The translations under genes were made by a program, and so were the position numbers. Positions 1-64,000 of a DNA stretch of 64,000 bases are shown one piece after another. The notes beneath the pieces were generated by a model. The model made no database searches. It saw only the letters and a program-made list of their open reading frames with translations, and had not been told where the DNA came from. The DNA is taken from contig JBBIPC010000006.1 of the NCBI GenBank assembly GCA_037443035.1, forward strand, positions 32,001 to 96,000, in the 5' to 3' direction. Positions within the stretch are counted from its first letter, which is position 1, and each line of letters opens with the position of its first letter. The stretch comes from Chthonomonadales bacterium. GTDB lineage: Bacteria; Armatimonadota; Chthonomonadetes; Chthonomonadales; CAJBBX01.

Positions 1-168
1 CTTGGTATGGAACCGCCAATCTGAGCTAGCTGCCACGCGGTGGCCTGCAGGGCAGCAGTGCGGCTCGCACCGATAGCTTACCGCATGCGCACTGTGCACG
101 CCGCCGCCACGAACGATCTGTCCGACTTCCAGCGCCTGTGAGGTGCTACGACACCTCGCGCGGTGCCA

Positions 169-198
169 TTGACACGGCTTCCGGCCGGGCAGTATAAT
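169..198 (+). promoter_or_regulatory. sigma70-type promoter for the HNH leader transcript
   Basis: Exact consensus TTGACA (169-174), 18-nt spacer, TATAAT (193-198). Confidence 0.85.
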
Positions 199-204
199 CG
201 ATCA

Positions 205-431
205 AGCTATGGTAGGAGTACGAACGAGTAATCATTGCCTGAGTAAGGTACGAGCGTATGTCGGGCGGACGGATGCAGTAGTCCTGGCCTGCGCCGGCAT
301 GGCGGTGGCAGGTGCACGCAAGCTCAGAATGCTGGCGGATAGCTTCGAGCACGTGCATCTTCAACCTGACGCCTGGCCTGACTACGTTTGAACCCGCTCC
401 GCCGTTTGGTGTGAGCGGGTTCTATGTTTTT
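205..431 (+). promoter_or_regulatory. structured 5' leader / putative transcription attenuator (or small ncRNA)
   Basis: Lies between the promoter and a terminator. Long irregular rod closed by GTAGTC(278-283)/GACTAC(380-385). uORFs at 258-281 (MSGGRMQ) and 209-391. Alternative pairing of 264-272 with 394-403 competes with the terminator. Confidence 0.55.
390..431 (+). terminator. intrinsic terminator upstream of the HNH gene
   Basis: GAACCCGCTC(390-399)/GAGCGGGTTC(413-422), extended by CGCC/GGTG around a GTTT loop, followed by TATGTTTTT. Confidence 0.8.
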
Positions 432-475
432 CGGTTCCACGCAGCAAGCCTGATGCGGAAGGCAAAGAGCAGAGC

Positions 476-1000
476 ATGGATCAAGAAGTCCTTGTGCTGA
501 ACAGCGACTATGAACCGCTCAACGTGTGCAACACGAGGCGGGCGATCGTGCTGGTCATCTTGGGGAAGGCAGATGTATTGCACGCGCGCGATCGCATGAT
601 GACCCACATGAGCGGTACGTTCGCAGCGCCTTCCGTAGTCAAGCTGCGCCACCACGTGCGCCGGCCGCTGCCTGAGCTGAAGCTCTCCCGTCGGACCGTT
701 TTCGCTAGAGATAACTACACGTGCCAGTATTGCGGTTTGCAGACGCGTGAACTGACCATAGACCATGTCGTGCCGAGAAGGCTTGGAGGTCGGACGGCAT
801 GGGAGAACGTCGTGGCAGCGTGCCGCAAGTGCAACACGAGGAAGAGCGACAAACCGCTCGATCAGAGTGGTCTTCGGCTACGCAGGCAGCCGACACGGCC
901 ACACTATGTGCCGTACATCAGTCTTACGAAGTACCTCGCAGCGCGAAAGAACGCCGAATGGCGCGACTACCTGCCTCAGTTCGCCGACTTCCCTGACTGA
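476..1000 (+). CDS. HNH endonuclease (McrA-like, zinc-binding)
   Basis: RDNYTCQYCG...TIDHVVPRRLGGRTAWENVVAACRKCNTRK: CxxC, DH, N, CxxCN; N-terminal VLVLNxDYEPL motif. Confidence 0.92.
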   Translation: MDQEVLVLNSDYEPLNVCNTRRAIVLVILGKADVLHARDRMMTHMSGTFAAPSVVKLRHHVRRPLPELKLSRRTVFARDNYTCQYCGLQTRELTIDHVVPRRLGGRTAWENVVAACRKCNTRKSDKPLDQSGLRLRRQPTRPHYVPYISLTKYLAARKNAEWRDYLPQFADFPD

Positions 1001-1084
1001 GCACGCCCTGCTGCGTACGCCAATGATCCTCCTCGACGCACCTACAGTGCTGCATTCTCACGCATGGCTTCCAGGAACGGCGAC

Positions 1085-2434
1085 ATGACCTACGCCGAGG
1101 CCGTTCGATTCATGTCCCACCTTCGGCGCTTTGGCATGAAGCTCGGCAATGATCGCATGGTGGAACTCCTGCGGCGTGTCGGCAATCCGCACCACGCCTA
1201 CGGCATTGCCCACGTTACGGGGACGAAAGGCAAGGGGTCCACCACCGCCATGATTGCCGCCATCCTCCACGCACACGGATTCCGTGTGGGAGGGTACTAC
1301 TCGCCGTACGTCTACGATCTATGCGAGCGGGTCCAACTGAACGGGCAGAACATCGCACGTCGCGATTTCGCTAGGTTCGTTGCTCGCCTCGCGCCACACG
1401 TGGAGGAGATCAGCGCTGGTCCGCTCGGGTCGGTGACGGAGTTCGAGCTGAAGACTGCCTTGGGGTTCCTGTACTTCGCCGAGAAGCAAGTGGACTACGC
1501 TGTCGTGGAGGTCGGCATCGGTGGTCGGCTCGACGCGACCAATGTCGTTCATCCGCTAGTCAGTGTCATCACGAACGTCGGCCTGGATCATACCGACATT
1601 CTCGGTGATACCATTGCTGCGATTGCGTTCCAGAAGGCCGGGATCATCAAGCCAGGAGTACCAGTGATTACGGCAGCAGAAGATCCTGAGGCGTTGCAGG
1701 TCATCGAGAGAACGGCAGCGGAGCAGACCGCAGAGGTAGTGCGAGTTGTGAGGCAGGATGCATGGAATAGCCCTGCACAAGTTACCTGGGCGGGCGACCA
1801 CACGTGCTTCGACGTCAGAACACCCGACGCGACCTACGATGGCCTCGCTCTGCAACTGATCGGCAGCTACCAGTGTGTGAACGCCGCCTGCGCCATCGCG
1901 GCAGTGGAGGCTATGGCGGATCGTGGCGGCTTCGATGTTCATCCGGACGCAGTGCGGCTAGCGCTGAGCAAGGTGAGTCTGCCGGGGCGCTTCGCCGTGC
2001 TACGGGAACGACCGATGGTGGTTGCCGACGGTGCGCACAACGGTCTTGCGGCACGCGCCCTGGCTGAGGAACTGCGGCGGATGCGTTACGGACGGCTGGT
2101 CCTCGTGGTGGGGATGTTACGAGGTCATGAGCCAGATGCCTTCTTGAGAGAGCTGGCTCCTCTCGCGTCCATCGTGTACGCGACGCAGCCAAGTTGGCGT
2201 CGCGCGCTAGATGCTGGGAACGTCGCCGAATCGGCCAGACAGTACTGTGCCGATGTCCGCGTGGATTTCCCGCCGCGACAGGCTGCGAGGAAGGCCATCG
2301 CCGAGGCGGACGAAGAGGACCTGGTGTTGATCACAGGCTCCTTCTACACGGTGGGGGATGTGCCACCGCAATCGCTGAGCAGAGCTAGGTGTCGGACTTC
2401 TGCACGTGCTCCAGCTCGAGAGCGACTACGGTAG
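1085..2434 (+). CDS. folC: folylpolyglutamate synthase / dihydrofolate synthase
   Basis: HVTGTKGKGST P-loop, EVGIGGRLDATNV, DHTDILG, DGAHN, TGSFY. Start at 1085 chosen from the AGGA RBS (ORF track starts at 1064). Confidence 0.95.
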   Translation: MTYAEAVRFMSHLRRFGMKLGNDRMVELLRRVGNPHHAYGIAHVTGTKGKGSTTAMIAAILHAHGFRVGGYYSPYVYDLCERVQLNGQNIARRDFARFVARLAPHVEEISAGPLGSVTEFELKTALGFLYFAEKQVDYAVVEVGIGGRLDATNVVHPLVSVITNVGLDHTDILGDTIAAIAFQKAGIIKPGVPVITAAEDPEALQVIERTAAEQTAEVVRVVRQDAWNSPAQVTWAGDHTCFDVRTPDATYDGLALQLIGSYQCVNAACAIAAVEAMADRGGFDVHPDAVRLALSKVSLPGRFAVLRERPMVVADGAHNGLAARALAEELRRMRYGRLVLVVGMLRGHEPDAFLRELAPLASIVYATQPSWRRALDAGNVAESARQYCADVRVDFPPRQAARKAIAEADEEDLVLITGSFYTVGDVPPQSLSRARCRTSARAPARERLR

Positions 2435-3014
2435 CAGGTACGTCGGCGTTGGTAGCCACGCGGTCAATGACCTTAGCGATGAGCCTCTCCGACGTCTCGT
2501 CGACGCCTTGAGGGCACAGACGCGTGACTGCCTCATCAATGATGCTGACCATAGCCCGGATATATCGAGCCTTCGTTTGGGGAAGCGCCCGGAGGTCGCA
2601 CGCCGACCACGCTCTAGCGACACCCTCGAGAACCTCGTCCCAAGATTGGGCTACCGCAGCGCGTTGCTGGGTGCGATCGTACGCAGCATCCCGCATAGCA
2701 CGGACGCGCTGTTCGCGCCTCTTGAGATTCTCCCAGTCCGCCAGACACTCCCCTTCGATCACCCTGAGTCGAACTGCCCGACCCAGGACGGACGCGAGTG
2801 CTTTCTCGATGGCGTTCCGGTGCTCGGAGGTTGCGAGCAGGCTGGCCTGATTGATGATGCGTGACGGAAGGCCGACGACGAACGTATCACCTTCGAGGGT
2901 GATGCCGACGGCATTCTCCAGCGTCTGCCAAAGCGACATGTGCACGACACGGTCCTTAACGATATTGACCGTCCTCGACCAGATGTCGCGAGCAGGCATG
3001 GTGGTGTCCGACAT
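2385..3014 (-). CDS. hypothetical protein with DnaA-domain-I-like N-terminus
   Basis: IWSRTVNIVK...LEGDTFVVGLPS...IEKALASVLGRAVRLRVI resembles the DnaA N-terminal pattern; helical C-terminus; GGAG RBS before ATG 3014. Confidence 0.7.
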   Translation of the reverse strand: MSDTTMPARDIWSRTVNIVKDRVVHMSLWQTLENAVGITLEGDTFVVGLPSRIINQASLLATSEHRNAIEKALASVLGRAVRLRVIEGECLADWENLKRREQRVRAMRDAAYDRTQQRAAVAQSWDEVLEGVARAWSACDLRALPQTKARYIRAMVSIIDEAVTRLCPQGVDETSERLIAKVIDRVATNADVPATVVALELEHVQKSDT

Positions 3015-3077
3015 GAAGCATCTCCGTAGTGCGCGGTTTCGCGCTCCATTATACTGCAAGTGTCTGGCTCAGGGGCG

Positions 3078-4544
3078 ATGCATCGTACACGCGTTTGGAT
3101 CACGGTCGCCGTCCTGCTGACAGCAGGGCACTCCCGCGCCGACCTGCGGATCGAGGGCGACAGGCTCACCGTGGCTACCTCGAACATCCGCATCGTCTTT
3201 CAGGGCGGTGACATCGTGGAGATCACCAACCGTATCACGGGCGAGCGGGTGGCCTATGGCCTGCAGCGAAGACCTCCGCTGTCTGCCATGATGGGGGCTG
3301 ACGGCAAGACCTTCCCCCTTCGCAGCGATGGCTGGCGGAGAGGACATGAAAACGCGGAGGGAAGAGAGGCTGCCCAGACGGTGCTGAGGGATCTGACTCG
3401 AACCGTTTGGCTGAATGTCATCCTCGATAAGGATACGGACGACGTCACCATCGGAACCTGGGGCGAATCACGCGTAGAAGGTGTCATGGGCCATTGCATC
3501 GCTGTCAGGAACCTGGACCTGAGCATCGGACGCCTCATCGTTCCTACGGCGACTGGTCTGGAATACGGTCGTGCAGACGCGCGCAAGGAGCTGCGACTAG
3601 CGTATCCAGCGGAATGGCGGGCGCAGATGGTGGTATGGCAGTGCCCCGAAGGCGGGATTGTCATCTACTCGCGCGATGCTGACAGTATCTGCAAGGGGCT
3701 GCAGGCAATCCGGACCGGCGACTACGCTGACGTTCTCTTGGAAACTCGTGCCGACGGACCATGGGAGTCCCAGAGTAGCGTGCCTTATGTCGAGTGGCGC
3801 ATCAACGCGTACCGGGGCGGCTGGCAAGTGCCTGCGTCCGGGTACCGCAGTCTCATGCAGGCGCTGAGGCCGGGAACGGTACCACCCGAATCGCGTCTCT
3901 GGGCCAGCCAGATTCGGGAGGTTCTCGAGGTGCCTGATGGCGCAGGCGACAGGTGGCTGGCCGAGGTCGTCCAGGCGCACACGCCCGCGCGAACGCTGCT
4001 TTTTCTGAAGGAGTGGGCTACCTCTGGGCCACCTGACTACCGCATGACCGATGCCGCAGCCACATTCCTTGGCAAAGCCCACGACCGTGGGTTCTACGTC
4101 ATGGTGCCGGTGCATGTGCAGCAAGCCCGTCAGGAGTGGATTGGTGGCAAGAACCTCCAGCGAAGCCGAGCCAAGGGAGTATCGGATGCTGACTCTGGCG
4201 GCCTGGCGCAGATGAACCCTGCATCGGTTTCATGGCGGCGCGCCCTCATCGCTGCTTTGCGCGATGCGTTCGGCGGTGCGCGACCGGACGCGATGTATCT
4301 AGTGGACGCCGCAACCGTGATCACAGAAGAAGATCCGGATACTGGTAAGAGAGGTACCGTCGGCTTGACTCTGTTGCTGAAAGAGCTACAGGCAGCGTTC
4401 CCCGATATGGTGCTCGGAGCGGACGGCGTACACGAGATCGTCTTGCCTTATATACGGATCAGCCGCCGACCAGCCGAGATCCAGGGCTCTAGCCATCCCA
4501 TCACTCAGTACCTGTTCGGTCCGTCCGTTCTGTGGTTCCCCTGA
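3078..4544 (+). CDS. secreted hypothetical protein, possibly glycoside-hydrolase-like (DUF6259-like)
   Basis: Signal-peptide-like N-terminus (MHRTRVWITVAVLLTAGHSRA). C-terminal half has GH-barrel-like words (AHDRGFYVM, MNPASVSWR, DAMYLVD). Confidence 0.65.
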   Translation: MHRTRVWITVAVLLTAGHSRADLRIEGDRLTVATSNIRIVFQGGDIVEITNRITGERVAYGLQRRPPLSAMMGADGKTFPLRSDGWRRGHENAEGREAAQTVLRDLTRTVWLNVILDKDTDDVTIGTWGESRVEGVMGHCIAVRNLDLSIGRLIVPTATGLEYGRADARKELRLAYPAEWRAQMVVWQCPEGGIVIYSRDADSICKGLQAIRTGDYADVLLETRADGPWESQSSVPYVEWRINAYRGGWQVPASGYRSLMQALRPGTVPPESRLWASQIREVLEVPDGAGDRWLAEVVQAHTPARTLLFLKEWATSGPPDYRMTDAAATFLGKAHDRGFYVMVPVHVQQARQEWIGGKNLQRSRAKGVSDADSGGLAQMNPASVSWRRALIAALRDAFGGARPDAMYLVDAATVITEEDPDTGKRGTVGLTLLLKELQAAFPDMVLGADGVHEIVLPYIRISRRPAEIQGSSHPITQYLFGPSVLWFP

Positions 4545-5457
4545 CTGTAGCCTCGCCAAGAAGGGTCTGACGAAAGAACGCGCGTAGCTCCTGTCGGAAG
4601 ACGGCAACATCGTCCCGTGTGACCGTAATGTGCCACGAGTGTGGCAGGATAACGAGTCGCTTGGGTTCGCGCGCATGGTGGTAGAGGATGTACGCGTCGT
4701 CCACTCTCACGAACGGGTCTCGCTTCCCATGGACCAGCAGGATCGGGCGTGGGGCGATGCGATGAACACACAGAGCTGGCGAAACCTCGGCCGGATCGAA
4801 CGCAAGCCACCGCTTCGCCATGCGTTTGGCTGGAACCGTAAGCAGGGGACCAGCCACCCCGAGGAACATGCGCCCACGCTGGTTCACAGCACGGTCTAGG
4901 GAAGCATAGGCGCCCTGGGTCGCTACGGCACGAATGCGGCAGTCCGCGGCGGCCGCCATGATGGCAGCAGCGCCGCCCATGGAGTAGCCGAACACCCCGA
5001 TGGACAGATTGCGTGTGGACAGTCGCGTTTGCAGAGCATCCACCGCAGCCAACACATCTGCTGTTTCGTTACGACCGATGGTGCAAAGAGTGCCGCCACT
5101 ACGTCCGGCACGACGGAAGTCGAACAGGAGGAAGCTATAGGGCCCGTCACGCAGCAGGCGCAGTACCGGCAGCATCTGCATCCTGTTGAACTGATGGCCA
5201 TGGCATAGGAGGATAACCGCCCTGGCGTCCGTTCGTTCGAACAGCCATCCTGAAAGCGGCGTACCATCTCTTGCGCGGAAATCGAAGCGAGTGGCCGGGC
5301 CATCCTGTTCCGGGGGATCGAGTGGACACGCGATACGCAGTGGGTGGGTGGACCAGTAGGCAAGGATCCACGCACCGGCGAGCAACACAATGGCAAGGAC
5401 GGCGGCCGCCGCGCCGAGTACCATGATAAGGCGCATGACGCCGTGCGGTGGGACCAT
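4501..5457 (-). CDS. membrane-anchored alpha/beta hydrolase
   Basis: N-terminal TM helix, LCHG oxyanion motif, GYSMG nucleophile elbow, HGKRD acid, HSWH His. Confidence 0.88.
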   Translation of the reverse strand: MVPPHGVMRLIMVLGAAAAVLAIVLLAGAWILAYWSTHPLRIACPLDPPEQDGPATRFDFRARDGTPLSGWLFERTDARAVILLCHGHQFNRMQMLPVLRLLRDGPYSFLLFDFRRAGRSGGTLCTIGRNETADVLAAVDALQTRLSTRNLSIGVFGYSMGGAAAIMAAAADCRIRAVATQGAYASLDRAVNQRGRMFLGVAGPLLTVPAKRMAKRWLAFDPAEVSPALCVHRIAPRPILLVHGKRDPFVRVDDAYILYHHAREPKRLVILPHSWHITVTRDDVAVFRQELRAFFRQTLLGEATVRGTTERTDRTGTE

Positions 5458-5517
5458 GCTACGAGGGAGGCGACCCCTCCTGACTTGCTAGATCGTGGCA
5501 GGAGGGGCCGAGCACCG

Positions 5518-7314
5518 CTAGCCGTACAAGGGTCCGAGGGTCGCGCAGGCCCGATAGTCGGCTCCTTGGGGATCCTGCGCTCCGAAGCGTGCCCAGACAG
5601 CCGGCCGGAAAACGCGCTCTTCCGGAACGTTATGCATGTCCACGGGGATCCGAAGGATAGACGCAAGAGAGATAAGGTCAGCGCCAATGTGTCCGTAGCT
5701 GATGGCGCCATGGTTGGCCCCCCAGTTGTTCATGACGCTGTACACATCTCGGAAGGGACCGCTGCCTGTCAGCCTAGGGGCGAACCACGTCGTGGGCCAT
5801 CCTGGGTCGGTTCGGTCTTGGAGGATCCGGTCTACCTTCTCGGGCAGTCCTACCGTGTATCCTTCTGCGATCTGCAGAACCGGTCCAAGCCCTTTGACGA
5901 GATTGATGCGCGCCATGGTACACGGCATGCCGCCCACGGTGGAGAATTGGGACGAGAAACCGCCTCCGCGGAAGTAGCCTACGTTAGCGGGGCACCACCT
6001 TGTCGCGTCAATGCATGCCTGAGCCTCTTCCGGTGTTATCTCCCACCAGCGCTTCATTGCAGGTTCGCCGTTGACGGTCTGGCGTCCAGATGCGTCCAGC
6101 GCCGAGGCGCCAGAGTTGATCAGATGGATGATGCCGTGCTCGGCGGCACCAGTGAGGCGGAACCCAGTCACGCGTTCGACCGCCTCGGGACTCCAGAACG
6201 TCCGCACATCCGAAAACATCTGGGCCGAACCTGTAAGGAGATGCATGAACAGCATCGTAACGCCGTTCAGCGAGTCGTTTTCCGTAGCCACGACATAAGG
6301 CTGACGAATGCCCGTCCAGTCGAACGATGAGCACAGGATCGCCTCGAGGAAGTCGCCGTTGGGCATGAAGTCCGTCCACTGGCGCTGGCCCTGGAAACCG
6401 CTAGCGATAGCATTGTGGCCCTGCGCCTCCTCAGGATAGCCCAGTTCTGCCAGTCGCGGATTGCCGACCATGAGGTCTCTCGCGATCAGGGCCATCTTGA
6501 CGCAGGTCTCCCAATCGCGATCCTTCTGCTCGCGAGAGCGCTGATTTGCCGGGGCGTTGTAGTCGGGTCCCTCTTTGCAGTTCTCCTTCACCCAGTCCAA
6601 CGCTACTGCGTATTCGTCCGGGTCGTAGATATGGAGTTCGAGACGCCGGAGAAACTCTGTCATGTCCACCGTCTCGTTCCGCATGCCGAGGTAGGACTGG
6701 AAGAAGTCCTGTTCCACGATGGATCCCGCGATACCCATGGACACGCCGCCCATGGCGAGATAAGCCGTTCCGCGCATGGTAGCTGCTGCCAACGCGGCTC
6801 GCGTGAACCGGAGAAGCTTCTCCTGCACGTCGGTGGGGATCGTGGTGTCGTCCGCATCTTGGACGTCTCTGCCATAGATGCCAAACGCGGGCAGACCTTT
6901 CTGAGCATGACCCGCGAGAACCGCTGCCAGATAGACAGCACCAGGACGTTCCGTACCGTTGAAGCCCCACACGGCCTTGGGGACGATGGGATCCATGTCC
7001 ATCGTCTCAGAGCCGTAGCACCAGCATGGGGTCACAGTAATGCTCACCCCGACGCCTTCTCGGGCGAACTTCTCGGCGCATGCGGCAGCTTCAGCCACGC
7101 CACCGATACAGGTGTCCGCCACGACGCATTTCACGGGGAGGCCGCAGGCGTGTCGCACGTTGGCCTCTAGGAATTCGGCCACGCGACGGGCCATCCCCAT
7201 GGTCTGCCCCTCCAGGGATTCGCGCACACCACCATGGCGACCGTCAATGGTTGGCCGTATGCCGATCTTCGGCAGGTTGGTGCGTAGTCTGTTGACAGGT
7301 GCGTTGACTTTCAT
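5518..7314 (-). CDS. fucI: L-fucose isomerase
   Basis: [68 protein letters not shown]. Confidence 0.97.
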
Positions 7315-7409
7315 GGCTATCCTTGCTCCATTTGCTTGATGTAAGCGTCTGATCTATACCTGCGTCCGTTGGTCATATGCGGCTCGCTCTGCCGCGGAGC
7401 AGAGTCGAC

Positions 7410-8447
7410 CTAGCGCAGCCCCATGAGAGCACGCAGGATGAACGCGTCGAGCCCCTCGTAGTCACGAGCCTCGACGTAGCTCCTCCATGCTTCCCGGTCA
7501 ATCCGGACGGATACCTCGACGAGTTGCTCGAAGAGCGCCTTGCTGTTGGAGAGATGCTTGGTCGCTATGTCGGCAGGTTGGGTGCGCATGGCTTTGACGT
7601 CGAGACCCACCACCTCGCCGTTCGCTCCGTAGTTGTTCTGCACAAGTACATCCACGATGTTGAAGGCGCGCCGAAGGTTGACGCTGCCGAAGGACTTGTC
7701 TTCGTCGAACTTCAGGCCATTCTGGTCGTTGAGATGAACGCCCCAGAGCTTACCGTGCCAGAGTGCAAAGGCCATCTCATCCGATGGATCGAGCCCGAGC
7801 AGGATGGAGTGAGCGGCTTCGATGAGAGTGCCTACGCGAGACGGATCCGAAGTGCGCGCCGCCAGTGCCAGCCAGTGTCCTGTGGAGGGCAGGTACATGA
7901 GATCCATGGGTTCGTTGGGTTTCATCTCCCCCAGGAGCCGGACATGCGGGTCGTATTCCAGTAGAGCATCGAGGTAACCGAGGAGGCGGTCGTGGGCCAC
8001 GATCGGGTCCTTGGCTTCGCGGATGTAGGTCCCTTCCCGCGCCGGCCAGAGAACGATCCTGTCCGTACCCAGAACGTTCGCGATGTCTATGGTCCGCTTG
8101 CCACGATCCAGCGCGGCCAGGCGGGCCTTCGGGTCGTTGGAAGTTATGGCGCCGTCCACGAAGATGGGATCCTCCCATAGTCGCGGTGCGACGAACTCGA
8201 CCTTCAGACCGGCGTCCTCGCACATCTTGCGGACACGCTGCGCTTCGGACTCGGTCTGCGACGGTTGGACGGTCATCGGTACGGCATCATCATCGTGGAA
8301 CTGGACATACGTGAAACCGAGCCGCCGCAACGTCTCGAGTTTCCGGGCGAAAGAGATCTCCTCACGAACTGGGGGGCCGAAAGGATCGGCGCCTGTGTTC
8401 AGGTTCCAAACACCGGCAGAGAACTCGAAGTGGGTGTTCATGCACAT
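7410..8447 (-). CDS. xylose isomerase family (class I-like) sugar isomerase
   Basis: DPFG, FHDDD, WPAREG, EMKPNEP, EAAH, HLNDQNGLKFDED. Confidence 0.85.
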   Translation of the reverse strand: MCMNTHFEFSAGVWNLNTGADPFGPPVREEISFARKLETLRRLGFTYVQFHDDDAVPMTVQPSQTESEAQRVRKMCEDAGLKVEFVAPRLWEDPIFVDGAITSNDPKARLAALDRGKRTIDIANVLGTDRIVLWPAREGTYIREAKDPIVAHDRLLGYLDALLEYDPHVRLLGEMKPNEPMDLMYLPSTGHWLALAARTSDPSRVGTLIEAAHSILLGLDPSDEMAFALWHGKLWGVHLNDQNGLKFDEDKSFGSVNLRRAFNIVDVLVQNNYGANGEVVGLDVKAMRTQPADIATKHLSNSKALFEQLVEVSVRIDREAWRSYVEARDYEGLDAFILRALMGLR

Positions 8448-8463
8448 GTTCCTCCAGTGATGG

Positions 8464-9315
8464 TCACTCGGCTCGAAACAGGGGCTGGACTTCGTGGGCC
8501 TTCCGCTGCATGGCGTCCATCTCCTCGGCGGTCATGGGACGGAACCTTTCGGCGATCTCCAGTACCATACCAAAGATCTCCGGATCACCCGGGGGGATGG
8601 CTGCCGTGACCGGCAGGCTCAGCGTCCATCGGAAGGCCTGTTCGAGTTCAGACGGGCTGCTATATGGTTCGTACCAACATTTCGGGCGCACGGAGCGGTC
8701 AGCCCCTTCCGGCCACGGGCGCCATGCCCCGGCCTTCAGTGCTAGAAGGGCTGCTCCCCGCTCCTTAGCAGTCTTGACAACCTGAGGTCCGAAGTGTCCC
8801 TGATAGTAACTCGTGTAATGAAGCGGGAACAACACGGAATCGAAGGAAAACTGCTCCAGGCAATAGAGTGCTGCATCTACAGAATGCGCCGAGAATCCTA
8901 GGAACCGGACCAATCCCTTCTCGCGGGCTTCGATCAGCGTCTTCATGGCGCCGTCCGGGGCAAAGCATGCTCGTGCGTCCTCTAGGTTCTGAAGCCCGTG
9001 CAACTGATAGAGGTCGAAGTGGTCCGTCTCGAGCTTCCGCAACGAGGTCTCGAGAGCGGCCCTGGACTCCTGGTACGTGCGCTTCTCGGTCTTGCATGCG
9101 AGAAACACCTTGTCGCGAATCCCGCGCAGGGCTGGACCGAGACGATCTTCAGCATCGGCGTAGGTCGGTGCGACATCGAAGTAGTTGACACCGCGATCGT
9201 AAGCACTGCGTACGATGGCGTCCGCTTCGTCCTGAGGCATCTGAGCAACGACGATGCCTCCGAGGCCGATTATCGAAAGGTCCACATCGGTGGAACCGTA
9301 GCATCGTTCGAGCAT
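8464..9315 (-). CDS. aldo/keto reductase
   Basis: [43 protein letters not shown]. Confidence 0.92.
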
Positions 9316-9468
9316 CCATCGCTCTCCTTTGGTACCCGAGCAGCCTTCTGCAACTGCGTTCTTCGACCGATTCTTTCAGCGCCGGTGCGTCCACATCCTT
9401 CTACGGCCCACGCATAGATGTTGGTTCGTTGACTATGGAGCGGTATCTTAGTCGGGGAGGAGATTTCC

Positions 9469-10506
9469 ATGGGAGCGATTGTAGACCTGCGAAGCGACAC
9501 CGTTACTAGACCGACACCGGAAATGCGCCGAGCCATGGCGGAAGCTGAGGTCGGCGATGACGTTCTGGGCGATGATCCGACGGTACAAGCGCTGGAAGCT
9601 ACGGCTGCGCGCCTTACCGGCAAGGAGGCAGCACTATTCATGCCATCGGGCACGATGAGCAATAGCATCGCCATCAACGTGCACACGAAACCAGGCGACG
9701 AAGTCTTGCTGGATTGGGATGCCCACTCTGCTCGCTACGAAGTTGGTGCGCCAGCGGTGGTTTCCGGGGTCGTCCTGAGACAGTTCAGGAGCTGCAAAGG
9801 CGTGCCCGATGTAGCAGACGTGGCCGGGGCGCTGCAGAAAGAGACGGAGCATTCGCCGGGAACACGCCTCATCGTGCTGGAGAATACCCATAACGTGGCC
9901 GGTGGGGCGGTGATACCGCTGGAGATACATGCTGCGGTGTGGGAGTTGGCCCATGCGAACGGCGTCGCGGTGCACGTGGACGGTGCCCGTATCTTCAATG
10001 CCTCGGTAGCGACGGGGATCCCGGTGCAGTCCTTTGCGAAGTACGCGGACACCCTGACATTCTGCCTCTCCAAGGGGTTGGGGTGTCCGGTGGGTTCGGT
10101 ATTGTGCGGTTCACACGTTACGGTGGAACGTGCGCGTCGGGTGCGAAAGATGCTGGGAGGTGGTATGCGACAGGCAGGGATCCTGGCTGCAGCGGGGCTG
10201 TATGCACTGGAGCACCATGTGCAACGACTGGCTGAAGATCATCGTCGCGCGCGTGCACTAGCTCTGGCGCTCGTGGATCTGCCGGGTGTGTCGGTGGACC
10301 TAGACGCCGTCCAGACGAACATGGTCTACTTCACAACAGCAGCGGATGCTGATCGCTGGATAGAGCTGCTGCGTGACCGCGGGATTCTATGCCTTGCGCT
10401 CGGGTCCCGCCGCATTCGGCTCGTCACCCATCTCGACGTTACCGATGAGGATGTCGTCCGTGCTGTCGAGGCGTTGCGGCAAGTCGCGGCTGCGTTAGCT
10501 GGGTAG
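9469..10506 (+). CDS. ltaE: low-specificity L-threonine aldolase
   Basis: [40 protein letters not shown] (PLP Lys), GGGMRQAG. Confidence 0.95.
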
Positions 10507-10532
10507 GGAAACCTGCGCCGAATGGAACGAAG

Positions 10533-10559
10533 AAAAGGGGGCGCTTCCACCGCCCCCTT
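10533..10559 (-). terminator. intrinsic terminator between convergent genes
   Basis: AAGGGGGCG/CGCCCCCTT hairpin with an A-run on the left (U-tract on the minus strand). Confidence 0.7.
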
Positions 10560-10586
10560 CGCGTGACACCGTCGAGGAGTCGACTC

Positions 10587-11258
10587 CTACGCCGGCGGAT
10601 TGGCCCCACCCCTGCGATTGCCCGCTCTACCGCGCCTCTGCCTATTCTCCTCGTTGAACTTCTTGATGACTTCTTTCTGCTCTGCAGTTAGGAGAGCTTC
10701 GGCTTTCGTGCGTGCGTCTGCCGTCAGCTCGCGCATCTTCGAGCGCCGCTCTTCTGGAGACAGGTTCTGCACTTTCTCCCTAATCTCGCGGGCAATGTCG
10801 GTCAGCTTCTTCTTCTGCTCGTCGGTCAACTTGAGGTCGCCGACAACCTGAAGCGGGATACCCAGCGACCGGAGCACGGCGATCTCAGGTGCAGCGTTGC
10901 GAAGCGCTTCCTTCTGCTCCGGTGTCAGGATGTTGTTGATCTCGGTCGTTGCCTGCTGCGTCAGGTCGCGCCGCTTCTGAGCCGCAGCCGGATCGGGTGC
11001 GGCCCCCTGTTGCGGTCGAAGCGCGCGCAGGTCCTCGGCCAGCTTCGTCTGAATCGCTTTGATCTTCGTCACCTGCTCCGGCGTCAGCTTGCATACTGTT
11101 TGGAGCAACTCCACGGGAATCTGAGCGACCAATACCCTGGCATTTCGCTGCCGTCCCTGCCGGCCCGGAGCTTGTCCCTGAGCGATCGCCGATGAGACAC
11201 TCGCCAGGACCAGTGCCGCGCCGGCCACGAGTGCCAGCCTTCTTGCTCGAGACGTCAT
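10587..11258 (-). CDS. secreted Spy/CpxP-like LTxxQ-repeat protein
   Basis: Signal peptide; LTPEQ (twice), LTDEQ, LSPEE and LTAEQ motifs; GGAGG RBS. Confidence 0.8.
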   Translation of the reverse strand: MTSRARRLALVAGAALVLASVSSAIAQGQAPGRQGRQRNARVLVAQIPVELLQTVCKLTPEQVTKIKAIQTKLAEDLRALRPQQGAAPDPAAAQKRRDLTQQATTEINNILTPEQKEALRNAAPEIAVLRSLGIPLQVVGDLKLTDEQKKKLTDIAREIREKVQNLSPEERRSKMRELTADARTKAEALLTAEQKEVIKKFNEENRQRRGRAGNRRGGANPPA

Positions 11259-11322
11259 TGGTTGGAACCTCCTCTAGCTGTGTCAAGTTGCATGAGCTTG
11301 TGCGGATCTACTTCTCGAAGAA

Positions 11323-11351
11323 TCAGACGTAGAGGCCTGCTTATGGTTCAC
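11323..11351 (-). promoter_or_regulatory. candidate ECF-type promoter for the LTxxQ gene
   Basis: Minus strand reads TGAAC-N16-CGTCTGA, the same AAC-N16-CGTC geometry as the motifs at 21168 and 23464. Confidence 0.45.
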
Positions 11352-11402
11352 ACTAATGTTGGTTATTGCTCACTTGCCCAGCGAAGACGGACGGCTAGAA
11401 TG

Positions 11403-12236
11403 ATGTCTGCCGAGGTGCACACTCTCCTATCCATACCCGCCTATTGCTCGCTACACTGCGCTTGCGTGACAGTGTACGACGCCGGAGATCATCTGGCCGA
11501 CTACCGCGGTGTGCACAGACCCAGCTCGCGCGCCGAGAAGAGCTGGGAGTTGACCGCGTATCTCGCCGCGATGTGGGCTGAGGGGGAGCTCGGCGTAGGT
11601 GAGTGCGGTCGCCCGGTACGCATAGGTCTTGCTGCGTACGAAGCATGGCTCGCCGACATGCAGGCAGCGCAACGTCTCTCTCGTCGGCGACTGACGGTTC
11701 TATCCGAGCGGGTCTCCCAGTGGGTTGACATTGCATCTACGGCTTCGCAGTCCATGGCACGCATGGCTGGAAAGAGCACCGCACGGTCGGCGCGGCTGTT
11801 GCGCGACGCTGCACACGTTCACCTGTCTCATTTGCAGGCTCGCTTGCACGCACTCCAGAACCTGCCTAGCCGTGGGAAACGCGGTTACTGCGTCGATCAG
11901 ATGGCACATGCAAGAACGTTGGCACGGGCCGCCTGTCTGCTGGTTGCCGAGAGCCTCCGATGCCGCGGCTCTGTGCCCCCACACGTCGCAGCCGCGCTGT
12001 TCGCGGAGAGACTCGGGGCGGTGGAGCCGGTGGCGATGGACGAGCTGCTTTATCTAGTCCGTGCGGCCATGCTACCGCTCCGCATACTCGCGTTACGGTC
12101 GCTTGCGCAGCTTCGCGATCCTCGGGCAACGGCAGTCATTCGCGAATGCGCCCACGACGATCATCCACTGTGCGCCAGCGTTGCGACGTGGGCACTGGGC
12201 GCTCGAGCTTCGCGGATGGAGGAATCGAAGGACTGA
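11403..12236 (+). CDS. hypothetical protein with C-terminal HEAT-like repeat (start uncertain)
   Basis: Fills the gap between genes. LRILALRSLAQLRDPRATAVIRECAHDDHPLCASVATWALG is HEAT/PBS-lyase-like. Confidence 0.5.
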   Translation: MSAEVHTLLSIPAYCSLHCACVTVYDAGDHLADYRGVHRPSSRAEKSWELTAYLAAMWAEGELGVGECGRPVRIGLAAYEAWLADMQAAQRLSRRRLTVLSERVSQWVDIASTASQSMARMAGKSTARSARLLRDAAHVHLSHLQARLHALQNLPSRGKRGYCVDQMAHARTLARAACLLVAESLRCRGSVPPHVAAALFAERLGAVEPVAMDELLYLVRAAMLPLRILALRSLAQLRDPRATAVIRECAHDDHPLCASVATWALGARASRMEESKD

Positions 12237-12249
12237 ATCCAAGCGGTGC

Positions 12250-13023
12250 CTATGGGTTCGCCAGGACGATTCTGCGGATGCCGTCGAGCGTCAGATCCTC
12301 CACTTGAAGCAGGGGCGGCACAAGGTGCGGTGCGATGAGTCGCGCGAAGCCACCGGTTACTACGACTGCAATCGTTTCGCCCAGTTCGGTTCGCGTTGCA
12401 TCAGTCAGTTGACGCGCAGTACCGATCGCGCCGTGAATCGCGCCTGCTCGGATGGCGGATTCCGTGTCCGTACCCACCGCTGAGGGAACTTCACGGGCCG
12501 CGTGATCATGGAGCTCGACTGCGGGTAGTTGGGCTGTCCCTTGGCAGAGAGCTTGCGTCACGAGCCGTGGGCCGGCGGCGATCGCCCCACCGACCAGACG
12601 CCTTTGTGCGTCCACGACGGTCATGGTGATCGCTGTACCGCAGTTCAATGTGATCGCCGGGCACCCAACGCGAGCAACTGCGGCCACAGCATCAGCAATG
12701 CGATCGGCTCCAAGGTGCTCTGGATAGCGAACAGCCACGCATAGGCCGAGTTCGAGGTGAGGACCGATGAACAGCGCGGCTGGCAGACCGACCTGCGGTA
12801 CGGCAGCATCCAATAGCTCCGTTACCCTGGGAACGACGGATGCAACACCGACACTACGGATGTCCGAGGCGCACACGGCAGACATCAAGGTGCGCAGCAA
12901 TCGGATGACGTCGTCTACCGTCTGAACCGCGTTCGTCTTGAGGGCCTGCTTGGTTCGGACGCACTCTCCGTCGAAGACCGCAGCCTTGATGCGCGTATTA
13001 CCAACGTCTAGGGCCAATATCAT
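12250..13023 (-). CDS. coaX: type III pantothenate kinase
   Basis: ILALDVGNTRIK, VASVVP, LGADR, GTAIT, GGAIAAG, VTGG. Start at ATG 13023. Confidence 0.93.
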   Translation of the reverse strand: MILALDVGNTRIKAAVFDGECVRTKQALKTNAVQTVDDVIRLLRTLMSAVCASDIRSVGVASVVPRVTELLDAAVPQVGLPAALFIGPHLELGLCVAVRYPEHLGADRIADAVAAVARVGCPAITLNCGTAITMTVVDAQRRLVGGAIAAGPRLVTQALCQGTAQLPAVELHDHAAREVPSAVGTDTESAIRAGAIHGAIGTARQLTDATRTELGETIAVVVTGGFARLIAPHLVPPLLQVEDLTLDGIRRIVLANP

Positions 13024-13131
13024 GGATGCAGGGTACCCGTTCACGGATGGCGGCGTGTCAGCGGATCGCACAGTGAGTGGGCGGCACCGGCCGTGCAGGA
13101 ACGAACAGGCGTGGCGCGGAACAACAAGAAC

Positions 13132-15126
13132 ATGCGGTCGGACCCCCTTCCCTTGCCAAGCGCAGCGTCGAACCCAACCTACCAGGCGGCGCTGTCGCCT
13201 CGCGGATTGGCCGTCGGTGTGCTCATGGTTGCACTGACGTGCGTAGTTGTCTGCTTCGCGGAGCTGGTCGTCACCAACATCCAGATCGGTTTCCTGCAGC
13301 TTCCGCCAGTCGTGGTAGGTCTGCTGGTGCTCATCCTGGCTGCGCATGCCGTGCTGGGACGTCTGTCTCCTCGACTCCGCCTAGAGCGTCGCGAACTCTT
13401 CACAGTCTACGTCATGATGCTCCTCGCCTCGATGGTGTCGTCGCGCGGTCTGCTGCAGAAGCTGATTCCACTTCTCGTGGTACCGAACTACTTCGCGACA
13501 ACTGAGAATCGTTGGCGCCAACTCTTCTTCCCGTACATCAAGCGGTGGGCCGTGCCGTGGGATCCTGCGGGCGACATCAAACAGTACGCAGCCGCGCGCT
13601 TTTACGACGCTCTTAGGCCAGGGGAGCGCCTGCCCTGGAATGCGTGGGTCATGCCGCTCGTGGCATGGGGCGTGTTCGTGGCGCTCATCTTCTCGGCTTA
13701 TCTGTGCCTGGCCGTGTTGCTGCGTCGCCAGTGGGTGGACAACGAGCGACTGAGCTTCCCTCTGACCCAACTGCCCATGGAGGTCATGCGGCCCGCATCA
13801 GGGGGTAGCTTCCTCGCCAACCGTCTCACATGGTTCGGCTTCGGCATACCGGCCTTCGTGTTCGGTTTCAACGGTATCCATCAGTGGTACCCAAGCTTTC
13901 CCGAGTTCGTCACGGACATCAACCTAAACACGTACCTTCAGACTCCGCCGTGGAATGCGGCTCTGTTCTTCCATGTGTACATATCGTTCGCTGCCATCGG
14001 GTTCTTCTACCTCTTGCCGACGGACCTCCTGTTTTCTCTCTGGTTCCTGTTCCTCCTGACGCGCTTCGTGGATGTCTTCGCGGCATCCAGAGGGTACCAG
14101 CCCCAGATCATGCCGATGTACGGATGCCTGGAGTTTATCGGGTACCAGATAATTGGCTGCTACCTGGTCATGGTTGGCTACATGGTGTGGGCTGCAAGAC
14201 CTCACATGCTGCGCATCTGGCGGTCAGCTTGGCGGAGAAGGGTGGATCCGGACGGCGACGAGCTCCTATCCTACCGCACGGCGTTCTGGGGACTGCTCAT
14301 CTGTATTCTCCTATCGGCAGGCTGGCTGACCCTGCTGGGTATGTCGTACTGGCTGGCGTTGTTCGAGCTGGTCATCCTCCTGTTCGTCGTGGCGCTCGTC
14401 ATGGCACGGTCCACCTGCGAGTCCGGCATGCTCATGACCGAGACCTCGTTCAGGCCCATTGACATTTTCCGCATGGTAGGGGACGTTCGCAACCTCGGGG
14501 CTTCGAACATTGCTGGACTCGCCTTCCTGGATGCTCTGTGGATGCGGGACCAGCGAGGACTGGTGCTAACAGGCTTTCTCGACTCGCTGAAGCTAGCGGA
14601 CGGCGTCAGGATCCGACGCCGTTCCCTGATCATGGTGCTCGTCTTGGCAATCGTTGTGGCCGTCGGTGTCGCTGGATACCTGCATCTTGTGCTGCCCTAC
14701 CGCCTCGGTGCCAACAGGCTCTATGCCTATGTGTACGCCGGCAATCCAGTATGGTCGTTCAACGATGCTACGGTGATCATGAACCGGGATCGTCCACCGT
14801 TGTCGTGGATCTCCACTCTGAACTTCCTTATCGGCGTAGCGGCGACGATCGGCATTGTCGTTCTGCGGGCAAGAACCTTCTGGTTCCCCATTCACCCGCT
14901 TGGGTACGCCCTCTGTGGCACCTGGACGATGATGGTGTTCTGGTTTCCGTGTGCCGTGGCGTGGCTCATCAAGGTTCTCATCCTACGGTATGGCGGGATG
15001 CGTCTCTACGCGAGGCTACGTCCCGCGTTCCTTGGCATGGTGCTTGGTGAGTTCACCATGGCCGTGCTGTGGGCCACTCCTTCGATTTTCTGGCGTACGC
15101 CGACGCCTGCGTTTCCATGGCCGTAG
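13132..15126 (+). CDS. polytopic membrane protein (DUF6785/DUF6784-type putative transporter)
   Basis: Many TM helices; RRQWVDNERLSFPL, WFPIHPLGY, RYGGMRLY...FLGMVLGE. Confidence 0.8.
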   Translation: MRSDPLPLPSAASNPTYQAALSPRGLAVGVLMVALTCVVVCFAELVVTNIQIGFLQLPPVVVGLLVLILAAHAVLGRLSPRLRLERRELFTVYVMMLLASMVSSRGLLQKLIPLLVVPNYFATTENRWRQLFFPYIKRWAVPWDPAGDIKQYAAARFYDALRPGERLPWNAWVMPLVAWGVFVALIFSAYLCLAVLLRRQWVDNERLSFPLTQLPMEVMRPASGGSFLANRLTWFGFGIPAFVFGFNGIHQWYPSFPEFVTDINLNTYLQTPPWNAALFFHVYISFAAIGFFYLLPTDLLFSLWFLFLLTRFVDVFAASRGYQPQIMPMYGCLEFIGYQIIGCYLVMVGYMVWAARPHMLRIWRSAWRRRVDPDGDELLSYRTAFWGLLICILLSAGWLTLLGMSYWLALFELVILLFVVALVMARSTCESGMLMTETSFRPIDIFRMVGDVRNLGASNIAGLAFLDALWMRDQRGLVLTGFLDSLKLADGVRIRRRSLIMVLVLAIVVAVGVAGYLHLVLPYRLGANRLYAYVYAGNPVWSFNDATVIMNRDRPPLSWISTLNFLIGVAATIGIVVLRARTFWFPIHPLGYALCGTWTMMVFWFPCAVAWLIKVLILRYGGMRLYARLRPAFLGMVLGEFTMAVLWATPSIFWRTPTPAFPWP

Positions 15127-15151
15127 AAGGGGATAGTGACATCTGCGGAGG

Positions 15152-15547
15152 ATGAGCATGCAGAGGTATTGCATGGAGTTGACGGTGCAGGGGGAGTTTG
15201 ACGATGTACTGCGGCGTGTGCGTGAGGCGTTCGCGGCAGAGGGATTCGGCGTTGTTACGGAGATGAATGTCCAGGCGACCCTGAGTACGAAGATCGGTAA
15301 GGATATCGAACCCTACGTAGTTCTGGGTATGTGCAATCCCCGAGCAGCCTCGGAGGCCATCGAGCTGGAGCCGTCCATTGGCGTTCTGCTGCCCTGCAAC
15401 GTGTTGGTTCGGCAGTCCGATGCTGGCGTTCTCGTGGCAGCCCAAGACCCAGCCATGATGGTGCAGGCGACCGGAAATCCGGCACTCGAACCCTTGGCAC
15501 GTAACGTCGCGCAGATGGTTCGCAGTGCCCTCTCTAGGCTAGCCTGA
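15152..15547 (+). CDS. DUF302 domain protein
   Basis: EGFGVVTEMNVQATL, YVVLGMCNP, IGVLLPCNV. Confidence 0.92.
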   Translation: MSMQRYCMELTVQGEFDDVLRRVREAFAAEGFGVVTEMNVQATLSTKIGKDIEPYVVLGMCNPRAASEAIELEPSIGVLLPCNVLVRQSDAGVLVAAQDPAMMVQATGNPALEPLARNVAQMVRSALSRLA

Positions 15548-15674
15548 GCACACGACCGCATCGCCGCAAGCAGCATTCTCGGTCGAGTTCGAGGCTCCTG
15601 GCGCACGCTCGCTTGGCTCGCTGACAGCGCCAATCTGCTTGGCAAAGATGGGAACTTCTTGTGGGCTTGGCAAC

Positions 15675-15708
15675 ATATGAATAGTCATATATAGTGATGG
15701 TCATATAT
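15675..15708. promoter_or_regulatory. putative ArsR/SmtB-type operator
   Basis: AT-rich island: inverted repeat ATATGA-atag-TCATAT (15675-15690) and direct repeat GTCATATAT (15684, 15700), just before the ArsR RBS. Confidence 0.6.
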
Positions 15709-15724
15709 CTCCAAGGAGGTTCAT

Positions 15725-16078
15725 GTGATTAGGACGCGAAAGCCTGACATGCTCGACATGGACATTCTCGAACGGGTGGCGCCTGTGATCCGTCATGCAG
15801 CGCACCCGTTGCGCCTGCGAATTCTCGATTACCTCCGGTGGGCAGGCGAACCCCAGCCGGTCAGCCGACTTGTTGCCGCCTGTGGCGTCAACCAGGCGGT
15901 GGTAAGCCAGCAGCTGCGCATCCTGAAGGACCAGAACGTCGTGCGCTGTCGGCGCGAAGGCAACAGTGTGCTGTACGAGATCGCGAACCCCAACGTGCTG
16001 CTGCTCTTGGAATGCATTCGCCGCCACGGTACTGGTGGGTGCACTGACAGTTCTGACAAGGGAGGATCCGACGAATGA
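15725..16078 (+). CDS. ArsR/SmtB family transcriptional regulator
   Basis: AHPLRLRILDYL, VSQQLRILK...RREGNSVLY; AAGGAGGT RBS. Confidence 0.92.
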   Translation: MIRTRKPDMLDMDILERVAPVIRHAAHPLRLRILDYLRWAGEPQPVSRLVAACGVNQAVVSQQLRILKDQNVVRCRREGNSVLYEIANPNVLLLLECIRRHGTGGCTDSSDKGGSDE

Positions 16079-17589
16079 GCCGTTCCGACCTGCTAGGAAA
16101 GCTGAACATTGTCGGCAGGAAGTGGATGATGCTGATGGCCAGCGCCGTGGTGGCGTTGGGTGTGGTGTGGCTGTTGACGGCTTCCCGCTCGAGCGCCCAG
16201 GAAGGCGAGCGGCGGCCACTTTCCAGGAACGTACAACCTGTGCCCGTGACACTGGCGCATGCGACACGAGAGCGGGTGCCGATCTGGTACGAGGCAACGG
16301 GGACGGTCCGCCCACAGTTCGAGGCAGATCTCGCCTCCAAAGTCATGGGCCGCATCGTCCGTCTGGATGTTCGCGAGGGCGACACTGTAAGAGCTGGCCA
16401 GCTAGTCGCCTGGCTCGACTCACGGGATTTGAACGCCGCGGTGGCGCAAGCCGGCGCTGGTGCTCGCGCCGCACGTGTAGGAGCGGATACCGCCGTGGTG
16501 GCGGCCAAGATGGAGCGCGCTTCCAGCGAAGCGAGGATCGCCGCCGCTAGGGCGCTGGTCCGGCAGTCCGAGGCGGCCGTTGCCGCGGCGCGTGCGCGGG
16601 TGGATATGGTGAAAACGGGGCCACGTCGCCAGGAGAGAGCGCAGGCTGCGCTTGCAGTGGCCCAGGCAAAGGCTGCCATGGAGCTGGCAGAAGCCGACTA
16701 TGACCGCATGGCGTCGCTGCTGTCCGAGGGAGCTGTGTCCAAGCAACAGGCTGACGCGGCGCGCACGCAACGAGATGTGGCGCGCGCCAAGCATGCCGCA
16801 GCCGTCGAAGCGCTGAACATGGCCGAAGAGGGCAGTCGAGAAGAGGATATTCGCTCGGCCGAGGAAGGACTTCGGCAAGCGGAGGCGGCTCTCGATGCTG
16901 CTCGACAGGGTCTACGTCAAGCGGAAGCGGCGGCCCTCATGGCCGATGTGCGCGAGCGTGAGATACAAGGCGCAAGGGCTCAGGTGAGCCAGGCAACCGC
17001 GGCGCTGGAGTTGGCGCGTACAACGCGGGAGTACGCGGTGCTGCACGCTCCGTTCGCAGGCATTGTGGCTCGGCGCATGGCCGATCCTGGAGATATGGCG
17101 ACCCCAGGCATGCCGCTCCTCTGCATCCAGGGAGGATCCCTGCGTATGGAAGCCGTTGTGCCGGAGACGGTGCTGAAGTCGGTGCGGCTGGGGCAGTACG
17201 TCGAGGTTCAGCTAGATGCCTACGGCGGACGGCTTGTGCGAGGACCTGTCGTCGAGATGTCGCCGCAAGGCGATCCTGCGTCTCATACCTTCCTAGTGCG
17301 AGTCGAGCTTCCTCGAACTATCGGTGCTATGGCTGGTATGTTCGGGCGCGTCCGAATCGCTACGGGCGAGGAGCGGAAGCTGACGGTTCCCCTGGAGGCT
17401 GTGAGAGATCGAGACGGCATTCGGTACGTCTACACGCTCCACGAACCCGATCAGGTACGCATGAGGCTCGTCACCGTCGGGGCAGTGTTCGGAGCACGAG
17501 TGGTGATCCTGTCCGGACTGCGCGAAGGTGAGAGAGTAGTCGTCTCCCCGATCGTTGGTCTGTATGACGGTGCGAAAGTGAGGTTCTAG
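16075..17589 (+). CDS. RND efflux periplasmic adaptor (membrane fusion protein) with long coiled coil
   Basis: N-terminal TM, GRIVRLDVREGDTVRAGQ and APFAGIV lipoyl halves, AGMFGRV; ATGA overlap with ArsR. Confidence 0.92.
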   Translation: MSRSDLLGKLNIVGRKWMMLMASAVVALGVVWLLTASRSSAQEGERRPLSRNVQPVPVTLAHATRERVPIWYEATGTVRPQFEADLASKVMGRIVRLDVREGDTVRAGQLVAWLDSRDLNAAVAQAGAGARAARVGADTAVVAAKMERASSEARIAAARALVRQSEAAVAAARARVDMVKTGPRRQERAQAALAVAQAKAAMELAEADYDRMASLLSEGAVSKQQADAARTQRDVARAKHAAAVEALNMAEEGSREEDIRSAEEGLRQAEAALDAARQGLRQAEAAALMADVREREIQGARAQVSQATAALELARTTREYAVLHAPFAGIVARRMADPGDMATPGMPLLCIQGGSLRMEAVVPETVLKSVRLGQYVEVQLDAYGGRLVRGPVVEMSPQGDPASHTFLVRVELPRTIGAMAGMFGRVRIATGEERKLTVPLEAVRDRDGIRYVYTLHEPDQVRMRLVTVGAVFGARVVILSGLREGERVVVSPIVGLYDGAKVRF

Positions 17590-17592
17590 CAG

Positions 17593-20500
17593 ATGACGGA
17601 TCGTACCAAGGATAGGCGACTCGGCATGGCGGGTCGTCTGGCCGGCGCCTTCGCCAACAGCAAGCTTACGCCACTCGTCATCGTCGCATCGCTGGCCCTA
17701 GGCGTCTTCGCTGTGTCGAAGACCCCGCGCGAGGAGGAACCGCAGATCATCGTTCCCATGGCCGATGTGATCGTGCAGATGCCGGGAGCGTCCGCACAAG
17801 AGGTGGAACGGCGCGTCACGACACCCATGGAGAAGCTGCTCTGGGAGATTCCGGGCGTAGAGTACATCTACACGACATCCAGTCCCGGCATGGCAATGGC
17901 AGTCGTGCGGTTCTATGTGGGGCAGGCAGAAGAGGCCGCTTTCGTGCGCCTTCGGGAGAAACTCCAATCACATTACGATATCATCCCGCCCGGAGCGTCG
18001 CTGCCGATCATCAAGCCACGCGCCATTGACGACGTACCGATCCTTGCGCTGACTCTCCATAGCAAGACCTACGGACCGTACGAGCTTCGCCAGATTGCAC
18101 TTCGGCTGGAAGAGGCCATCAAGCAAGTAGACAACGTCTCGGAAACAATGATCTTGGGGGGACTGCGGCGCGAAGTACGCGTAACGCTGGATCGAACGCG
18201 CATGGCGGGGCTCGGTGTAACACCGGATGCCGTGGCGGCTGCTCTTGGAGGCTCCAATGCGCACGACTTCTCCGGATCGTACTCGGCAGGCGACACCGAA
18301 GTGGCGATCAAGACAGGCGAGTTCCTGCGCAGTGCCAGCGATGTCGGCTCGGTGATTGTAGCTGCTGCGAACGGAAGGCCTGTCTACCTGCGCGATGTCG
18401 CAGAAGTCCAGGACGGTCCTGCGGAGGCTTCCGACTATGTCCTGTTCGGTCATGGACCGGCTCATGAGCGTGAGAAGGATGGAGCACGAGCAGATGCCAG
18501 CCCTGCCGGGGGTGGCCCAGCGCTGGAGCCGGCGGTCACGATCTCGGTTGCCAAGCGCAAGGGCAAGAACGCTATAGACATTGCGCACGCTGTGCTTCGC
18601 AAGGTGGAGAGCCTGAAAGGCCGTCTGATCCCTGCGGATGTGTCGGTAACAGTGACCCGCAACTACGGCGAGACCGCCTCGGAGAAATCGGGTGAGCTTC
18701 TCTTTCACATGATGATAGCGGTAGTGTCCGTGACGCTACTGATAGCTCTTACCCTCGGTCGCAGGGAGTCCGTCGTCGTGCTCGTCGCCATCCCTGTTAC
18801 GCTCGCGCTGACGCTGCTCGTGTTCTATCTCTACGGCTACACGCTGAACCGCATCACGTTGTTCGCCTTGATCTTCTCCATCGGAATACTCGTGGATGAC
18901 GCGATCGTTGTCGTAGAGAACATCGTGCGCCATTACCGTATGCGCAGTGGCGAGCCGGTGAGCCCCCTCGATGTAGCCGTCAAGGCTGTGGACGAAGTGG
19001 GCAACCCGACGATCTTGGCGACCTTCACTGTGATCGCAGCGATCCTTCCCATGGCCTTCGTCGGCGGACTGATGGGCCCCTACATGCGTCCCATACCGGT
19101 AGGTGCGTCGGCAGCGATGATATTCTCGTTGCTGATCGCCTTCATCGTGACGCCGTGGGCGGCCATCCGGTTGCTCAAGGGTGAGCTGCGACACCGACCC
19201 GGTGCAACCGGCGACAAAGGCCACGATCACCACGGACATACCGACGATTGGACCACCCGCCTCTACCGGCGCATCATGACGCCGCTTCTGCAGAAGCCGT
19301 GGGCACGATGGGCTTTTCTCGGTTCCGTGGCGGTACTACTGGTCAGCGCCATGGCCCTGGTGATGCTGCGAGTCGTGACGGTCAAGATGCTTCCATTCGA
19401 CAACAAGAACGAGTTCCAGATCATCGTGGACATGCCGACTGGCACATCGCTCGAGCAGACAGCCGCGGCAACCCGGGCATTGAGCGACTACGTCGCGACC
19501 ATCCCCGAAGTCACGGACTACCAGACATATATCGGAACAGCGAGTCCGTTCAACTTCAACGGTCTCGTGCGTCACTACTTTGCGCGTCGGCAGAGCCATC
19601 AGGCAGACATCCAGGTCAATCTCGTCGGCAAAGGGGAGCGCAAAGCCCAGAGCCACGATATCGTGAAGCGGATTCGCCCAGACATCGCGCGAATCGCGAG
19701 AGAGCATGGCATCCGAGTCAAGATCGCGGAAGTGCCGCCGGGACCGCCGGTACTGCAGACCCTGGTTGCTGAGATCTACGGTCCTACGCCGGAAAGTCGC
19801 TACGAGGTGGCCGCACAGGTGAAGCGGATCTTCGAGACAACAGAAGGCGTAACGGACGTCGACTGGTACATGGATGATCCGCAGGCGACGAGGCAGTTTC
19901 GAGTGGACAAGGAGAAGGCCACGCTTCTCGGTGTGGACCCAGCTTCCGTGAGCCGCACGGTTTCCATGATGCTCGGAGGCGCGCCCGTTGGATTGGCACA
20001 CGACGAGAGCGCGCACGAGGATGTACCTATCAAGCTGCGGCTGCCACGTGCCACGAGGAGCGGTGTCGAGGACCTGGAACAGGTTCACGTGCAGTCGCGG
20101 ACCGGTAAGCTGGTGCCTCTTAAGGAATTGGTTCGAGTCGAGGATGTGGTCGCGGAGCGGTCCATCTATCACAAGAATCTCATGCCGGTCGTGTACGTGA
20201 CTGGCGACGTGGTGGGACGACAGGAGAGCCCGGTCTACGCCATTCTCGCGATGAACAAGAAGCTATCCAAGCTTCGCATGCCGGACGGGGGGCGGTTGGA
20301 CATCCTGAGTACGCATCTGCCGGAGACCCAGGATCTCATGGCGATGAAATGGGATGGCGAATGGCATATTACCTACGAGGTCTTCCGGGACCTGGGCATT
20401 GCCTTCGCTGCCGTACTGGTGCTGATCTACATCCTGGTCGTGGCCTGGTTTCAGTCGTTCAAGACGCCCATCATCATCATGGCACCCATCCCACTGACGC

Positions 20501-20958
20501 TCATCGGGATCCTACCGGCGCATGCGCTGCTCGGCGCGTTCTTCACGGCGACATCCATGATCGGCTTTATCGCGGGCGCAGGCATCATCGTGCGGAATTC
20601 CATCATCCTGGTGGACTTCATCGAACTCCGGCTACGGCAGGGGATGGCGCTGGAGCAGGCCGTCATCGACGCCGGCGCCACGCGCTTCCGGCCCATGCTG
20701 CTCACGGCAGCGGCCGTCATCGTGGGGTCTGTGGTGATACTGTTCGATCCGATTTTCCAGGGACTGGCGGTTGCCCTCATGGCAGGCGAGATAGCTTCCA
20801 CATTGCTGTCGCGCCTGGCCGTGCCCATTCTGTACTTCATGATGCGTCGTCGGGAGCGTGCCTTGTTGCAGTTCGCTCCGCATGGCCGCGACGAGACCGG
20901 CAAGCCTCTGACCGCTTCGCATCATCTGCATCACGCGACACAAGGAGAAACAACATGA
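17593..20958 (+). CDS. RND efflux permease (AcrB/CzcA superfamily)
   Basis: [38 protein letters not shown]; 1121 aa. Confidence 0.95.
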
Positions 20959-21167
20959 CAGTCGAACGTTGGCTACGGCTCATAGCAGGCGTGTTCGTGC
21001 TTGGTTCCGTGGCGCTTGGCATGACCATGGACTCTCGGTGGTACTACCTAACAGCATTCGTGGGAGCAAATCTTCTGCAATCCGCGTTCACGAACTGGTG
21101 CCCGATGAAGTGGTTGCTCGAGCGGGTCGGGGTAGCCCCGTGCACTGCCGAAAGCGCATCGCGATAA
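20955..21167 (+). CDS. DUF2892 (YgaP-like transmembrane) protein
   Basis: [12 protein letters not shown]...[30 protein letters not shown] overlap with the RND stop. Confidence 0.9.
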
Positions 21168-21198
21168 CGGGAACCCCGGCACGGTTCTGGCGTCCTTA
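21168..21198 (+). promoter_or_regulatory. ECF sigma promoter (putative autoregulatory)
   Basis: CGGGAACCC-N14-CGTCCTTA, flanks identical to 23464-23494. Confidence 0.75.
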
Positions 21199-21204
21199 TT
21201 TCGG

Positions 21205-21855
21205 GTGCAACGGCGGTCGAGCGTGACGAATACCCAGGGTGCAGAAGCGACACTGTCGAGCGGTAGGTCTGGCGCAAGCGACCAAGACCTTGTCGTCCGC
21301 GCACGTTCGGGGGAAGATGCGGCGTTCGATGAACTGCTCCGTCGTCACTACGGTCGTGTCGTGAACTTCGCCTACCGGCTCCAGGGGAATATGGACGACG
21401 CCGAGGACATCGCGCAAACAGCATTTGTCCGGATACATGCCAACCTTGGGCGTATGCGGGATGGTCAGGCTGTGCTCGCATGGCTGTATAGAACCGTTGT
21501 CAATCTGGTGCGCGATCGTGCGAAGTCGGCTCGGCGAAAGCCGCTTTCGTGGTTCACCGACCTGGTTTCTCGGAGCGATGATGACAATAGCGAAGAGTAC
21601 GCGGGGCCGCCGGACGGCAGTCTAGATCCAGCACGCATGGTCGAGTCCGCGCAGCTGCACGACGCACTAGAACAGGCCATCGGTGCATTGCCTCTGGAGT
21701 TTCGCGAACCATTGGTACTGCATCACCTGCAGCACCTGGAGGTCGACGAGATTGCAGAAGTGCTTGGCTTGCCGATAGGCACGGTGAAATCGCGGCTCGC
21801 GCGGGCGCGTGGGCGCCTCCGTAATGCGTTGGCGGGGTGGTTCGAGAACAGTTGA
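21205..21855 (+). CDS. ECF RNA polymerase sigma factor
   Basis: Region 2 DAEDIAQTAF, AWLYRTVVN; region 4 EIAEVLGLPIGTVKSRLARAR. Start is GTG 21205 or 21223. Confidence 0.93.
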   Translation: MQRRSSVTNTQGAEATLSSGRSGASDQDLVVRARSGEDAAFDELLRRHYGRVVNFAYRLQGNMDDAEDIAQTAFVRIHANLGRMRDGQAVLAWLYRTVVNLVRDRAKSARRKPLSWFTDLVSRSDDDNSEEYAGPPDGSLDPARMVESAQLHDALEQAIGALPLEFREPLVLHHLQHLEVDEIAEVLGLPIGTVKSRLARARGRLRNALAGWFENS

Positions 21856-21886
21856 CCGGACAGGGGCAAGTCGAGGGAGAAGAATC

Positions 21887-22345
21887 ATGAACTGCGCAGA
21901 GGTTCAAGACAGGATCGTACACCGGCGAGAGGGTTGGCTGAGCCGAGACGAGGCCGCTTCCGTGGATTCCCATCTGGCGGAGTGCGAGAACTGCCGACGG
22001 GCTTATGAAGCCGACGGACAACTTCGCGCTGCTCTCGAACGCTTGCCGGAGCGGGAGGTGCCAGCGCCTTCGTGGCGGCAGGTCGTTGCTGCCCGTGGCC
22101 CAAGTCGTCCGTCGGCGCCGAGATGGCTGCTCATACCTGCTCTCGGCGCTGCCGCAGCCTCAGCCGCTCTTCTCTGGATCACCATGTTCGTGCCACGCGC
22201 GACCGCACCGTCGGGGGTGAATGTGGCTGCGGACTCCCTGTCCGATGCTGCCCGACAGACACACATGCTTCTTGCCGCCTCGGACCTGGGCAGCGATCCT
22301 AACCGGGCGATCGTCGCATGGCGATCTACTGGAGGTGAGCACTAG
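21887..22345 (+). CDS. zinc-binding (zf-HC2/ZAS) transmembrane anti-sigma factor
   Basis: MNC...SHLAECENC (HxxxCxxC) followed by one TM helix; start at 21887 after GGAG. Confidence 0.88.
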   Translation: MNCAEVQDRIVHRREGWLSRDEAASVDSHLAECENCRRAYEADGQLRAALERLPEREVPAPSWRQVVAARGPSRPSAPRWLLIPALGAAAASAALLWITMFVPRATAPSGVNVAADSLSDAARQTHMLLAASDLGSDPNRAIVAWRSTGGEH

Positions 22346-22348
22346 GTT

Positions 22349-23434
22349 ATGGGGCTGCTGGGGTTCGCACGGATGCTGATGCTAGCAGGCCGCCGACTTA
22401 GCGTTCTGGGCTTGCTTGCCGGCACGCTTTGCCTCCCGGCTTATGCCGCGCCGGCCGACCTGCTGGCGCGTGCCCTCAAGGGACCGACGAAGCCATACGA
22501 GGGCGTGCAAGAGACCACCGTGTATATCACCACCGGCGCCAGCGTATCGAGAGTACGTGTCCGCGGAGATGGACGCGGCGCGGTTCGGCGCGAGTTCGAG
22601 ACTGGACCGGCGGCTGGGGTCGTTGTCATTCAGAAGGGCGCCAGAACTTGGCAGAAACAAGGAGACGGCTCCTATTTGCAGCTTCCAGTGACGGGAAGCG
22701 ATCCAACAGATATGGCGCGAAGAGTGGCGGCCAACTACAGAGTTACAGTGCGCACGGGTCTAAGGTTCCTCGGACGCAGAGCGAGCGAGATACACGTTGC
22801 GGCGCGCCATCCATTCAACCCGTCGCGAAAGCTCGTCATCGATGACTCCACTGGGCTGGTTCTGGAGGATGTCCTGTTCGCCCCGGACGGCCAGAAGCGA
22901 TCTCACACTGCCTTCGTCAGCCTCACCTACCGGCCGCAGCCGCCGTCCGTTTTCGATGTGCCGCGAGCGACGGTTGGCAGCTCCTCGACGTATGGCCCTG
23001 GCTCCTTCGTAGCACGCGACTCCGAACAGCAGGTCGTGTCGGAGACTGGTCGGCCCGTTCCAGTACCGAGGTATGTGCCGCCAGGCTATCTTCCATGCAT
23101 CTATGGAGTCATGACAACCGGGCGTGGGATCAAGACGCCAGCGGTGCGGTATAGCGACGGCCTGGCTGCCATCACCATCTTCGTCCGAGCAGGCGGAGTG
23201 GGTATGGGCGGCGGGCCAGGCATGGGGGGCGGCTGGCGCAGGGGCGCCGGTGGTCAGGGACCGCGCCGCCGCGGACCGGGTCCCTGGGGCCCTCCTGGCA
23301 GACCCGGTAATCTGACAGCAGAATCGGACAGGCAGCGGTCCGTCGTTCTATACACGAGCACGACGGCGTCCTATATTCTCATTGGTGACATTTCTGCAGA
23401 TGAGCTCACGCGTGTGGCCCGCAGCCTTCCCTGA
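22349..23434 (+). CDS. MucB/RseB-like exported sigma regulator with Gly-rich insertion
   Basis: Signal peptide; LolA-like words FLGRRA, IDDSTGLVL; PRYVPPGY...YSDGLAAITIF C-domain; follows the anti-sigma. Confidence 0.75.
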   Translation: MGLLGFARMLMLAGRRLSVLGLLAGTLCLPAYAAPADLLARALKGPTKPYEGVQETTVYITTGASVSRVRVRGDGRGAVRREFETGPAAGVVVIQKGARTWQKQGDGSYLQLPVTGSDPTDMARRVAANYRVTVRTGLRFLGRRASEIHVAARHPFNPSRKLVIDDSTGLVLEDVLFAPDGQKRSHTAFVSLTYRPQPPSVFDVPRATVGSSSTYGPGSFVARDSEQQVVSETGRPVPVPRYVPPGYLPCIYGVMTTGRGIKTPAVRYSDGLAAITIFVRAGGVGMGGGPGMGGGWRRGAGGQGPRRRGPGPWGPPGRPGNLTAESDRQRSVVLYTSTTASYILIGDISADELTRVARSLP

Positions 23435-23463
23435 TGTCATGGCCGACAGTGACGCGAAAACCT

Positions 23464-23494
23464 CGGGAACCCACTCTGCCCCGCGTCGTCCTTA
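23464..23494 (+). promoter_or_regulatory. ECF sigma promoter (second copy)
   Basis: CGGGAACCC-N14-CGTCCTTA, 46 nt upstream of ATG 23541. Confidence 0.75.
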
Positions 23495-23540
23495 GCCCAG
23501 AACGAAGACAGGTCCGGAAGGGCCGAGGAGGTACGGGAAA

Positions 23541-24104
23541 ATGACAAAGAAAATGACCGCTGGGGCGCTGGCGGCAACCCTCGTGGCAGCCACGATGGTG
23601 CCAACCCTCGCTCAGGGACGCGGCAGGGGTTTCGGTGGGGGAGCAGGATGGCGCGGCAACGGTGTATGCATGGGAGCTGGTCTGGGCCGAGGTGCTGGTC
23701 GTGGTCCTGGTGGCTGGTGGACTCGGGTGAACCCTGCGACACCTGAGCAGCAGGCGTTCGTACAACAGGTGACCGACCTGCACAACAGGATCCGAGCGCT
23801 CAATCTGGAGATTGCAGGCATGCGGGCGGCGAATGCACCGGCCGATCAGATCGCGAAGAAGGAGCAGGACGTAACGGCGCTGCGGTCGGAGCTGGCGCGT
23901 GTAACGACCGCCAACGAGAAACTCCTCCGCGAGATGGGTATTCCAGCTCCCTATGGTGTCTGCAATGGACAGGGACCGATCGGTAGATACGGAGGCGGCG
24001 CAGCCAGGGTTGGCGGCGGGCAGCGTTGGAATGGGATGGTCGGCGCTGGCCTAGGACCTCGCAACGGAACGGGACCCAACCCCTACTGTCCTTTGAAGAA
24101 GTAG
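23541..24104 (+). CDS. secreted Gly-rich ZraP/Spy-like helical-hairpin protein
   Basis: Signal peptide, TPEQQ...LNLEI...PADQIAKK helical core, Gly-rich flanks with three Cys; GAGGAGG RBS. Confidence 0.72.
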   Translation: MTKKMTAGALAATLVAATMVPTLAQGRGRGFGGGAGWRGNGVCMGAGLGRGAGRGPGGWWTRVNPATPEQQAFVQQVTDLHNRIRALNLEIAGMRAANAPADQIAKKEQDVTALRSELARVTTANEKLLREMGIPAPYGVCNGQGPIGRYGGGAARVGGGQRWNGMVGAGLGPRNGTGPNPYCPLKK

Positions 24105-24135
24105 ACCGGTACGAGGCGTTCTCCCTCCGGGAACG

Positions 24136-24169
24136 AGCAGGGCGCGGCAGACAGTCGCGCCCTGCTTTC
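24136..24169 (+). terminator. hairpin terminator between convergent genes
   Basis: AGCAGGGCGCGGC/GTCGCGCCCTGCT stem followed by a short T-run. Confidence 0.65.
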
Positions 24170-24176
24170 GTGTGAC

Positions 24177-25550
24177 CTAGGCGGCACTCATGGCACGGTC
24201 CACCGCCGAACTCAACGCCTCTAGCCCGTCCTCGATGGCGGCCTGGGAGATACATAGGGGCGGGGCGATCTTGACGCATGCACCGCCCACGCCAACCGGC
24301 GCAAAAAGCATTAGACCACAACGGTAGCACTCTTCCACGATGCGTTGGGCGAGCTCCGCATCCGGGTCCGTAGTGTCAGCGTGCACGATCTGCAGCCCCG
24401 CGACGAGCCCTTTGCCCTTCACACAACCGATGCGTTCCGGGCGCCGTCGCTGGATCTCGAGCAGTCCCGACAGGAGCGGCTCTCCCATGCGACGCGCGTT
24501 TTCCACAAGGTTCTCCTGCAGGATGGTCTCGATGCTCGCCAGGGCTGCACGGCAGCAGACAGGATTTCCCGAGTGTGTGCTGGTCATTGTGCCAGGATCG
24601 TAGAGGTCCATGACTTCATCGCGTCCGAGAACGGCTGAGATTGGGAGGGAGCTCGAGATGCCCTTGCCGCATGCGATGAGATCCGGGACGATGTTGTAGT
24701 GTTCGAAGCCCCAGAAGGTGCCGCACCGCCCGAATCCGGCCTGGACCTCATCCAGTGCAAGGAGGATGTGGTTATCCGTGCACCACCTCCGCAGCTGCTG
24801 GGCGTATTCCACCGGCATGAAGTCCGGCCCTGCTCCCTGGTAGGTCTCCACCATCACACCAGCAACAGTGTCGGGTGAAATGTGCAAGTCGTCCAGCGCC
24901 CGGAGGAATCCCTGGAAAGTCGTGTCGCGATTGCGGTATCCGTCCGGAAACGGCAGGCGATAGATCGCAGGATCGAGGTTGGCAATCCACCGATGACCAT
25001 CCCCGAGAGGACCCATCTGCTGGGCGCCCATGGTGCGTCCGTGGAAGCCCTGCTGGAACCCTATGACCCCGATCTTGTGCGCGCCTCCGGTCCTCAGTCC
25101 CCAAGTGCGCATGAGCTTCAGGCAGCATTCTGTCGCCTCGGAGCCTGTCGTCAGGAGGAAGCACTTGCCGATGCCCTCAGGAGCCAACTCCACCAAACGC
25201 TGCGCCAGCAACGCCCGTTCCTCGCTCGGGAAGCAGTAGTTGTGCAGCAGACCCCGGTCGCATTGAGCGCGAATTGCCTGCACTACCGCTGGGGCGCTGT
25301 GGCCTGCATTCGTGACGAGGACGCCAGACGACCAGTCGAGCCACATATTGCCGTAGGGATCGTAGACGTTGACACCTTCTGCTCGATGCCACACAATCGG
25401 TGGCTGGCCAGACATCGAGCGAGGCTCGTAGCAGCGGAGACGCCTGAGCAGATCCACAGAATCCGGGTGAGGGAGGGGAGTGCAGATATGTCGGAAGGGC
25501 GTATGAACTTCCGGGACTGCGGTTGGCTCGAGGGCGAAGGCTCTACCCAT
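24177..25550 (-). CDS. class III PLP-dependent aminotransferase
   Basis: TGSEATE, GFHGRT, DEVQAGFGR, PDLIACGKG, THSGNP. Start 25550 by AGGAG RBS (25586 also possible). Confidence 0.92.
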   Translation of the reverse strand: MGRAFALEPTAVPEVHTPFRHICTPLPHPDSVDLLRRLRCYEPRSMSGQPPIVWHRAEGVNVYDPYGNMWLDWSSGVLVTNAGHSAPAVVQAIRAQCDRGLLHNYCFPSEERALLAQRLVELAPEGIGKCFLLTTGSEATECCLKLMRTWGLRTGGAHKIGVIGFQQGFHGRTMGAQQMGPLGDGHRWIANLDPAIYRLPFPDGYRNRDTTFQGFLRALDDLHISPDTVAGVMVETYQGAGPDFMPVEYAQQLRRWCTDNHILLALDEVQAGFGRCGTFWGFEHYNIVPDLIACGKGISSSLPISAVLGRDEVMDLYDPGTMTSTHSGNPVCCRAALASIETILQENLVENARRMGEPLLSGLLEIQRRRPERIGCVKGKGLVAGLQIVHADTTDPDAELAQRIVEECYRCGLMLFAPVGVGGACVKIAPPLCISQAAIEDGLEALSSAVDRAMSAA

Positions 25551-25582
25551 TGCGCTAGCTCCTGATGCGTAGGCGATGAAAC

Positions 25583-26761
25583 TCAACCGCGCCTGTACAG
25601 TACCTCTCCACTGGTGATCGTCGCGAGGACGGTCAGTTTCGTGGGGTCCCGTCCGTTGGTGTCGGTCATGAACAGTGTCAGATCGGCATCCGCCCCCACG
25701 GCTATTCGGCCCTTATCGGGCAGCCTCAGCAGCCGAGCCGGGATGGTCGTGACACATCCGACTGCATCGGCGAGCGCCAGTCCGCACCACTGGCAGGCGT
25801 TGGGAATGCATGTGTCGAGCAGAAAACCGGCACCTGCTAGGTAGGGAGTTCCGGATAGGGCGACGCTGCCGTCACTTCGGACCGCGAATCGCCCGTCACC
25901 GTACACGCCAGGTGGCATACCGGCTAGCCCGACCGCATCGCTAATGAGGATCGTCCGTTGGGGACCCTTGGCACGGACGAAGACACGAGCTGCGGCGGGC
26001 TCGAGATGGTGACCGTCTACGATGAACGACGCTGTAAGCCTGTCGCATGCCAGTTGTTCCCAAAGGTAACTGTCATGGCGCGGTATGAGCGCATGGCAGC
26101 CGTTTCCCAGATGTGTGGAGAGTGTGGCGCCAGCCGTGATGGCGTCACGAATGACGGCGGCCGGCGCTCCGGTGTGTCCGATGGCAGCCACGATGCCATG
26201 CTCGACAAGCATCTCGATGAGCTGCAGCGCTCCCGGGCGTTCAGGCGCTAGGGTGCACATGCGGATGTGGCCTGCTGCCGCGTCCTGTAGACGCTGGAAA
26301 GCGCGCGGATCTGGCTCGCGGACGTGCTCCAGAGGATGTGCACCCCGTGGTCCGTCCTCCGGCGAGATAAATGGCCCTTCCAGGTGGATGCCTGTAACAC
26401 CCTTCCGGAAGGTACGGCTCCGTTCCATGGCTCGAGCGATGCGCCGCAAGTTGCGGGCCATGATATCCAGATCGGCCGTGATCACCGTTGGGCAGAACAA
26501 GGCTGTGCCGTGCGCGGCGAGGGCGTCCTGTAGCTGGAGCAGGTCGTCGGTTGTGGTGGGAGGCAGTCCCCATGCGCCATCGTTGAAGTCATGTCCGCCG
26601 TAGCCGTTCACCTGGATATCGTGAAAGCCGGGCGCGAGCCATACATCCGCTCCTCCGATGGCATTGGCCACGACACCGTCGGTAAGCTCGATGATGCGCC
26701 CATCACGGACGTGTACCGTCCGTACGACGCCGTCGGAGATGTCTCGGCCGCAGACCAGCAT
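25583..26761 (-). CDS. N-acetylglucosamine-6-phosphate deacetylase-like amidohydrolase
   Basis: PGFHDIQVNGYGG, HLEGPF, TLAPE, GHT, THLGN, DGHH, ISDA. Confidence 0.88.
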   Translation of the reverse strand: MLVCGRDISDGVVRTVHVRDGRIIELTDGVVANAIGGADVWLAPGFHDIQVNGYGGHDFNDGAWGLPPTTTDDLLQLQDALAAHGTALFCPTVITADLDIMARNLRRIARAMERSRTFRKGVTGIHLEGPFISPEDGPRGAHPLEHVREPDPRAFQRLQDAAAGHIRMCTLAPERPGALQLIEMLVEHGIVAAIGHTGAPAAVIRDAITAGATLSTHLGNGCHALIPRHDSYLWEQLACDRLTASFIVDGHHLEPAAARVFVRAKGPQRTILISDAVGLAGMPPGVYGDGRFAVRSDGSVALSGTPYLAGAGFLLDTCIPNACQWCGLALADAVGCVTTIPARLLRLPDKGRIAVGADADLTLFMTDTNGRDPTKLTVLATITSGEVLYRRG

Positions 26762-26774
26762 GGACTACTGTCCT

Positions 26775-28082
26775 CTATGCCTCCGAACCCAGCCCCGCAG
26801 GCATCGTCTCGGGCAGGCGGTGCGTTCCGTCTGTGGGCTCGAAAAACGATGCCAGGCGAGGCAGCCATTCGCGGTTCGCCTCAGGCGTGAACTGAGCGGA
26901 GTTCAGCTCCACACCGTTGATGGTTGGCACGTAGGCTGCGAAGATACCAGCATGGAGAGCCGCCAGTCCGGGGTTCGTGAGGTCCTGTAAGGCCACACTC
27001 ATGCCGTGTTGGTACGCCCAGGCAGCCGCCACCAACGCGAAGCTATGTCCCTTGCACGTTTTCAGTGCAAGACCGCTCCATCCCTGCTCCTGTGCGAGCG
27101 GCAGTATCTCCGGACCTGTCAACCCTTCATCCAGGAGGACGGGTTTCATGGCTGTCACCGGACGCCAGTCGTAGGCTTCTGCCGTGATATCGCGCCCCGT
27201 CGGCTGCTCCAGATACTCGATGGCGTCGAAGGCAGCTTCGTCCAGGGACCGAACACGCGCCAGGTACTCGGCAGCGGCCTCGGGATTGGGAGTTGCTCCG
27301 TTGCTGTCGGCGGTAAGGCGCGGTGTGCGGACGCCCGTCTCCCGCAAGGCGCGAAACACCTCCACCGTCCACTGTGCATCGGTGGTCACCTCAGCGCCTG
27401 TAATCTTCAGCTTCGCGGCGTGGTAGCCTCGACCTTGCACCCACATGTCGAGAAGCGACCGGAGGTCATCCTCTCGGCTGATGACAAGCCATGCATCGAA
27501 TGCTCGGATAGGCTCTTGTCTCAAGAGGGAGTGGATTGCCGCGCCAGCGCTGGTCTTGTCGAACCAGCAGTCCACCGTATCGAAGCGCTGATTTTTGTCG
27601 TAGATTTCCATGGCGGAGCGACCGAGTGCCAGGCCGACGGCATCGTGAATCGCAGCATCGAAGGGGCTGAGGCACATGGCCAGAGCGAGTGGCGTTGGCG
27701 GTGTTGCCAGGGAGCGCAGGTCCGGCAGGTGTGCAGGCAGGCCGAGAGCCGCAGCGTGCAGGCGCAAGCCCAACTCCAGAGGGTGCGCTGGCTCCCCTCC
27801 GACAAGCTGCGGCAGCTCGGCAGCAATGTGTCTGCAGACGGAGCGGAGCATGTTGTCGCGCGTCGCGTGGTCCAATGCTGTGTCCGGCCACGACCAGAGA
27901 TCGCTCAGGTACATTGCGCCTCGACCGCGTGCGATACGCGACCCCACTGCCACGCGCACTGTGACCCGGACCTCGGTGATCTCTGTGATGGCTCCCGAGC
28001 TGATTACCAATGGCCGGACGAAGCGTCGTGGAAGGAACTCGACAGTCGCCTCGAGGACCATGCCGTGCAGGTAATCGGGCAT
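26775..28082 (-). CDS. enolase superfamily (MR/MLE-type) enzyme
   Basis: KLK motif, metal ligands ADSN / LEQP / LDEG, LALKTCKG; start uncertain. Confidence 0.82.
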   Translation of the reverse strand: MPDYLHGMVLEATVEFLPRRFVRPLVISSGAITEITEVRVTVRVAVGSRIARGRGAMYLSDLWSWPDTALDHATRDNMLRSVCRHIAAELPQLVGGEPAHPLELGLRLHAAALGLPAHLPDLRSLATPPTPLALAMCLSPFDAAIHDAVGLALGRSAMEIYDKNQRFDTVDCWFDKTSAGAAIHSLLRQEPIRAFDAWLVISREDDLRSLLDMWVQGRGYHAAKLKITGAEVTTDAQWTVEVFRALRETGVRTPRLTADSNGATPNPEAAAEYLARVRSLDEAAFDAIEYLEQPTGRDITAEAYDWRPVTAMKPVLLDEGLTGPEILPLAQEQGWSGLALKTCKGHSFALVAAAWAYQHGMSVALQDLTNPGLAALHAGIFAAYVPTINGVELNSAQFTPEANREWLPRLASFFEPTDGTHRLPETMPAGLGSEA

Positions 28083-28196
28083 ATGGATACTCGTGTCGCT
28101 CTTTTCCTCAGACTGAACAGCACCGTCTACAACATTGTGCACGCAATGCGCCCAACATGACTACTCCCTACGTCAAGGGACGCAGGCGCGTCACAA

Positions 28197-28226
28197 TTGA
28201 CACTGGCGTAAGCGTATGCGTATAAT
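28197..28226 (+). promoter_or_regulatory. sigma70 promoter of tRNA-Met
   Basis: TTGACA (28197-28202)-N18-TATAAT (28221-28226). Confidence 0.9.
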
Positions 28227-28235
28227 AGGATGCTC

Positions 28236-28311
28236 GGCGGGATAGCTCAGTGGTTAGAGCGAACGGCTCATAATCGTTAGGTCGAGGGTTCGAATCCCTC
28301 TCCCGCTACCA
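28236..28311 (+). tRNA. tRNA-Met(CAT), probably elongator
   Basis: 76-nt cloverleaf, GGCGGGA/TCCCGCT acceptor stem, CAT anticodon, GGTTCGAATCC T-arm, encoded CCA. No C1 mismatch and no three G-C anticodon-stem pairs, so not an initiator. Ile2 is not fully excluded. Confidence 0.93.
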
Positions 28312-28323
28312 TGGTACGATCTT

Positions 28324-28354
28324 AGGAGGCCCGGGGTGTGCTCGGGCCTTCCTT
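28324..28354 (+). terminator. hairpin downstream of the tRNA
   Basis: GGAGGCCCGGG/CTCGGGCCTTCC stem. Confidence 0.6.
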
Positions 28355-28428
28355 CGAGGAGCCGTCCCAAGCGGATGATGATGCTGCGCTATATCCGAGC
28401 TGCCGTCGTACCGTGGATGTGCAAGCAT

Positions 28429-29511
28429 ATGACCACTTGTACGCCGCTTAGCCGAGCTACGCTCGCTGTCACGATTCTGCTGATCGCCACATCTGCGTCC
28501 CGTGCAGAGGACATCGTATGGGCAACTGGTCGCGTGCTCGATTCGAGTGGAACTCGACCGGTGCCGGGTGCCGTCGTGGCTGTGTACGACGCCAAGAATC
28601 GTGTGGTGGACTATGTGAAAACGGACGCCAACGGGGAATACGCCCTGGCCATCCCGAAGAGTGCGCTGAACCTCCCACGGAGGCGTGGCGGGTTCTTGCA
28701 CCAAGTCTCCAAGACGGTGAACTCTGCAGTGAGCAGTGCGGGCGGTCTGATCGGGGCACCCATCAAGGCAGGCATCCGAGCCGCAGCTTCGGCAGCGGGT
28801 GGCACGGATCCGCTTACGAGGGCAGGAATCGGTGCTGCCGCCGGTGTGGTGAGCAACATTGTGGATATCGTTACCGGCAGTGGTGCAACGCGGCGAGCAT
28901 TGGAGCGTAGTGCTCCTGGTGTCGTGACCATGCGGGTGTATGCAGACGGCCACGAGGATGTGGCAGGTCTCAGCAGGGTCTACTGGATGCAGGAGGAGGT
29001 CTATCGGGTCGGTGGCGGCGAGCAGAGGGCTACGGTAGCATGGCTCGATCCGGTTCGTCTTGGTTCGGCAGGAGGCGGTCGTTCCGTCCTGAGCTCCGAT
29101 CTGATGTGTTTCACGGAGGCGAGGGTCAGCCCAGCGATCGTTGAGCGTGGACAGGAAGTAACGCTATCGGTGACCTTCCATCAGGCTTCGGAGCCACGCA
29201 CACCAGTGGTGATCGTTGCCCGAAACTCCCGTACAGGCCAGATGTACGAGCTCGAGCGTGTCGGGCCTGACAGGTACGCGTGTCGCTTCATGGTTGACAA
29301 GAGGAATCCGCTGAACGACCAAATCCTCACGGTCATTGCGTATGCAGGTCAGGATACAAGACCTGGGAGGCTGCCTGACGTGGAGCGAGCGCTGCTTCGT
29401 GGCGGTTTCTGGGATCCGGGCCGTCGGTTCGTGTACAACCCGCTCCTAGTTGCAGGCAGGAACCGCGTAGAGGTCACCCTCACGGTGGTGGAACCTCCGC
29501 GCAGGAGATAG
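28429..29511 (+). CDS. secreted protein with carboxypeptidase-regulatory-like beta-sandwich
   Basis: Signal peptide, then TGRVLDSSGTRPVPGAVVAV...KTDANGEY; Gly/Ala-rich insert; start uncertain. Confidence 0.72.
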   Translation: MTTCTPLSRATLAVTILLIATSASRAEDIVWATGRVLDSSGTRPVPGAVVAVYDAKNRVVDYVKTDANGEYALAIPKSALNLPRRRGGFLHQVSKTVNSAVSSAGGLIGAPIKAGIRAAASAAGGTDPLTRAGIGAAAGVVSNIVDIVTGSGATRRALERSAPGVVTMRVYADGHEDVAGLSRVYWMQEEVYRVGGGEQRATVAWLDPVRLGSAGGGRSVLSSDLMCFTEARVSPAIVERGQEVTLSVTFHQASEPRTPVVIVARNSRTGQMYELERVGPDRYACRFMVDKRNPLNDQILTVIAYAGQDTRPGRLPDVERALLRGGFWDPGRRFVYNPLLVAGRNRVEVTLTVVEPPRRR

Positions 29512-29680
29512 GCCACTTCACGTGGCACTGGTGCCGCTTCCTTTGGAGAGCTGCACCGCGCCGACCCGGTGGCGTGCTAGATAACCGGGTGTTTGGACAG
29601 GATTGCTGGGACGCTCAGGCAGCATCTCGAGGCCCAGTCGGTCTCAGGAAGCGCCGGCGGCCCCGCCAGGAGACAATTCT

Positions 29681-32668
29681 ATGCACGTAGAGGACGTCGG
29701 GGAGGAACGCGACGGGGGGTCCGTCGCTGCGCCCGATTCGTCGTCGGTAGCCCAACCATCTTCAGTACCTGAGGACGCCAGCGGCACTCCACCACGAGAA
29801 CGTACCTCGTCACAGCGCTCCAGGCTGGAATCTGCCGTGCCTTCGGATCTCAGTTCCGACGCACAAATGACGGCCGTGGCGCAATCTCAGGCGGAGACTG
29901 GAGCGAAGGCCGGCAAGGACAGTGGCAAGCGTTCGTCCCGTTCGCGATCTCGCAGGTCTCGAAGCACGCCAAGCCCAAGCAAGGCGGATGATCGAGCTGC
30001 TGTCGAGTCAGTAACCCCGCCTGAGGAGACGCAGGCGCATGATATCGTTCCGGATGCTGTAGCTGAACTGCGTGAACCTGTTGTGGCTCGACAGGCCCGC
30101 CCACGGAGAGTCTCGAAGACACGGCGATCCGCGGAGCCGGATGCGCAGGCGTTGGCGGCTGCGCAAAGCAACGACCAGGTGGTGGATACTGGTGCTCCTC
30201 GGTCAGCACGCAAGGCGGCTCGCCAGGGGGCCGAACCAACGCGGGCACGTATTGCCGTACGCAAGGGATTGCCGGAGATCGTCGTCTCGGACGAAACACT
30301 GCCTCCCGCCATGCTGTTCGGCAACGTCACTGCCTCGGGCGCTTCACGCAGGGTCCACAGCCAGGCCGTACGTGCCGCTGCGAACGGAGTGCGCCTTCTC
30401 TCGACGCTAGTCGAGCTTGTCTGCCCCATGCCACCGGATGACACGGTGTACCAGATGCTGGATGAGCGGATGGAGCTGTTGTTGAGCGTAGGGCGCGATG
30501 TGTATGTCATCCCTCGCGTCGTCTTCGTGCCTTCGCCGATCTGGCGCGAGCAGTACCCCATGGAAATCCAGGCATACGAACGTGGCAAGGGCGAGGATCC
30601 CTCCATCGCTTCCGACCATTACTGGGACGAGGCCGGACGGTCTCTGCGACTGCTCATAGAACATGCTCGAAGAACCAGTTACGGCCATCGCGTGATCGGT
30701 TACCATCTGGAACGGGGGGAGTGGTTTCAGCCAATAGACGCAGGCTTCGACCGATGCTATGCCAATCGCGAAGGCTTCCGGCGCTGGCTGCGTCGGAAGT
30801 ACGGGGATAGCGAAGTCGCCCTGCGTGCCGCCTGGTTCGACGGCAAGGCCCAGTTTTTCACTGCGGAGATTCCACCCGTTCCGCAACCACTGCCTGCGGT
30901 GCCTTTCTTCGACCCACGCCGCGAGCGGAGGTGGATCGATTTCATGGAGTACACGTCCGACATGACCGCCGAGCGGATCATGGCTCTCGCGAAGGTCGTG
31001 AAGGAAGCTACGGAGGGCCGTGCACTTGTGTCGGCGTGCTACGGCTACACTTGGGAGTTCGCCCAGCCGTGGTCCGGTCATCTCGCGTTAGAACGACTGC
31101 TGGAATGCCCGGACATAGACATACTGACGGGGCCCATTTCCTATGCAGAACGGTCTCCAGGCGCATCCGGAGCTTTGCCTGGACCAGTGGATAGCGTCCT
31201 CCTCCACGGGAAGTTGTGGATGGTCGAAGACGACACGAAGACGCACTTGGCTAGGCCATCATCGAGCTTGGACAGCTTCAATCCGCGCATGGACAACAAG
31301 GGCGCTACAGCAGCGGTCCATCTGCGCACCATCGGAACGGCGCTGGCCCACCAGCTCGGTGTGGCGTGGATGGATCTGTGGGGAGAGGGTTGGCTAGACG
31401 GCGACGAGATCTGGGGGACGTTGGGGTGGTTCACGGACATAGCAGCACGTTGTTCCAAGACACGCCGTCGCACCTCACCAGAGGTCGTGGCACTCCTGGA
31501 TGAGAGGAGCCTGTGCCACTTCAACGGCGGCGAAGGGCTCATGCAGAAGGTTCTCCTGTCGAACCGTGAGAGCCTGTGCCGATGCGGAGCAACAGTCGGC
31601 GTCTACCTGCAAAGCGATGTCATCCACAAGGACTTTCCGACCGATGCGAAGCTCTACCTCTTCCTGACTCCGTACCGCCTCCCTGAGGCGCAACGCGCGG
31701 CCATCCGGGATAAGCTCTGGGGTGGTGGAAGGACACTCGTGTGGTTCTACGGTGTCGGGACGATGACGGATCGCGACGCGTTGGAAGAGCCGACCCCCGA
31801 CGTCGTGGGGCTGAACTTGCGTCCGCAGCCCTGGCATTCCGAAATCGGGACCCGCATTGTGCAACCGGGTCACGTCGTTGTCCAGGGCGTGCCTGACCGC
31901 ACGCTCGGCACGCGCATGTGCCTGAATCCCTCCTACTATGTGGATGACGATAGCCCTGGCATGGTGATCCTCGGCGAGTATGAGCAGACTGGCCTGCCGT
32001 CCCTCGTACTGCGAAACTACGGACACGGTACGACCGTTTTCTGCGGCGAGCCCATGCTGACGCCGGAACTGCTTCGCGGGCTCTGCCGGTACGCTGGCGT
32101 ACACCTCTACACCCGGGCCCCTGAAGACTACGCGCAAGCTGGCTATGGATGGCTCACGCTCCATGTCCTGCGCGACGGCTTCCGTACCCTGACGCTTCCA
32201 GACGGCACGATAGCCTGCGATGCGTCCGAGCGGATATGCTCCTTGTCGGGTGCCAGGGAATATCGCAGCCAGGTGCGCGCGAAGGGCACCTATGTGTTCT
32301 ACATCGGTCCGCAGGAAATAGCCCGGAAACTCGGTTTCGAGCCAAGTCGTACGAAGCCCGCACTGCCTCCCCCCACGATGCCACCACCGCCGCCCCTGCC
32401 GACCTTCGAGCCTGCCAGACCTGCGGAGGAGCAACCTGAGACTCCGGCAGCCAGTGGGCAGATCGCTCCGATCGAGGAAGCCGCGCAGACCGCGCCCGAG
32501 CTGGTTGGTACGGAGGGCGAGGCAGGGAGCCAGGAAGGAACGGGCGCCGAGTCGGCCGGAACTAAGCGTAAGCGTCGAAGAGGCGGGCGCGGCCGGGGTC
32601 GCCGAAAGAAAACGACTAGCCGCGGATCATCGTCTGGAGGCGAGGCGACACCGGCCAGCGCCGACTGA
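29681..32668 (+). CDS. GH42-like beta-galactosidase-family protein with disordered N- and C-termini
   Basis: GYHLERGEW, FRRWLRRKYG...LRAAW, WMVEDDTKT, trimerisation-like domain; AGGAG RBS before ATG 29681. Confidence 0.78.
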   Translation: MHVEDVGEERDGGSVAAPDSSSVAQPSSVPEDASGTPPRERTSSQRSRLESAVPSDLSSDAQMTAVAQSQAETGAKAGKDSGKRSSRSRSRRSRSTPSPSKADDRAAVESVTPPEETQAHDIVPDAVAELREPVVARQARPRRVSKTRRSAEPDAQALAAAQSNDQVVDTGAPRSARKAARQGAEPTRARIAVRKGLPEIVVSDETLPPAMLFGNVTASGASRRVHSQAVRAAANGVRLLSTLVELVCPMPPDDTVYQMLDERMELLLSVGRDVYVIPRVVFVPSPIWREQYPMEIQAYERGKGEDPSIASDHYWDEAGRSLRLLIEHARRTSYGHRVIGYHLERGEWFQPIDAGFDRCYANREGFRRWLRRKYGDSEVALRAAWFDGKAQFFTAEIPPVPQPLPAVPFFDPRRERRWIDFMEYTSDMTAERIMALAKVVKEATEGRALVSACYGYTWEFAQPWSGHLALERLLECPDIDILTGPISYAERSPGASGALPGPVDSVLLHGKLWMVEDDTKTHLARPSSSLDSFNPRMDNKGATAAVHLRTIGTALAHQLGVAWMDLWGEGWLDGDEIWGTLGWFTDIAARCSKTRRRTSPEVVALLDERSLCHFNGGEGLMQKVLLSNRESLCRCGATVGVYLQSDVIHKDFPTDAKLYLFLTPYRLPEAQRAAIRDKLWGGGRTLVWFYGVGTMTDRDALEEPTPDVVGLNLRPQPWHSEIGTRIVQPGHVVVQGVPDRTLGTRMCLNPSYYVDDDSPGMVILGEYEQTGLPSLVLRNYGHGTTVFCGEPMLTPELLRGLCRYAGVHLYTRAPEDYAQAGYGWLTLHVLRDGFRTLTLPDGTIACDASERICSLSGAREYRSQVRAKGTYVFYIGPQEIARKLGFEPSRTKPALPPPTMPPPPPLPTFEPARPAEEQPETPAASGQIAPIEEAAQTAPELVGTEGEAGSQEGTGAESAGTKRKRRRGGRGRGRRKKTTSRGSSSGGEATPASAD

Positions 32669-32678
32669 GGAACTCTCC

Positions 32679-33983
32679 ATGCCACGTGTCGCTATCGAGA
32701 CGCTCGGCTGCAAGGTGAACCAGTACGAGTCGGACCAGATCCTCGCTCGCTTCGCAGCCGAGGGGTTCGAGATAGTATCGGCAGATACACCGGCCGATGT
32801 CTACGTTGTCAACACCTGTTCCGTCACGCAAGTAGCTGAGGCGAAGTCGCGCAAGGCCGTTCGTCGCATGGCACGCCTGAACCCGCGAGCGACTGTTGTC
32901 GTTACGGGATGCGACGTCGAGATGGCTAGGCGTGTGGGGCGAGCTTTCCCATCGGGAACACTGCTCGTGCCCAATGCTAGGAAGCTCGATCTAGTACGCG
33001 AAGTCCTGCAGTTCGTGCCGGGACTGCGGGAACGTCTGAAGGACGATTTGGCACCAGCCCATACGGTGTACCGGAGCCGTGTACGCACCGTGATCAAAGT
33101 GCAGGACGGGTGCGATATGTTCTGCTCCTATTGCTCCGTACCGTACACGAGAGGTCCCGTGAAATCCCGTCCATTGGCTGAGATCACGAGCGAGGTGGCA
33201 GCGGCAGTGGCATCTGGGCACCGAGAAATCGTGCTCACAGGCGTTCTCGTGGGTTCCTACGGCACAGACCTGGGCGACGAGCTGGACCTCGCGGACGTGA
33301 TGCTCGCGGTGGCTGCGGTTCCGGGCGTCGAGAGTGTGCTGTTGTCGTCCATAGAGCCGGTCCATGTGAGCCAGCGTCTCCTGGCTGTGTTCGCGCGAGA
33401 GAGGAAGGTGTGCTCTCACCTGCATATTCCTCTACAGAGCGGCGACGACCACGTCCTTCGGGCCATGGGGCGTCCATACACCTCAGACGACTACGTCGCT
33501 CTCTGTTGCAGTGCCCAGGCGCAGGTGCCGGATATGGCCATCACAACGGATATCCTTGTTGGTTTCCCTGGCGAGACGGAGGAAGCTCATCGAAGAACCA
33601 TGGCAGTGGCGGAGACCGTCGGATTCGCGCGAATGCACGTTTTCCGCTATTCCCGACGTCCTGGTACACCGGCGGCCGATATGCCTGACCAGGTGGATGA
33701 GAAGACGAAGGCTGCTCGGTCCCAGGAAATGGTTGCTCTTGGTCGGGAGCTCCGGCAACGCTTCGCAGCAAGGCATATCGGGCGCGTCTTGGAGGTCATG
33801 GCGGAGCCAGGTCCAGATGACCAGCACCTCGTTGGGTACACGCCGAACTACATTCGCGTCGTCTTTCCGACTGCAGGGCATGAGGTGGGCGAAACCGTGA
33901 GCGTACGTCTGCTTCGGGCGCTAGGCGACTGGGTCGAAGGTGAGGCAGTCGGGGTGGCCTATGACGTTCCGCTCAAGGCCTGA
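32679..33983 (+). CDS. mtaB: tRNA t6A37 methylthiotransferase
   Basis: TLGCKVNQYES, NTCSVT, KVQDGCDMFCSYC radical-SAM motif, HLHIPLQSG, C-terminal TRAM-like region. Confidence 0.93.
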   Translation: MPRVAIETLGCKVNQYESDQILARFAAEGFEIVSADTPADVYVVNTCSVTQVAEAKSRKAVRRMARLNPRATVVVTGCDVEMARRVGRAFPSGTLLVPNARKLDLVREVLQFVPGLRERLKDDLAPAHTVYRSRVRTVIKVQDGCDMFCSYCSVPYTRGPVKSRPLAEITSEVAAAVASGHREIVLTGVLVGSYGTDLGDELDLADVMLAVAAVPGVESVLLSSIEPVHVSQRLLAVFARERKVCSHLHIPLQSGDDHVLRAMGRPYTSDDYVALCCSAQAQVPDMAITTDILVGFPGETEEAHRRTMAVAETVGFARMHVFRYSRRPGTPAADMPDQVDEKTKAARSQEMVALGRELRQRFAARHIGRVLEVMAEPGPDDQHLVGYTPNYIRVVFPTAGHEVGETVSVRLLRALGDWVEGEAVGVAYDVPLKA

Positions 33984-34938
33984 GCGCCACATCTGGAGAA
34001 GGTCGAGGGCCCATCCGCGATACCACATGCGCGGCGAGACGCGTGCCCAGGGTGGCCGCACCGCGTGGAGACATTCCGCGGGACAGCCCATACAGTGTAC
34101 CCGCGGCAAACGCGTCGCCGGCCCCGGTAGTGTCTAGAGCGCGAACGGGAACGGCCGGGATCTCCTGGAGCGTTTCATTTTCCGCCACCAGCGCCCCTTC
34201 GGCGCCCATGGTAACGAAAGCTCGCCGTCCGCCTGCGCCCAGGGCTCGCGCCGCGTCGTGCACGTTGCCGGCACCCGTCAACAGCGTTGCCTCATCCGCG
34301 TTGCCGAAGACGAGGCTGACACTGTCACGAAGCAGGTCGAGAAAGTCCTCTCGATTGCGTTCCACGCAGAAGCGGTCCGCTAGGCTCAGGGCTACGGGTA
34401 TGCCTTGCCCATGTGCCTCACGAATTGCCAGACGGACGGCTTCCTTCTGTGTATCGGTGTCCCACAGGTAGCCAGTAACATACAGATATCGGCTAGCTCT
34501 AAGGTGGTCGAGTTGGAGATCCTCTGGCCGAAGGTTCCGTCCCTCTCCCAGGTGCGTGCACATCGTACGTTGTCCGTCCGGCGTCACCAGGACGATGCAC
34601 AGGCCCGTGGGACCATCTCCAACCGGCAGGTCAGGCTGCACGCCGGCGTCCTCCATCGATCGAACGTAAGCTGGGCCGAACTCGTCGGTCCCGACTCGGC
34701 TTGTGAAACACGCCGTGCCGCCAAGGTACGCTACACCGATCGTTGTGTTGGCTCCTGAACCGCCAGCTGCGGTGTTGACAACGTAGCGGCGTACATGCTT
34801 CACGACGGCGGCGTGTTGGTCGGCATCCAGAAGGTACATTGCGCCTGCTGAGAGGCCGAGTTCCTCCAATACCGATGGCGGGACCGCCGCCTGAATATCG
34901 AAGAGGGCATAGCACATGCCATAGACGTCGAAGCGCAT
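33973..34938 (-). CDS. PfkB/adenosine kinase family carbohydrate kinase
   Basis: AGGSGANT, PDGQRTM, DTTGAGDAFAAG. Confidence 0.92.
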   Translation of the reverse strand: MRFDVYGMCYALFDIQAAVPPSVLEELGLSAGAMYLLDADQHAAVVKHVRRYVVNTAAGGSGANTTIGVAYLGGTACFTSRVGTDEFGPAYVRSMEDAGVQPDLPVGDGPTGLCIVLVTPDGQRTMCTHLGEGRNLRPEDLQLDHLRASRYLYVTGYLWDTDTQKEAVRLAIREAHGQGIPVALSLADRFCVERNREDFLDLLRDSVSLVFGNADEATLLTGAGNVHDAARALGAGGRRAFVTMGAEGALVAENETLQEIPAVPVRALDTTGAGDAFAAGTLYGLSRGMSPRGAATLGTRLAAHVVSRMGPRPSPDVALRP

Positions 34939-35148
34939 GAGGGTCACTCCAACTGAGGGGTCTGAGGTCGCCGATGGACTCGCCAGCACCGTCGTTGTAC
35001 CCTGAAGACGCTCTGGTTGCACCATGTCGCGTTCGAAGCAGGTTCCGAGTAGCAGGTCTGGGGTAACCTTCTCTCGTCAAGGGCGCTGCGTGGTCCGACT
35101 GGGGTCAGGGCGGGTCGAGCAGCGAGGCGAATGGAAGTGGAGGCGAGA

Positions 35149-35940
35149 ATGGGGCTGTTCGCAAGACTGGGTGCAATGCTCGGTGTCGGCTCGGCAGGTC
35201 TGGAGTTGGCGGTTGCCAACCCGCAAGTCTTCCGGGATGGAACCGTGACCGGTGAGCTGATCGTCCACGGTGGCCGGGTCCGCCAGAAGGTGCGGCTCCT
35301 CAGCGTGGACCTGTACGAGTATTGGATCACCGGTCATGGGAAGAACCGGACATACCATCAGCGCCGCCACGAGCGCCTCACCTTGGCGGAATACCTGATC
35401 ATCGAACCACGCTCAGAGCGGAGCCACCATTTCGAGTTGCGTATACCGTCGGATGCGCGATGTACCAGGCGAAGGGAGGGCTGGGAGGTTCGTGCCGAGG
35501 CACACGTTCCCTGGAGCGTGGACCCCCGGGCGAGCACGCCGCTGCGCGTGCTCCCACACCCCGAGGTTCTTGCGATCCAGCGATGTGCTCGGGACTTCAT
35601 GGGGCTCCAGCCGCTGGAATGGGATGGGCGCGCCGCAGAGGTCATGTACAACTTCCGGTCACCGTCGTGGCTACGCGAGTTGCTGGACGGTGTTCGCTTC
35701 CGGCTGTGGGTGTCGGGTGACACGCTGGAAGCTCGCATAGACCTGAACAAGCAGGAGCGTGGACTTAGAGGTGTGTTGGGTTCGCTTGTGGGTGCCGACC
35801 ACGAGGAGTTGGTTCTCTCCGTGCCACGAAGCGCTCTCGTGACCAAGCGTGGAACACCCAATCCAGCAGGTGCCTACGAATACCTGAAAGTCATCTTCGA
35901 ACGGTTGGGGGCGGTGGTACCGCCGATGCCAGTACGATAG
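35149..35940 (+). CDS. Spo0M-like (arrestin-fold) protein
   Basis: MGLFARLGAMLGVGSA...GELIVHGG..Q, FELRIP, VDP; GGAGG RBS. Confidence 0.75.
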   Translation: MGLFARLGAMLGVGSAGLELAVANPQVFRDGTVTGELIVHGGRVRQKVRLLSVDLYEYWITGHGKNRTYHQRRHERLTLAEYLIIEPRSERSHHFELRIPSDARCTRRREGWEVRAEAHVPWSVDPRASTPLRVLPHPEVLAIQRCARDFMGLQPLEWDGRAAEVMYNFRSPSWLRELLDGVRFRLWVSGDTLEARIDLNKQERGLRGVLGSLVGADHEELVLSVPRSALVTKRGTPNPAGAYEYLKVIFERLGAVVPPMPVR

Positions 35941-35956
35941 GAGTGGAGGTGGTACG

Positions 35957-36913
35957 GTGATCGAGATGAGAAAGCTCGGGAAGAACGGTCCTGAAATCAC
36001 GACGGTGGGGTTCGGCGCATGGGCAGCCGGCGGCCCGTGGAAGTTCGGCTGGGGACCGCAGGACGACGGCGAGTCTATCGCTGCCATACGACGCGCGCTG
36101 GAACTCGGCGTGAACTGGATTGACACTGCGGCAGTGTACGGCTGGGGGCATTCCGAGGAGGTTGTCGGGCGCGCCATAGAGGGGTTTCGCCGGGACGAGG
36201 TGATCATTGCCACGAAGTGCGGACGTGTGCCGGACAAGGATCGAAATCCTATTGGAGACCTACGGCCTGAGAGCATTCGCAGGCAACTCGAGGAAAGCCT
36301 GCGACGTCTTCGAACGGATTATGTGGACTTGTACCAGTTCCACTGGCCCGACACGACGACCGGCACGCCGGTAGAGGCGTCGTGGGAGATGATGGCCAGG
36401 CTGCAGGACGAGGGGAAGGTGCGGTGGATCGGGGTGAGCAACTTCGATGTTCCCCTCATGGAGCGCTGCCAAGCTGTGCGGCACGTGGACTCGCTCCAGC
36501 CGCCCTATAGTCTGCTTCGGCGTGAGGTGGAGAGGGACATCCTCCCCTGGTGCCAAGAGAACGGGACTGGTGTTATCTGCTACAGTCCTATGCAGGCCGG
36601 CATCCTATCGGGCAACTTCGATATCAACCGGCTGGCACCGGATGACTGGAGGCGCAATAGCCCGTGGTACCAAGAGCCACAGCTTTCTCGGAATCTCCGG
36701 TTCGTGGAAGCACTTCGTCCCATCGCGGCTGGTCTGGGCAAGACCGTTGGACAGCTCGCTATCGCGTGGGTGCTGATGAACCCCGCGGTGACGGCGGCCA
36801 TTGTAGGCGCTCGGCGGCCGGAACAGGTCGAGGTGAACGTGGGCGCCATGGGCCTCAGGCTTTCGGACGACGTGATGGAGGCGATCGAGACCGCCTACGC
36901 TGGTACTGCCTGA
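35957..36913 (+). CDS. aldo/keto reductase
   Basis: GVNWIDTAAVYG, ATKCG, DYVDLYQFHWPD, IGVSNF, SLQPPYSLL. Confidence 0.95.
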   Translation: MIEMRKLGKNGPEITTVGFGAWAAGGPWKFGWGPQDDGESIAAIRRALELGVNWIDTAAVYGWGHSEEVVGRAIEGFRRDEVIIATKCGRVPDKDRNPIGDLRPESIRRQLEESLRRLRTDYVDLYQFHWPDTTTGTPVEASWEMMARLQDEGKVRWIGVSNFDVPLMERCQAVRHVDSLQPPYSLLRREVERDILPWCQENGTGVICYSPMQAGILSGNFDINRLAPDDWRRNSPWYQEPQLSRNLRFVEALRPIAAGLGKTVGQLAIAWVLMNPAVTAAIVGARRPEQVEVNVGAMGLRLSDDVMEAIETAYAGTA

Positions 36914-37584
36914 GCAGACACCAAGCGTCGCTCCAGTTCCGACCGGTAGACAGGTGCCAGAGCAGCGTCCCGCACCCAGATGCGCACCACGGGCACCTCG
37001 CCTACCAAAGCCACCGCTGCGTCCACGACGACGGGTGCGATGTCGGCGGCTGCCTTGACGCGATGCGATGTATCCTGACGGCGCGGCTGCCGGCAGAGAT
37101 CGTCGGTCCAGTCCGGTATCAGAACGGACGCGACAGCCATTGCACGCGTGTGTTCGACTGCATCCCGAACCGCCGAGAGGATCCACTCGGGTGCGTATCG
37201 CTTGCGGTCGTCCATCACCACAATGAGTCCGGTCCGCCCGAAACGATAGCGAGCACCGCTCACAACCGCGGCCTTGCCAGGCTCCACCGGCGCGAGCTTC
37301 GCCGCTTCTCGCTGTGCCTGCCCGGCGGTAGCCCCGCGTGCCCATAGAGACGAGCCTGCGACCATCTGGAGGTCCGGCGCCACCGGAACTAGCACTAGAT
37401 CTGACCGCTGGGGTAGACGCCGACCGGTCTCCCAGAGTTCGAGGCGCGTGCCCTTCTGTCTCACCACCAGAGAGGGCTTCGGTCGCCGGACTTCCCACAG
37501 CATGGCCAGTACCACCGCCGCGACAGGGATAGCTGCGACGGCAGTACCGGTCCAGATCCAGGCGGGTATCGTGAGCAATGTCAT
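36895..37584 (-). CDS. membrane-anchored degenerate macrodomain-like protein
   Basis: N-terminal TM, then DLVLVPVAPDLQMVAG...REAAKLAPVEPGKAAVVSG...SVLIP, following the macrodomain pattern. Confidence 0.65.
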   Translation of the reverse strand: MTLLTIPAWIWTGTAVAAIPVAAVVLAMLWEVRRPKPSLVVRQKGTRLELWETGRRLPQRSDLVLVPVAPDLQMVAGSSLWARGATAGQAQREAAKLAPVEPGKAAVVSGARYRFGRTGLIVVMDDRKRYAPEWILSAVRDAVEHTRAMAVASVLIPDWTDDLCRQPRRQDTSHRVKAAADIAPVVVDAAVALVGEVPVVRIWVRDAALAPVYRSELERRLVSAQAVPA

Positions 37585-37645
37585 GGATGCGTTGGTCCCT
37601 GAATGACGGCGGAGCAGCGGATGGGGCTGCTCCGCCTCCTCGAGA

Positions 37646-38878
37646 TTATGCAGCGTTAGCCTGCGCAGCCTCCTGGCTCCGCGCGTCACGGAAGAGAGCC
37701 GCGAAGATCAGCATGATGACTCCAGCGGCAATGCACGGTATCAGCCAAACGCTGAACCACTGCACCACCGAATTCACCTTATTGGCTGCGACGATACTGC
37801 CAGCAACCTGAGCGCCGATCAGCATGCCTACGCCCTGCGTCACCAGCACGAGGAAGCCTTGCGCCTGGCCGCGGATCTTCACGGATGCAACCTGGTCCAC
37901 ATAGATCTGGCCGGTCACAAAGAAGAAATCGTAGCAGATACCGTGGAGAATGATACCGCCCAGGATGAGCGGGAACATGCCATTCTGGGCTGCGGCCGCG
38001 AACAAGCCGTACCGCGTGACCCACGCGAGCATACCAACGAGGAGCATCCACTTCACGCCCAGTCTTGCGAAGAAGAATGGCATGACGAGCATGAAGAAGA
38101 TCTCGGACATCTGGCCAAATGACATGTTGAAGGCCGGATCAGCGACCCCCGTGGACATCACGAATACTGGCGCGAAGCTGTAGTAGAAGGCCAGCGGGAT
38201 GCATATCAGAAACGAACTGGCCATGAACACCGCGAACGACGGGCGCTTCAGAAGCGCGATGGAGTCGAGACCCAGGATATCGTGGACACTTGCTTTCTGT
38301 CCGGCTGCTGGCGCAGGCGTGTGAGGCAATGTGAAGCTGTAGAGTCCCAGCAAGATCGCTGCGCCACCGGCGACGAAGAATTGGACCGGAAGCGTGTCTC
38401 CGTGCATCAGCTTGCTGACAACGATATTGGCCACGATCCACCCGATGGTTCCGAAGACCCGTACCATGGGAAACTGCTTCTGCGGGTCGGTCATGTTATG
38501 AAAAGACAGTGTGTTCGTGAGTCCCAGGGTGGGCATGTAACAGAGGGTGTGCAGCAGGAGCACTACGATGAACACTGTCGGTGAGGCCTGAGCGGCTGCG
38601 GGAGCCAGCAATAGCGCCACACCTCCCAGCAGATGCATGACGGCAAGAACGCGTTCCGTTGCGAAGAACCGGTCCGCCACCATGCCTAGAAAGAACGGAG
38701 ATACGATAGCGGCAATCGGACAGAGCGAATACGCCCATGCGATCTTGTCCGTCATCTTGTTGGCGTCCATGAAGTTGCCGACAGTGACGTACCATGCTCC
38801 CCAGACGAAGAACTGAAGGAACATCATCGCCGACAGGCGAGCGCCCGTCGAGCCGTAGCCGGGCTTACCCTCACTCAT
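37646..38878 (-). CDS. MFS nucleoside:H+ symporter family permease (NupG/YegT-like)
   Basis: [54 protein letters not shown]. Confidence 0.93.
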
Positions 38879-39052
38879 GCGGATACTCCTCTTGCTCCAC
38901 GCCCAGGACCGCGATTGGGTCCGGGCAGAGCCACTGCATTGATGTCACAGCACATGCACTGCGTGCCATCCGAGTATTCTCCTCGCTTGCCGGACACTCC
39001 TGCTCATGGGACGGCGATCGTATCGCGGCCGTGTGCCTGCGGAGCACTGCAT

Positions 39053-39964
39053 TCACTGGACAGTACCGACCAGATCGGCTACGGATGCGATGCCGTGCCG
39101 AACGAGGTAGTCTTCGATACCCTGAATGATCTCGGGCGCTGCCATGGGGTTGACGAAGTTCACGGTACCCAGCGCAACCGCGGAAGCACCAGCCAGGAGG
39201 AACTCCACGGCGTCCGTGGCATTCATGATGCCCCCCATGCCGATAATGGGTACCGAGACGCTCTGATACGCACGCCATACGGCCAGCAGCGCAAGCGGCT
39301 TGATGCACGGTCCCGATAGACCCCCAGTTCTGTTCGCCAGACGGAACCGACGTGTCTCCGCATCAATGGCCGTGCCCACGTAGGTGTTCACGAGGGACAG
39401 AGCGTCAGCTCCTGCATCCACCGCTGATCGAGCGATAGTTCGGATGTCCGTAACGTTTGGCGAAAGCTTGGCAATGACTGGCAGTTGCGTCCGTTGGCGA
39501 ACGGCAGAAATGACTGCGTGCGTCAAGTCCGGGTCCACGCCGAACTCGATTCCGCCGCACGCCTGATTTGGACAGGAGATATTCACCTCGAGAGCAGCGA
39601 CCCCTGGCACACCATTCAGGCGCTCCACTAGGAAGCAGAAGTCTTCTAGAGAATCGGCAGCGATATTGACGATGACGGGTACGTCGTATCGTCGAAGGTA
39701 CGGGAGCTTCTCTTCGATGAACGCTTCTACGCCGGGATTCTGCAGGCCGATGGCGTTAAGCATCCCGCCCGTAACCTCCACCGTACGGGGCATGGGGTTG
39801 CCCATGCGCGGCCGGACCGTAACCGCCTTGACGGTCACAGCACCGAGGGCCTCCAAGTTGTAGAAACCTTCCCACTCCTGGCCAAAGCCGAAAGTGCCGG
39901 AGGCTGTGATGACGGGATTCCTGAGCCGTAGTGGACCGATCTGAACAGAAAGGTCAGGTCTCAT
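39053..39964 (-). CDS. pyrD: dihydroorotate dehydrogenase B, catalytic subunit
   Basis: ASGTFGFG, MLNAIGLQNPG, NISCPN, KLSPNVTDI, GGLSGP. ATG 39964 overlaps the upstream stop. Confidence 0.95.
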   Translation of the reverse strand: MRPDLSVQIGPLRLRNPVITASGTFGFGQEWEGFYNLEALGAVTVKAVTVRPRMGNPMPRTVEVTGGMLNAIGLQNPGVEAFIEEKLPYLRRYDVPVIVNIAADSLEDFCFLVERLNGVPGVAALEVNISCPNQACGGIEFGVDPDLTHAVISAVRQRTQLPVIAKLSPNVTDIRTIARSAVDAGADALSLVNTYVGTAIDAETRRFRLANRTGGLSGPCIKPLALLAVWRAYQSVSVPIIGMGGIMNATDAVEFLLAGASAVALGTVNFVNPMAAPEIIQGIEDYLVRHGIASVADLVGTVQ

Positions 39965-40812
39965 GCAGCGAGTTCCCCGTAGAGGTCTGGCCTGCGGTCT
40001 CCTACAGTGTCCTGTTCCCACTCCCCTTCCTCGATGACGATGCGCTTCGTCCTGGACCGCTGGGGATGAACGTCTGCGATAAGGACCGTCTCCTCATCGC
40101 CAGCCGATGCTAGGACGAAGCCGTCCGGCGCTACGATCTCACTGCGGCCGATGAAGCGCCTGCCGCGCTCCGTGCCGGTTCGATTCGCCGCGACAATGTA
40201 GACGCCGTTCTCTCGAGCACGGGCACGGAGCACATACTCTGGAGCGCTCTCGGCGCCTTCGGGCCAATTGGTGGGTAGCGCGATGATGTCGGCGCCGCGG
40301 AGAGTCACCACTCGGGCGGCTTCTGGGAACCTGATGTCGTAGCAGATCATGGGAGCCACACGCATGCCCAACACTTCGACCACATCCAGCGAGTCGCCGG
40401 CAGTCACGAAGCGATCGGCTCCAAGGGTCGGCAAGTGCGTCTTCCGATAGACGTGAGGCACACTCATATCAGGGCCCGCGACTATCGCCGCATTGTAAAC
40501 ACGCCCCTGGGGGCCTTGCTCGAGGAATCCGACGATACCGGTGATTCCAGACTCCCGACAAGTCTCGTGGAAAACGTGCAGAGGCTCGGCCAAGTCCCGA
40601 CCATTTCCAGAGGCCAGAGCGTAATGCTGTGCCTCCTCGATGGTGCTGAAGCAATAGCCGCACAGCGCGCATTCCGGGAAGACGACGAGCGATGCACCGT
40701 CGCGTGCGGCATCACGGAGAAAGCCCAAGACCCGCTCCAGGTTGTGGCGAATCTCTCCGATCTGGACGTCCATCTGCACTGCGGCGATGCGCAGGCTATC
40801 GGTTACTCCCAC
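39961..40812 (-). CDS. carbon-nitrogen hydrolase (nitrilase superfamily)
   Basis: Glu-Lys-Cys triad: FPEC, YRKTHL, ICYDIRFPE; RARENGVY. Confidence 0.93.
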   Translation of the reverse strand: MGVTDSLRIAAVQMDVQIGEIRHNLERVLGFLRDAARDGASLVVFPECALCGYCFSTIEEAQHYALASGNGRDLAEPLHVFHETCRESGITGIVGFLEQGPQGRVYNAAIVAGPDMSVPHVYRKTHLPTLGADRFVTAGDSLDVVEVLGMRVAPMICYDIRFPEAARVVTLRGADIIALPTNWPEGAESAPEYVLRARARENGVYIVAANRTGTERGRRFIGRSEIVAPDGFVLASAGDEETVLIADVHPQRSRTKRIVIEEGEWEQDTVGDRRPDLYGELAA

Positions 40813-41624
40813 AGTAGGTCCTCCGCTCGGAACACGGGCCCTTCATGGCAGGCCCGCAGATACTCGTAGCCTTCGTCGGACCCAGGGGATCGGACTTTCA
40901 CGACACAGCCCATGCACACTCCGACACCACAGATCATGACGGTTTCCATTGAAAGATAGCACTCGATCCCGTGCTCGACACAGTAGTCTCCGACAGCTCG
41001 AAGCATGGCTTCCGGACCGCATGCATAGACAACCGCCTTCTTGTCAGCATGGGCGCCTAACTCCTGCAACGCATCGAGGACCGTGCCGCGCCGTCCTGCG
41101 CTCCCGTCATCGGTCGTCACGCGGACGTCAACACCGAGCCGCCGGAAGTCTTCCAGAGCCACGAGCATGGAGGCAGTTCGTGCGCCGTTGATCACGGTGA
41201 TTCTAGGGGCCGATGCATCGAGGTGCAACGTGGCTGCCAGAAAGGCTAGCGGAGGCGCACCGACGCCGCCTGCACATAGCACCACGTGCGAATACGAAAC
41301 CGGCGTGTATTTGAAGCCGTTGCCCAGGGGACCGACGACGGAAACGGAATCACCGACTCCAAGACGTGCCATGCCCTGGGTGAACCGCCCTCGCGCAACG
41401 TAGACGATATCGAAGCTGCCCGCCTCGGCATCTGCGGCTAGGAGGCTGAATGGGCGGCGCATGTGAGGCCCGTAGGTGTCGGTGTACAGAAGGTGCACGA
41501 ACTGCCCGGGGGTGCAATGCTTCGCAACCTGAGGTGCCAACAGGCTCAGGCGGTATATCTGTGGGCCTACTTGTGTATGATCCAGGATCGGAGCCAGGAC
41601 TTGGAAGGGCATGGTGATCCGCAC
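40803..41624 (-). CDS. pyrK: dihydroorotate dehydrogenase B electron transfer subunit
   Basis: PGQF, RRPFS, GPLGNGF, AGGVG, CGPEAM, MICGVGVCMGC...C..GPVF 2Fe-2S motif. Confidence 0.93.
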   Translation of the reverse strand: MRITMPFQVLAPILDHTQVGPQIYRLSLLAPQVAKHCTPGQFVHLLYTDTYGPHMRRPFSLLAADAEAGSFDIVYVARGRFTQGMARLGVGDSVSVVGPLGNGFKYTPVSYSHVVLCAGGVGAPPLAFLAATLHLDASAPRITVINGARTASMLVALEDFRRLGVDVRVTTDDGSAGRRGTVLDALQELGAHADKKAVVYACGPEAMLRAVGDYCVEHGIECYLSMETVMICGVGVCMGCVVKVRSPGSDEGYEYLRACHEGPVFRAEDLLWE

Positions 41625-41712
41625 TGTTTCGGTTGGGACTACCCGACAAGGTGCGTGCCCCGATCCCCGACGGGCTCAGGGCACAGGTGAACATGCTACC
41701 CGACAAGCACCG

Positions 41713-42957
41713 CTATCGCCACGGATCGTCTTCGATGAGTACGTACCCAGCCCCCAGGATCTGCGTGGGTTCTCCTTCGAACTTCAACGCGATGACGGTG
41801 TCGAGCGGTTCCGGAGCTTCTTTCGGTAGCCCTCGTAAGACGAGACGATCCCGCACTTGCTCGAAAGGTACAGTCGGTCCACCGTACAGCCTGGCTTCCT
41901 TGATCTTGCAGACTAGTCCGCCGATGGCGAGCTGTTCTCCCGGCCAGCGGTTGCAGTGGAAGAAGAGGGTGTCCCCCTTGCGCGTGAACGCGCCCGTGAT
42001 CTGCCATTCCTGTTGCATGGGGTCCGTCGCCTCGTAGATGGTTTCGCCGTACCGAGCCATCCAGTCGCCGACCTCTTCGAGCACGCTGTCGCACGGGGGT
42101 GGAACGTCTCCCTGGGGTGTCGGCCCGATGTTGAGGAGCAAGTTGCCCCCACCGGCGGCGCACTGCCGTAGCATGGCGACGACGTCCCATGCCGTTTTCC
42201 ACTTCTTGTCAATGGGCGTGTAACCCCACGACTCGTTGAAGGTCATGCAGGCTTCCCACATGCGGCCGCTCTTCTCGGGTGTGATGTGCTGTTCTGGCGT
42301 GCCAAAGTCCTCGGGAAGTTGGGACCGGTTGTTGATGACGATGTCGGGTTGAAGCTGACGCACCATGGCGTTCATCTTCGCCGACTCCCAGCCCTCGACA
42401 TCGAGAGGCCAAGAGACGTCGTACCACATGATGTCTATCTTGCCGTAGTTCGTGCACAGCTCCCGGACCTGTCCGTGGATGTAGTCCACGAATCGGCGCC
42501 TGGCGGCCTCGTCCTTCTTGCACTTGGCTCCGTCGGGATGATGCCAGTCCATCATGCTATAGTAGAAACCCACGCGCAGACCTTCTGCGCGCGCGGCCTC
42601 CACGTATTCAGCGACAAGATCGCGTCCCGGACCATGCTTGGGAGCGCAGTAGTCGGTGAGTGCCGAATCGAACAGGCAGAAACCCTCATGATGTTTGGTC
42701 GTCATGACCATGTAGCGCATGCCCGCGCGTTTGGCCAGTCGGGCCCATTCGCGGATGCACCCTGGGCGTGGCTTCCATGTGTCGGCAAGTGGTTCGTACT
42801 CCGCGATGGGTATACGCTCACGGTTCATTACCCATTCATGGCGTCCCAGTTGCGAGTAGAGTCCCCAGTGAATGAACATGCCGAAGCGCGCGGCCCGAAA
42901 CCACGCGAGCCGTCTCTCGCGGTCCTGCTCCTCCGGAGGCAAAGTGCTCTCTGTCAT
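41713..42957 (-). CDS. alpha-L-fucosidase (GH29)
   Basis: WFRAARFGMFIHWG, TTKHHEGF, IMWYD nucleophile, GNLLLNIGP. Confidence 0.94.
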   Translation of the reverse strand: MTESTLPPEEQDRERRLAWFRAARFGMFIHWGLYSQLGRHEWVMNRERIPIAEYEPLADTWKPRPGCIREWARLAKRAGMRYMVMTTKHHEGFCLFDSALTDYCAPKHGPGRDLVAEYVEAARAEGLRVGFYYSMMDWHHPDGAKCKKDEAARRRFVDYIHGQVRELCTNYGKIDIMWYDVSWPLDVEGWESAKMNAMVRQLQPDIVINNRSQLPEDFGTPEQHITPEKSGRMWEACMTFNESWGYTPIDKKWKTAWDVVAMLRQCAAGGGNLLLNIGPTPQGDVPPPCDSVLEEVGDWMARYGETIYEATDPMQQEWQITGAFTRKGDTLFFHCNRWPGEQLAIGGLVCKIKEARLYGGPTVPFEQVRDRLVLRGLPKEAPEPLDTVIALKFEGEPTQILGAGYVLIEDDPWR

Positions 42958-43098
42958 GTTGCCATGTCCCTCCAGTCGTATGGTTGATCTGTCGCTATTT
43001 CGTCGTCCAGCGTCGAACTCCTGTCGGGAAACCGCCCTTCACCCGCGACTCGTACATAGCTGAAAGATCGGGATCAACCATTCGGGGGTGGCTACATC

Positions 43099-43752
43099 AT
43101 GAGGGACAGATCGCCTGCCAACGGTTCCATCCTGTTGGCCGCGCTTCTCGGGGTTGTGATCGGTGCTATCGGTGGTTACTACGGGCGATTCTGGGTCGAG
43201 AAGGACTCAGCACCGAGCCTGCCCCCAGGCACCCGTACGGGCGTCTCTGCACGATCCCCGACTCAGGCACCAGTCATGCCAGCGATGGGCGGAGCGATGG
43301 GCGTGGCATCGGCGTCGGAACCCGGGTTTGCCTTGGCACGCACCGTCCGCAGCCTAGCGACGATTCAGCGCGTCCAGGGCAAGGGCCTAGCCCGTGACCA
43401 AGCGAAGGCTCTCCTTCCACTGCTCAAGAAGTTCCGACAAGCCGACAGGCTGCCGGCATCGGAGACAGGCGCGAGCCTGGACACCATTATGAAGGCGCTC
43501 TCCGAGGAGCAACGGAACGCTCTAGGCTCCATGAACCCATTTCGCAGGGCTTCGGGCGCGGCTGGGAGGACGAGCGCTCCATCAGGGCCACCAACCCGCC
43601 CGGTCATCGCTGGGCTGGCATCACCAGGAAGTGCCGGAGCGGGGGGGCCTGGCATGGGGTTGTCCATGGACCCTGAACGGCCATTCGCTGACGAGCGAAA
43701 TCGGGCGGCGCTCGACGAGCTGATCGGAATGCTCGAGAAGCTCGCAAAATAG
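43099..43752 (+). CDS. hypothetical membrane-anchored protein
   Basis: N-terminal TM helix; LARDQA/LSEEQ helical segments; low-complexity linkers. Confidence 0.65.
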   Translation: MRDRSPANGSILLAALLGVVIGAIGGYYGRFWVEKDSAPSLPPGTRTGVSARSPTQAPVMPAMGGAMGVASASEPGFALARTVRSLATIQRVQGKGLARDQAKALLPLLKKFRQADRLPASETGASLDTIMKALSEEQRNALGSMNPFRRASGAAGRTSAPSGPPTRPVIAGLASPGSAGAGGPGMGLSMDPERPFADERNRAALDELIGMLEKLAK

Positions 43753-43796
43753 GCATCATACGAGGCGGCTGCGGTACGCAGTACTCCCAGTTGCGC

Positions 43797-46379
43797 TTAT
43801 CCCGTTACAACCAAAGATGTACCATGCACAAGATTCACAGGGGATGCGAGGACGATCCGACCGGCCAGCGAACTGCAAGGGCGTTCGACTCCGTCCACGC
43901 TGACGGTGCATGATCCGGGATCCACGAGTGGTACCTCCAGTACCTGCAGCGGCACCTCACCCCACAGGATCTGCAGAGTCGTCTGAAGTCTATCACCTAC
44001 GCGCCCCATGCTTGCGACACCCCACGCCGTACCAGCGGTGAAGAACGTCCGGAAGGGATACTCGGCGCGGCACGGTACGATCCGCAGGAGGCCCTTCGTT
44101 GCATCGTAATGGTAGCCCGACAGCGCCAGCAGCACACTCCACGACGACATTGCGCGTGCGTAGTGATGGCCGCACTCCGGTTCATTCCACGGATTGCGCT
44201 TGGCACCGTCATGCCGCGAACGGACTGTACGGACGACTTCGAGGCCTTCGTCTGTGAAGCCCTCGTAGACCAAGTGGGCGGCCACCTGGTACTCGATACC
44301 TGTCCAGACCTCGTCAGCGTAGGGGAACGGATACGCGGGACGACCGCCTTGCGGCCAGGTGCAGAGGAGTAGACCGCCTTCGTCATTGAGCGCGTAAACT
44401 CGCTGGACGCTTTGATGGTCGCTGAGGTCGCGTCGGAAATTGTGCTGGTAGATGGCACGGATGGAGGAGCGCACAGCGTCACCCGGCAGCAGATCGCCAA
44501 GCCCAACCACTCGTGCGAACCACTGACCCAGAAGGTGGTCAGACAGGCAGCCCTGTCCGTATTGGTACCGAGGATAGTCGGAGGAGTCGGGCTGCAGGGC
44601 TGACGTCTCGAGGCCGGAGCCAGGCTTCAGAACGATCTGTTCGAAGTAGGACCCGTTCCAGAGCAGCTCCATATGTCTGCGCCGACCTTTCTCGAACACA
44701 TCCCGGTAGCGGTCGGCAGTCTCCTCTTTCCCCAAGGCTCGTGCCATCTCTTCCGCCGCTCGGAGGGCGCCAAGGTAGAGGGTACCCATCATGGTATTGG
44801 GTCCGTGGAACTCGATATCGTATGTGTTGTGTTGTTCGCCTTCCATGACGCCGTCCTGGTCAGCATCCCATCCACCTGGGCGCCACGCATACTCCAGCGC
44901 TCTCGTAACACCGGGCCACATACGCTCGAGGAAGGTCCGGTCGCCGCACTGAAGCCATTCCCGATACACCTTCAAGATGGTGCCCATCTGGCCGTCTGCG
45001 GCTGGTTTGAAGTCCCATAGCTGCGGACCGAGTGGCAGCAACGTGCGAAATGCCATGTCTCCATCCTGCCGCGTGTTGTGGCAGAAATCTGTCTCGCGCA
45101 TGGTGCGCTCGAGCTGGGGAAACAGGAAGGCCAACGCCTGCTCGTAGTTCCATACATGGGTGCAGTTCATAGGGCAACAGCCGCTGTTGTCACCACATCC
45201 TTCGAACCCATGGAACCGACCATCTTCGGTGCGAATGCAGGTGGTGGTGCGGATGGTGGACATGTTGGCGGACACTGCGTCGAGGACCTCGGCAGGCAGC
45301 GTGCTGTCGAAAAAGGCCGTGGTGAACGTATCCGTCTCCGCAGCCAGCTTCGGCAGCTCTGCCACGACGTACCTCGCTACCGCCCAGGCGTCAGGCCACT
45401 GGGTGGCGTACCAATTGCCCAATCGGCGTCCCCGTACAGCCTCCTCGGAGTTCCAGTAGTTGTACAGGTTAGGAAAATGCCAGCTAACGACATACGGTAC
45501 CGTCACGCTTCCACCTGGGGGTAGATGCGCGCGTACTCCCAGGGAGCCAACGTCGGACTGTCCGTCAGGACTGGGCTCAGGTTCCGGACCGTTCGCAAGA
45601 AGGCCGTCGCTGGCAAAGTCATCCCAGAACGCCTGTACATCATCCCACCAGCCCGCGCGCTCCCAGCGCGTCAGATACGTAACATCGTGGGAAGTCGTGG
45701 CGACGGCCATGGAGCCAAAACGCACGTCCTGCGGACTGTACTTCTTCGTCGCCATGGCCAGGCCACTCACATCGCGATCCTCGACGAAGCGGTTCACGTT
45801 GCGCCCGAGCTGGGGATGGTACCGGTTTCCTGGCATCTCGGTACCGTCAAGGCCGCACGCGTTCAGAATGCTGAGACAGAGAGTGACACTGACGTCGTGA
45901 GGGGTCGGATTCTTCACGGTCCATGCGAACACCGCACAGGGGAGTCCGCTGATCATGTCGTCCATGGGAACGAAGGGGTTGAACGCTTCCAGTGTAACCT
46001 CGACAGGCAGACGGTCGTCTAGAAACTCGAGCCGTGCCACCGGGTATGCACCCGTAAAGACCACTTCGGCGAGTCGAGGAAGACCGCTGACAAGGCCGGT
46101 AGGCAGGCCGGAGCCGGCATCATAGGGCGGCAAGATGCGGCGCTCGAGGACCCTGGCGAGCGGCGGTTGGTCTGCTAGCTGGGCCCAGATGGCGAAGAAC
46201 GTATACGGTAGGTGACGGCCCTTTGCGGGACGGTTGAATATCTCCCAGTCGCACAGATTTCCCCGTCCTCCCAGCGACACGGTGCCTGTCCCGATGCCAC
46301 CGAGCGGGAAAGCGATGCGACGGAGGCTCTCGCCAGTGAAGCGACGTGCGTTGAGTGCTATGCGATCCCAGGAAAACAC
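43797..46379 (-). CDS. GH116 family glycosidase
   Basis: FPLGGIGTG, WEIFNRP, GFEG, CTHVWNY, ADGQMG, HNTYDIE, EVWTGIEY, ECGHHYAR. GTG 46379 after GAGGAGG. Confidence 0.9.
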   Translation of the reverse strand: MFSWDRIALNARRFTGESLRRIAFPLGGIGTGTVSLGGRGNLCDWEIFNRPAKGRHLPYTFFAIWAQLADQPPLARVLERRILPPYDAGSGLPTGLVSGLPRLAEVVFTGAYPVARLEFLDDRLPVEVTLEAFNPFVPMDDMISGLPCAVFAWTVKNPTPHDVSVTLCLSILNACGLDGTEMPGNRYHPQLGRNVNRFVEDRDVSGLAMATKKYSPQDVRFGSMAVATTSHDVTYLTRWERAGWWDDVQAFWDDFASDGLLANGPEPEPSPDGQSDVGSLGVRAHLPPGGSVTVPYVVSWHFPNLYNYWNSEEAVRGRRLGNWYATQWPDAWAVARYVVAELPKLAAETDTFTTAFFDSTLPAEVLDAVSANMSTIRTTTCIRTEDGRFHGFEGCGDNSGCCPMNCTHVWNYEQALAFLFPQLERTMRETDFCHNTRQDGDMAFRTLLPLGPQLWDFKPAADGQMGTILKVYREWLQCGDRTFLERMWPGVTRALEYAWRPGGWDADQDGVMEGEQHNTYDIEFHGPNTMMGTLYLGALRAAEEMARALGKEETADRYRDVFEKGRRRHMELLWNGSYFEQIVLKPGSGLETSALQPDSSDYPRYQYGQGCLSDHLLGQWFARVVGLGDLLPGDAVRSSIRAIYQHNFRRDLSDHQSVQRVYALNDEGGLLLCTWPQGGRPAYPFPYADEVWTGIEYQVAAHLVYEGFTDEGLEVVRTVRSRHDGAKRNPWNEPECGHHYARAMSSWSVLLALSGYHYDATKGLLRIVPCRAEYPFRTFFTAGTAWGVASMGRVGDRLQTTLQILWGEVPLQVLEVPLVDPGSCTVSVDGVERPCSSLAGRIVLASPVNLVHGTSLVVTG

Positions 46380-46559
46380 GGAGTATCCTCCTCTGGCGCG
46401 TCTCGCATGCCGCGGAGACACGCCGCCGCGGAAGCGATTCGCTGGAGGATGACGGATTCCTGCTCCTGTCTTGCGTATAGAGCCGTAAGAATGGGCGGTC
46501 GGCCGGTGAAACCGTAAGAAGGCGAGGGTGTCTAGAGCCAAGGGAAGGGGAATGCGCTG

Positions 46560-47507
46560 TTGAGTTACGCGACGCTTGTTACACAAGCCAGACGGATCGT
46601 GGAATCGGTCGAGATCGCCATACGAGGCAAACGCGACGTCATAGAGGCCGCCGTCGGGGCACTACTGGCGAACGGTCACCTGCTCATCGAAGACATCCCG
46701 GGAGTAGGCAAGACGACACTTGCCAAGGCGATCGCCCGTTCGGTGGGTTGCGAGTTCAAGCGCATCCAGTTCACGCCCGACCTCCTGCCTTCCGACTTGA
46801 CCGGCACGTCGATCTTCAATCAGAAGCGGGGCGAGTTCGAGTTTCGGCCCGGCCCAGTGTTCGCCAACATCGTTCTCGCAGACGAGATCAATCGTGCGAC
46901 ACCGAAGACGCAGTCCGCCCTGCTGGAGTGCATGGAAGAGCGTCAAGTGACCGTGGACGGCTGCACGTATGCGCTTCCCGGGCCGTTCTTTGTTATTGCC
47001 ACGCAGAACAATATCGAGCTGCAAGGCACTTATCCCCTGCCCGAGGCTCAGCTCGATCGGTTCATTGCTCGCATCTCCATCGGCTATCCGAGCACGGAGG
47101 TCGAGCTGGAGATCCTCGGGGCGCAGGCTCGATCCCAGTTGGTCGAGCAGATCCGTCCTGTCATGACGGCGGAAGACGTCGTGGAGCTTCAGGCTGCGGT
47201 ACGTGAAGTCCGCGTCGATCCATCCCTGCAGAGGTACATCGTCTCGATCGTCTCCAACACGCGTCGAGACAATGACCTCTATCTCGGGGCGAGCCCACGC
47301 GGGTCGTTGGCGCTGATGCGCTTGGCACAGGCACGGGCCATGCTGAACGGGCGAGCGTATGTGTTGCCCGACGATGTCAAGGCCTGCGCCGTCAGCGCTT
47401 TGGCCCATCGTGTGATACTCAAGTCCGATTCCCGTGTGCGCGGCATATCCGCAAACACGCACATCGAGGACCTTCTCATGGACGTGCGCGTGCCAGTCGA
47501 ACCGTAA
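46560..47507 (+). CDS. MoxR family AAA+ ATPase
   Basis: EDIPGVGKT, RIQFTPDLLPSD, LADEINRA, TQN...PLPEAQLDRF, GASPR. Confidence 0.95.
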   Translation: MSYATLVTQARRIVESVEIAIRGKRDVIEAAVGALLANGHLLIEDIPGVGKTTLAKAIARSVGCEFKRIQFTPDLLPSDLTGTSIFNQKRGEFEFRPGPVFANIVLADEINRATPKTQSALLECMEERQVTVDGCTYALPGPFFVIATQNNIELQGTYPLPEAQLDRFIARISIGYPSTEVELEILGAQARSQLVEQIRPVMTAEDVVELQAAVREVRVDPSLQRYIVSIVSNTRRDNDLYLGASPRGSLALMRLAQARAMLNGRAYVLPDDVKACAVSALAHRVILKSDSRVRGISANTHIEDLLMDVRVPVEP

Positions 47508-47516
47508 AGACTGTCC

Positions 47517-48770
47517 ATGTCCCACGTGAAGCTCACCACCATCGTGACCACGGCAGTGTTCCTGGCGGCTGCCGGAACCGTCGCCAATGGCTGGCAGTTG
47601 TATTTCATGGCAGGCATCGTTCTGAGCTTGCCACTCGCCTCCGCAGCGATAGCGCGCCTTTCCCTCATGAACTTGGTCGTCGAGCGTGTGCTGCCTCCCC
47701 ATGCCTGGGTCGGCGAGGACATCCCCATCACGCTGCGCATACGAGCCCGCGACTCCTGGCCCCGTATCGGCATGCAGGTCCGAGAGACCGTAGGGGACTA
47801 CCTGGAGAACGTAGACGAACACCCCAGTGTCTTCGATATCCCGCCACGCGCTACGGCCGAGGCGCAGTACCACGTCAAGGCGGCGAAGCGGGGCGTGTAC
47901 AACCTGGAAGCGCTGGAAATCGGTGCGCACGATCCTCTGGGTCTATTCGTCCTGGAGTTGTCGCAGCCGGCATACCAGCAGTTGGAGGTTCTGCCGGTTC
48001 CGGAGCCGTTGCCGTATGTTGAGGCTATGGGGTTCGACCAGCAACAATACCACGACGTGCCGTACGCGGTTGTCAGGGGAAGCGGCATGGACCCGCACGG
48101 CGTAAGACAATACATGCCAGGAGATCCTCTGCGCCGCATGCACTGGAAGACCGTTGCGCGCACCGGCGAGTTCCACGTCATCGAGTTCGAGGAACCACGC
48201 GCTGTCTCTGTGACCATCGTGCTCGACTGTTTCGAGGGCGGGAACCATGGCACGGGACCGACAAGCTCGTTCGAACTTCTCGTCCGCACGGCCGCGTCGC
48301 TCGCCGACATGGCGATACGTCAGGGGAGCGAGGTATGTCTGATCTGCACCGATCCAACCGGAGTTGCTGAGGAACCTGGCAGAGGCCAGCAACACTTGCT
48401 GGCCATGCTGTCCTCCCTGGCTCGTGTCCAACCGGCTGCGCGTACGCGCATCGGCTCGAGCCTCGAGCACGTTCGCCGCCAGGTCATGCCTGGAAGCACC
48501 GTCTTCGTTCTGACGGGTGATACAGACGAGGAACTTGTCGAAGCAGTACACTTGCTTCGGGCTCAGGGCGCGTTCCCTGCGGTGTTCTGGGCCGATCCCA
48601 GTGCGTTCAGCGGAGGATCTCTACTCTCGGACGCGCTGGCGCGGCTGGGATGGCATGGCACTGCTGACGCGAACTTCAAGGACTCCCTCCTGGCCACTCA
48701 GGTCGCCATGTTCACTGTGGAGCTTTCTGAACGCGGAACGCTACTCGTGGAGCCTCCTGCCGATGCCTGA
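47517..48770 (+). CDS. DUF58 domain protein
   Basis: N-terminal TMs, RGVY...DPLGLF, VRQYMPGDPLRRMHWKTVAR. Confidence 0.92.
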   Translation: MSHVKLTTIVTTAVFLAAAGTVANGWQLYFMAGIVLSLPLASAAIARLSLMNLVVERVLPPHAWVGEDIPITLRIRARDSWPRIGMQVRETVGDYLENVDEHPSVFDIPPRATAEAQYHVKAAKRGVYNLEALEIGAHDPLGLFVLELSQPAYQQLEVLPVPEPLPYVEAMGFDQQQYHDVPYAVVRGSGMDPHGVRQYMPGDPLRRMHWKTVARTGEFHVIEFEEPRAVSVTIVLDCFEGGNHGTGPTSSFELLVRTAASLADMAIRQGSEVCLICTDPTGVAEEPGRGQQHLLAMLSSLARVQPAARTRIGSSLEHVRRQVMPGSTVFVLTGDTDEELVEAVHLLRAQGAFPAVFWADPSAFSGGSLLSDALARLGWHGTADANFKDSLLATQVAMFTVELSERGTLLVEPPADA

Positions 48771-50991
48771 AGCGTCCTATCGTATCACGCCGCCTACTCA
48801 GGACGACGATCGCGAGCCTGCTCCGAGCGGCATTCACTACCTATCGGCCTATGCCATCACAGTGTGCGGCTTCTACACGGCGTTCGTTGGTCTCGGCATC
48901 GAGGAGCCCCTCTTCCTGATCGTGGTCCTGGCCTTATCAACGGTCGGCTTCCTTGTTAGTTACACGACACGCAACCTCCCTTCATCCGGATGGTCCATAG
49001 CCGCACTTGTAGGTAGCGTCATGGGCGCGCTCATGCTGCGGGCCGTTTCTGGATCGTCGGCCGAGGCACTATTCCCCGCGGCGACAGAAGGCGCCGTTCA
49101 TCGTAGCCTTGGAGCGTTCCTCTGTTGGCTGCTCGTCCTGCTGAGCTATGCACAGCTCAGTAGCGGTTGGTTGCTGTTCATGTGTGTGCCGACTGCTGCC
49201 ATCATGGGCATCGCCGGCACTACATCATCTGAACCCATCATCCTCTGGTCCTGGGCGTTCTTCATTCTGGTGAGCACGTTCATGCTCGTCCACGATAGCC
49301 ATGCGCGTCTCTTGGCACGACGTCACCTCCGACGGTCCCCACCTAGTCTGGAGATGCGGCTCGTGGTCCAGATTTACATAGCAGCGGCGTGTAGCATCGG
49401 TGCTATGGTGACGGGTCGCATTCTGTCCCAGCCCATGGACATCCTCGGTTCGGCCATCGGACCGCTCGGCGGTGCGGTCAGTGCAAGACCGACGCCGACC
49501 GCCAGTGAGACCCCGACGGCCGTTGGCGTGACAGAATCGACGGCGCTCCCTGTCGGGGGGCAGAGTGACAGCCGTGACGATACGGTGATCCTCCGAATCC
49601 GTGCGGCGCACGGGGCAAACTGGCGAGGCGCAACTTACGACGAGTACAATGGCCGAGGCTGGAATTCGAGTCTTAGCGGTTGGCCTCTGGAGTTCGCAGA
49701 CAGATCAACGTCCACCAGAATGCTGCTCGACGGTCGTCTCTGGCCTGGCAGGGATGTCGTTATTCCCGAGGGCGAGTTGAACGCCGTACCGGCGCGATCC
49801 CACACTCTCCAGCAGTATGTGCGGGTCGAGTCGACCGCCAGGTTGGACACACTCTACGCAGCGGCAGAAGCCAGATCTTTCCGACTACGCGCCGGAGATC
49901 TGCACTACGCGTGGTACACGGGTGGCCGATGCACGGTGGATGAGAGCGGCTCAGTACGCCTTCCGAACGAAATCAGCAACACAGGCTACGTGGCCGTCTC
50001 CGAAGTGGCCGATTGGACAGAGGACTCGCTGCGGAAGAGCAGGGCTGTGCTCTCCATCGAGGAAGCAGACACGTACACGTCGCTCAACGTGAGAGAGGAA
50101 GTCCGGCAGCGACTGCGAGAGGTCGCCATCTCTGTGACGAAGGATCAGACCTCCGACTATGACCGAATCGTCGCCCTGAAGCGGTATCTGGGAAAACAGT
50201 GCGTCTACAATGCACTTGCGACATCGTCGGCGGACGAGACCGAGGATGCAGTCATTCAGTTTCTCTTCCACACGCGGTCAGGCACGTGCCAGCATTTCGC
50301 TACGTCGCTGGCGGTCCTGTGCAGAACGATAGGCATTCCGTCGCGCGTAGCATCCGGTTTCGCTCCTGGTACGCCTAACGCTGCTGGCACAGAGTTCATC
50401 GTCCGCGCAAGGGACAAGCACCTGTGGACCGAGGTCTGGTTCGCCGGGGTGGGTTGGGTGCCGTTCGAGGCCACCGAGGACGCGCTGGATGTTACCCCTC
50501 AGTCAGCCTTGGACCGAATCCGCGCGAGCCAGGGCTGGATTCGGAACGTATTGCGCCGGAACGTTCTCTCAGCGTTGCTCGGCACTGGCGCCCTGCTGCT
50601 AGTGCTCTATGTTGTCTTGCGCGAAGTTCTCAACCGACGAACCAACCGTGGACGAATGGCGCCTGGTGTCAGCATCCACGGTGCGTACGTACTGATGGCC
50701 TATGCGAGCATGAACAAGAGATTACGTCGTTGGAAGCTGGAGCGCAGACTGCACGAGACTCCGGAGGAACATGCCGCACGCCTGCGAAGGCACTTGGGGT
50801 CAGCTGGCATACAATGCCCCGAGCTGGCCGAGCTCACGACTCTGGTCGAACGAGCGAGGTATGCTGGGGACGCGATGTGCATGGCGGATGCGAAACGTGC
50901 AAGGCGACTCGCCAGCATGATCGCGGAGAAAGCACGGGACGCCGCGGCAATGCCTGTCCGGCGGCTGAAAGTGGAGGTAGCCGGATCTTGA
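48763..50991 (+). CDS. membrane transglutaminase-like protein (TgpA-type)
   Basis: Multi-TM N-terminus, WRGATYDEYNG, GTCQHFA, HLWTEVW...GWVPFEAT, ETPEE C-terminal domain. Confidence 0.9.
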   Translation: MPEASYRITPPTQDDDREPAPSGIHYLSAYAITVCGFYTAFVGLGIEEPLFLIVVLALSTVGFLVSYTTRNLPSSGWSIAALVGSVMGALMLRAVSGSSAEALFPAATEGAVHRSLGAFLCWLLVLLSYAQLSSGWLLFMCVPTAAIMGIAGTTSSEPIILWSWAFFILVSTFMLVHDSHARLLARRHLRRSPPSLEMRLVVQIYIAAACSIGAMVTGRILSQPMDILGSAIGPLGGAVSARPTPTASETPTAVGVTESTALPVGGQSDSRDDTVILRIRAAHGANWRGATYDEYNGRGWNSSLSGWPLEFADRSTSTRMLLDGRLWPGRDVVIPEGELNAVPARSHTLQQYVRVESTARLDTLYAAAEARSFRLRAGDLHYAWYTGGRCTVDESGSVRLPNEISNTGYVAVSEVADWTEDSLRKSRAVLSIEEADTYTSLNVREEVRQRLREVAISVTKDQTSDYDRIVALKRYLGKQCVYNALATSSADETEDAVIQFLFHTRSGTCQHFATSLAVLCRTIGIPSRVASGFAPGTPNAAGTEFIVRARDKHLWTEVWFAGVGWVPFEATEDALDVTPQSALDRIRASQGWIRNVLRRNVLSALLGTGALLLVLYVVLREVLNRRTNRGRMAPGVSIHGAYVLMAYASMNKRLRRWKLERRLHETPEEHAARLRRHLGSAGIQCPELAELTTLVERARYAGDAMCMADAKRARRLASMIAEKARDAAAMPVRRLKVEVAGS

Positions 50992-52139
50992 GCGAGTTCG
51001 TGGTCACTCCAGCTAGCGGCGACGCGTGGCTCGCCGTACGGCAGCGTGCGTACCTCCTATGCGGCGACGATGATCAGAGTATTCTGGACGCGGCCCGATC
51101 TATACAGGAACGCTTCCTCGAGGAAGATGCCGCTGACTTCGACTTGGACGACCTTGACGCTGAGACAACTCCCATCGAAGACATCATTGGCAGCATTCAA
51201 CGAGAGCCTCTGCTTGGTGATGTTCGGATGGTCGTCGTGCGCGCGGCCGGAATCTTGCGACGCCGCGACAAGGCCCGCAGCGCAGATCTGCTGGCGGATG
51301 CTATTCGCCAATTGGGTCCTCGGTCGTGCTTGGTATTGATCAAGAGGCCGACCGGAGAAGTAACTCGGAAGGGCGCGGCGATCCTGACCGCCAAGCTCGA
51401 TTCCGCAGTTCGTGACGTCGGGGCGATTGTGCGTTGTCCGGCGCTCGACCAAGAGGGTATGGTGCGATGGATAGAGCAGTATGTGGCTCAGTGCGGCAAG
51501 AGCATTACGAAGGAGGCAGCGCATCGGCTCGTGGCCCGGGGCAGTCCTGATCGGATCGCTGTCGGGCACGACTTGGACAGACTGATTGCCTATATCGGCA
51601 GCAGAAAGCGCATCGAGGCGAGCGACGTGCATGCCTTGGTCGCGCAGGATCCGGAAGATGTCATGTTCCGACTCGTGGATGCGATCTCGTCTCGGCGGAC
51701 GGGAGAAGCCCTCATGCTTCTTCGGGCAGCCAGCCGGTATGAGACGCGGCCCCATGCACTGGCGGGACGGTTCCTGGCTCTCGTCGAACGGCAGCTCCGT
51801 CTCCTGTATCAGGCGCGTGAGCTGCGATCGCTTGGTGTCGGCATGAGCGAGCTGAGAACCCTCCCCCAAGAGATTGCCGCTGACCTCCCCAACGATGCGA
51901 GCATCGTGTCCATGTCGTGGAGAGCATCGTCGTACGCACGAGATGCGGCGCAGTGGACTCGTGCCGAGCTGGTTCAGGCTTTCGGGCTGCTAGTGCAGTG
52001 CGATGCCGCCAACAAGGGGGATGAGGCAGGACACGAAAACCCGCTTGCGAACCTCGAGCAGCTCGTCATCCTCTTGTGCGATCGCTCGCTCGCGATGGGG
52101 CGAACAACAACAGACCTGCCCCTCCGCGGGCAGGTCTGA
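50988..52139 (+). CDS. holA: DNA polymerase III delta subunit
   Basis: YLLCGDD, PLLGDVRMVVV, DLDRLIAY, FRLVDAI. TTG start overlaps the upstream TGA after GGAGG; adjacent to rpsT. Confidence 0.85.
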   Translation: MSEFVVTPASGDAWLAVRQRAYLLCGDDDQSILDAARSIQERFLEEDAADFDLDDLDAETTPIEDIIGSIQREPLLGDVRMVVVRAAGILRRRDKARSADLLADAIRQLGPRSCLVLIKRPTGEVTRKGAAILTAKLDSAVRDVGAIVRCPALDQEGMVRWIEQYVAQCGKSITKEAAHRLVARGSPDRIAVGHDLDRLIAYIGSRKRIEASDVHALVAQDPEDVMFRLVDAISSRRTGEALMLLRAASRYETRPHALAGRFLALVERQLRLLYQARELRSLGVGMSELRTLPQEIAADLPNDASIVSMSWRASSYARDAAQWTRAELVQAFGLLVQCDAANKGDEAGHENPLANLEQLVILLCDRSLAMGRTTTDLPLRGQV

Positions 52140-52203
52140 TCAAGCATCGGATTCCGACCGCTATGCGGTCAGAGGAGACGAGTTTGCGGACGCCAAAGCG
52201 ATT

Positions 52204-52479
52204 CTAGGGAGCGTCCTGGAGGGCCCTGTGGGCACGACGCATGAGCCGTGATTTCCGCCGGGCGGCAGCGTTGCGATGGATGATCCCACGCTCAAGCGCC
52301 TTGTCAATGACGCTAACCGCCTGCCGGACGGCAGCCTGCACCTGTTCCGCTTCGTGGGTCTCCATGACCGCCTTCGCCTTCTTGATGTAGGTCTTGATGG
52401 CGGACTTGGTGGCGATATTCCGCAGCCGATTCTGGCGAGATTTCTTGACGTCCTTCTTTACAGACTTGATGTTGGGCAC
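52204..52479 (-). CDS. rpsT: 30S ribosomal protein S20
   Basis: PNIKS, KSAIKTYIKK, IDKA..GIIHRNAAARRKSRL; AGGAGG RBS. Confidence 0.97.
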   Translation of the reverse strand: MPNIKSVKKDVKKSRQNRLRNIATKSAIKTYIKKAKAVMETHEAEQVQAAVRQAVSVIDKALERGIIHRNAAARRKSRLMRRAHRALQDAP

Positions 52480-52507
52480 TGACAATACACCTCCTGCAAA
52501 CCGACGC

Positions 52508-52537
52508 AGTATACCCTTACATGCGAAGGGGGCGCAA
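52508..52537 (-). promoter_or_regulatory. candidate sigma70 promoter of rpsT
   Basis: Minus strand TTGCGC-N18-TATACT. Confidence 0.55.
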
Positions 52538-52542
52538 CCGCA

Positions 52543-53028
52543 CTACAGCTCCAGTTTGTCGAATCTCCCCGCCGTCGGATTCAGCGCCTCCCGCAGGGCA
52601 TTGTACGCTTCGTCCACGCGTGCCCGTATCTCTGTGACGATCTGCTGTTCCTCGGAACCCTCGGCACCGCCCAAGGACGAGCAGCGCTCGACCAGTTGCT
52701 GGTAGGCGAACTCCACCTCGGCAAGGCTCGCGCCGGGCTTCAGACCCAGAATGCGGTAAGACCGCGTAAGCGTCACATCAGTGGCGGTCTCCGCTTCCAG
52801 TTGAGACGTGTTCTGCACCGGTGTCGGCGGCGGGGTGGCCGAAGTCGCCGACGCAGGTGGCGCCGAAGCTGTACCCAGATGCTCCGCCAGCTCCTGTTCG
52901 GCAGCCGCCCGTGACTGGTACTCCAGCAAGCGGTCTTCCAGCATCTCGGCGTCAATGCGATCGAGGCGCTCCTTGATAGCACGCAGTTGAGAGAGTGCTA
53001 TGTTCCGGAGGCGACTGGACCAGCTCAC
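52543..53028 (-). CDS. J-domain-like protein lacking HPD
   Basis: YRILGLKPGASLAEVEFAYQQLV...RVDEAYNAL; HPD position reads CSS. GTGA overlap with the upstream gene. Confidence 0.78.
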   Translation of the reverse strand: MSWSSRLRNIALSQLRAIKERLDRIDAEMLEDRLLEYQSRAAAEQELAEHLGTASAPPASATSATPPPTPVQNTSQLEAETATDVTLTRSYRILGLKPGASLAEVEFAYQQLVERCSSLGGAEGSEEQQIVTEIRARVDEAYNALREALNPTAGRFDKLEL

Positions 53029-53876
53029 AGTGAACCTCCCGCCCCCGTCGTAACGGAGGCAGTCGACTCGGGAGCCAATGCTTCGGTAACGCTGGAGTCG
53101 AGCAGCTCGATCTCCGATCCCAGGCTGTCGAGCTCGCTTACCAATCCCTCACTGAACGAAGCCACGTTACCGATATCCACGGTCTTGAGGCGGATCACCT
53201 TCGCCTTCCAACTGGCGAAGGTCGCTTCGACGTTCTCGAGCTGGCTGTCGATGCGCCCCGATGCCTGCGCGATGGCACGATAGGTACCCAGCTCCGCTTC
53301 GCGGGCCTTCAAAGCCTGTTCGTACTGCTTTCTGGACACGGGGTCCGTCGTCGCAGCGATCCGTTGTCGCAGGTTCTCTGCATAGGCTTCCAAGGCCCGA
53401 TCGTCCACATGGTGCAAGTATCGCATGAGCTGCTGCTTGCGGGTCGCCAAACGAATGGCTTGCTGGACCAGCGTCGGAAGGCGCGACGCAATCCGCTCTA
53501 GTTCACCCCGAGCATACGGTTGGACGTCGTCAGCTCTCGCCTCCTGAGCTATTTCCTTCTGCAGTTGAATGATATATCGCAGGCGCTGACGCGTCTCGAA
53601 ATCCATGGCGGATAGACGTTCCTCGATCTCAGTGTCGGACAGTGCTTGCGCCGATTCCTCCTGATCCCGCAAGATGCGGCGGAGGTACCCTTCATCGTGA
53701 AGCCTTCGGTTCAGGAGGAATGCCTCGAGACCAACGGCACAGGCGATGGGTATCCAGCTCCACTGGAAGGCTGCCGACGCTACTACCGCTGCGACCCAGA
53801 TGGCCGCAGAAAGAGGGGAGAAGAGGACCCTCCGCGCAACATAGGCAAGCCGTCTTCCGGTCGAGACACTCGTCAT
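53025..53876 (-). CDS. membrane-anchored coiled-coil protein
   Basis: Two N-terminal hydrophobic segments followed by long heptad-rich helices; 16 nt downstream of pspA. Confidence 0.8.
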   Translation of the reverse strand: MTSVSTGRRLAYVARRVLFSPLSAAIWVAAVVASAAFQWSWIPIACAVGLEAFLLNRRLHDEGYLRRILRDQEESAQALSDTEIEERLSAMDFETRQRLRYIIQLQKEIAQEARADDVQPYARGELERIASRLPTLVQQAIRLATRKQQLMRYLHHVDDRALEAYAENLRQRIAATTDPVSRKQYEQALKAREAELGTYRAIAQASGRIDSQLENVEATFASWKAKVIRLKTVDIGNVASFSEGLVSELDSLGSEIELLDSSVTEALAPESTASVTTGAGGSL

Positions 53877-53892
53877 GCTCTTGATGTGAGCA

Positions 53893-54657
53893 CTATTGGC
53901 TCTGTAGCTTCTGTTCGAGCTCCCGGAGTTGCCGATCTACATCGTCCTCATCTGCCTGACCAGCCGCCTGTACTGGCTGTTGGGCTGACTGCGGGGCCAT
54001 TCCCAGCTTGGCCTCGAGTTCCGCCAGCATGCGGTCCGATTCGGCGTCGGCCTGCTGGTCCTCGAGCGCAGCAATCCGGTTCGCCATACTGGTGCTTGCG
54101 ACCTCGGCTCTGGCGGCTGCTTCCGATTGCATAGCGCGGATCTTCTCTTCTGCGCGGTCCCAGCTCTGCGACACATCGTCCATCTGCATGCCGTCCAACG
54201 CCTTGTTGATGGCGATCTGAATCTCGGCCTGTTTCATGTTGGCCTTGAGAGCTAGAGCCTCGGCCATCTTCTGGCGGACACGTTCCTCGTCTCGCTGAAT
54301 GGCGATCTTCACCGCTTGAGCGGTTTCTTCCGCCTGCTTGAGGGACACGCGCATCTGCTCGAGCGTGCGATCGTGAAGGGCCTTTTCTCGAAGGAGCGTG
54401 CGCGCAAGCTCACGGTTGCCCTGTTGTAGCGCCAGTGCGGCCTTGGCTTCCAGATTGCGAGAAGCCCGTTCCTCCTGCGCAACAAGACCCTGGAGATTGT
54501 TCTTCTGGGTGATGGCCTGAACCGCACGCTCGCGGTTCTTCACCTGCGTCTCTTTCATCTCCCGAATAGCTTCATCAATGATGACCTGGGGGTCCTCGAG
54601 TTCGTCGAGTTTCCCCATGATGAGCGCCCGGAGGTAACGGAAGAAGCGTCGTAACAT
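53893..54657 (-). CDS. pspA: PspA/IM30 (Vipp1-like) protein
   Basis: LDELEDPQVII, KAALALQQGNRELAR, WDRAEEKI..EAAA.AE; GAGG RBS before ATG 54657. Confidence 0.92.
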   Translation of the reverse strand: MLRRFFRYLRALIMGKLDELEDPQVIIDEAIREMKETQVKNRERAVQAITQKNNLQGLVAQEERASRNLEAKAALALQQGNRELARTLLREKALHDRTLEQMRVSLKQAEETAQAVKIAIQRDEERVRQKMAEALALKANMKQAEIQIAINKALDGMQMDDVSQSWDRAEEKIRAMQSEAAARAEVASTSMANRIAALEDQQADAESDRMLAELEAKLGMAPQSAQQPVQAAGQADEDDVDRQLRELEQKLQSQ

Positions 54658-54727
54658 GATCGTCCTCTGATTGTTTCCGGCCGGCGCAGAGCCTGCCGCA
54701 CGCGAATGTGCCGGAACAGTATCGACT

Positions 54728-54756
54728 ATTATCGCACGAACCTGGCTGGATGTCAA
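54728..54756 (-). promoter_or_regulatory. sigma70 promoter of the pspA operon
   Basis: Minus strand TTGACA-N17-GATAAT with extended -10 TG. Confidence 0.7.
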
Positions 54757-54762
54757 CAACGC

Positions 54763-55644
54763 TTACGGCCGTGGTAGCAGGCCGACTTCGCGGAGTCTGG
54801 CGAAGAGCACGCGTTGCTGCTGTGCGCTCGGCATGACGAGAGGAGGCCGTACAGAGATCCTGGCTATACCGCGCGCCTCGAGGACAGCCTTGGCCGCGCC
54901 CACGATGGGGCAGGAGTTCATGATGCCAATGGCGGCGTCGAGGCGCGCCTGGGACGCCGCTGGGTCTACGCCCTCCCGCACCGCCTTGGCCACTGCGACG
55001 ATGAGCTCGGGAAAGGCGTTGGCGGTTCCGGATATCACACCCGCTGCTCCAGCGCGGAGCATGTCGGCCAGGTAGAGGTCGTTGCCTACGAAGACCTTGA
55101 GGCTCGGATAGCGGTCTAACAGGGTCATTCCGGGGCCACGTTCGGGTGAGCTCTCCTTCACTCCGGCGAGATGCGGCATGCCTATAAGAAGTTTCAGGAT
55201 ACGAGGAGTAATGGGCACCGCCGAGAACTGAGGGATGCTGTAGAGGACCACCGGTACGGTGGACGATCGCACGACTGCACGGTAATACGCAGCTACTCCT
55301 TGCGGCGCAACGTTCTTGAAGTAGAAGGGTGGCAGTACGAGGACCGCTGCGACTGCGCATTTGCACGCATGACGTGTGAGTGCCAGTGCGTCGGGAAGGG
55401 CGCTCGCCCCCGTGGCGGCAATAACCTCCAGGCCATGAGCATGTTCCAGCACAGCCTCGAGAAGACGCTTCCGTTCTGCGACGGACAGAGATATCCCTTC
55501 GCCATTCGTCCCACCTACGACGAGACCATCCACGCCGGCCGCTCGCTGAAAATCCACGAGCGCCGGCACATCCCGAAGGCGTAACGATCCATCCCTGCCG
55601 AACGGCGTTACCAATGCTGTGTAAACGCCTCTCAGTGCTGCCAC
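54763..55644 (-). CDS. DapA/NanA family aldolase
   Basis: TALVTPF, GGTNGEG, LPPFYF, LYSIP, GVKES. GTG start overlaps the upstream TAG after AGGAG. Confidence 0.88.
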   Translation of the reverse strand: MAALRGVYTALVTPFGRDGSLRLRDVPALVDFQRAAGVDGLVVGGTNGEGISLSVAERKRLLEAVLEHAHGLEVIAATGASALPDALALTRHACKCAVAAVLVLPPFYFKNVAPQGVAAYYRAVVRSSTVPVVLYSIPQFSAVPITPRILKLLIGMPHLAGVKESSPERGPGMTLLDRYPSLKVFVGNDLYLADMLRAGAAGVISGTANAFPELIVAVAKAVREGVDPAASQARLDAAIGIMNSCPIVGAAKAVLEARGIARISVRPPLVMPSAQQQRVLFARLREVGLLPRP

Positions 55645-58079
55645 TACCTTGCTCCTGTCTCCGTCGCAGTGCGCTTCATGAGCCATACTTCGCTGACCTG
55701 GGCGCCACGTCCTGTAAGTCGGTTCCAGCGCAGCACGAGAGTGCCGTCGGCTGTCGCCTGACGCGGGATGGGCCATTCTTTGATCGTCGGCGGAACTGTG
55801 GTCGGTTCCGGCCCGTGGACACGATACTTGTCGTCAGCCCACAGTTCGAGCGTGGGCCTGTACCTGCCCGAATAGGTAGCTCGGATCACGTACTGGGCTG
55901 TCGGATCCAACCCGGTGTACTTCAGCAGGATCGGCGCCCCGTAGAGCGACTCCGCGTAGTGGACCCACGACTGACGGTAAGCAGGTTGGGGTATGGCGAA
56001 ATCCGTTCTCGTGCTTTCCACATAGCCGGGATCCTGACGCCACGTCTTGAGGCGCAGGAGGTGCGGCTGCTTCGTCGGGTTGCCTAGGTCATCGTAGAAT
56101 CCGCCTGCACCGGGGTCCTCCCAGTGAACCACTGTACGAATAGCGTCGGCGACCGCACTCGGGCGACCAGTGTCCAGTGCGCGTTGTAAGGTGGCCCGTA
56201 TCCAATCCTGGTTGCAGAGTGGTACATCCAGGAAGTCCAGTACTGCCCCACGTTCACTTCCGGACGCACCCCAGCGTGGCACGGAGAGTTGGAGTCCGAT
56301 GCTCTCGAAAAGCTGCTGCCCCAACTCCAGCAGGCGGTTTCGGATCTCCGGTGCCGGTGTGCTCCGCTGCGCGGCATCGAGCCGCTCGAGGGCTTTTCGC
56401 GCCAAAGCGATTGGATCCGAGGATCCCGCCTCCAAGTCGCGAAGGAGGGCGGCCTCGTCGGCGGTCTCCGCCTCCAGCTTGACCTGGACATAACGGTCAT
56501 AGTAAGCACGCAGCAGCGCCATCTGGAAGCGCCAGTTGCTTCGGCTCAGTCTTGGGTGAGCACTCTCCAGCTTCCGCCAGAGGTCGAATGCTTGCCGAAT
56601 CGTCTTGCTTTGTAACACCGGTGCCAGCCAGTTCGCCTCGAGCAAGTAGATGCCGCGGTATGCCTCCTCCGCAGCCCTTTCGCCGAAGAAGTAGCGGACG
56701 TACTCCCGGACGACTTCGCGATCCGAGCGTCGGGGATCCCAGAGCATGGCGGACCAGATGACTTTGTTCAGATCGTCGGTCACTCCGTCGGAGTAGGTGA
56801 TGGCACCCACGGTCAGAGGCTGGTAGAGGCGCGCGATATGCGCATGATCGGATGGGCGATAGATGACAGGCTCCCTGCCCAGCGTCGCTGCGAAGGCCTG
56901 ATCCCAATCGCGGACTGGGTATTGACAACGCACGCAGTGGCAGATATCCGGATACTGGCGCACGGGATACTGCCGAGGCGCCCGGGCTCTCATGGAGGCG
57001 ATGGTCTCCTCAGCCCAGGGACCATGGACGATACCAGCGAGCCATCGTGGGCGTTGTGTCCTGAGATACTGGTAGAAGTAGCGGTTGTTATCCTCGAGAA
57101 ATCCCTGGTTCGAGAGCCAGAGTCCGGCCCTGGGGTGGTAGCGATGGAGAATGGCCGCGATTTCCTCGGCCAGTGGGAGCATGGTTCGGACCCAGGGCTT
57201 GCACAGGTCGCAGTTGCAGCCTCCTGGGTCGCCGCCTGGTATGAGGACGCCATTCAGATGCCGAATGCGGCGGAACAGCTCGCGACGCTGATCCAGAATG
57301 TAACGTCTCCCGTCCCGACGAGAGGGGCAGGGGACCGCGCCGGGCGTAAGCCCGTCGCCGCTAAGGTTGGCCGGCACTTTGTCGGCGAGGGGATACCACA
57401 ACCATACGTCGAGACCGTACGAAGCCATGAGATCGGCCAGTGCGCACGTGAATCGGAGGTTGGCTTCGTGCTCATAGGCGCTGTCGAACGGTATGAGCTC
57501 GATGGCGTTCGTGCCCCAGATGATCAGGTCGCGAATGTACTGCTCGTACTCCTTCAGGCCCCAGCGATCGTAGCTATTGGCGGTCGGTCGCCAGCCGAGC
57601 TGATGGCCGCGCATGGGCTTGGCGGGCGCTGTAACGATGTCCATGGGGGGCACCATTACGGGGCCGGTTCCCCAACGCAGCTCCCGGAGGACGCGTCCAG
57701 CCGCGAACATGCAGCCTCGCTGATCTCTGCCGATGGCAGTGATTGCCGTTCGCCCCTGTTGCTGCTCGATGCGCAGCCTGTATCCGTCTGCTACAAGGGA
57801 GTTGCCAACGAACTGCGGCGCTACCTTGGGGGGCATGCGAGTCAGCGATCCTAGGAGCACATACGACCCTGATGCGGGTACGGTCTGCTGGATGGTCCAC
57901 GTACCGCCCCGTTTGCCTGCTTCTTCCACGAGCATACGTGCGGCCAGACGCTCCACGGCTGTGGCATGACGCGACACGACGACCGTCATGCGCTGAGCCG
58001 CAAGCATCTTGGGCGATGGGAAGGCGGACAGCGGTGTAAGAGCCATGGTAAGGAGAAGGAACCATTGCCACGTTTTCAT
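55644..58079 (-). CDS. secreted glycoside-hydrolase-like protein (GH67/GH20-type N-terminal domain)
   Basis: Signal peptide; DGYRLRI...IGRDQRGCMFAAGRVLR..., P..PMRG barrel start; beta-rich C-terminal domain. Confidence 0.7.
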   Translation of the reverse strand: MKTWQWFLLLTMALTPLSAFPSPKMLAAQRMTVVVSRHATAVERLAARMLVEEAGKRGGTWTIQQTVPASGSYVLLGSLTRMPPKVAPQFVGNSLVADGYRLRIEQQQGRTAITAIGRDQRGCMFAAGRVLRELRWGTGPVMVPPMDIVTAPAKPMRGHQLGWRPTANSYDRWGLKEYEQYIRDLIIWGTNAIELIPFDSAYEHEANLRFTCALADLMASYGLDVWLWYPLADKVPANLSGDGLTPGAVPCPSRRDGRRYILDQRRELFRRIRHLNGVLIPGGDPGGCNCDLCKPWVRTMLPLAEEIAAILHRYHPRAGLWLSNQGFLEDNNRYFYQYLRTQRPRWLAGIVHGPWAEETIASMRARAPRQYPVRQYPDICHCVRCQYPVRDWDQAFAATLGREPVIYRPSDHAHIARLYQPLTVGAITYSDGVTDDLNKVIWSAMLWDPRRSDREVVREYVRYFFGERAAEEAYRGIYLLEANWLAPVLQSKTIRQAFDLWRKLESAHPRLSRSNWRFQMALLRAYYDRYVQVKLEAETADEAALLRDLEAGSSDPIALARKALERLDAAQRSTPAPEIRNRLLELGQQLFESIGLQLSVPRWGASGSERGAVLDFLDVPLCNQDWIRATLQRALDTGRPSAVADAIRTVVHWEDPGAGGFYDDLGNPTKQPHLLRLKTWRQDPGYVESTRTDFAIPQPAYRQSWVHYAESLYGAPILLKYTGLDPTAQYVIRATYSGRYRPTLELWADDKYRVHGPEPTTVPPTIKEWPIPRQATADGTLVLRWNRLTGRGAQVSEVWLMKRTATETGAR

Positions 58080-58192
58080 AGCCATTCTCCAGCTGTCGGC
58101 AGCCGATCGAGGGCCGACAGACACAATGCACCCTCCCCTCCGACATGGCCCTGGAGGAGAGGGTGCAGTTCACATGGGCAGGACTGCAGCGG

Positions 58193-58972
58193 TTAGATCT
58201 TTAGCTCGTTGCCCGGCATCCACTTGGCATGGCCGTCGCGATAAGATGTGTTGCGACCGTAGCTGTTCTGGTACTGCATGGAGCCAGTATGCACGGGGTG
58301 TTCCTCCAACCAGGCGAGGAGGTTCACCGGCGACATGTGGTAGAGGACACCGTCAATGGTGCGGTCGTACTCGACATCCCAGAACGACGGCGGAGGTGCA
58401 TCGTCACGGTTGCAGCTTGGGTCGCCGCCGTTGCGCTTGTAGAAGCGGTAGCTACCGTAGAAGTGGTCGTACTTCATCTGATCGCGCCATCGAATGCCGT
58501 CCGGAGGGGGTGCATCCTGAATGCCAGGGTCAATGGTCACGGCGCTCCCGTAGCCGGTGTCCGGCGGAGTCGGGTAGATCCAGGTGTGCACCTTCTTGAA
58601 CCGGTCGGAAGGGCAGTAGTACATCTCCTTGTTCTTGGTGTACGGGTTGAAGACGATGGCCAGCGCCTCGTTGTAGTTGTGGAGGCCCATGGCGCTAGGA
58701 GGAACGACGATCGTCTGCGCGTTGTCGGCGTAGACGGTGGTGTTGGGTCGGCCCCTGAACCAGAAGTTCATCTGGTCATAGTCCTGGGCGTACATCATGG
58801 CGGCCAGTGCCAGCTGCTTCAGATTGCTGATGCAGGAGATCTGGCGTGCCTTCTCGCGTGCTCGCGCGAACACAGGGAACAGGATCGCGGCGAGAATCGC
58901 GATGATGGCGATGACGACAAGCAGCTCGATGAGCGTGAACGCACGCTTGTCTCTGCTCACTCCACGACGCAT
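58193..58972 (-). CDS. prepilin-type N-terminal / DUF1559 protein
   Basis: [43 protein letters not shown]...YAQDYD; CPSD; C-terminal H...N..Y.DGHAK. Confidence 0.93.
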
Positions 58973-59050
58973 AGTCTCCTCCCTCCTTCTCACTTAGGGC
59001 GGACCGCTGCGGTCCGACTGTATGGCTAACGCATGAGCGTTCTTCCTAGG

Positions 59051-59079
59051 AGTATAGGACGGCGTGCCAGACTTGTCAA
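59051..59079 (-). promoter_or_regulatory. sigma70 promoter of the DUF1559 gene
   Basis: Minus strand TTGACA-N17-TATACT. Confidence 0.75.
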
Positions 59080-59122
59080 GTAGAACTGCAGAATTCGTGT
59101 GACTCCAGGTGGCGATTGCACG

Positions 59123-59157
59123 CGCGGCCTCGCCTGAGAGTATCAGACGAGGCCGCG
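59123..59157 (-). terminator. strong hairpin downstream of 5S rRNA
   Basis: CGCGGCCTCG-c-CTGA/TCAG-a-CGAGGCCGCG; no clear U-tract. Confidence 0.55.
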
Positions 59158-59166
59158 GAGGATAGA

Positions 59167-59285
<119 letters not shown>

Positions 59286-59372
59286 AGCATGGTGGGAGTG
59301 GAACAGGTGCGAGGCAGCGCCATGGCGTTGCTGGTTTGGAGGCACGGATGTTGGATCCGTGAGGAGTAGTAG

Positions 59373-62306
<2,934 letters not shown>

Positions 62307-62439
62307 GCCTACTTCTCACGGACACAACAAGTCGTGCCCCCAAATCAACAACGTCACCTGCCGCACCCCTTTGGGTAAGATGCGGCTGCCACGCACAACG
62401 TGCGTGGCCGAAGATGCGCTACCTTCTACACCTGTTCAG

Positions 62440-62451
62440 TTGTCAAAGAAC
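62440..62451 (-). promoter_or_regulatory. boxA antitermination element
   Basis: Minus strand GTTCTTTGACAA in the rRNA leader. Confidence 0.75.
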
Positions 62452-62458
62452 CGCTTCG

Positions 62459-63268
62459 CTAGCCGGGCAAGACAGTTGTCTGCTCTCGGCGCACGGCTTG
62501 ACATTCTAGCACCGCTGCTAGGACCATGTCAAGACTTCCACCAGCGATTCTACGAATCTTCGTGGGCGATTCGTTGCCCTCGGACCGCACCGATTCTCCT
62601 GAAGATGCCAGACGGCGCACTATGCGCTCGGCCAGAGCTCGGTGCAGCTCGTCCCGGTCGGGCACGTAACCAAGCTCTTGTTCCAGACTCGTCACATCAT
62701 ACCCGGCGAGCCCGCATGGAACGATCAGCCGAAACCACTGCCGCAGGTCTGCGACGTTCAGGGCGAACCCATGACTGGTAACCCAACGGCGCAGCTTTAT
62801 CCCGATGGCGGCGATCTTCCTATCTGCGATCCACACACCTGTATGCGGAGGGAAGCGGCAGGCGGCCAGACCCAGGGCGCAACACACGTCCAGTATGGCC
62901 CCCTCGAGTTGGCGGAGGTACCAGTGGACGTCGGTTCGTCGGAGACGGAGGTCCACGATCGGGTAGCCGACGATCTGGCCGGGGCCATGGAACGTCACGT
63001 CGCCCCCTCTATCCGTCTCGACAACGGTAACGCCCAGGCGATCGAGCACGTCGGGGCTGGCAAGGAGATGGCGCATATCGGCGGCACGTCCCAGGGTGAT
63101 GGTCGGCGGATGCTCGAGGAGCAGCAGCGTGTCGCCAATTTGGCCGTCGAGGCGCGCTCTCACCAGGCGTTCCTGCAACCGCCAGCTCTCTATATAAGGA
63201 ATAGGACCGAGTGCGAAGACGTCCACGGCGTACCTACCATCGGGTTGTCTCCTGCTCCGTACCCACAT
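62459..63268 (-). CDS. lipB: lipoyl(octanoyl) transferase
   Basis: LLLEHPPTITLG, RGGDVTFHGPGQ, KIAAIG, TSHGFALN, IVPCG; start uncertain. Confidence 0.93.
   Translation of the reverse strand: MWVRSRRQPDGRYAVDVFALGPIPYIESWRLQERLVRARLDGQIGDTLLLLEHPPTITLGRAADMRHLLASPDVLDRLGVTVVETDRGGDVTFHGPGQIVGYPIVDLRLRRTDVHWYLRQLEGAILDVCCALGLAACRFPPHTGVWIADRKIAAIGIKLRRWVTSHGFALNVADLRQWFRLIVPCGLAGYDVTSLEQELGYVPDRDELHRALAERIVRRLASSGESVRSEGNESPTKIRRIAGGSLDMVLAAVLECQAVRREQTTVLPG
62503..62532 (-). promoter_or_regulatory. sigma70 promoter of the 23S-5S operon
   Basis: Minus strand TTGACA-N18-TAGAAT with extended -10 TG. Confidence 0.8.
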
Positions 63269-63358
63269 CCGCGACAGGAAGCAGGGTGATGCCCTATGCT
63301 ACAATACCACCGGAGGCGGGGCCCTCCCGCCCAGTGCTCGAGGAAGGAGATCGCTCTG

Positions 63359-64000
63359 ATGCCCCATACGACCGATCACGACGCAGACATTGTCATCATA
63401 GGTTCTGGCCCGGGCGGCTATGTCGCAGCCATTCGTGCAGCCCAACTGGGCGGCAACGTTGTCTGCGTCGAGAAGGATCCGCAGGGGTGGGGCGGTGTCT
63501 GCCTCAACTGGGGTTGCATTCCTACTAAGACGCTTATTGCTAGTGCCGAGCGGCTACGCGCTGCCAAAGAGGCCGGCCGCGTGGGCGTGCAGGTCGGCGA
63601 CGTCAGCTACGACTTCGGCCAGATCATGGCGCGGAAGAACAAAGTGGTCCAGACACTGCGCGGAGGCGTTCAGTCGCTGCTGAAGTCGAACAAGGTGCGG
63701 CAGATTACGGGGATCGGGCGGATCGAGGACCGCAACGCCGTCGAGGTCACGATGGCCGATGGAAGCAAAGAGCTCGTACGTACTCGGAGCATTATCGTCG
63801 CGACTGGCAGCGAGCCAATCCTTCCGCCCATACCTGGTCTGGAAGGCGAGGGAATCTGGACGAGCAATGAGGCACTGACGGCTGAGAGCGTGCCAGGGCG
63901 TCTGCTGGTCATCGGTGCAGGGGCTGTTGGACTGGAGTTCGCATTCATCTTCAATGCTCTCGGGGCCAGTGTCACCGTGGTAGAAATGATGCCAGAAGTG
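63359..64000 (+). CDS. lpdA: dihydrolipoyl dehydrogenase (truncated by the window end)
   Basis: My translation: IVIIGSGPGGYVAAIRAAQLG...GGVCLNWGCIPTK, IIVATGS, IGAGAVGLEFA; AAGGAG RBS. Confidence 0.93.
   Translation, partial: MPHTTDHDADIVIIGSGPGGYVAAIRAAQLGGNVVCVEKDPQGWGGVCLNWGCIPTKTLIASAERLRAAKEAGRVGVQVGDVSYDFGQIMARKNKVVQTLRGGVQSLLKSNKVRQITGIGRIEDRNAVEVTMADGSKELVRTRSIIVATGSEPILPPIPGLEGEGIWTSNEALTAESVPGRLLVIGAGAVGLEFAFIFNALGASVTVVEMMPEV

What the first reader, a model, noticed from the sequence alone, without database searches (positions are those of the whole stretch)
169..1000. HNH nuclease behind a structured leader that looks like a ribosome-coupled attenuator
Seen: a perfect TTGACA-N18-TATAAT promoter sits ~280 nt upstream of the HNH start, with a strong intrinsic terminator (390-431) in between, so the default product would be a ~225-nt RNA. 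GGCGGACGG (264-272) can pair with CCG-c-TCCGCC (394-403), the terminator's 5' arm, which excludes the terminator stem. That pairing extends an intervening rod closed by 278-283/380-385. The same nine bases are exactly the Gly-Gly-Arg codons of a uORF (258-281, MSGGRMQ, TAAGG SD at 244-248). A 60-aa ORF (209-391) also stops at the terminator base. Known analogy: uORF-controlled attenuation such as actinobacterial whiB7/wblC. Inference: active translation masks the antiterminator, so the nuclease would be expressed only when translation fails. folC 84 nt downstream could be co-regulated.
Basis: partly seen in the sequence, partly recalled or inferred. Interest (0 to 1): 0.8.

Follow-up and report, generated by a model that had tools for sequence, protein, structure and literature searches.

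The report
Histidine-rich leader gates IshB-like nuclease
A small nuclease gene related to Cas9's ancestors, present once in most genomes searched from its bacterial phylum, sits behind a short conserved histidine-rich reading frame that ends at a transcription stop hairpin, so where the ribosome sits on that frame likely decides whether the nuclease is made.

Summary
The unit is conserved: a terminator precedes the orthologue in 53 of 57 loci of the order and 58 of 74 from other classes. The MSGGRMQ uORF occurs only here (1 of 57), the 264-272 helix is at chance level, and folC follows in 6 of 56. The conserved element is the 60-codon ORF (209-391). It carries a coding-conserved motif, RL(L/M)xD(S/G)FxHxH, at a nearly fixed distance before the hairpin, and its stop lies at, in or beyond the hairpin in 55 of 57. 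A second helix, 'RGS' codons with stop+CCCGC, shows compensatory changes in relatives but is weak in this genome. The protein has a PLMP fold plus HNH (IshB layout); the leader is no omega-RNA. Best reading: a ribosome-position attenuator, off when a ribosome pauses at the motif; direction and signal are inferred. Not found in ten literature searches. This scan reported such leaders before IshB-like genes at least six times in other genomes. New variant of a known kind.

The parts
169..198 (+). sigma70-type promoter TTGACA-N18-TATAAT; start inferred near 205
   Evidence: 11 or 12 of 12 consensus bases in 46 of 57 order loci
209..391 (+). 60-codon leader ORF (near-leaderless ATG here; an in-frame ATG at 299 also exists); TGA 389-391 abuts the hairpin
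   Evidence: a motif HMM built without this locus ranks it first in the genome (E 1e-4, next 0.087)
317..364 (+). conserved peptide motif RKLRMLADSFEHVHLQ (family: RL(L/M)xD(S/G)FxHxH); candidate ribosome pause or arrest
   Evidence: synonymous variation: D GAC 28/GAT 12, H CAC 21/CAT 21, H CAC 26/CAT 13
301..319 (+). 5' arm of the conserved-position antiterminator ('RGS' codons in relatives, degenerate AGA here); pairs with 386-403
   Evidence: weak in this genome: -5.8 core, -18.0 extended, about 0 in the nascent ensemble
390..431 (+). intrinsic terminator: hairpin 390-422, tail 423-431
241..258 (+). local partner of the terminator 5' arm that dominates the nascent-RNA model in this genome only
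   Evidence: about 0.3-0.6 for RNAs ending at 400-415
476..1000 (+). 174-aa PLMP+HNH protein (IshB layout); PLMP fold residues 3-63, zinc HNH residues 64-141 with invariant D96 H97 N111 N120 and four Cys
1064..2434 (+). folC-like Mur-ligase gene; neighbour, not a conserved part of the unit

Best explanation
A strong promoter, a 60-codon leader frame and a terminator precede an IshB-like (PLMP+HNH) gene across Armatimonadota, and they likely act as a ribosome-position attenuator in which the conserved RL(L/M)xD(S/G)FxHxH stretch would hold the ribosome just short of the hairpin so that the terminator forms and the nuclease stays off. Shown: the anatomy, its conservation, coding-type selection on the motif, its fixed distance to the hairpin, and a recurrent alternative helix. 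Inferred: (1) the frame is translated; (2) the motif pauses the ribosome, by nascent peptide and/or His codons; (3) a ribosome parked 27-54 nt upstream sits inside the antiterminator loop and leaves the terminator's 5' arm free; (4) read-through follows if no ribosome gets there (antiterminator forms) or if it is not held and runs onto the hairpin. The signal sensed is most likely the state of translation; histidine supply is the next candidate.
For: Terminator within 300 nt upstream in 53 of 57 order loci against 6 of 56 further upstream and 5 of 57 inside the gene; 58 of 74 in other classes; 10 of 63 outside the phylum, the background level of 10 of 60. Frame chosen only by open length: His 13.4% against 2.8% in the other frames and 2.6% in long genome ORFs; at least 3 His in 39 of 57 against 9 of 114. 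His frame open from -160 in 53 of 57 (others 40 of 114), with an ATG at -200..-130 in 45 of 57 (others 7 of 114). D codon to hairpin is -54..-82 in 36 of 40 loci while their stops range from -19 to +130; His codons peak at -54..-27: tied to the hairpin, not to the peptide's end. In E. coli a ribosome more than 27 nt upstream cannot suppress a terminator, one 5 nt away cuts efficiency from about 90% to under 10% (PMC4824070, passages). Stops within -10..+5 of a hairpin are rare in this genome (6 of 116). Antiterminator: own-partner duplex -9.8 against -8.7 permuted, 0 of 5000; family f1 p 0.004, f3 p 0.005; control windows p 0.09 and 0.91; Gly wobble base pairs with stop+1 in 11 of 15 (G-C 6, U-A 4, C-G 1; permutation p 0.0006), about three separate changes on the protein tree. 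Second promoter in 1 of 57.
Against: No expression, Term-seq or ribosome data. The antiterminator dominates the nascent fold in only 15 of 45 loci and is about 0 in this genome; the full RNA folds as terminator with probability 1.0, so any switch must be kinetic. In a plain MAFFT alignment with one fixed register the helix is not above shuffles (118 of 500); the stop-codon register was chosen after seeing the data, and kin are not independent. Masking the His codons does not free the 5' arm in the equilibrium model; steric exclusion is assumed. The f1 control window at D-66..-48 also reached p 0.01. SD sites of leader starts are mostly weak; 4 of 57 frames are interrupted within 160 nt; L041 and L055-L057 lack the motif. 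The motif HMM of the order finds no leader of another class at E below 0.2.
Confidence: 0.5

Rival explanations
1. pyrBI/pyrE-like coupling valve with the opposite default: a ribosome that runs to the leader stop blocks the hairpin, so the gene is on during good translation and off when the ribosome lags at His codons (histidine or metal shortage).
For: Stop at the hairpin base in 27, inside it in 15, beyond it in 13 of 57 loci; His codon cluster; ribosome occlusion of terminators (PMC4824070, passages).
Against: Leaves the compensated antiterminator unexplained; non-His residues R, L, D, S, F are conserved too, and leaders of other classes keep LLDDSF-like motifs with few His (6 of 74, 0 in antisense or reversed controls; pattern written after seeing them); no link of the target to histidine.
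Confidence: 0.2
2. Plain whiB7/wblC-type switch on the 60-codon frame: any translation masks upstream partners of the 5' arm, any early block lets one pair; the peptide sequence is incidental.
For: All partners found here (209-229, 241-258, 264-272, 301-319, 334-343) lie inside the 60-codon frame; mean pairing of the 5' arm is 0.67 across 45 loci; whiB7 mechanism as described in PMC10274678 and PMC11550727 (passages).
Against: Does not explain amino-acid-level conservation at a fixed distance; the antiterminator arm lies about 26 codons before the stop, so a ribosome at the stop would not cover it.
Confidence: 0.15
3. The leader is a stand-alone small His-rich protein gene with its own terminator; the HNH gene gets constant leaky read-through.
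For: Coding conservation; strong promoter; interrupted U tail here.
Against: N-terminal half and C-terminal end are not conserved, stop position varies from -19 to +617; linkage to the HNH gene holds while other neighbours change.
Confidence: 0.08
4. The terminated RNA of about 225 nt is an omega-RNA-like partner of the PLMP+HNH protein.
For: In IsrB the PLMP domain binds the 3' hairpins of an RNA encoded just upstream (PMC9581776, passages); the hairpin base is nearly invariant in sequence.
Against: Consensus fold of 17 leaders has only the terminator (8 pairs); 205-385 z -0.94; no Rfam match here and only tRNAs in 16 related loci; conservation is by codon; orthologues outside the phylum lack the leader.
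Confidence: 0.05
5. One reading: the MSGGRMQ uORF masks helix 264-272:394-403.
For: The helix costs only 2.1 kcal/mol against the free ensemble of 205-407; codons and helix coincide.
Against: 1 of 57 loci; chance-level duplex; at most 2% occupancy; absent from the same-genus locus L002.
Confidence: 0.02

Closest known systems
IshB (about 180-aa PLMP+HNH relatives of IscB/IsrB; seen through passages of PMC10734217, PMC11610941, PMC13284715; the primary paper was not held)
   Same: 174 aa; residues 3-63 match the PLMP domains of HfmIscB (Z 6.4, rmsd 1.4, 48 aligned), TbaIscB (Z 5.6) and DtIsrB (Z 4.9); residues 64-141 match Cas9/IscB HNH (Z 10.2); no RuvC.
   Different: One copy in 180 of 201 phylum genomes searched, not an evident mobile element; the upstream RNA is a coding leader with a terminator, not an omega-RNA.
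whiB7/wblC uORF attenuator of Actinomycetota (passages of PMC10274678, PMC11550727, 10.1101/2025.10.10.681568)
   Same: Long uORF, antiterminator inside the uORF, intrinsic terminator before the regulated gene.
   Different: Target is a nuclease-fold protein; the leader is His-rich with a conserved motif, not Ala-rich (Ala 8.5% against 10.8%); the stop codon itself is the antiterminator's 3' arm.
E. coli pyrBI-type attenuation and ribosome occlusion of terminators (PMC4824070, passages; pyrBI details recalled)
   Same: Leader ORF ends at or runs through the terminator.
   Different: A conserved peptide motif and an alternative helix are present; U-rich pause signals were not examined.
Histidine-operon attenuators and arrest peptides such as TnaC or ErmDL (recalled, not tested by a call)
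   Same: Cluster of His codons; conserved residues near the C-terminus of a leader peptide.
   Different: No biosynthetic gene downstream; the antiterminator arm lies upstream of the His codons; the motif is not at a fixed distance from the stop.

Membership tests
IshB | N-terminal PLMP domain | tested here: met
   Fold match to IscB/IsrB PLMP, Z 4.9-6.4, rmsd 1.4-2.9 (middling Z, whole small domain covered); in-register profile match to TbaIscB 497-530, conditional E 0.01; RRXRR in 13 of 66 members at E up to 1
IshB | HNH nuclease domain | tested here: met
   Pfam HNH, HNH_5; D96 H97 N111 N120 and four Cys invariant in 66 of 66
IshB | About 180 aa, no RuvC | tested here: met
   174 aa, filled by PLMP, HNH and a short helical tail
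IshB | Associated omega-RNA (stated for IshB in PMC11610941) | tested here: not met
   No Rfam match; consensus structure is the terminator only; coding-type conservation
IshB | Lies in an IS200/IS605-type element | tested here: inconclusive
   Single copy in 180 of 201 genomes argues against mobility; element ends were not searched
IshB | Assignment by the original authors' profiles; nuclease activity | not testable with these tools
   Primary paper not held; no assay
whiB7/wblC-type attenuator | Long uORF ending near an intrinsic terminator | tested here: met
whiB7/wblC-type attenuator | Antiterminator inside the uORF | tested here: inconclusive
   Supported across loci, dominant in 15 of 45, not in a fixed MAFFT register, weak here
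whiB7/wblC-type attenuator | Regulates whiB7/wblC; alanine-rich uORF | tested here: not met
   Target is PLMP+HNH; Ala not enriched in the 26 codons counted
whiB7/wblC-type attenuator | Induced by ribosome-targeting antibiotics or starvation | not testable with these tools
   needs expression data
Histidine attenuator (features recalled) | Cluster of His codons in the leader | tested here: met
   13.4% His; only 2 His in the motif of this genome
Histidine attenuator (features recalled) | His biosynthesis or transport genes downstream; antiterminator arm 3' of the His codons | tested here: not met
pyrBI-type attenuator (features recalled) | Leader stop at, in or beyond the hairpin | tested here: met
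   55 of 57
pyrBI-type attenuator (features recalled) | Nucleotide-sensing RNA polymerase pauses in the leader | not tested
   none

The most novel reading that the evidence does not exclude
IshB, the smallest member of the Cas9/IscB lineage, is a housekeeping RNase of the translation machinery: its IF3-N-like PLMP domain docks it on ribosomes or on terminal hairpins, and its own leader encodes a new arrest peptide that reports stalled ribosomes, closing a feedback loop. PLMP binding to such a leader hairpin would be the starting point from which omega-RNA recognition arose.
Probability: 0.12. Interest if true: 0.85.

Novelty: new variant of a known kind. Interest (0 to 1): 0.55.

Why it matters
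IshB is discussed as a possible RNA-compatible forerunner of IscB and Cas9 (PMC13284715, passage), yet I found no functional study in the library. Here it behaves as a single-copy core gene under a translated attenuator, which points to translation, not transposition, and names the conditions under which to look for its expression and substrate. The leader also offers a candidate new pause peptide with an unusual geometry: the stop codon is part of the antiterminator and the conserved motif sits in its loop.

Tried and rejected
6S RNA: the genome's 6S gene is on another contig; no Rfam match. Conserved rod or omega-RNA fold: not found. A third helix, RGS with the His codons: -10.6 against -10.1 for swapped partners, better in 24 of 45, rejected. 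folC or tsaC as conserved partners: 6 of 56 and 1 of 52. Leaders in other phyla: terminators in 10 of 63, 6 of 19 and 1 of 20, no shared leader seen in those searched. A search for sister attenuators in the genome used a pattern too strict to find this terminator itself, so it says nothing. No RNA holder was listed. No homologue of the 60-aa product was found among called proteins; Atlas hits were under 0.9. A complex prediction of nuclease with leader peptide was not available, so binding is untested. Rice WSL9 (PMC7354284, passages) is an HNH protein linked to chloroplast ribosomes; homology to this family was not tested, so it is a lead only. Literature searches listed no paper on this leader; the library lacks most subscription papers, and supplements were not opened.

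Full report
Observation. The features are real and at the stated places. The promoter is a perfect consensus, the hairpin 390-422 is far beyond shuffles (z -6.5) and explains the z of -4.0 for 205-431; without it the leader is ordinary (z -0.94).

The gene. The 174-aa protein has full-length orthologues in 56 of 61 genomes of the order (61-76% identity to this one; two genomes gave only weak hits, three none) and one match in 180 of 201 phylum genomes. Its closest named relatives are Chthonomonadales and other Armatimonadota. A confident model (pLDDT 89) shows a PLMP fold in residues 3-63 and an HNH fold in 64-141: the IshB layout (PMC10734217, passages). The IshB label came from an earlier scan note and was then tested here. 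PLMP resembles the N-terminal domain of IF3 and in IsrB binds the 3' hairpins and SD of the RNA (PMC9581776, passages).

The leader in relatives. I examined 57 order loci (56 genomes, all that had a full orthologue), 75 loci from other classes (of 160 matching genomes) and 64 from other phyla. A terminator lies within 300 nt upstream in 53 of 57, 58 of 74 and 10 of 63, with backgrounds of 6 of 56, 12 of 49 and 10 of 60. Nine hairpin anchors were set by hand and two. A promoter of 11-12 consensus bases occurs in 46 of 57, a second promoter after the hairpin in 1 of 57, folC in 6 of 56. The regulated gene is therefore the nuclease.

Which ORF. The MSGGRMQ uORF is unique to this locus (1 of 57; any short out-of-frame uORF in that zone, 5 of 57). 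The frame of the 60-codon ORF is the conserved one: His 13.4% against 2.8% when the frame is chosen by open length alone; synonymous codon exchange at D and H; the two ways of choosing the frame agree in 46 of 57. A profile built without this locus finds 209-391 first in the genome, but does not reach leaders of other classes, where a shorter LLDDSF-like pattern occurs in 6 of 74 (0 in controls; written after seeing them). The D codon lies 54-82 nt before the hairpin in 36 of 40 loci, His codons peak at 27-54 nt, and the stop is at the base in 27, inside in 15, beyond in 13 and upstream in 2 of 57. In this genome 6 of 116 terminators after long frames lie that close to a stop (the frames include some shadow ORFs).

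Antiterminator. The best partner of stop+5' arm lies at -110..-71 in 31 of 55 loci, significant singly in 14. It maps to the RGS codons: GGGUCA/UGACCC, GGGUUC/GAACCC, GGGCUC/GAGCCC. Own partners beat permuted ones; in stop-codon register 62% of cells pair against 54% swapped (24 of 27 base-class loci had no gaps), with about three separate compensations. Against it: a fixed MAFFT register fails, the helix dominates in 15 of 45 loci (12 near-duplicate or unalignable loci left out), and it is degenerate here.

Mechanism. In E. coli a ribosome at a stop 5 nt from a hairpin nearly abolishes termination and one more than 27 nt away has no effect (PMC4824070, passages). The motif sits just outside that reach and inside the antiterminator loop. 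I infer that a paused ribosome there gives termination, while absence of a ribosome or a ribosome running on gives read-through. That this is a translation-coupled attenuator on the 60-codon frame I put at about 0.85 (the first three readings together); this particular logic at 0.5. Nothing on expression could be tested.

Comparison and novelty. It works like the whiB7/wblC and pyrBI attenuators but is a member of neither; the protein fits IshB by domains but not by omega-RNA. Ten literature searches listed no description. Earlier scan notes describe the same kind of leader in other genomes; they are unchecked and not counted as support. Papers were seen as search listings and passages only: PMC10274678, 10.1101/2025.10.10.681568, PMC11550727, PMC10734217, PMC13284715, PMC11610941, PMC9581776, PMC7354284, PMC12121999, PMC4824070.

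Noticed in passing
G000:C6, just before the window (about -1012..-8, minus strand): A tsaC/Sua5-like gene (label by eye, from recall of the family) is divergent from the leader promoter; this neighbour is not conserved (1 of 52).
   Followed up: partly
L047 (G049:C137): The hairpin's 5' base is missing and the His-rich leader frame runs in frame into the HNH gene; natural fusion or assembly error.
   Followed up: no
L024 (G006:C346): One extra base splits the leader frame between RGSRRLRML and DSFHHHH while the antiterminator is perfect; frameshift or sequencing error.
   Followed up: no
L011 and L058 (G042): Two copies of leader plus nuclease with identical proteins but different leader stops in one genome; may be contamination.
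   Followed up: no
L055-L057 (genus g15): Leader ORF and terminator are kept but the His motif is replaced (LLYxDLxRS about 107 nt before the hairpin).
   Followed up: partly
window 317-328 and aligned codons: The motif starts with an R/K-X-R/K triplet, a macrolide stalling motif (PMC12121999, passage); a ribosome there would mask the antiterminator arm.
   Followed up: partly
L236-L255: In an unnamed phylum of small genomes the orthologue lies right after a long same-strand gene, without a leader terminator (1 of 20).
   Followed up: no
G000:C8:53024-53204 (minus): The genome's 6S RNA gene.
   Followed up: yes
window 28196-28311: A second perfect sigma70 promoter drives a tRNA-Met (CAT) gene at 28236-28311.
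   Followed up: no
window 5518-7314 (minus): 598-aa gene that looks like L-fucose isomerase (by eye, not searched).
   Followed up: no

Follow-up and report, generated by a model that had tools for sequence, protein, structure and literature searches.

Three co-directional open reading frames were found on the minus strand at positions 52543..54756 of the window, that is, of the whole 64,000-nucleotide stretch of DNA analysed. The first, pspA (53893..54657), encodes a 254-aa protein of the PspA/IM30 family with Vipp1-type architecture. The second, hereafter the TM gene (53025..53876), encodes a 283-aa all-helical membrane protein with two predicted transmembrane (TM) helices, and the third, the J-like gene (52543..53028), starts with GTG and encodes a 161-aa HPD-less J-domain protein. 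Alignment with 39 orthologues placed the start of pspA at the ATG at 54657 (MLRRFF...) and not at 54759, where a longer ORF begins with TTG. The gap between pspA and the TM gene is 16 nt, and the stop of the TM gene and the start of the J-like gene share the sequence GTGA (53025-53028), suggesting that the two genes may be translationally coupled.

A sigma-70-like promoter with the sequence TTGACA-17-(TG)GATAAT was predicted on the minus strand at 54728..54756, some 70 nt ahead of the ATG of pspA. This site has 11 of 12 consensus matches plus the TG extension, and three promoter-like sites were observed in the 2.9-kb region compared to 0.8 expected from shuffles. The original prediction that a sigma70 promoter drives the three genes is consistent with this site and with the three co-directional ORFs, the promoter being predicted by consensus match only. 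Downstream of the J-like gene, at a distance of 57 nt, rpsT for ribosomal protein S20 lies on the same strand (52204..52485; Pfam Ribosomal_S20p, E 3.5e-25) and may be the gene with which the transcript ends. It is followed by a terminator-like hairpin with 11 pairs, 8 of them G-C (52111..52138, minus strand); three such hairpins were observed against 2.1 expected from shuffles, which is no enrichment. Of 59 fetched loci, 19 have the S20 gene 3' of the J-like gene, and every one of these belongs to the window's own family, f1.

The window PspA, the sole PspA match in its genome, matched Pfam PspA_IM30 (PF04012) over residues 2-217 with an E value of 1.8e-32 and 113.2 bits, compared to a cut-off of 33.9. 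Its best solved relatives are the Vipp1 structures 6zvr (8e-12) and 7o3w, and the best alignment is with cyanobacterial Vipp1. The C-terminal tail (residues 218-254; 53896..54006, minus strand), which follows LAELEAKLG, comprises a linker and a terminal helix, DVDRQLRELEQKL, similar to the Vipp1 'Vc' region, and it aligned to the C-terminal tails of 6zvr and 7o3w up to query residue 251. The extra linker and helix noticed in the original prediction are therefore present, and they were found in 40 of 40 orthologues, one of which (L047) alone diverges in the motif. According to one report, Vc-like tails also occur in PspA proteins of other prokaryotes, with possibly independent origins (PMC12798727). 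Of the E. coli-type Psp partners, noted earlier as absent from the window, PspB and PspC had no match anywhere in this 100%-complete genome, and Sigma54_activat gave weak AAA+ matches only (21.8-33.2 bits).

The TM protein was predicted to have two N-terminal TM helices (about residues 17-59; 53700-53828, minus strand), as originally described, followed by a helical-bundle domain of about 220 aa that is predicted to be cytoplasmic. Its AlphaFold2 (AF2) model is all-helical with a pLDDT of 83. No Pfam or NCBIfam family matched the protein, its profile found nothing under E 0.6 among PDB sequences, and Foldseek with the model returned no match at E <= 0.001. A wide VIA-align search reached Z 12.3 at best, and designed bundles, BAR, IncA and the like ranked lower; the tool regards this range as non-specific for helical models. 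Most of its 101 homologues are called 'hypothetical protein' in their sources, and the eight that carry an organism label are all from Armatimonadetes/Chthonomonadales. Comparison of the TM and PspA families with hhalign gave a probability of 0.2. An ESM Atlas lead to the Rv2743c cluster (0.92) raised PspM as a candidate identity. This candidate was rejected, since a whole-genome search with PF25587 (Rv2743c) at E <= 1 left the TM gene unmatched; for the 30 TM-family members scanned, out of 84 matched, 25 families were listed, and PF25587 was not one of them.

The J-like protein itself scored 15.9 bits against Pfam DnaJ (PF00226), under the cut-off of 27.8, and 35 of 40 orthologues matched this family at E <= 0.05, the best at 1.2e-10. 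The profile of the J-like family matched solved J domains with a best value of 3.4e-6 over positions 87-149. The J-like domain (residues 76-158; 52555..52803, minus strand) has four predicted helices, modelled by AF2 at residues 76-93, 102-119, 126-149 and 151-158, with pLDDT 77-93 across residues 81-150. The best-ranked Foldseek chains for this model were mostly J domains (probability 0.9-1.0, TM-score up to 0.72 on the target, E 0.07-0.5). Judged from the profiles and the predicted fold, which bear out the original assignment, the third protein of the locus is a real J-domain homologue. The NCBIfam model ActJ, which we take to be AtcJ, was matched weakly (E 0.0064), and membership of that family was rejected because the 17 bits obtained are far below the cut-off of 150.

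HPD is required for stimulation of Hsp70. In the window protein, the codons aligned to this tripeptide (52672..52680, minus strand) encode S117-S118-L119; thus the original prediction was right that HPD is absent, but its reading of the replacement as CSS was one residue off. Among 40 orthologues, the His is found in none, the Pro in 31 and the Asp in 7. Most members of the family have D/A-P-x followed by a nearly invariant R-F, and in the window's own genus and in g17 even the Pro is lost (SSL, DAI, LSV, RSV, RAA). Among the 150 best library representatives, 137 have no His at this position, 7 are gapped and 6 carry it. These six His-bearing relatives (P0215, P0236, P0237, P0243, P0244 and P0246) have HPD or HPE in the same architecture, the layout of the HPD-bearing P0244 and P0246 being an N-terminal helix, a linker and a J domain; against Pfam, the six matched DnaJ alone, with no PspA_IM30 match at the N-terminus. 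The genome has two full dnaK genes, each adjoining a dnaJ, and three canonical J domains, so that the J-like protein is an extra.

Ahead of the J domain, AF2 modelled one long helix (residues 3-52, pLDDT 77-87; 52873..53022, minus strand), whose start is predicted to be cationic and amphipathic and in which R6, I10, A11, D26 and E28 are nearly invariant. The original prediction likened this N-terminus to the amphipathic first helix of PspA. The amphipathic part is in line with the mean hydrophobic moment, 0.50 for the N-termini of both proteins, but the likeness to PspA was weak or negative: hhalign between the two families gave a probability of 0.2, and the genome's own PspA N-terminus ranked 798th of 89,973 candidate N-termini for likeness to the J-like helix. 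Ungapped BLOSUM62 scoring of the two N-termini gave 11.3 compared to -1.0 +/- 6.3 for shuffles, and 45% of the pairs exceeded the 95th shuffle percentile, with inconsistent offsets.

Within the order Chthonomonadales, pspA, the TM gene if present and the J-like gene follow one another in this order on one strand in 39 of 39 loci of relatives, a count that overstates independence because synteny is shared by descent. Of these 39 loci, 24 include the TM gene; G019, a relative whose genome is 92% complete, has none of the three genes. A scan with a single protein gave five loci, all labelled Chthonomonadales, Chthonomonadaceae or Chthonomonas, and a metagenome-assembled genome of Chthonomonas calidirosea is among the named relatives; Chthonomonas is a cultured genus.

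Outside the order, full-length J-like matches were found in families f4, f8, f11, f14, f16, f23, f29 and f35, and of the 20 loci sampled there, 10 had pspA in the +/-4 kb around the J-like gene. The complete PspA-TM-J arrangement recurs in f23. In f14 and f29, and likewise in family f3, the J-like gene directly follows pspA without a TM gene, and in two f8 genomes pspA lies about 1.1 kb from a second J-like match. What stands between the two genes varies, being the TM protein gene, a gene for a signal-peptide protein (f16) or an unrelated 279-aa ORF (one f14 locus), and the adjacency of pspA and the J-like gene extends over at least seven of the phylum's families. A different pairing is seen in f11 and f35: there a TM-like gene adjoins the J-like gene, and pspA lies elsewhere in 5 of 5 genomes checked. 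All five encode an orthologous PspA with the tail. A quick tree placed the J-like genes from such TM-J pairs in one group with those from f23 and f16 (SH-aLRT 85, inner branching unresolved). Five genomes of the phylum without a J-like match had either no PspA match (three) or weak partial PspA matches only (two). The genes of the original prediction are conserved together in all 39 loci of the order and in several further families of the phylum; the core of this set consists of pspA and the J-like gene, and the TM gene is a lineage-specific insert (24 of those 39 loci, and f23). The link between pspA and the J-like gene is not obligatory, as f11 and f35 have a separate pspA.

A sister subfamily of the J-like proteins (f4, f8 and 12 metagenome loci) stands alone, adjoining mutL or pyruvate dehydrogenase genes. 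It was considered as an HPD/HPE-bearing, PspA-linked ancestral group and rejected: pspA was found in none of the 12 metagenome loci, where the HPD position is mostly of the RPE/KPE/QPE type (7), with others and just one HPE.

Several known systems share part of this layout. CDJ2 carries HPD and has its J domain at the N-terminus. In the chloroplast systems, VIPP1/HSP70B-CDJ2-CGE1 of Chlamydomonas and cpHsc70-1 of Arabidopsis, a tailed Vipp1-type ESCRT-III protein is likewise connected with a J-fold protein. According to two reports, Hsp70 binds to the tail of VIPP1 and takes the oligomers apart, and CDJ2 is the J protein of VIPP1 (PMC12798727; PMC13051332). Different from CDJ2, a working J protein, the protein described here lacks HPD, has its J domain C-terminal behind a long helix and is tied to PspA only by genomic position, and its host is a bacterium that does not photosynthesize. 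In the mitochondrial import motor, the subunit Pam16/Tim16 is HPD-less as well. Its J-type fold likewise serves as a partner or regulator and not as an Hsp70 activator; Pam16 pairs with the J protein Pam18 at the translocon, whereas the pspA locus encodes no paired J protein, and the likeness lies in the J fold. Small membrane proteins encoded with or binding PspA/VIPP1 are also represented by PspB/PspC (E. coli), LiaI (Bacillus), PspM/Rv2743c (Mycobacterium) and VIA1 (thylakoids). PspM is a two-TM protein encoded directly after pspA, and the TM protein resembles it in position only; PspB and PspC, as noted, are absent from this genome. VIA1 binds via winged-helix domains, in contrast to the all-helical bundle predicted here. 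AtcJ of Shewanella also combines small size and a single J domain with dedication to one partner system, its partner being bound by a C-terminal extension, but its J domain is functional and acts with DnaK.

We conclude that the locus is a real, conserved and previously undescribed PspA accessory module, whose mechanism we infer as follows. In the reading we favour, to which we assign an even chance, the locus is an operon of a Vipp1-type pspA, a two-pass TM protein and an HPD-less J protein, and the two small partners would anchor assemblies of PspA at the inner membrane and regulate them, likely with no stimulation of the ATPase of DnaK. The J-like protein would act on PspA, as suggested by the phylum-wide adjacency, the co-occurrence and the analogy to CDJ2/HSP70B and cpHsc70-1, and it would be unable to switch on DnaK because HPD is needed for that step. 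Its amphipathic N-terminal helix would sit at the membrane or in the polymer, and the TM protein, by positional analogy with PspM, PspB/C or LiaI, would be the membrane docking site. The output would likely be control of the assembly or disassembly of PspA polymers under envelope stress. A complex prediction of PspA with the J-like protein, run once and without controls, gave scores of 0.24 and 0.22 where the mark was 0.32, which counts neither way. A more specific version, which we consider doubtful, is that the HPD-less J fold has been repurposed as an Hsp70-independent adaptor gripping the Vipp1-type tail of PspA, comparable to MIT domains and ESCRT-III tails, with the N-terminal helix and the two-TM receptor placing the complex on the membrane in an ATPase-free, three-part control ancestral to the phylum.

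In an alternative reading, the J-like protein still works via Hsp70. It would recruit DnaK in a non-canonical way or, as a decoy or a regulator of the Pam16 kind, would pair or compete with genuine DnaJ, so that PspA remodelling stays DnaK-driven. The core residues of the J domain are kept, including the Pro in 31 of 40 orthologues and the following R-F, and from this D/A-P-x then R-F pattern in most members a non-canonical contact with DnaK may exist. The six His-bearing relatives of the same architecture, the two dnaK-dnaJ pairs in the genome, the action of Hsp70 on the VIPP1 tail in chloroplasts and the heterodimerization of Pam16 with Pam18 via their J-type domains point the same way. Against this, every orthologue lacks the His, as do 137 of the 150 best representatives; the pspA locus contains neither dnaK nor dnaJ; and the loss of even the Pro in the window's own genus and g17 argues against selection on a DnaK-activating loop. 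We regard an Hsp70-dependent role as unlikely.

It is also conceivable, and in our view improbable, that the TM and J-like proteins form a membrane complex of their own with a PspA-independent job, the adjacency of pspA reflecting shared stress regulation only. TM-like/J pairs without a neighbouring pspA in f11 and f35 (5 of 20 sampled loci) fit this view, as does the GTGA that joins the two genes while 16 nt separate pspA from the TM gene; moreover, since the J-like genes of these pairs group with those of f23 and f16 in the tree, the pair persisted after separation from pspA. However, f3, f14 and f29 have the J-like gene directly after pspA with no TM gene, all five genomes with TM-J pairs keep the tailed PspA, and the five checked genomes without a J-like gene also lack this type of PspA. 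A chance or purely syntenic neighbourhood, in which the J-like gene codes for a small protein of general stress or housekeeping function and travels with rpsT and pspA, would account for the housekeeping gene in 19 loci and for the synteny that kin genomes share by descent; yet the linkage to rpsT is confined to f1, and the adjacency to pspA persists in at least seven families though the intervening gene differs. This explanation appears very improbable.

Our literature search found no paper on a PspA/J-like pairing, and the phylogenomic papers on the PSP system that were searched contained no mention of DnaJ or J-domain. The locus bears on the question of how PspA/Vipp1 polymers are assembled, placed and disassembled in bacteria that have neither PspF/B/C nor a Vps4-like ATPase; to our knowledge, the only known remodeller of PspA/Vipp1 is Hsp70 with CDJ2, from chloroplasts. 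The loss of HPD makes it testable whether the J fold serves to switch Hsp70, acts as a brake or is a simple module for binding, and the small size of the three proteins makes binding, EM and ATPase tests practical. In Armatimonadota, the succession of the membrane-repair gene pspA and the disarmed J-like gene likely marks a so far unstudied system that assists membrane repair of the bacterial ESCRT-III type. The fact that a Vipp1-type PspA and a J-fold protein are paired in genomes across the phylum suggests an ESCRT-III/J-protein connection in free-living, non-photosynthetic bacteria.

The module comprises three consecutive ORFs on the minus strand (52543-54756), namely pspA, a gene for a two-pass membrane protein (TM gene) and a gene for a J-domain-like protein (J-like gene). 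Alignment with 39 orthologues set the start of pspA (254 aa, minus strand) at ATG 54657 (MLRRFF...) and favoured it over the mechanical ORF start, TTG 54759. Upstream of pspA, a promoter-like site (54756..54728, minus strand) reads TTGACA-17-GATAAT with a TG extension, 11/12 matches; three promoter-like sites were found in 2.9 kb versus 0.8 expected. The TM gene (53025-53876, minus strand, a 283-aa ORF) begins 16 bases past the pspA stop, and the TGA that ends it and the GTG that opens the J-like gene (52543-53028, minus strand, a 161-aa ORF) overlap as GTGA. A DHDPS-family gene lies upstream of the pspA operon, and rpsT (S20; 52204-52485, minus strand), with a terminator-like hairpin at its 3' side, lies 57 nt downstream of the J-like gene. 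Beyond the window (loci range L013-L034), an S20 gene in the same orientation was also observed 3' of the J-like gene in 19 of 59 fetched loci, all 19 from f1, the window's own family; because rpsT follows the J-like gene in these loci, this ribosomal protein gene may share a transcript with the stress operon in f1. Two large ORFs flank the region (48517-50991, plus strand, and 55644-58124, minus strand), one encoding an 824-aa multi-pass membrane protein and the other an 826-aa protein with a weak DUF4838 match (E 0.002), and an ORF at 58193-58993 (minus strand) has a prepilin-type N-terminus, with a similar start in metagenome locus L085.

Source names of homologues place the organism in the order Chthonomonadales of the phylum Armatimonadota. 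Within this order, the J-like protein and PspA were each matched in 40 of 41 genomes, the window's own included, and the remaining genome, G019, lacks all three genes. Strong TM matches (E <= 1e-57) were obtained in 25 genomes, which are all those of families f1 and f2 except G019. All 39 fetched order loci carry pspA, the TM gene if present (24/39) and the J-like gene in this order on one strand; these counts, like those across the phylum given below, come from kin and are not independent, and thus indicate persistence rather than statistics. In f3 the J-like gene directly follows pspA, with a gap of ~970 nt in one locus.

The window PspA, the genome's only PspA match, matched Pfam PspA_IM30 at E 1.8e-32. 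Its closest solved relatives are the cyanobacterial Vipp1 chains 6zvr (8e-12) and 7o3w (2e-11), compared to 5e-5 for E. coli PspA (4whe). The assignment of PspA to a Vipp1-type architecture proved correct, since the alignments with Vipp1 extend across the linker and last helix, up to query residue 251, and the Vipp1-like tail is present in 40/40 orthologues, with a divergent motif in one (L047). According to PMC12798727, other prokaryotes too have PspA with tails of this kind, which may have arisen independently. Searches of the genome gave no match for PspB or for PspC, and for a sigma-54 activator nothing convincing.

Taken by itself, the window J-like protein fell short of the cut-off for Pfam DnaJ (15.9 bits versus 27.8), but 35/40 orthologues matched DnaJ at E <= 0.05 (best 1.2e-10). 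A 40-sequence profile matched solved J domains across positions 87-149 (best 3.4e-6), and essentially all of the 57 matches listed for it are J proteins. An AlphaFold2 model built with the 40-sequence alignment (mean pLDDT 75) predicts a long helix (3-52), a disordered linker (53-75) and four helices within 76-158. The top-ranked Foldseek chains were mostly J domains (probability 0.9-1.0), none at E 0.001, as expected because the domain spans ~70 residues within a longer model. Together, these data support the J-like identity of the third protein. Nearly all family members terminate in R-F-x-x-L-E-[LFI], a stretch that falls within helix four of the model. In most orthologues the linker, elsewhere disordered, carries a conserved R-[ST]-P-E-E-I-A-x-G; this motif is lost in the window protein and its closest relatives, as is Pro at the HPD position.

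The HPD (His-Pro-Asp) tripeptide is required for J domains to trigger the Hsp70 ATPase. In the window protein the aligned residues are S117-S118-L119, and none of the 40 orthologues has His there (Pro in 31, Asp in 7; commonest triplets D-P-S, D-P-A and A-P-D), so the protein is indeed HPD-less as originally noted. A J-like profile search of 1.84 billion representatives returned 312 proteins at E <= 1e-10, and among the best 150 of these, six have His (three HPD, three HPE), seven are gapped and 137 lack it. The main rival explanation is that the J-like protein is Hsp70-linked, as a brake, decoy or Pam16-like partner. Bearing on it, the genome encodes two full dnaK genes (G000, the window's own genome, C1:246199-248300 and C12:87889-89920), each adjoined by dnaJ, with a dnaJ-type J domain within ~200 nt after each, and a third canonical J protein. 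Passages of PMC12798727 and PMC13051332 describe chloroplast Hsp70 as binding the VIPP1 tail and disassembling the oligomers, with CDJ2 as the J protein.

The N-terminal helix of the J-like protein had been likened to a PspA-type first helix. It is conserved (R6, I10, A11, D26 and E28 nearly invariant), cationic and as amphipathic as the PspA first helix (mean moment 0.50 each), the moment of the window helix being unremarkable versus shuffles (p about 0.15). Little likeness to PspA emerged in three tests: hhalign gave a probability of 0.2; when 89,973 candidate N-termini were scored with a 28-column helix profile, that of the genome's own PspA came 798th; and ungapped BLOSUM62 scores of 40 cognate J-like/PspA pairs averaged 11.3 at inconsistent offsets (shuffles, -1.0 +/- 6.3; other PspA helices, 3.5 +/- 5.9). 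As a lead, two HPD-bearing library relatives (P0244 and P0246) start closer to the Vipp1 start, judged by eye.

The TM protein had no family match in Pfam or NCBIfam, no sequence relative in PDB and no profile likeness to PspA. Among its 101 homologues, eight are organism-labelled, all Armatimonadetes/Chthonomonadales, and the named ones are mostly annotated as hypothetical proteins. Its model (pLDDT 83) is all-helical, with two hydrophobic helices near the N-terminus followed by a long-helix bundle, and flanking basic residues suggest an N-in, C-in topology. Foldseek and VIA-align retrieved generic bundles only (best Z 12.3). In the ESM Atlas, a cluster of Rv2743c (PspM) lies near the TM protein at 0.92; membership of the PspM family was rejected, and PspM is treated as a positional analogue only, because PF25587 does not match the TM gene.

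In a 301-genome phylum sample, full-length J-like matches were found in at least eight more families, the raw count of 196/301 at E <= 1e-5 including cross-matches to ordinary DnaJ. At 10 of 20 loci fetched from those families (f14, f16, f23 and f29) pspA lies <= 4 kb from the J-like gene, and the PspA-TM-J arrangement recurs in f23. In f16 a 293-aa signal-peptide protein is encoded between pspA and the J-like gene (L052:4552-5433, minus strand; L065:3183-4064, plus strand), replacing the 2-TM protein; its start is signal-peptide-like and its C-terminal ...RASF resembles an outer-membrane-protein ending, judged by eye. Of five phylum genomes without a J-like match, three have no PspA and two match it weakly and partially.

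A second rival explanation is that the TM and J-like proteins form a complex of their own, with no dependence on PspA. At 5/20 loci (f11 and f35), a TM-like gene directly precedes the J-like gene with no pspA nearby, and all five genomes encode an orthologous PspA far away on the chromosome. These TM-like genes (L056, L060, L061, L066 and L069) match the TM profile partially (E 1e-5 to 1e-12). Neither pspA nor a TM-like gene lies near the J-like gene at the other 5/20 loci (f4, f8 and one f35), and two f8 genomes have a further J-like match, weaker than the first, at ~1.1 kb from pspA. In a quick maximum-likelihood tree, a stand-alone subfamily (f4, f8 and metagenome loci) separates from the PspA/TM-linked group, whose internal branching matches taxonomy, the pattern that vertical inheritance would produce. 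Members of this sister subfamily (metagenome loci L077-L088, L058 and L067) end in RFERLEF, vary among RPE, KPE, QPE and HPE at the HPD position, and have as neighbours either mutL, on the upstream side, or genes for pyruvate dehydrogenase E1/E2, on the downstream side, all named by eye from ORF translations.

The main texts of two PSP phylogenomic surveys do not contain 'DnaJ', 'J-domain' or 'Hsp40', and 'DnaJ' is also absent from the supplements examined, beyond which further ones may exist; full-text literature searches retrieved no paper on a bacterial pairing of PspA with a J-domain-like protein. Because pspA and the J-like gene stay adjacent and co-occur, and because PspA has its tail, we infer the following as the likeliest mode of action. 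The J-like protein would act on PspA assemblies at the membrane without switching on DnaK, and the TM protein, where present, would provide a docking site for the PspA/J-like assemblies. The module would adjust how PspA polymers assemble or come apart during envelope stress.
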